A stretch of DNA of 63,753 nt, the filler included, from Olpidium bornovanus S191 (taxonomy: Eukaryota > Fungi > Olpidiomycota): NCBI GenBank assembly GCA_017911155.1. It is 32 parts of 32 records of this genome, joined end to end, with 100 filler letters (N's around TTAATTAATTAA, not from the genome) between each part and the next. Parts side by side here need not be neighbours in the genome. Positions count along the whole stretch, not along the records: positions 59,706 to 62,206 come from JAEFCI010002324.1; 31 more parts are not named here. One strand, given 5' to 3'. The position numbers were made by a program, and so were the translations under genes. A model generated the notes under the pieces. The model worked only from the letters and a program-made list of their open reading frames with translations, ran no database searches and was not told where the DNA came from. Shown piece after piece: positions 1 to 63,753 of the stretch; positions within the stretch are counted from its first letter, which is position 1, and the number at the start of each line of letters is the position of its first letter.

Positions 1-34806: not shown

Positions 34807-36798
34807 ATGTGCGGAATAACGGCGCTCCTGCTCGCGGACCAGGGGAGTCTGGCCGGCCCCGAGATTTTCGAGGCTCTCGGAATCTTGCAGCACCGGGGAC
34901 AGGTGCGAAGAGTCGTCTGGTCGTGATCGTCCTTCCGGCGTGAACAACCGCCGTTCAACGCTTCCGGGCTTTTCCCTAACCCCACGCCAGGATGCCGCCG
35001 GAATCGTGACCTGCGGGTCAAAGGGAAGGTTGTATCAATGCAAAGGCAACGGCATGGTGCGCGACGTGTTCGGCAAGGACAGCTTGCTGAATCTTTTAGG
35101 ACACATGGGAGTGGGTCATGGTGCGTCCGGCTTATTTCTCGTCGCTTTTCCCGCATTTTGCGCGTTCATTAATAACCGGGCGCGGTTCCCTAGTTCGGTA
35201 TCCGACGGCGGGAACGTCTTCGAATTCTGAAGCGCAGCCGTTTTACGTCAACAGCCCCTACGGAATAATTTTCGCGCATGTGCGTGACGTCGAACGGCCT
35301 GCCTCGGATGTTGGCGGCTGACCGTGTCACGAAGAAATTTTTCAGTAACCAACCCGCGAACGTGATTCCCGCCTGATCAGAATGGGAACCTGACCAACTC
35401 GGCAGAGCTGAGAAACTTCCTCGACTTCGATGCCCACCGTCATATCAACACAGACTCGGACACGGAACTCCTGCTAAATATCTTTGCCGACGAGCTGCAG
35501 AAAACTGGCAAGTTTCGCATTAACGAGGAGGACACCTTCACTGCCCTGCGGAACCTCTACACCAAATGTCGCGGAGGTTTCGCTTGCGTCGCCATGATCG
35601 CCGGCTTTGGCATTATCGGTTTCCGAGACTCTAACGGCATCCGGCCCCTTATCTACGGTTCGCGGAAGTCGCCGGAAGGCACGGATTACATGTTTGCATC
35701 CGAGTCCGTCGCCCTCGACGTCGCGGGATTCAAAGACCCGATCGACGTCAAACCCGGCGAAGCGGTCATTATCACGAAAAAATCGGTCACTAGGAGGCAA
35801 CTGCTCCCGCCAGGCAAATTTACGCCGTGCATTTTTGAGTATGTAATGATGTTGCGCGGCGTCATCCGGACGGGGAACCTGATCCTGGAAACCCTTGAAG
35901 AACGCGAAGGAGGATTTTATTGCTAAGATCTTTTTGCTTGACCAGGTATGTCTACTTTGCCCGGCCGGATTCCATCATTGATGGCATTAGCGTCTATAAA
36001 TCACGGTTGGCCATGGGCGAGACCTTGGCAGACGCCGTCGTTCGTCAGCTGGGGCCGAACCTGGACATTGACGTCGTCATCCCCGTACCAGACACCAGTC
36101 GTGTGTCTGCGCTGCAGGTGGCGACCAAGCTCAAAATTCTTTACCGCGAAGGTTTTATTAAGAATCGGTACATTGGCAGAACGTTTATCATGCCGGGCCA
36201 GTCAACTCGGGTGAAGAACGTGCGCAGAAAACTAAATCCGATGGCAATGGAGTTTTCTGGGAAGAATGTTCTTCTGGTAGACGGTAAGCGCAGAAAACGA
36301 TACGGCGACAGCGCGCAGGCAGAAGCTGTGTGCACTGAACCATTTGGTGCTTATGTCGTTCCAGACTCCATCGTTCGAGGCACAACCTCCTGCCAGATTA
36401 TTAGTATGGCACGCGAGGCCGGTGCGAAGAAGGTCTACTTTGCGTCTTGCGCGCCGCCCGTTCGGTACCCGAACGTGTACGGCATCGATATGCCGACGTC
36501 GCGGGAGCTGGTGGCGTACCAGCGGACGAACGAGGAGGTGGCCAACCGCATTGGCGCCGACCGGGTTATATATCAGGATCTCGCTGACCTGGTGGCGTCG
36601 TGCGCCAAGTTCAGCGGGGAGCCTGAACCGCATTTCGACACGTCCGTCTTTGATGGCGATTACGTCACTGGAGACGTCAGCGAGGAGTACCTCCGCGAGC
36701 TCGAGGCTTTGCGGTCTGACGAAAGCAAGAGCATACTTGGCGAGCGAGACCCGATTGCGTCGGAGACCATCGGACTGTACAACGCCTACGGGAAGTGA
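34807..36798 (+). CDS. ADE4: Amidophosphoribosyltransferase, complete, multi-exon
   Basis: N-terminal nucleophile [10 protein letters not shown]|DAAGI, VRYPTAG, NGNLTN, SDTELLL, YFARPDS, PRPP loop VLLVD|[17 protein letters not shown]. Confidence 0.98.
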
Positions 36799-38054
36799 AG
36801 CCACCATTCTGCGGGTGGAGACGTCGGAGTCCTTGTCCGCCAGCCCGAGCTGCTAAACATAATATGTATTTTCTTACTTGCCCCGCGTTTTTTTCCCGTT
36901 ATTCTGCCGTCCCTATCAGACAAGTAGCCTTCTTTTTCTGTCTTCGATCCTTATTAGTAACTCCCTCTTGTTAGTTCTGTCTCTCGGAGTCGGAATTAAG
37001 ATACCGTTTGGGATGGATGTTGATGTTATAATTAGGCGAAAGAGTCGATATTGCGCGCCATGNNNNNNNNNNNNNNNNNNNNNNNNNNNNNNNNNNNNNN
37101 NNNNNNTTAATTAATTAANNNNNNNNNNNNNNNNNNNNNNNNNNNNNNNNNNNNNNNNNNNNCATGAGTAAGATAATGGAGGGCGCGCGATGAGGGGGAG
37201 TAGTGAGAACGGAAAAACCGGGTTCAGGCGCAACTTGTGTGCATCGCGCGGCAAAAACAATACCCCCGCTGTCAACCCCTGAAGAATCGCTGGGAATTTC
37301 GAACTGCTAGAGCCAAATAGAGAAAAACACGGAGTCCCGTTCTAGAATCGGCGCTCGGCGCAGCTTCCCTTCTCTTCTCCTGCGTACGCAAAATTCCTCT
37401 CGTTCTTCCACAGATTATTGGCTTCGGGGTGGGGGAGAAGGGGGGTTCTTCGTATTTGGTTGGTTGGTGGAAAAGCCGAAAACTCTCAAGGCGCGTCGTA
37501 CCTCCCTTTCCTCCGCGGGCAGCGCGACCAAACGGCGTTTTCGCTTCGGTCGGCCGTCCAGCTCGCTTGCCTGCCGTCGGCCGAGGAAGGCGGCTTCGCC
37601 CTCGTCGCCGCATAGAGACCGAACCGTCTCCTTTCTCCGGCCACCCCACTTCCCCGCTGTTTCTCTCTATCCCTCCCTCTCTTCTCTCTGTCTTGCGATC
37701 GCGCGCGCGCGTCCACTATCCGAAGGCAAGTTTGGATTTGCGCGGCCGGCGACGCAGTCGTCCTGGAGGACAAGGCCGCAAACGGGCCGAGGATTGGGTA
37801 GCAAGGCTTTGACCGCGACTTCCGATTACCGAAAACGCCTTTCTGCGAAAACCACGTCTTTCCAGGCGCCCGCAAGTAGGGAAGGACCGGCGCTCTCGTC
37901 GCACGAAGCGGGCTTTTGCGCGCAGGGTGCGAGAATCACGTCGAGCTGCAATTAGCCGCTCTTTCGCCGAAAGCCGATTGTGCCCACGCTCGTTTCGCCG
38001 CTCGATAAAACGACGTGTGAGCAGACGCAGGCCAGCGCAAGCAGGCACACTGGG

Positions 38055-38535
38055 ATGTTCAACTCGGCGGCGGAAGTGTTGCTACCGGTGCACTTTCTGA
38101 TGGGGATAGGGCACCTCATCCTCGTCGTGGTGGCAGCCTTGACAAAGGTACCTCGTCGCGTCAAACGGAACCGACACACAGGTCGACAGCATTTAGCCTC
38201 GCGTGGCTTTCTATTTCGGAAACTGCTGCGTGTTATTTTGCTGATCTGCCGGCATCAACAGGACGGCAATGTACGGGCCGCTCTTCCGTTGCAAAACTTC
38301 CCTTCCGATACGTACTCGAGTTACGAAATGTCGTAGGTTTGTGGCAGCAGAGCCCGCACACAGGGCGCCGCGCGGTCACAAGCCAAGTCCTGCCAGACTA
38401 CAAGGCCTTACGCGTCGCTCTGTTTCCGTCGCCAGTATGACAACAGCTGTCGTTTTCACGATAATTTGTTTGGTCATCGAGTTCGGCGGATTTCTTTTTG
38501 GCCTGACCACCTTCAACGCCGCGCTGAACTGCATG
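38055..38535 (+). CDS. TMEM107: Ciliary transition-zone protein TMEM107, 3'-partial
   Basis: Three in-frame exons: LLPVHFLMGIGHLILVVV..LTK|DGNVRAALPL...YSSYEM|SMTTAVVFTIICLVIEFGGFLFGLTTFN, colinear with animal TMEM107 (LVPSRFL.L.AHL, D.NIQACLP, VELAGFLSGVSMFN). Confidence 0.85.
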
Positions 38536-38635
38536 NNNNNNNNNNNNNNNNNNNNNNNNNNNNNNNNNNNNNNNNNNNNTTAATTAATTAANNNNNNNNN
38601 NNNNNNNNNNNNNNNNNNNNNNNNNNNNNNNNNNN

Positions 38636-39394
38636 CATGGGCTGACAAACCGCGACGCGAGGGGTCAGACGTTAGGTACTGACGCTCCGTTCGGTTGCGT
38701 TGCAAACGGAGCGATAGTTGCACCAGCAAATATGTTCTGAAATAGGGACGCGTGCAGCGCGCAGTCAGGCCGCAGCTCCGATCAGGCGATTTAAAAAGGC
38801 AAAAAGGCGCGCACCAGTGGATTCCTCTCGAAGTCAAAAACGCTGATCAAGCCTGTAGATTCCATTGGTGTAACCGGTCAGCAATTCCGCACCGCCCATC
38901 TTGCGCGGAAACGAGCCGCGCCCGGAGACGGGAAACGTTCGGCCCGCCACTGTGGCGCACCTTTGCTGCCGATCCGCTTGAGGCGATCGAGCGCAATCTG
39001 CCGTTCGAACTCGAGCGAGACGTCATGCCGAGGCTGCCAGCGGCGACACGACAAATGAACCGGTCGCGAAGCGTCAATGTGGAGAGGGGGGAGATGTTGA
39101 ATCATTAATTAACAAGTTGTGTCCGCCGCTGCGACTTGTCAACCCCGACGCGCCGGCGCCCCACAAGAAACGAAAGCGGGGGGAATGGGGGAGGGAGGCC
39201 GGGAGACACGGAACAGGGGAAAGGGGTCCACGCTGGCCATCCTCAACTATGAAAAGGGGGTCGGTCGTCAAAAGATGCTTGAACTGCTGTCTCTTCTCGT
39301 GGTTGTCGTTCTCCAGCAGGCGCTTCAGGTCGTCAAAACTCCCGGCGCCAAGGCGGGCCAGAGCTGCTGGATCCGCGACGGCCGCCGACGACAT
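38636..39394 (-). CDS. Probable peroxisomal acyl-CoA oxidase, N-terminal exons
   Basis: LKRLLENDNHEKRQQFKHLLTTDPLF|PRHDVSLEFERQIALDRLKRI and LISVFDFERNP resemble ACOX3/ACX-type N-termini; catalytic motifs are off-contig. Confidence 0.65.
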
Positions 39395-39639
39395 ATCCGC
39401 TTGGCCTTGGCGTCCGCGCGTGCGCTGTTCCGCGGGCGGGCAGTGTGCGGGCGCAGTGTTCGAGGGAGGGGAACCGGCGGGCGGTGCGTGCGTGCGTGCG
39501 GGGGGCCCGTTGTCGCACACGCGCCACGCTGCGCCACCCGCCGCCACCCCGCCCCGCCCGCCAAGCCGCGATCCGCGATCCGCGGAACAGCGCGCTCCTG
39601 AGAGGATCCTGGGAATAGAGTGGTTTCGAGTCTCTTAGA

Positions 39640-40250
39640 AAACCGGCGACGATCAGAGATGATCTCAACCGCGTGCTGGTTGTCGGCGTGGAGTGGTGTA
39701 GGTCGTGCGTCGCAAATGACTGGACAATAGAGTCGGCGCAACCAGACCAGTTCCCGGCAAAGTTTTGATGCTGCGACCACGCCCCGGCCTTTGTGTTACT
39801 GTAAGCAGCGACGTCTGGTTCGTGCTACACCATGTCCCTGAGGCCTTACCACGTTGAACCACCCATCCGGTGATGGTTTAACGGTTGCTGGCCGCGCATC
39901 CCCGACTGTTGTCACTGTATGCACTGTGAAGCGTGTCGTGACCGTGCGCCGGGCCTGTCCCGCGGCCTTCACTGCGTCACGGAAAATGTCGGGCGAGGCG
40001 TGTGTTTCCCGCCAGGTGCGGCAGAATTCTTTTGATAGCAGCTCAATGTACTGGGGATGGGTTAACCGTAAAGCGAAAGAGGAATTTGACGACGGTGGCT
40101 ATGTCGGAGCCGGCATCAATGTCGGTACCGCTAGATTCCAACGTAGATACCGAAGGGGCTCGGGCGTGCACGGTTCGGAATTTTACACGCCCGCACGTAA
40201 TGCAGGGGAAGAAGAAAGGGATAAGGGCAGCTCAAATGCTCCACGAGTCG
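39640..40250 (-). mobile_element. Degenerate Ty1/copia RT C-terminus and RNase H relic
   Basis: DIATVVKFLFRFTVNPSPVH*AAIKRIL..LAG, AYSD, TITGWV..G...W.S..QT, AASKLCRELVWLRRL...PTPLHADNQHAV; contains stops and frameshifts. Confidence 0.85.
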
Positions 40251-40618
40251 CGGGTCGGCGCATTTTTTTTTTGTCTTCCGGCAGCTCGCCGGAATCTGAT
40301 ATAATGCCACGCACGCAGGGGGCAAATCAAGGGCGCCTCGACGGGCTCTTGGAAAAAAGGCAGTACGATTGCACGACAACAAAGTTGTTCGTGTTCATGC
40401 ATGCAGATCACGAACAATAAATCCGTTGCATCATTGACTATCCTGAAACAAAATCCTTAACGACAGGACGTTTCGCATAGGTATATCGTGGCTTTTCCTG
40501 GGATCATCAGTGGACAGANNNNNNNNNNNNNNNNNNNNNNNNNNNNNNNNNNNNNNNNNNNNTTAATTAATTAANNNNNNNNNNNNNNNNNNNNNNNNNN
40601 NNNNNNNNNNNNNNNNNN

Positions 40619-40657
<39 letters not shown>

Positions 40658-40933
40658 CTCACCCCCAGAACAGAACAAGAGAGGGGAAAAACGGCGGGCG
40701 GAACTGCGCCAGAACGCCGGGTGCGGGAGGCGAATAAGACCTCCGCTTCCCGGGCTTGCTCTCTCCTGCTTCCTCCTTTGGCTCTCGCCGCCCGCAGACG
40801 AGCGCATTGTCCGACGAGCACGCTTGCGCTACATCTCTAACCCCGCGCGCACGCCCTTAAAATCGAACGGTTACGTCGGACGTAAGAAACAGAAAGGGGT
40901 CTGCGGCGGCACTCCCAACCGTCGGCGCCCGCA

Positions 40934-42345
40934 ATGACGGCGGACACGGCTGCCGTTGCTTCCGCTCCGTCTCCCGCTGCCTCCGGCGGTGCCGGCGGGC
41001 CGGCGGAAGCGCCGCCGGGGTGTGCAGCAGGGACAGCGGGCGTTGCTGGAGCGAAAACGGCGACCGCCGGCACGCCGGCGACGGGCGGTGCCAAAGAAGA
41101 GAATCTGCCGCGCGCGGCGTCGGCGGATGGGTCATCCGCCGCCGGCCACGATCTTCGCGCCGCGGCGCCCGGCCACAGAGACGCCGGCCACATCGTCAGC
41201 CAGAAGGCGGCCGGGAACCCGCACGAGGGCCAACCGTGGGTGACCGAGACGCCCTTCCAGCGCCAGGAGCGGATTAAGCACCTGTTCAGAGAATTCGATA
41301 GAAAAGGCCACGGCGTCCTCGTCCCCGAGACGTTGCACAGGGTTCCGGAGCACGGAGAGGAAGTCGTAAGTCTCTCAATGTGGCGGCGGTGGCGGCGTTC
41401 CCGGTTGGACGATTGGTGCCTCGAGAGCTTTTGCCATTGCTTGGAATCGTCCAGTTACTCTTGCCCCCGGTTGTTTTCGAACGCAAACCAACAGAACCCG
41501 AGCTATGCGTCCGAACTAGTAGAATTGCGCAACGATTCGCGGGCCAGGCGGGTCGATTTTCCGGAATTCGAACGGTACATACACGCCAAGGTCAGAGTCC
41601 TGTGTGGAGCCTTATGACCGCCGAAGCCTCCGCTGGCCCTGGATATTCGGCTTAGGCAAGCGCTGTTTTGTTAACTCTTCATATTACACCGCTCAGGAAA
41701 AGAAGCTATGGAAAGTGTTCACGGATATCGACGAATCCGGCGATGGCAGGATACAGCCTGACGAGCTGATGAAGTCTTTGCAGAAAGCCGGTAAGGGTAG
41801 GCGGTGCAATGCACACCGAAAATCTCGTCGCTGCGTCCACTTGCTGTGAAAGGGATGCGCAGGGGTAATGTGTCGACGCAATCGGCGCTTACCGGAAAAT
41901 CTCGCAGGTATCACCCTCTCGAACGAGGAGCTCCACCACTTCCTTGGCGACGTGGACTCTAAGAAAGACGGCGCCATAGATTACGCAGAGTGGCGGGACA
42001 GCCTCCTTCTTCTGCCCACTGGAGACACCGACCTACACCACATATATCACTTTTTTCGAAAGAAGGTGTCGCACGTGGATCTGGAGGGCAATGTCTTCAT
42101 ACCCAGGCAGAAGGGCGAGTCACCGATGCGGAACGTCGGCTATTTTCTGGCCGGCGGCCTCGCGGGCGCCGTATCCCGGACGTGCACAGCGCCACTCGAT
42201 CGATTGAAGGTGTACTTCATAACACATGCAAATGGAGGGGGAGGCAATAACGCCGTCGCTGCGGCGACGTGGGGGGGCCGGAGAGTGATTGGAGGGAGAG
42301 TCATAGAGGCGGTGCGGAACTTGTACGCCACAGGCGGCATAGCCA
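40934..42345 (+). CDS. SAL1: Ca2+-binding mitochondrial ATP-Mg/Pi carrier (Sal1/SCaMC), 3'-partial
   Basis: EF-hands (FTDIDESGDGRIQPDEL, DSKKDGAIDYAEWRD), then YFLAGGLAGAVSRTCTAPLDRLKV. Confidence 0.93.
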
Positions 42346-42445
42346 NNNNNNNNNNNNNNNNNNNNNNNNNNNNNNNNNNNNNNNNNNNNTTAATTAATTA
42401 ANNNNNNNNNNNNNNNNNNNNNNNNNNNNNNNNNNNNNNNNNNNN

Positions 42446-42740
42446 CATGTGGCCCGCTGCTTGGCGAATGTGAGGAGGGAACAAACCTGTATGGAGGAAG
42501 CAGTTTTTGATCGTCCGAGCAGTGATTTCACCCCAAGCTGCCAACGACCATCGCATCGCCGCAAGCTGGTCCACCTTGTACAGCTCCACCTCTCCACGTT
42601 CGTCTTGATCAAGAGCGTTCTGAAGGTGGTGGCGGCGATAATGACACTTTAAGGCCGAAATGATACCAGCATCCATGGGCTGAATCTTCGACATTGTGTT
42701 CGGTGGGAGCTGCTGTAGCCCGTTTTTTTGATTTTAAATA
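42446..42740 (-). mobile_element. pogo/Tigger-type DDE_1 transposase fragment
   Basis: LPPNTMSKIQPMDAGIISALKCHYRR...AAMRWSLAAWGEITARTIKNCF..TG. Confidence 0.9.
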
Positions 42741-43070
42741 AATTGTTTACTCGGCCCTATAATCCACTACTTATTAACCTCTGATACCTTATACATTTCA
42801 CCCGGAACGAGGACTATAAAGGATGAGAGGGACGACTGTAGGTATCGTCCCCGCTCAGCGGCCGTTGGGGAGCAGGCGGGATGCACTCCGCCAGAGTCGG
42901 CTGATCATGATGAACACAGGTAACCTCGCATTCACCGGTACAGTCCACCAAGACGGCGCTCCTTCGCAGGAAGCGTTATCTGTTACCGTCACGAGACTTT
43001 TTCGAGAAAGCCTGGGGTTGGCGGAGCTGGTGTGCTGGTGCGACGTGGTGCGGAATTTGTGAAGTCCGGC

Positions 43071-43101
<31 letters not shown>

Positions 43102-43810
43102 GGCCTCCTCGCTACCCCCAGAAATTCGCAAGTCGCGTGGGACTGTGGCGTCTCCAGACGAGGTGATGGTCTGCCCTGCACTCCACACCCCCCACCCCCT
43201 CCCCCACACACACACACTTGGGAGCCTGCTCGGGAGAAGGAAGGAGGGGGAGATATGTAGGTAGCGTATACTGCCGTTTGCGCGAGGCACCGCTCCTTCG
43301 CGCAGGCCCTTTGGCCACCGGACCGTGCGCGCGGGGAGACCGGGGAGCCCCGGGTTCCCGCGCTCGCGGGCGGTCTGCTTCGTTTCTCTCCCCGCGTACT
43401 CCGCCGTGGCCCTTCGGGACGAGCGGCTCCCACGCAAAAGCCCCACCAGGAGGGAAGGCTGCGCTGGGGGACGGGTTGCACTTTAGATTCCGCCCCCAGA
43501 GAGAGTACCCAAAAAAAGCAACCGCTGCCCTGGCTGTGGTTCGACGGACCCCCCTTCCCCTTCGCCCGTGCGCGTCGGTTCGGAGCGGCCATGAAGCCGG
43601 CCGTACACCCTCATAGGCACACACGCCAATATATGCGCGTAGAGAATGACTGAAACTGCTGAGCGGCGCGGTGCGTGAGGCCCGTGTGCACCTTACGATG
43701 ACACCAGAACNNNNNNNNNNNNNNNNNNNNNNNNNNNNNNNNNNNNNNNNNNNNTTAATTAATTAANNNNNNNNNNNNNNNNNNNNNNNNNNNNNNNNNN
43801 NNNNNNNNNN

Positions 43811-44100
43811 ACATGAAGAAACGGTTGTAGAAAGTTCGTTGGCCGTCACAGAGAATGAGAACGTGTCAGACGACGAGATTGAAACCGACACACCGGAGGT
43901 TGAAGAAGAGAAAGAAGTGCCCAATTTAGCGGCGGGAACTTCGCTCGTGCAGGGTGCACGCTTTAAGAACGTAGACGACGTCCTTGCAGCCTACGTGAGA
44001 TATGCGAAAGGAGCAGGCTTTTTCTGTTCGCAAATCCCGAACTCTCATGAACAAAAAGACAACGGTCAGACAGGACTTTGTACGCAGCTTACAGGACTTT
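43811..44100 (+). mobile_element. Possible FAR1-type DNA-binding domain (MULE transposase-derived)
   Basis: Acidic leader, then LVQGARFKNVDDVLAAYVRYAKGAGF (G..F.....A...Y..YA...GF); the rest of the domain is not clearly recognisable. Confidence 0.45.
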
Positions 44101-44101
44101 A

Positions 44102-44124
44102 TAGGGTTAGGGTTAGGGTTTGGG
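44102..44124 (+). repeat. Short interstitial telomere-like repeat (TTAGGG)n
   Basis: TAGGG TTAGGG TTAGGG TTTGGG. Confidence 0.6.
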
Positions 44125-45516
44125 TGCGGTGGCCTATAGACCTGCGGCGAGCCGCAGGTATGCGCAAAATAATACGTTGCGCACATGTGCGCAACGTATC
44201 AAAACTCATTTAGTCTATCGCTTCGCGCTTCACTTCGCGGAGTGGGCGATACATTGCGTTGAGTTCTGAAAACGATAGTGGAAAACTGGCTGCAGGTGGC
44301 GAAATGACGGACGCGGCGGGTACTACGGGCACGACGGGCGCAGCAGACAGTATGGCTGACAACAACCCGGAAGCGCTCTCGACGGCTGAAGCGGGAGTTC
44401 TCGAGCACGCTCTTTGGATGTGGCCACTCTGGCAAGCGCCGGCGAGCGGGATTTAATTATCATTTTTTTCGGGAGTCGCGCGAGCGGCCCCCCGCACCGT
44501 TTCGGATTCAGCACTAAACGCACGGCGTTTCTTAACATCCCAGCCGAAGTCGAGGACAGAGAAGGGGACCTGCACTTTCATGGGCGGATAACCGGGGCAA
44601 GAAAAGAGTACATATCCAGACTGAAGCAGACGCAACGCTCCGCACGTGGCTGATCCGATCAGCTCAAGCGGGTGGGATTTCACATTCGTTTCCCTCTGGG
44701 GTCGCGTGAGTGACCCCCATGCACCGACCCCCAGTCGCGGCCCCTGGGCTTCCCCAGTCCGCAGATGCCCGCCGGCTTTGCCCTCAGCGGATGCATATGA
44801 GATCCCCCTGGTTGCAAGGGAAAAAAAAAGTTCAGGAAAGCCCCTTGAATGTCGCTCGCATAGCACGCACGCACACGTCGCGGGCTTCCGCTTTTGTGCA
44901 CCGCGACCTGCGAAAGGACTGTGCTTTTTCGCATTTTTCGGTCCTTTACAGGGACTTTCCGCCGCAATCGCCACCACCTCCGTTCTCGCCGCGGCTGTCA
45001 TGGCGAGCGCCACGCGGAATATGTCGCCAAACTCAGCCGGCATCCGACTTGGTTCCAAGTTTTCAAAGTGCTGCTGGAACGGTGAAATCGCCCCTGCTTT
45101 TGACGGGGGATCGGCCCAAAACGCCGCCGGTGCAGACTTGGCGCGTCCCAAGGTTGCTTTAAGCGACTTGCTGAGGGGGCAAACGGGCCGTTGTCGGACG
45201 AGGAGGATGCCCCGGATGCATCCCGAAAAACCGCTCCTCTCTTGTTTGGGCCCCTCCTTCCGTCGTTCAATTGCAAAGGTAACAGCGCATTCCGCTGGGG
45301 AATCCTGTCGCGGTTCAAGGTTCACTTTATATATTCTCTCCTACTCCACGGAAACCGGCGACGACGCTGCGTGGGTGTTATTCGTCCTGCGCAGAATCCA
45401 CTTGTCTACTATTACCGATCGCGGCTTTTAGAATGATGACAGAGAGATCTAGAGGCGCCGCTGGTAAATTGCTAAGCGCCCCCATTGGGAACCGCATTAA
45501 GCTCTCTCCGCGCTGC

Positions 45517-45562
<46 letters not shown>

Positions 45563-46274
45563 AAGGGAGAATTCCCGGTTTCGAAGAACCACCCCCCCCC
45601 CCCCCGGTTGTTTAAGCGTTTTGGGGTTCGCCCTTTTTCTCTCCCCCGTCCCCCCCCCCCCCCTGCCCCACACNNNNNNNNNNNNNNNNNNNNNNNNNNN
45701 NNNNNNNNNNNNNNNNNTTAATTAATTAANNNNNNNNNNNNNNNNNNNNNNNNNNNNNNNNNNNNNNNNNNNNCATGCACTGGAAAAAGAAAAGCCGCAC
45801 GCCCCGGGCTGTGAGCATTTTACATTCCGCGCGGAGACGTGGGAAAATTTCACAGTAGTAGTTGGACCTGCCGGCTTGCTTGGCGAATCCTCCCCTGAAA
45901 GCTCACCTCGTCCCACGTAACCAATTTACAACACAGCCACGCGCTTCGCACCCAATACAACGGGGAAGAACGCGACACCGTGCACCAAACATAAGTTTTC
46001 CGCGGGGACATTCTACCGTTTGTTTGAGTTCACAATTCCGTCCAATGCAAATCGTGTTCGCACCAACAAGAATCGGCCGATGATGGTGGATCCCACCGAG
46101 GCTCTAGCCACCAAGGTGCTTAGGAAGCGGCCGGGGCCGGCAAGGGGGGAAGGGGAAAGGAAAGAGAGAATGGAGCCATCGTGCGCGACGCGCGTGGGTG
46201 GAGTTAGAGAAAAAGCAAACGGAACACAAAGTGTAAATCTATAACACAAACGCGGCAAGAATCCGAACGAAAAA

Positions 46275-47195
46275 TCATCCTCCGCGTTTGCCCTTCTTCG
46301 GCTCCTTCTTCTTGATGGTCTCTCCGTTGACGAAGACGCCTTTGAGCTTGTAAGGCTCCGGTTTGCGGCACGCTCGGATGGCCATGGCAAAATCGAGTAG
46401 GTTCTTTTTGTTTGGCCCACAAAGCACAAAGTTGGTGGGATTGTAGATGGTGATTTGCATGTCCTCGGGTATGGGGAAGTCAAAGCTGTTCGGGTAGCCC
46501 AGCTTGCAACTGAGGACGGGCCTGTCACCGGATTTGGTGGGCTCGACGATGGCGACACGGTAGCCAACGCCGTTTAACCGGACGGGGACTGTGAAGCCCT
46601 CGGTGACTCCCGTAACAGCCTGCGATGCAAGGTAATGCACCCTGACCCAAGCGGTGTACTGACCGGAGCTCTCGATGTCTTCGGCTCGCATCCACAGCTG
46701 GCGCGTGTTCTCGCCGAGGGCAGTCGGGTCGCCAAGGTTGTTCGGGTCGTCCTTGGCGGCGGCGCCTGCCGGCGACGTCAAAGTCGCCTCCTTCTCCGCC
46801 TCCTCCAACCACAGGCGGACGAACGGCGGCACGTACACGGGAAACACGCCTTTGGGGCCGCTGAACAGCAGCCTCCTGCAGAACTGGAACTGCTGCCGCC
46901 GCGGCACCTGTTCGGTGTCGTAGGCCACCTTGACGGACGACGGGAGAAGGATAGGCCGCTGGCCCCGGTGCGCGAGAAGTTCGCCGCTGGGCCCGCGGAA
47001 GGGGCCGGTCGGCGGCGGACCCATGTCGGGCCCCGGCTCGTAAGTGTTCCGGCCGCCCGCGACGGCGCCGGCGTGCCGGACCTGCTGCCCGCGCGGCGGC
47101 CGCGTGGGTCGGAGCGCGGCGTCGCACGCAGAAGCCGCCGCTCTCCGCGCGGCACTTAGCCAGGCGGCGAGGGGCGCCTGCACCGCACCGGTCAT
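46275..47195 (-). CDS. MRPL6: Mitochondrial ribosomal protein uL6m, intronless
   Basis: GVTEGFTVPVRLNGVGYRV, KLGYPNS, RACRKPEPYKLKGVFVNGETIKKK; Arg/Ala-rich presequence-like N-terminus. The start is uncertain (47195 or 47210). Confidence 0.88.
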   Translation of the reverse strand: MTGAVQAPLAAWLSAARRAAASACDAALRPTRPPRGQQVRHAGAVAGGRNTYEPGPDMGPPPTGPFRGPSGELLAHRGQRPILLPSSVKVAYDTEQVPRRQQFQFCRRLLFSGPKGVFPVYVPPFVRLWLEEAEKEATLTSPAGAAAKDDPNNLGDPTALGENTRQLWMRAEDIESSGQYTAWVRVHYLASQAVTGVTEGFTVPVRLNGVGYRVAIVEPTKSGDRPVLSCKLGYPNSFDFPIPEDMQITIYNPTNFVLCGPNKKNLLDFAMAIRACRKPEPYKLKGVFVNGETIKKKEPKKGKRGG

Positions 47196-47519
47196 TGGCC
47201 CGGGCGTCAACTTTCTCCTCCTGCGGCGTTTTCCGTCGACGAACTTTCCCGCGGCGCCCGCGCTTTGGAGTGTGGAGGGAAGGTTGCGGGGCGGCGGACG
47301 GGGCGGCGGACGGGGCGGAGAGGGGGAGGGGGAAAGTGGCGGAGGCGGGGNNNNNNNNNNNNNNNNNNNNNNNNNNNNNNNNNNNNNNNNNNNNTTAATT
47401 AATTAANNNNNNNNNNNNNNNNNNNNNNNNNNNNNNNNNNNNNNNNNNNNCCGCCGCCCCCCCCCCCTCCTTCCTCCCTCACTCTCTGACCCCGGCGTTT
47501 GCGACCTTCTCTGGAAACG

Positions 47520-47778
47520 CAAACAGTTCCGCACCCTTGCGAGTCCCCTGGCCGGCATGTGCCGGGACGAAAGGGTGCAGGAGCTGATGAACTCGGAGCT
47601 GCGGCGGACGTCGGACGATGCCGGGCTCGCGGAATACGAGCGGCCGCGGGCCGTGACCCTGTGGCCGGAGCCGTTCACGGTCGGCGGCGCTTTGCTCACG
47701 CCCACGTTCGAGCTGCGGCGGGAGGCGGCGCGCGAAAGGTTTCGAAAAGAGATCGACGAGATGTACCGCAACTTTTGA
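47520..47778 (+). CDS. Long-chain acyl-CoA synthetase (ACSL/Faa), last exon
   Basis: GLAEYERPRAVTLWPEPFTVGGALLTPTFELRR...FRKEIDEMY* aligns with the ACSL C-terminus (GL..FE....L.PE.F....LLTPT.K.KR...IDDLY). Confidence 0.85.
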
Positions 47779-47867
47779 AAGGCGGAAAGAGGGGTTCTTT
47801 TTAAAGAAAAAAAGAAAAAAAGGGGGGGGGGGGGGGGGGGGAGAAGAAGGAGGTTGTGCCCACCCCG

Positions 47868-48010
47868 CCGCCAACCCCCCCTCCCTTCCCCCGCGTTGAC
47901 GAAAAAAGAAAAAAAAATGGAAATCTCCGGCTTTGGGCCGCCAACCCCCCCCCCCTCCCCCGCGTTGACGAAAAAAGAAAAAAAAATGGAAACCCCCGGC
48001 TTTGGGCCGC
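47868..48010. repeat. About 69-bp tandem duplication in the ACSL 3' region
   Basis: CGCGTTGACGAAAAAAGAAAAAAAAATGGAAA...GGCTTTGGGCCGCC anchored at 47892 and 47961. Confidence 0.9.
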
Positions 48011-50943
48011 CGCGCCCCGGCGGACCGGGCACTCCAAAATTTTAAAAGCGCCCTTTTCAACTTTCTTTTCCATCGGCGCGAAAAAACAAAAGCAACAACA
48101 AAAAAGAAAAAGAAAGGACGGAAGGTAACCACAGCGGCTCCAAGACGTCATTCACCGTGTCGAGCGGCGACCTGTACGGATGTGTGTCACCTAATTGTGC
48201 TGGCGGTGAGCCACCACGACGCAGTCGTTTGTACCAGATTGCCCGCGATCGATGCAAACACGTCTGCGGAAGAAGGAATCTGCACGTGTTGAGTTTCCTT
48301 TTTATTTTTATGGGCCCTCTCCGTCTCAGTCTCTCTCTCTCTTTCCCTGTCTGGGTTCGAGCTTCTCTCTCCGTCAGTCGCAGATAAAATAGTTTTTCCG
48401 CACGTGGAAGAACAAAAAAAAACAAAACGGGGGGACCCCGTGGGGACAGTGAAATGGGGGGGAAAGAATTCTCCGGGGGCTGCGGACCAATCGTCGTCGC
48501 CCGCGATAAAAATTAAAAAGAAAAATCTCCAAAAAAAAAAAGAAGAACAAGGTATTTTTTTCTTTTTCTCCTCCCCAAAAACCACACAACACACGCTCGC
48601 ACGCACGCGGGAGAGAACTCGAAATAATTTTTATTTTTTTCCCTTGGCGNNNNNNNNNNNNNNNNNNNNNNNNNNNNNNNNNNNNNNNNNNNNTTAATTA
48701 ATTAANNNNNNNNNNNNNNNNNNNNNNNNNNNNNNNNNNNNNNNNNNNNCATGATACTATTAGGTTACACTTTGATACCATCAACTATTAATACGATTAG
48801 ATTCTATTAGGATAAACAGGGCGGGGCAACAAAAATTAAACTCACCTTTTTCCAACTCCCAACCCCTCGCTCGCCTGCAATGAAAAGCACGCCAACAAAG
48901 AGGCGAACAAAGAGGTTGACGATCACACTGTGGAGTCACGTTCGAACGAATTGACTGGTGGCGTCGATGCAAGTTAGAGCAGTCGCGTCAAGGGGAAGGC
49001 CGACGAGTGCGTCGGCGGCGCGGCCGAGAGAATGATGGCGTCGTTTCGTCAATGGAGGTCTCGACAAGCACGTCGATCATGGCGTCGGCGGTGGGACGAG
49101 CGGGAATGCATCGGCTGCCGCATCGAAGGAAATGGCGCACGTGCATGCGAGGTAGATAGACCCACTCGACCCTTGTACATTGTTCATCGTATTGGCGGTC
49201 CAATTTTAGCTCATTATGCGCCTTGTGGACGTCACTACCACGTCCTTCTGCGGAACACTTGAAATCGACCACTATATAAAGGTCCCGCCTCTCCTCGATG
49301 CTGCGCCGTCGAAGTCAGGTCGGTTGCCGTCCGTGCGCTGCGCACGGTCGCGGCATCGTGCTCGCGGGGTGGTCGATGCGCTCCGGTGGTCAGTTCTCGC
49401 CTTAGCAATAGCTGCTTTTTGACCCACTTGCGATTTGCTTTGATAGGGTGGACAAAATCGTGAGGAATGTGGGGGAGGGGAGGGGAAGGTTCGGACGCCC
49501 GGCGTGTCGGGCGGCGGCGGGGAGTGCGCGCGGGCGGCCGGCGCGTTCGCAGCCGCACGGTCGACGCGAGGCCGGCGTGCGGCAGGTGGCTTTTGTTAAT
49601 CTGAGCACAAAATTCTCTTCAACCACCTGAACGACCGCCCGCGTAACTCCGCCGCAGGGCGGACGTTTAAGAGATGCTCGACAAACAACGCGAGCCTCGG
49701 CTCCCGCCCCAATCTCGGCACTCTGGCTAGCAATCGTTGCACCCAAATTTTTGCCACTGGCACCGTTCATCTCGCCTCGCCCGGGTGGGGTCGCCATGAG
49801 GCTGGAAACCGCCAGCACCAAAATCACACCAGCTTACTCTCTTTTTTTCTTTCTCTCTCTCTCCCTTTTTCTCTCTCACTCATTTTCCCTTCCCCGGTTC
49901 TTAAATGTCGGACACGTTTTTTATTGTGCTGCTCCACATCACCCCAATTCCATTTTTCATTTTTTGGCTTTCGGTCGGAGCCGACGTCGTACGCCTCTCC
50001 AGGCCCTCCGTGTGTTTATCAAAAAAAATTCGGCAATACTTTTCAGTAAGTTGACAACAACGGTATAAAATAATATATGTATACATAAATCATATTTTTT
50101 GCTGCCCCGGCCTACCAAATTTTATTGACGCTGTAAAATTAGTTTTATTTGAACATCGCTGAAATCACGGTTTTGTTTGCTCATACTTTTGTTTTTCTTC
50201 TACATGTAGGATCTTGAGTAATCTTTGTATGGGAATCGCACGGGGACCTCGAAACCATGACACAGCCTCCACGGCTGTATCTTACTTTTTGGCAGGTGCT
50301 GGCACGGCCTTCTTTTTTTTCCACGGCATACCTTTTTTGCTGTTTCTTTTTTTCTTTTTTTGATTTATTCACAGTTTGTGACGTACTTTTTTATGATATC
50401 TTCTGGCATACATTTTATTCTTCCTTTTTTTCAAGCCGCAAAATTCAAAAGTTTACGCAATTCGTGAAACGGGCAGTAGGATTATACTGCACGGTATGAA
50501 TATTTTAATTTGCAGCCCAGATTATATTGCCCTGAGCCAAATTGTAATGTGCATATTATTTGCTGTCCTTGTAGTGTCTCCGTATCAGCACTGGGTTCCA
50601 GTCTCCAGCAGCGAGGGACTAGGGTGCCCCACTCGAAGCCTCAGGGAGATCCGATAGAACTGACACCCCCAAAACGTCCTTTCGACGGGCCAAGTGGCGC
50701 ACACCAGAACGAGGTGCCCCTTTTGAACAGGCAAGGGTGTACTGCGGCAAGGTTCACAGCGTTATATTCCTCTCCCTCGTCAGGTCTGAGACGGTGCTAC
50801 AGGTAAGGTGACGAGGGCTGCAAGTGCAGTCGAAGGGGAAAGGNNNNNNNNNNNNNNNNNNNNNNNNNNNNNNNNNNNNNNNNNNNNTTAATTAATTAAN
50901 NNNNNNNNNNNNNNNNNNNNNNNNNNNNNNNNNNNNNNNNNNN

Positions 50944-51237
50944 CATGCGAAATATTCCTCTTTAGGCCAGCATTGACTATCGTCGGTAACATAAAGTAAC
51001 GAGAGGGTGATGTTAACCTAGAGAATGAACGAAACGACCACAATAAGAACAATCGCGGACAATAAGCGCGACATACCCAAGATGGTTATTCCAGGTGCAA
51101 TCATAGTTATGGTTGCAGCTGCCCTCATTTCGATGTTTCCTGCATATTTTGTGAAGGACCCAGTCGGGGTCTTCTTGACCCGATGCAAAACAGGCAACCA
51201 CAGCAGCAAACGCGCAGATGAAAGTAACGACCTTCAT
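50944..51237 (-). CDS. Small secreted cysteine-rich peptide, two exons
   Basis: Signal MKVVTFICAFAAVVACFASG; a 100-nt intron (GG|GTATGT 51076, TAG 50977) gives ...CRKHRNEGSCNHNYDCTWNNHLGQCWPKEEYFA, followed by TG at the contig edge (probable stop). Confidence 0.78.
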
Positions 51238-51397
51238 AGCAGGGTGCTTTGTATTGGAATGCGGCACAAAGTTATGTATATGTTTACTTAACCCTCATAA
51301 ACGCGGGCAAACAGCATTCAACGACTCACATTCTTGAAATACTTGGGCGCGGAGTGGAGTGGGGACTTCGGCGCGGAGTTTGGGGGCGGACTTGCCT

Positions 51398-51410
51398 TTT
51401 TATACCCGTG
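51398..51410 (-). promoter_or_regulatory. TATA box upstream of the small cysteine-rich peptide gene
   Basis: CACGGGTATAAAAAGGC on the minus strand, about 165 bp upstream of the ATG at 51237. Confidence 0.6.
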
Positions 51411-52629
51411 AAAAAGTGAGCTGAAGCGTGACATCAGCGGTCGCTCCTCCGTCCTCTTCCCTTGCTTCCACTCTGGGTGCCACGCAAAAATAATATTTAT
51501 GCTTACAACAGCCTATCACGCACCGAAAAGGAAAATATTTGATACCCCCTAGTAGAAGGCACTTTACCAGCGCCTCTTCCTCGTTCCACCCATCACACGG
51601 CGTTCAAGATAACCCTCCTCTACCCACCTCCATCATTTCCTTCCGCACCCATCACTCCGCTCCCGCCTTACCCCCTCGCGTTCTTTTTCCGTCTCACCGC
51701 CAACAGTAGGTGTTGTAGAACCTGGCGACTTGTCTGCGTGATGGCTGTGTCGGAACCAACTCTGATACGTTGACAGCTCCTATCGGACCCAGCCCCTGCA
51801 GAACCCAACGTCCGCTCTTCCTCACACGCGCGCGCGGGGAAACCGCCTCCATCCTCCTCCGCTCTTTCTCTCGCTCTCTGTCTCGCTCTCTCGCCTCGCC
51901 CCGCCTCGCCTCCTTGGGGAAATGCCTTAGCGCGGCGGTGTTGGGCCCGCAACGCGCGCGCGCGCACCGCCCCGCCCCGCCTTCGCCGCCAGCGAAGGAG
52001 GAAGGGAGGGCGAGACGGCGGCGGCCCCACGAAACAACCCGCCCCCGGCCCCGGCTCTTCCCGCGGGCGAGGAGGCCGCGGCCTGCCCAAACTGCAACGG
52101 CCTGCCCGCCGCGCTCCGCGTACGCCGCCCTCCTGACCCAACATGAACGACGTCGCGTTGACGAGGCTTCCTCTGTTTTGCCGCCCGTTGGCGACCCTCG
52201 CACGCCACGCGGCCGATCACCATATTTCGTGTCGTCCGTGAGACCTTTTTCTTTTCCTTCTTCCCCCCCTCCCTTTCTATTATTTTTTTGAGACAAGAGA
52301 TCGTTTGTTTCGCCACGCTTTCTCTCCTCCTGACTTGTCGATCGCCCCCGCCTGCCCTCTCAAGGGCACGTTCATGCTCACTCTGAAAGCTTAGTACGTT
52401 GCGCGGTAACTGCGGGGCCGGGACGCGCAGGGCGGCGGGGAGGGTGGGCCCTGTCCGCCTGATCGGCGTTCGTGTTCTCCGAAGCGACGTTTATTTGACG
52501 CCGTTCAGGTTCCGCATGGGACTGATGCGCCGTACGGGTCAGGTACCTGATCGAGATCGTTCTCGTTCCCCGGTCCAAGTGTCCTCATCCGGCGGACCGA
52601 AGGCGCGTCGGAACCTCCGATGAGGAGGC

Positions 52630-52800
52630 AAGACGTCGACCGACGCGCTGCTGAAGGCGGGCGGGGCCGCTTCCGGGCTTCGAAGGAGGTAGAAGCCGGC
52701 CGACGCGCTGTTGCAGTAAGAGCCGGGCCACTCCCGAGCCTCGACGGAGGCGGAAGTCGGCCGACGCGCTGCTGAAGGCCAGCGGGGCCACGCCGCAGAC
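52630..52800. repeat. Degenerate 60/61-bp tandem repeat (3 units)
   Basis: CCGACGCGCTG anchors at 52640, 52700 and 52761. Confidence 0.85.
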
Positions 52801-53494
52801 GAAGTTTTCCAGGCCGTCTGACTGCCAGCAGAGAAGGCCCCGGAGCCCGGGCCGGTCTGACCCTGTGCGGGATCAGATACCATTTACCTGTGCGCGAAGT
52901 TCGTTTGCCCGATAGCCAGTCACCGGCGGCTGGCAAAAGAAAGATAAAGGAACGGGGGGGCGGGGAGGGGAAGGGGGAGGAAAGAAAAAAAAAGAAAGTC
53001 CGGAATGTCCGGACGGGGGGTCCCCGGGAGTATACACAATATGGTCCGAGGGCCGCGTCGGGGACCGACTCCGGTTTCTCAGGTTCCACCCAATCCGCCT
53101 CTCGACACCGGTGGAGAATTATCCCTTCTACTAGGCCTATTTCGCATGGCGGTTAACTAGAGACTCTGCAAAAAGCAACAGGGCGGCTCTCAGCCTCGCC
53201 CTCCCATTTGTTCCTCTCGCCTTGTTCGCCTCACACGGGGCCATTCTTCACTTCTCCCGCGCGCGNNNNNNNNNNNNNNNNNNNNNNNNNNNNNNNNNNN
53301 NNNNNNNNNTTAATTAATTAANNNNNNNNNNNNNNNNNNNNNNNNNNNNNNNNNNNNNNNNNNNNCATGGTAGTTTGCTTGTTGTTTCCAACAAAAAACG
53401 AAGGGATTTCCCCACTGTTCCGTCAGCGCCCAGTACGGCTGGTTCTGTCCATTCAGATAGAACTATAACACCGGCGATTGAAAGAACAAAAAAA

Positions 53495-54130
53495 GAATGT
53501 AAACCCCCAGCTGCAACAAAAAAAAACAGAGCAGAAGATGTATCCCGCCGAATGTCAAAAGATCTTCTAGATCTGCCTTCACATTTGCCTTCCAAATCCA
53601 TCTAAAAATTCTATAGAGCGAATGCACAGTTGGTATCCAAGACACTTTGTGCCGAAAAAGTATGCAATTGGCTGCCACAAAAAAAAGGGCCGGAAGAAAA
53701 AGATATGTCGGCGCCCGGAAAAAAAAAAGTAAGCCGGGGGCTGTAACAAAATAAAATGACAGAAAGAAACAAAGAAAAAAAATAGTACGACAACGGTTGC
53801 AACCAAAATAGAAAAAGACAGAAAATTAAGGGAAAAATAGGTACGCCGGCAACCGCAACAAACAAAAAAAGAAAAAGGTACGACGGCGCCCGCAAAACAA
53901 AAAAGAAAAAAAAAAGAGAAATGAAGGTACACCGACGGCCGCCGCAAAAAAATGAAAAAAAAAAACCGGCATGTTGGCGGTTGCAACAAAAAAAACAAAA
54001 GAAAAAGAAAAAAGATACGCCGGTAATAGCCACAAAAAAAGAGTTCGCCTGCGGCCGCCACTAAAAAAAAGAAAAAAAAACGTGGACCGGCACCCAAGTC
54101 CGCCGGCGGCCCGCCTCCACTTCCCCCGAA
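53495..54130. repeat. Degenerate array of short GC cores separated by A-tracts
   Basis: More than ten units such as GGCTGCCAC-A8, GGTTGCAAC-CAAAA, GGCAACCGCAAC-AAAC and GGCGGTTGCAAC-A8. Confidence 0.7.
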
Positions 54131-54865
54131 AAAGATGTACGCCAGCGCCTCCGCCCCCGCTCTCTCATAGGAAACATTACGCTGGCGAACGCAAAACGAA
54201 AAAAACAAACCGCGATCAGATGCCTGTCGTGATCACTGGCGGACTGCTCGTCCCTTGTTGGCTTTTGTGTGAAAAAGCTGTCTCGTGCTCTCTGGGGCCC
54301 AGCCAGAACGGGAGAACCAACGGGCGAGCAAAGGAAAGCGGAGGGAGATCGGTGGGGGGAACGGCGAGCAAAACGAAAGCCAAGAGACCGGCAGCGTAGT
54401 AGCTAAAAGGAAAAGGCGAGGGAAGCTAAAGAAAAAGGAAAAACAGCAAGGCAGCGAGGCAGCTGTGCACGGAGCAGACGCAGGCCTGACAAACGAGACG
54501 CGCGGCGCACTGGCCAGACGCCGGCGAACAAACAAGGGGCGCAGCGCACAAGAATAGGGTTGCTAAAGAAAGCGACGAGGCGCTAGAAGGCCCGGCGGCG
54601 CTTAAGGATGTCTGAAAAATTTATAATAAAAGGAAGGCCGGGCAGGGAAGCAGCAAAGAGCAGCTCTTTTATGCGAACAGCAAATAAAGGGCGCACGGTA
54701 TTGTCGCAATAAAAAAGCGCGCCAGCTCTCAAGAAGTCCAACACACACCTTTCGGCGCCTGCAAACAGCGGGAATGCTGTGCATACAAATTCAGGAACCG
54801 GACGATTCACAGATCGGCTGCATCACCTGCCGCCCGCATGCGAACCCGCCTGCCTGTTTGCTGCA

Positions 54866-55000
54866 AAGGTATCAAGCCGCGTTTGTACCTTTCTGCTTTG
54901 GAAAAAATACCAGCCGCCTGTTATCGTCTGCTTCGAGAAATATCAGCCGCGCCTGTACTCCCCGTCTGCTCCAAAAATTTCAGCCGCGTTATGTGCCCTG
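54866..55000. repeat. 33-37-bp degenerate tandem repeat (4 units)
   Basis: AGCCGC anchors at 54875, 54912, 54945 and 54982, with shared TCTGCT and A-rich flanks. Confidence 0.85.
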
Positions 55001-55984
55001 CGCTCATGCTTCCGGAAACGGGGTTTCGTTTCTAGGGCCGTGCGAGAAATCGTTATGTAATCCGCGCCCCTCCGCCCGCCCGTTCGCTGGGTGTTGATGT
55101 CACCCGCCGGCTGTTGATGTCATGCGCACCTTTCCGCCCGACCGTTTGGCCCGCCTCCAGGTTAAGTTTGGCCGCTTATTGCCGTCCTCTCTCCTGGGTT
55201 CCCTCTCTCCTCCCCCCTTCCCCCCTCCCCTGCTGCAACCCCCATACCGGCTCCGCCCCGCCCCCTTTCACCTCAGCTACAACCCGTACGCCCGCCGCAG
55301 CACCGGCGGGGGCTCCGCTGCTCCGCCGGCCCGCCGCCCCGCGCCCCCTCCCCCCCCCCCCCCCGCCCCCCCCCCCCCCCCCGCGGCCCCCCCCCCCCCC
55401 CCCCCCCCCCTTGCTCCCCTTCCCCCCTGTACGCCTGCCGCAGCAGGGGGGACGGCGACCGAAAGGGGGGACGTATACAAAGCGCCGTTGCCGCCGCGGC
55501 TTCCGCCGTCCCCGCCGCTCCGGCCGGCTGCCTCCCGCCGCGGGTATAAAAGGCGTTCGCTCCCCGGCGAAAAGTCACCTCCTTCCCCAGACCTCACCCA
55601 CACAACGCGGCGCTTTATAACGCGTTCCCTTTGAAACGCGCGCCTTATGCGTTCCCCCCCAAGACTTCGCCAAGACCAGCACTCTCTCTCCCTCGCCGAC
55701 AACCCATTTCCTCCCCGCCACCTCGCCTCTCCTTTTCCCCGCGCTACGGGGGCATAACGCTCATCTACAAAAGGGCAGAGCATACAACAAAGAAAAAAAA
55801 AGGAAACCCCCCGGCACGCCACTCGCGTGGTGTAGCAGAGTGTGGTGCGTCTGCTCAGCAACGCCCCAACTTGCCGTACACGCCCCCAGCACGGGGAGGC
55901 CCCCCCAAGCAGGCAAAGGGGACCAGGGGGACCCCCCCCCCACGTGTGCCACCCCCCTAGTGCGCGGGACGAGACCCGCAACCG

Positions 55985-56180
55985 CGGGGCAAAACCCGCC
56001 CATGCGGAGCAAGTCCCGTCCCCGCGAGTCAAAGACCCGCCCATGCGGAGCAAGTTTTGCCCCCGCGGGCCAAAGAACCGCCCGCGCGGGACAAGAACCA
56101 CCCGCGCGGGACAAGGACCGCCACCGCGGGGCAAGAACCGCCCGCGCGGGACAAAAACCGCCCGCGCGGGGCAGGACCAG
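55985..56180. repeat. About 20-bp GC-rich tandem repeat upstream of a TATA box
   Basis: Units like CAAGAACCGCCCGCGCGGGA repeated about 6 times, preceded by two ACCCGCCCATGCGGAGCAAG copies. Confidence 0.88.
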
Positions 56181-56303
56181 CCCACGGAGGGAGCGACCAT
56201 GGCGCCATGCCCGCGCGCAGCGACCATGGCGCCCCGCCCGCGGGTATAAATAGACACCATTGCCCAGTGGTTGGATGTAGAATCATTGGATCCACACAAC
56301 CCT

Positions 56304-56400
56304 ACTTCCGATAGCCAAACAGCTGAAGTACACGCACTTCCGATAGTTAGAAAGCTGAAGTACACTCACTTCCGATGGCTAGAAGGCTGAAGAAAAAAAA
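56304..56400. repeat. 32-bp tandem repeat (about 3 units) ending in A8
   Basis: ACTTCCGAT anchors at 56304, 56336 and 56368, each with GCTGAAG. Confidence 0.92.
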
Positions 56401-57441
56401 CGCTTTAAAAAGTTCTTCCGAATTCCGATTGAAATCGAATCACTTTTCGACCCTGCATGTTACACGTGGCATTTTCTCCCTTGTCGCCGTTTGTCGAGAA
56501 GCTGGCCCGGTGTAATCCCTGCCCGGCGGGGGCGCCGGCAGCCCACAATCCCCAGGAGGTCGCCCGGGAATGCCAAAGCCGCTCTCGCCCCGCGATGGTC
56601 CCTAAGACCGGTTGTAGCCGGCAGGGCCTAAACATTGTCGCGGCGCGACTAAGGTGTGTTTTTTTTTGTTTTCGTCTCGCGCTTTTTTCTATTTTTTTTT
56701 TGTTCATTTAATTGAGCTGATCTTGGTCCTTTCCGTCTTTTTCGCCCTTCCATACAGGCCTTCGGCCGCGGTCCCAGGTGGAGTGGCAACTCGGGGCAAG
56801 GGCGAATGGAGACCGGAACCGCCGGCAGCCTTGGGCGGGGAGCACCGGGCTACAGGTGTAGCCGCCGCCGGGGTGCCCCCCCCACCACCGGAAGAGTTTC
56901 CCAGTGTGAGCGCTTCCTTCCCCCGCCCTGCAGCTAGGACTCCGGAGGGTTTGTTTGGTTCCCCTCCCCCCTCTCCTGCACCTCCCTCTCCCTCTCATAC
57001 CTCACCTCTCTCCGCTTTCTCCTCCCTCTCTATACCTACCTCTCCATTCATTCCCCTTCCCAAAAAACCCGTGCACTCCCTCACCACATCCCATCACCAC
57101 ATCCCCTCACCTTTCCCTCCGCTCACCCTCCCTTTCACGAATCAAAATGTACTTATGTAGGGGCTTTTCGGCCCTCACCTTCCTTTAGTTTTTTTTTTTA
57201 CCTTTATTAATATAATGGAACTACGAGCCCTCTGATCCCGGGCAACCGGGCACGTAGGCAGCCGAGGCTCCTCGGAGCGGAGGTCCGANNNNNNNNNNNN
57301 NNNNNNNNNNNNNNNNNNNNNNNNNNNNNNNNTTAATTAATTAANNNNNNNNNNNNNNNNNNNNNNNNNNNNNNNNNNNNNNNNNNNNCATGCCCGACGC
57401 CACTTTCGCTTACTTGCTTTGCGTCTTTTCGTGCTCAATAG

Positions 57442-58603
57442 GAAGCCAAGTACAGAAGGCCGTTTTGGCAAAGCAGATGGAAGGTCACGTCCTTGCTCTC
57501 TCTCTGCAGATGTACGGTTGCCGGGTGGTCCAAAAGGCACTCGAGCACGTGCTCACGGATCAGCAGGTAGCGCTGCTACGCGAACTGGAGTACAACGTTC
57601 TGAAATGCGTCAAGGACCAGAACGGCAATCACGTTATCCAGAAGGCGATCGAGCGCGTGCCTGCTGATCATATACGGTTCGTCACCAGCGCGTTTACCGG
57701 CCAAGTGTTCAACCTCGCAACGCATCCTTATGGATGTAGGGTCATACAGAGGATGTTCGAACACTGCACCGAAGAGCAGGCGGTCAGTGGGGCCTTTTTT
57801 TTGTTAGATAAACAGCCGTTGGTATGCGCGTCCGCTTACCACGTTGCCGGTTCCGCAGCAAGCCCCACTGCTGGAAGAGCTGCACCGATATGCGCAGAAC
57901 TTGGTGCAGGACCAGTACGGGAACTACGTTGTCCAGCACGTTCTTGAACGCGGAAAGATCGCTGACCGCGCAGCGGTAGTAGCCAAAATGAAGGGGCAGG
58001 TCTTCACGCTTTCCAAGCACAAGTTTGCCAGCAACGTCGTGGAGAAGTGTGTTGCCCGCGCTTCGCCTGAAGACCGCCGTGCGCTGATCGACGAGGTCAT
58101 TACTCTCAGGCCCGATGGGACCTGTCCGCTGATTGCGATGATGAAGGATCAGTACGCAAATTACGTCGTTCAGAAAATGGTATGTCGGCATTTTTTTTTG
58201 TCTGGCCGCGTTAATTGGCATTTCCGGATCCGCCTTGACGGTGTATTTGGGCGTGCGTATGTAGCTGGACGTTGTCGAGGGTGAGCAACGGGAGCGGCTG
58301 GTAGCGAGAATACGGCCTCACCTTTCTTCGTTGAAGAAGTACACCTACGGAAAGCACCTTACATCAAGTATGTTGTGCAAAATCTCAATTTCTTAAGTTT
58401 CTTGTCTATGCCTTTTTTTTTGGCAAACTTTAGCTAACTGACTCACTGTCGATGCAGAGGTGGAGAAGTTGATGGCTGCCGTCGGGCAGGGCCAGAGCCA
58501 GGACGGCCGTCATTCGGACAACAAGGTGGCGGCGCTCCCTTCTTCCTCCGGACCCAGACCGAGCTCGGAAACGGACGGCACCGCGGAGACCTCCGGAAAG
58601 TAG
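57442..58603 (+). CDS. PUF3: Pumilio/Puf3 RNA-binding protein, PUF repeats and C-terminus, 5'-partial
   Basis: [69 protein letters not shown]; stop at 58601-58603. Confidence 0.95.
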
Positions 58604-59102
58604 CCGCCGGCTTCCACCTAAGCGGGGCGCCAAAAGCGTTCCCCCCAATCGTTGGGCACTGCCGCAAGCGCACCCGAGGATCTGCAGATTCCCTTGGTCC
58701 TACCAGATAGGGCTCGAGTTTCCGGATATTTTGTCTCTTTCTTGTTTCCTTTTTCCCCCCCCTTTGCCTCCCATTTTGAAATTATTTTTTTTTCCGGGCA
58801 AGCTGGGGAGTCCCGGTGTACAATCCTTATTCTTTTCGTTCGTTCTTGTTCGACGATTTTTGCCCTTATCTTTCTCCAGATCCTTCCCCCCCCCCCTCAC
58901 ACACACACACACACACACTTCCGCCATCAGAAAAAAAAAGCATGTTTATGATAGCACTCGTATTTCACATCACCCTTTCTTCCTCTCCTTTTCCTTCCCC
59001 CTCCCCCACCCCCCCACTCCCCAACCAAACACTGCCGTTGCTTCACCAGATCTTCCTTTTTTTTTCGTGTCCACACCCCTTTTTTTTCTTTTTTGCTTTC
59101 TT

Positions 59103-59139
<37 letters not shown>

Positions 59140-59154
59140 CCCCCCCCTTTTCCC

Positions 59155-59219
<65 letters not shown>

Positions 59220-59705
59220 GCCCCCGGCTTTCACGGCCCCGTCGTTCTTGTGTATCCTCTGCCACAATTATTATGTATGTTGGAAACCGAATCGACCCCT
59301 TCCCCCACACTCCCCCCTCACCCTCCCTAACCCGCACCGCTGTCCAAATTTATTAATTTTGGAGAATGCATTTGCCGTCTTTCATTTACGGAAACAGAAG
59401 GAAAAGGAGGAGGACGATGGCGCCACAGCACGTTTGCCCTCAATGTCGCGTAGCAACAGCCCCCCCGACGAGAAAAATCCGTTTCATGTAAAAGAGCAGC
59501 GCATCAAGATTTTTCCCGATTTGCGCATTCAAACGCCGGTTATGCGTTTCCGTCGGAAACGCGACGACGGGGCTCTTTTTAATTTATTTATTTTATTTTA
59601 TTTTANNNNNNNNNNNNNNNNNNNNNNNNNNNNNNNNNNNNNNNNNNNNTTAATTAATTAANNNNNNNNNNNNNNNNNNNNNNNNNNNNNNNNNNNNNNN
59701 NNNNN

Positions 59706-61362
59706 AGAAACGGACACGGCGGACGAACTATTCGATAGTCCAGTGATACCGGGGCTGGAGCCATTTGATCCAGCGCACGGAATTGACATTCTCAATTACC
59801 TTGACGACGTCGAAAGGAAGTTCATGAAAGAGGAAATTTCTTGGTCGTTTTGGGGATCGCTTGTGGCATCACGACTTCCAACACCTCTCAGAGAAGCAGT
59901 TAAATTTGACTGGCGGACCGGCAACGTGATTCAACCCTGGAATTGGTCTAGGATAAAACAGTCCGTCGGCACACGCGCCCACGGATGGGGCGGAGATCTC
60001 GCTTCTTTATATCTTAGCAAGTTGGAGAACATTGAATGGGACCCGTCCGAGGGATACCTCGGCTTCACCCAAAAGGCCCTGACATATTACATCCAGTGGG
60101 CGAACGCCGCCGGATACCCGGAGAAAATACGCGACGGGGAACAACTCCAGCGTAATTTCCTCCTCAGGGCTGTCAAAAATAAGCTGCCGGAGCTTTTAGC
60201 AAAGGACCTTCCGAACCCGGACAAATTAACGTGGCGGGAGGCAAGTACGATTTTGGACGAAGCGTACAAGCGCCATTGCGAAGTCGGGACTCCAGGCATT
60301 GCGTCGCCGGAGTCCGCGCCCGGCACCCGCCCTCCCCCCCTAGAAGGGGAAGAGTTCCGTCGGTTTCCCGAGGTGTTTGCCAAGTCGGATCCTCGCGTCT
60401 TTGCGGACTCTTCGCTTACGCGCGACGGGACCAAAAGACGCGTGGAGTGTTCGCCGACGGCGACGGCGACGGCGACGCCTTCGCCGCCTCCGCCGCGGCA
60501 TCTGAACGACCTCGCGCGTCGCACAGTTCCGGAAGACCAGAAGAAGAGGACGAGGTGCCGAAACAGGCCGTGTTATAATTCCAGGTGCGCGTTCGCCCAC
60601 GAACCGGGCCAGAGTCGGGCGGCCCGAGGAAGGTCGGCCGAGTCCGGCGGCGGCTGGACCGCCGAGAGGAGGTCGCCGTGCACGAAACTTTTTAGCGTCG
60701 AGTGCCGGAACTACCCCTGCAGCCGGCCGAGCTGCACCTTCAGACACTTAAAGAGCCAGAAGCCCTGGAAAGCGGAACGCGAGGGCGAGCGAGCTGACGA
60801 GGAGGTAAGGAAGCGGGGCCGCGACCCGGACTACTACGACAACCATTACCACCGGGGCGGCGGCGACCACCGCCACCACCGTGTCCCCCGCGATCTGGCG
60901 GCGGAAGTCTCTCCCAGCCGCCGCGCCAGGGCCAACGGCGGCCGCAGCGTCCGGCTGGAAAAGGACGGCAGGGGCGGCGTCGGCAGGACCGACGACGGCT
61001 GGTGGGAATCAAGGGACGAGGGGCGGCCGCGCAGGCGAAGTGCGCAGAACGCGTCGTCGGGGTTGGCTGAGTTTGCACGCGACGACGACGGCCGCGGCGA
61101 CGTCCTCGAGGGGCGCGACGGGTGCGGCGACGACGAACGTCGAAGGAGCCCGTACCGCCAGTCCTTCGCGACGGGCCCCAAGCGCCAGCGACGGTCCGAC
61201 GACGAAGTTGGCGTCCGGCCTCGCGAAGCCGACCGCGGCAGCGGCAGGGCGGCCCTCACGGGATGCGCCCGGCCCTGGCAGGCAGACATCGACTGTTGGT
61301 ACAAGCCGTGCACGAACCGAAACTGCAAGTACCGTCACCGCGAGGGCCAGTGGCACGCTTAA
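59706..61362 (+). CDS. Gag/capsid-like protein with three C-x4-C-x4-C-x3-H zinc fingers, intronless, 5'-partial (at least 551 aa)
   Basis: Frame is open from the contig edge to TAA at 61360-61362. Capsid-like LEPFD..DILNYLDDVERKF...W...L...WNWSRIK...LSKLENI...EGYLGF...FLLRAV...LTWREASTIL; fingers at 60556-60600, 60703-60747 and 61294-61338. Confidence 0.75.
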
Positions 61363-63132
61363 TGGGCAAACCGCCGTCGGGTTTTACGACGTTGACGCCG
61401 CGGAGAAAGTGGGCAAGAGAGAAAGAAGAGCCGCGCGGAAGAATACGTCAAGGCACCTTTTCAGGGGGAGAGGGAGGAAGGGAGGAGGGACAAACCGTCG
61501 TTATGCTTATCACGGCAGAACCCGATACTCCCCCCCCCCCCCATCAGCCCCGCCTGGGGAACAGTTTCCCGGGAAGCCGCTACTTTATTTGGACAAATCC
61601 GCGAAAGGCAGGCGCTGGCCGTGTTGACCATTAATAAATTACTCGCGCATGTTCAAAAACAACAAGGAAGAGAGAAAAGAAAAAAGAAGGAAAAAAAGAA
61701 AGAAGCGAGGAAGCGCATCATTTTGCTTCGCTGCTTCGCCAATTTCGGAAAGTTGGCCCCATGCAAACGAAAGAGAAAAAAGTCTTCTGTTTTTTCGTTG
61801 TTTCGCGGACGTCAAACAAGCAACAGAAAAAAAAAAATAAAAAATAAAAAATAGAACCGGCGCATCAACAAACTACCCGGTCGAGGAAAAGCGTTTCCTC
61901 CCCCTACCTCTGGCTTGATCCACACACGGACAAACAGGAGGGAAACAACAAAAAAAGGAAAGAAAAATAAAAATAGAAAAGCTGCGATTCGCACACCCTT
62001 CTTGTTTCGCCGGATCAGAGAGAGATTCCGGCCCGAATCCCACGCTTCCCCAAATTGGGAAAGGAAAACAAAAAGCGAACTGGAATCATGGGTGATGTTA
62101 GAGATAGAACTTGTGGAAACTGCTGGCGTGCAGTTGTCATAGTTAGATTGCACCGATTGGAACCCCTTGATGCTTGTACCCCTTTATGTACAGTAGTGTT
62201 GCTCTCNNNNNNNNNNNNNNNNNNNNNNNNNNNNNNNNNNNNNNNNNNNNTTAATTAATTAANNNNNNNNNNNNNNNNNNNNNNNNNNNNNNNNNNNNNN
62301 NNNNNNCATGTGGCGTCAAGTTTTCCAAAGGCATTTTGCCGGCTGGTAAAAAGCGGAAGCGAGAAGACGGCGACAGCGGCGCCGGGAATACCAAGTCCGC
62401 CGGAAAGAAGAAGGCGAAAGGCGAGAAATAGAATTGACGGAAGACAGTTTTGTGTCTATCACGGAGACGGATTGAGAAGAAAATGAAGACCGCGAAAAGT
62501 TCTCCATTGCGACTTCCGTCCGCTTTTGCGTGATCTGGTCTTCCTTACGCTAATTCTCTTTTGATATCCCGGCCGAACGTTGCCCCCACGCCCCCCCCCC
62601 TTCCCTACCCCCTCTCCAATCTCTACGCTGTCGTTTTAGTTCTGTGCTCCCTCATCCACAGGCTAGGTCCCCGGCGGCGCGACTCGCAAAATGATCACCC
62701 TCGATTTTGGTCCCCGCAATACGCTTTCTCACTGATCTTGCACATTGCCTGGGTCGCTTGTATCATACCCCTGTTCCGAACCACATCACACAATCACTTT
62801 AAAAAATGTGCGGACGAGAAAACGGAAATTTTTTTGACTGAAGCTGGAATTTGTCACGGGGAATGATAACGCGCCGCGTCACGTGCCGATGCGAAAGGCT
62901 TTATTGCGGCTTTTTCTTTTCTTTTTTTCTTCTTTTTTTGGGGGGCTTGCGGGGAGGGGGTGGGGATGAGACCAATAAGGGAGTGCCGCGGAAACGGTGG
63001 TCCCTGTACAGTACAGCCTTCCTTCGGATATGTTCTTCCCTCCATAGCCTTGGAAAAGTTATGAAATCGCCTGTCGACTAAGAGACGGTGACTAAGTTAT
63101 AATTAATGCCGAAGGGAACATTATGGCAGGCG

Positions 63133-63381
63133 TTACCCTGCTATTTTCGAGCGTTTTGATTCCGTCACCTCTCGGTATAACAGCATCTGATATAACAGCC
63201 AAACAGCGTCCTGCGTATAACAGCAGCAGCCGTGATGATCAGAATTACTTTCCTTTAATCTATCAATAGCCACGACAAATGGATGCCTTAGACCTAAGAT
63301 ATAATCTTCGTGTAATGTTCTAAGCCTTTCTAGAAATAGTTGGTTGCACACTTCCAGTGAAATCATTAAATTTGTGATCAA
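63133..63381 (-). CDS. Possible exon of an unidentified gene
   Basis: Complex open frame (EVCNQLFLERLRTLHEDYILGLRHPF...) ending at a G|GTAA donor-like site; no family recognised. Confidence 0.3.
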   Translation of the reverse strand: MITNLMISLEVCNQLFLERLRTLHEDYILGLRHPFVVAIDRLKESNSDHHGCCCYTQDAVWLLYQMLLYREVTESKRSKIAG

Positions 63382-63753
63382 ACTTCGAAACTCTGAGCAT
63401 AAGTTTGATGGTTTCTGTTTTTTTCCCTTTGTTTTGTTTTACGTTTATTCGCAGAGTCGATTATTTACATACACCGGGGGAATTCGAAATTCAACACGCC
63501 TCCTCGGCTGTAGACGAATTGGTGAGAAAAAGTAGGAAGAAGGAGGAAGAAAGGGAGAGAAAGAAAAAAAAGAAAGAAAAACGAAGGGAAACGGACGGGG
63601 GCAGCAGGGTGTGTTCGAGGCAGGTTTTTGGGCATGGTGGCTAAAATTGAGCGGCCTCAGGGGTGCCGGCCTCAGGCTCGCAGGGCGCACGGGACAATCA
63701 CGATTTCAGGGCGCTGTAGACCTCAGCGCCAACGAAAATGCCCAGTCCCTCGG

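What the first reader, a model, noticed from the sequence alone, without database searches (positions are those of the whole stretch)
59706..61362. Candidate domesticated Gag: capsid-like domain fused to CCCH fingers, no intact pol
Seen: an uninterrupted, intronless frame of at least 551 codons, unlike the broken copia relics in this window. The first about 190 aa follow the Ty3/gypsy capsid pattern (PF..D...YL..VE..F, W...L, W..IK, L..L...E....F, F...L...T..EA..I). There is no C-x2-C-x4-H-x4-C knuckle; three CCCH fingers and an Arg/Gly/Asp-rich disordered region take its place. The 840 bp after the stop hold no RT or integrase. Known: Arc, PEG10 and PNMA are Gag-derived host genes that form capsids and package RNA. 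Inference: this may be an independent fungal capsid-forming RNA-packaging or transport protein, or a new gag-only non-autonomous retroelement. I know of no described capsid plus C-x4-C-x4-C-x3-H architecture.
Basis: partly seen in the sequence, partly recalled or inferred. Interest (0 to 1): 0.9.

Follow-up and report, generated by a model that had tools for sequence, protein, structure and literature searches.

The report
Gag-like capsid protein with CCCH fingers
A small contig of the root-parasitic fungus Olpidium bornovanus carries an intact gene whose protein combines a predicted retrovirus-type capsid fold with three Nab2-type RNA-binding zinc fingers and has no polymerase gene behind it, so it is probably a retrotransposon Gag gene kept on its own, though whether the host has tamed it is not settled.

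Summary
The sequence features are real. The piece is a whole 2501-bp contig of the Olpidium bornovanus MAG. It has a 551-codon frame that is open from the edge, three C-x4-C-x4-C-x3-H fingers, no CCHC knuckle, an Arg/Gly/Asp-rich tail, and no protease, RT or integrase in the 844 bp after the stop. The gene continues on a second contig, joined by an exact 121-nt overlap, giving about 894 codons: a disordered N-terminus, a helical stretch, the capsid-like domain, then the fingers.

The fingers pass Pfam's cut-off for Nab2-like CCCH (48.5 bits against 27).

The N-terminal domain matches no Gag family by sequence. However, AlphaFold models of it and of a distant relative bring back almost only retroelement capsids from Foldseek (Arc, PNMA2, dArc1, MLV, HIV-1, copia, caulimovirid coats). 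Every E-value is weak (0.03 or worse).

An exhaustive phmmer search found only two relatives, both environmental and 26-28% identical. Both have the same layout (coiled coil, this domain, a CCCH motif) and also no pol behind them.

Best reading (about 0.45): a gag-only, self-associating RNA-binding protein, probably co-opted. A mobile-element Gag and a non-Gag helical domain are not excluded. Copy number, synteny and expression could not be tested. I rate it a new variant of a known kind, of moderate interest.

The parts
59707..61362 (+). 3' part (551 codons plus stop) of one uninterrupted ORF. The 5' part (about 343 codons from an ATG) lies on contig JAEFCI010010311.1 (L001).
   Evidence: Longer than the longest open frame in all 1000 shuffles. 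GC3 of 0.83-0.86 exceeds GC1, which exceeds GC2, through the GC-rich half.
59706..59826 (+). 121 nt identical to the end of the neighbouring contig (the contig junction inside the gene)
59779..60300 (+). Capsid(CA)-like all-alpha domain, ORF residues 25-198. This is the part shared with relatives P0003 and P0004.
   Evidence: phmmer alignment spans. AF2 model pLDDT 74.9. Foldseek top hits are retroelement capsids.
59788..60027 (+). Predicted first lobe (helices at residues 28-41, 46-54, 59-65, 80-92, 96-107)
   Evidence: The division into lobes is my inference from the helix order and the matches to two-lobed Arc and CA structures.
60052..60285 (+). Predicted second lobe (helices at residues 116-134, 151-159, 162-165, 176-193)
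   Evidence: Matches to the dArc2 C-lobe (6sie, TMt 0.69) and to SCAN domains.
60301..60555 (+). Pro/Thr/Arg-rich linker, predicted disordered
   Evidence: composition
60556..60600 (+). CCCH finger 1 (C-x4-C-x4-C-x3-H)
   Evidence: Fingers 1 and 2 together score 32.5 bits on PF22683.
60703..60747 (+). CCCH finger 2
60748..61293 (+). Arg/Gly/Asp-rich low-complexity region between fingers 2 and 3
61294..61338 (+). CCCH finger 3, the best match to Nab2-like fingers
   Evidence: PF22683 at 36.3 bits on its own. Aligns to Chaetomium Nab2 4lj0, E 0.019.
61363..62206 (.). 3' flank with falling GC (0.41-0.59), A/purine-rich low complexity at 61640-61990, and no pol, LTR-like repeat or tRNA

Best explanation
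The piece carries the larger part of one intact, intronless gene of about 894 codons. The gene descends from the gag gene of an LTR retroelement and now stands alone, without pol.

The protein reads, in order: a long disordered N-terminus and a helical, probably coiled-coil stretch (both on the neighbouring contig); a two-lobed all-alpha domain with the fold of retroviral/Ty3-type capsid proteins; then, where a Gag would carry its nucleocapsid knuckles, three Nab2-type CCCH zinc fingers set in Pro-rich and Arg/Gly/Asp-rich disordered sequence.

Inferred mechanism: the coiled coil and the capsid-like lobes make the protein associate with itself, as in Arc, PNMA2 and retroelement Gag. The fingers and the basic disordered regions hold single-stranded RNA, possibly A-rich RNA as Nab2 fingers do. 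That would give a multimeric RNA-binding assembly.

Shown: the ORF, the fingers' family, the lack of pol within 844 bp, and two distant relatives with the same layout. Predicted: the capsid fold. Inferred: self-association, RNA binding, and the status of a host (co-opted) gene rather than a mobile one.
For: One frame. It is open across two contigs, and all three fingers are recognised in that frame. The codon-position GC pattern of a coding region runs through to the last finger.

Fingers. Pfam PF22683 (Nab2-like CCCH) scores 48.5 bits against a cut-off of 27. The only meaningful PDB sequence match is Chaetomium Nab2 fingers, 4lj0, solved bound to polyadenosine RNA (PMC3874189).

Fold, window domain. 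The AF2 model has pLDDT 74.9. Its best PDB matches are MLV CA, human, rat and solution Arc capsid domains (6gse: prob 0.98, TM 0.52/0.62 over 170 columns), foamy-virus capsid, PNMA2 capsid, SCAN domains, dArc, and RSV and HIV CA. Its best BFVD matches are caulimovirid coat proteins, retroviral and foamy Gag, and a fungal metavirus ORF1.

Fold, relative. A model of P0003 returns retroelement capsids in 49 of the top 50 PDB matches (PNMA2: prob 0.99).

Family. An exhaustive phmmer search of 1.84 billion representatives gives only P0003 (E 3e-8) and P0004 (E 1.3e-5) besides the gene's own two fragments. These two are 36% identical to each other. Both are intact ORFs with coiled coil, this domain and a CCCH motif.

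No pol and no LTR. The 844 bp after the stop match no Pfam family. Nothing follows the relatives' genes within 459 and 173 bp. There is no direct repeat between the 299 bp upstream and the 844 bp downstream, none on L003 or L004, and no tRNA gene.

Copy number. Each database cluster holds one member on one contig.
Against: No Foldseek match reaches E <= 1e-3; the best values are 0.16, 0.03 and 0.037.

Both models rest on the same three-sequence alignment and have only moderate confidence.

No Gag family is hit by sequence, whether for the window domain, P0003 or P0004, or with a profile against the PDB.

Only 299 bp upstream and 844 bp downstream are known, so LTRs or a distant pol cannot be excluded.

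The contig break inside the gene, with an exact k-mer-like overlap, could mark a fork between copies.

The genome was repeat-masked before annotation (PMC7865070), so further copies could be missing from the protein databases.

Expression, synteny and selection were not testable. The fingers of P0003 and P0004 are of another spacing and do not reach any Pfam cut-off, so 'capsid plus Nab2-type finger' is strictly seen in this one protein.
Confidence: 0.45

Rival explanations
1. It is the Gag of a mobile LTR retroelement. Either the element is autonomous and its pol and LTRs lie beyond the short contigs, or it is a gag-only non-autonomous element that borrows pol from another one. The CCCH fingers would then simply be that lineage's form of nucleocapsid.
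For: The order coiled coil, capsid fold, zinc fingers is the canonical Gag order. Relatives P0003 and P0004 carry, next to their CCCH, a C-x2-H-x4-H-x4-C motif with the spacing of the knuckle named in the finding. The family is very sparse and very divergent, as fast-evolving element genes are. The contig breaks inside the gene with an exact 121-nt overlap, as at a fork of an assembly graph. The genome was repeat-masked before annotation.
Against: The stop is followed by 844 bp (459 bp in L003) without any protease or RT in any frame, whereas pol normally overlaps or abuts gag (established knowledge of LTR elements). There is no terminal direct repeat between the known flanks. No second copy or paralogue appears in 15 billion proteins, metagenome and Logan gene calls included. 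At about 894 aa with roughly 340 disordered N-terminal residues, it is long for a Gag.
Confidence: 0.27
2. The domain is not Gag-derived at all. The gene would be a lineage-specific CCCH RNA-binding protein whose helical domain only resembles capsids in low-information AlphaFold models.
For: No sequence method links it to any Gag family. All Foldseek E-values are above 0.01, with TM-scores of 0.2-0.6 and large rmsd. The alignment has only three sequences, and the pTM values are 0.50 and 0.33. Bundles of short helices are common folds.
Against: Two models built from sequences only 26% identical both bring back capsid proteins almost exclusively (8 of the top 9 and 49 of the top 50 PDB matches; about 25 of the top 25 in BFVD), spanning both lobes (170-230 columns) with Foldseek probabilities up to 0.98-0.99. 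Capsids are a small share of either library. Zinc fingers sit where a nucleocapsid would in all three members.
Confidence: 0.2
3. It is the organism's Nab2/ZC3H14 orthologue (the nuclear poly(A)-binding protein) with a divergent N-terminal domain.
For: Nab2-like fingers pass the Pfam cut-off. An Arg/Gly-rich region and a helical domain lie ahead of the fingers, as in Nab2 (PMC6371209).
Against: [quoted passage not shown] Here the helical domain lies about 365 residues in, matches no Pfam Nab2 N-terminal family and returns capsids rather than PWI folds. The fingers are 34 and 182 residues apart. Relatives P0003 and P0004 have a single CCCH of another spacing.
Confidence: 0.04

Closest known systems
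Arc / dArc1 (Ty3/gypsy Gag-derived neuronal genes)
   Same: Helical or coiled-coil region ahead of a two-lobed capsid domain; a stand-alone intronless ORF without pol. Among the best structural matches (6gse: prob 0.98, TM 0.52/0.62; dArc1 6s7x: prob 0.98).
   Different: No detectable sequence similarity. The mammalian Arc structures that matched are capsid domains only, while this protein carries three CCCH fingers and long disordered regions. Capsid formation and RNA transfer are shown for Arc and untested here.
PNMA2 and other PNMA / RTL (PEG10) co-opted Gag proteins
   Same: Capsid-fold match (PNMA2 capsid 8rb3: prob 0.99, E 0.037 for relative P0003). Gag kept without a working pol.
   Different: The zinc motifs that the papers I searched describe for co-opted Gag or gag-like proteins are CCHC knuckles. 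Here they are Nab2-like CCCH. Different kingdom, and no sequence similarity.
Crtg12-14, the three co-opted gag genes described in fungi (Wang & Han 2021, PMC8321522)
   Same: Fungal, single-copy, gag-only genes.
   Different: Those are in Dikarya and were traced by sequence to Ty1/copia and Bel-Pao elements. This one is in Olpidiomycota and has no sequence-level link to any element. That paper mentions no CCCH fingers at all (0 occurrences). Orthology across families and synteny, which defined the Crtg genes, could not be tested here.
Gag of Ty3/gypsy-type LTR retrotransposons, retroviruses and caulimovirids
   Same: Predicted capsid fold, with nucleic-acid-binding zinc motifs C-terminal to it.
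   Different: No Pfam Gag family, no CCHC knuckle, and no pol or LTR in the known flanks.
Nab2 / ZC3H14 polyadenosine-RNA-binding proteins
   Same: Finger type (PF22683 above cut-off; 4lj0 match) and an Arg/Gly-rich region.
   Different: No PWI-fold N-terminal domain, and fingers dispersed rather than in a tandem C-terminal cluster.

Membership tests
LTR-retroelement / Ortervirales Gag | Two-lobed all-alpha capsid (CA) fold | tested here: met
   Predicted structures only. The window domain (pLDDT 74.9) and relative P0003 both return retroelement capsids as nearly all top Foldseek matches, with probabilities up to 0.98-0.99 but E-values of 0.03 or worse.
LTR-retroelement / Ortervirales Gag | Sequence membership in a curated Gag or capsid family (Pfam) | tested here: not met
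   No Pfam family at E <= 10 for residues 1-200, and none relevant for P0003 or P0004 at E <= 1. A profile against PDB sequences found no capsid.
LTR-retroelement / Ortervirales Gag | CCHC zinc knuckle(s) in the nucleocapsid position | tested here: not met
   No C-x2-C-x4-H-x4-C in any of the proteins. CCCH fingers take its place; P0003 and P0004 have a C-x2-H-x4-H-x4-C variant.
LTR-retroelement / Ortervirales Gag | pol (protease, RT, RNase H, integrase) overlapping or directly following gag | tested here: not met
   The 844 bp after the stop give no Pfam match in any ORF. L003 has 459 bp and L004 173 bp after the stop without such an ORF.
LTR-retroelement / Ortervirales Gag | Long terminal repeats, primer-binding site, many copies | tested here: inconclusive
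   No direct repeat between the 299 bp upstream (L001) and the 844 bp downstream, and no other copy in the protein collections. But the flanks are short and the genome was repeat-masked before annotation.
Co-opted (domesticated) gag genes (Arc, PNMA, RTL, Crtg) | Gag-derived ORF kept intact without pol or LTRs | tested here: met
   Intact ORFs in three members that are 26-36% identical, none followed by pol, within the limits of the contigs.
Co-opted (domesticated) gag genes (Arc, PNMA, RTL, Crtg) | Single copy at an orthologous, syntenic place in several species | not testable with these tools
   The contigs are 1.4-2.5 kb with no neighbouring gene. The source organisms of P0003 and P0004 are unknown.
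Co-opted (domesticated) gag genes (Arc, PNMA, RTL, Crtg) | Purifying selection and expression | not tested
   At 26-36% identity synonymous sites are saturated, so no dN/dS was computed. No reads or transcripts were at hand.
Nab2 / ZC3H14 | Nab2-type CCCH fingers | tested here: met
   PF22683 at 48.5 bits against a cut-off of 27, with three stretches. 4lj0 at E 0.019.
Nab2 / ZC3H14 | N-terminal PWI-fold domain | tested here: not met
   No Pfam match in P0002 or in window residues 1-200. Fold matches are capsids, not PWI folds. Family definition taken from PMC6371209.
Nab2 / ZC3H14 | Three to seven fingers in a tandem C-terminal cluster | tested here: not met
   The fingers are separated by 34 and 182 residues.
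Non-LTR (LINE) ORF1 proteins | Coiled coil plus RRM/CTD or CCHC knuckles, with ORF2 (endonuclease-RT) downstream | tested here: not met
   No Pfam ORF1 or RRM match and no CCHC, no downstream ORF, and fold matches are LTR-element or retroviral capsids.

The most novel reading that the evidence does not exclude
A small, old family of stand-alone Gag proteins in Olpidium and unsampled microbial eukaryotes was co-opted independently of the animal and Dikarya cases. In it the capsid domain is joined to CCCH fingers, Nab2-type in Olpidium, so that the protein builds capsid-like shells around polyadenylated host RNA. This would be a fungal counterpart of Arc or PEG10 with a different RNA-recognition device.
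Probability: 0.12. Interest if true: 0.8.

Novelty: new variant of a known kind. Interest (0 to 1): 0.55.

Why it matters
Co-opted Gag proteins that still build capsids (Arc, PEG10, PNMA2) are known mainly from animals, and the only described fungal cases are three genes in Dikarya. A stand-alone capsid-fold protein in Olpidium, the zoosporic lineage closest to the terrestrial fungi, would widen the known range of gag-only genes. Its Nab2-type CCCH fingers in place of the usual knuckles would also be a new way of joining a capsid module to RNA recognition.

There is a practical point too. The deposited gene model removes all three fingers, so this architecture cannot be seen in the public protein record.

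Tried and rejected
Searches that found nothing useful:
- Pfam, NCBIfam and PHROGs on the N-terminal domain.
- PDB sequence search with the protein and with a three-sequence profile: only the Nab2 finger match and noise.
- Word-indexed protein search with alignment A1: swamped by low-complexity words, and it found only the gene's own model.
- The same tool on P0004 residues 345-605: only P0004 itself.
- Two scans of metagenome contigs and one of viral contigs with alignments A2 and A3: none confirmed.
- Rfam at E <= 1: only sub-threshold chance matches.
- tRNA scan of all four loci: none.
- LTR test by blastn between the 5' and 3' flanks: only poly-T against poly-A low complexity.

Readings I rejected:
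- The NCBI/MAKER spliced model P0001 as the true product. It keeps ORF residues 40-230 and 353-502 and replaces both finger-bearing stretches with other frames. The predictors were trained on Rhizopus.
- A Nab2 orthologue and a LINE ORF1 (see the membership table).

Not done:
- A profile-profile comparison with Gag families, because no comparator alignment could be obtained through the tools.
- dN/dS, because the sequences are too divergent.

Slip to report: in my reasoning I recalled from memory a generic consensus pattern for the retroviral major homology region. I stopped there, put it into no tool and drew no conclusion from it.

I built no joined sequence of the two contigs. I computed only the overlap length.

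Full report
**What the piece is.** The range 59706-62206 is identical to the whole 2501-bp contig JAEFCI010002324.1 of the Olpidium bornovanus metagenome-assembled genome GCA_017911155.1. That assembly was made with MEGAHIT from non-axenic zoospores and binned by tetranucleotide composition. It was repeat-masked and annotated with MAKER using Rhizopus-trained predictors (PMC7865070). The assignment to Olpidium therefore rests on binning.

**The observation.**
- The frame 59707-61359 is open for 551 codons from the piece's edge, with the stop at 61360-61362. In 1000 shuffles that kept local composition, the longest open frame averaged 176 codons and never exceeded 467.
- GC rises from 0.48 to 0.73 along the ORF and falls again after it. 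In the GC-rich half, GC3 (0.83-0.86) exceeds GC1, which exceeds GC2. That is the pattern of a coding frame, and it continues to the last finger.
- There are three fingers of identical spacing, C-x4-C-x4-C-x3-H, at residues 284-298, 333-347 and 530-544. There is no C-x2-C-x4-H-x4-C knuckle.
- Residues 351-520 are 21% Arg, 14% Gly and 12% Asp.
- The 844 bp after the stop hold only short, low-complexity ORFs with no Pfam match, A/purine-rich simple sequence, no tRNA and no Rfam family.

**The gene is longer than the piece.**
- Protein P0002 (383 aa, 'partial') from contig JAEFCI010010311.1 (L001, 1448 bp) ends with the 40 residues that begin the window's frame. At the DNA level the end of L001 and the start of the piece share exactly 121 nt.
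- Counting the overlap once, the ORF has about 894 codons from an ATG. That ATG lies 299 bp into L001, behind a run of about 45 T.
- The extra N-terminal part is Pro/Ala/Ser-rich and matches no family. Its last 50 or so residues look helical.
- I did not build a joined sequence.
- The deposited model P0001 (519 aa) keeps ORF residues 40-230 and 353-502 and replaces the stretches holding all three fingers with other frames. Pfam recognises all three fingers in the single frame and the codon-position signal is continuous, so I take the uninterrupted ORF as the better model. Only transcript data can settle this.

**The fingers.** Pfam PF22683 (Nab2-like CCCH zinc finger) scores 48.5 bits against a gathering score of 27, with three stretches; finger 3 alone scores 36.3 bits. 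The only meaningful match among PDB sequences is 4lj0, the Nab2 fingers of Chaetomium thermophilum (E 0.019), a structure solved with polyadenosine RNA (PMC3874189).

The protein is nevertheless not a Nab2 orthologue. [quoted passage not shown] Here no such domain is found, and the fingers are 34 and 182 residues apart.

**The capsid-like domain.** By sequence there is nothing:
- no Pfam, NCBIfam or PHROG family for residues 1-200;
- no capsid among PDB sequences, even with a profile.

By predicted structure the picture is consistent.
- An AlphaFold2 model of residues 1-200, built on a three-sequence alignment, is all-alpha with nine helices (mean pLDDT 74.9, pTM 0.50).
- Foldseek against the PDB gives no match at E <= 1e-3. 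Even so, ranks 1-9 are MLV capsid, human, rat and solution Arc capsid domains (6gse: prob 0.98, TM 0.52/0.62, 170 columns), foamy-virus capsid, PNMA2 capsid and a SCAN domain. dArc, RSV and HIV capsids follow further down.
- Against BFVD, the top 25 are almost all caulimovirid coat proteins, retroviral and foamy Gag, and a Penicillium metavirus ORF1. The best E-value is 0.03.
- A second model, of relative P0003, has pLDDT 70-89 across the shared domain and two long helices (residues 2-48 and 51-92) ahead of it. It returns retroelement capsids in 49 of its top 50 PDB matches: PNMA2 (prob 0.99, E 0.037), dArc1, HIV-1 CA, copia capsid and HERV-K Gag.

Each match is weak on its own, and the two models share one shallow alignment. 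The near-exclusive return of one rare fold class from two sequences only 26% identical is still hard to put down to chance. I put the capsid fold at about 0.75-0.8.

**Relatives.**
- An exhaustive phmmer search of 1.84 billion representatives found four proteins. Two are the gene's own fragments. The other two are P0003 (408 aa, JGI metagenome 3300041509, E 3e-8, 26% identity) and P0004 (618 aa, Logan SRR31320648, E 1.3e-5, 28% identity).
- P0003 and P0004 are 36% identical to each other across the domain and a Cys/His motif.
- Both have the same order of parts: a disordered and coiled-coil N-terminus, this domain, then a CCCH motif with other spacings (C-x5-C-x6-C-x3-H in P0003, C-x5-C-x5-C-x3-H in P0004). 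That motif is followed at once by C-x2-H-x4-H-x4-C.
- Both are singletons on short contigs, with no pol-like ORF in the 459 and 173 bp after the stop and no terminal repeats.
- Further searches added nothing.

So 'capsid-like domain followed by CCCH' is a conserved layout of a small, very divergent family. The Nab2-type spacing is specific to the Olpidium member.

**Host gene or mobile element.**

In favour of a stand-alone, possibly co-opted gene:
- there is no pol where LTR elements have it, in either of the two members with enough downstream sequence;
- there is no repeat between the known flanks;
- there is no second copy in any collection;
- the reading frames are intact at 26-36% identity;
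- the protein is much longer than usual for a Gag.

Against, or leaving it open:
- the flanks are short;
- the genome was repeat-masked before annotation;
- the contig breaks inside the gene at an exact k-mer-like overlap, as at a fork in an assembly graph, which could reflect alleles or copies;
- the sparse, divergent distribution would also suit an element.

I therefore give 0.45 to a gag-only, self-associating RNA-binding protein that is probably co-opted. I give 0.27 to a mobile-element Gag (autonomous with pol out of view, or gag-only non-autonomous), 0.20 to a non-Gag helical domain, and 0.04 to a Nab2 orthologue.

**Comparison with the known.** The protein works most like Arc/dArc1, PNMA2 and PEG10-type proteins: a capsid module plus an RNA-binding part, without pol. 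Membership of a Gag family by sequence was tested and not met, so the link is by predicted fold only.

Co-option of gag in fungi is already described, as three single-copy genes in Dikarya (PMC8321522). The kind is therefore known. What would be new is the lineage (Olpidiomycota) and the replacement of the knuckle by Nab2-type CCCH fingers. Two full-text searches found no paper describing this.

Noticed in passing
window 59824-61362 (database protein P0001, MAG hypothetical protein BJ554DRAFT_5385): The deposited gene model keeps ORF residues 40-230 and 353-502 and swaps the stretches holding all three CCCH fingers for other reading frames. The public protein therefore shows no zinc finger and no Pfam domain.
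   Followed up: yes
window 59706-59826 and L001 1328-1448: The piece start and the end of contig JAEFCI010010311.1 overlap by exactly 121 nt, like neighbouring unitigs of a de Bruijn graph. One gene is thus split over two records. The break may mark a fork between alleles or copies.
   Followed up: partly
L001 45-84 and window 61640-61990: A run of about 45 T lies some 220 bp upstream of the ATG. Long A/purine-rich simple sequence and a run of 12 C (61530-61541) lie in the 3' flank. The coding region is a GC-rich island (up to 0.73) between flanks of 0.41-0.48 GC.
   Followed up: partly
P0003 and P0004, C-terminal 70 residues (L003 about 1210-1320; L004 about 1900-2010): The relatives' CCCH motif is followed directly by C-x2-H-x4-H-x4-C. 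This has the spacing of the retroelement knuckle named in the finding, with His in place of the second Cys. The Olpidium protein lacks it.
   Followed up: partly
window 60087-61356, both strands: Several alternative-frame and antisense ORFs of 110-250 codons overlap the GC-rich half of the gene. None has a family match, and they are what 70% GC produces by itself.
   Followed up: yes
L003 1601-1789: Two imperfect direct repeats of about 60 and 39 nt, spaced 90-105 nt apart, lie downstream of the relative's gene. Their meaning is unknown.
   Followed up: no
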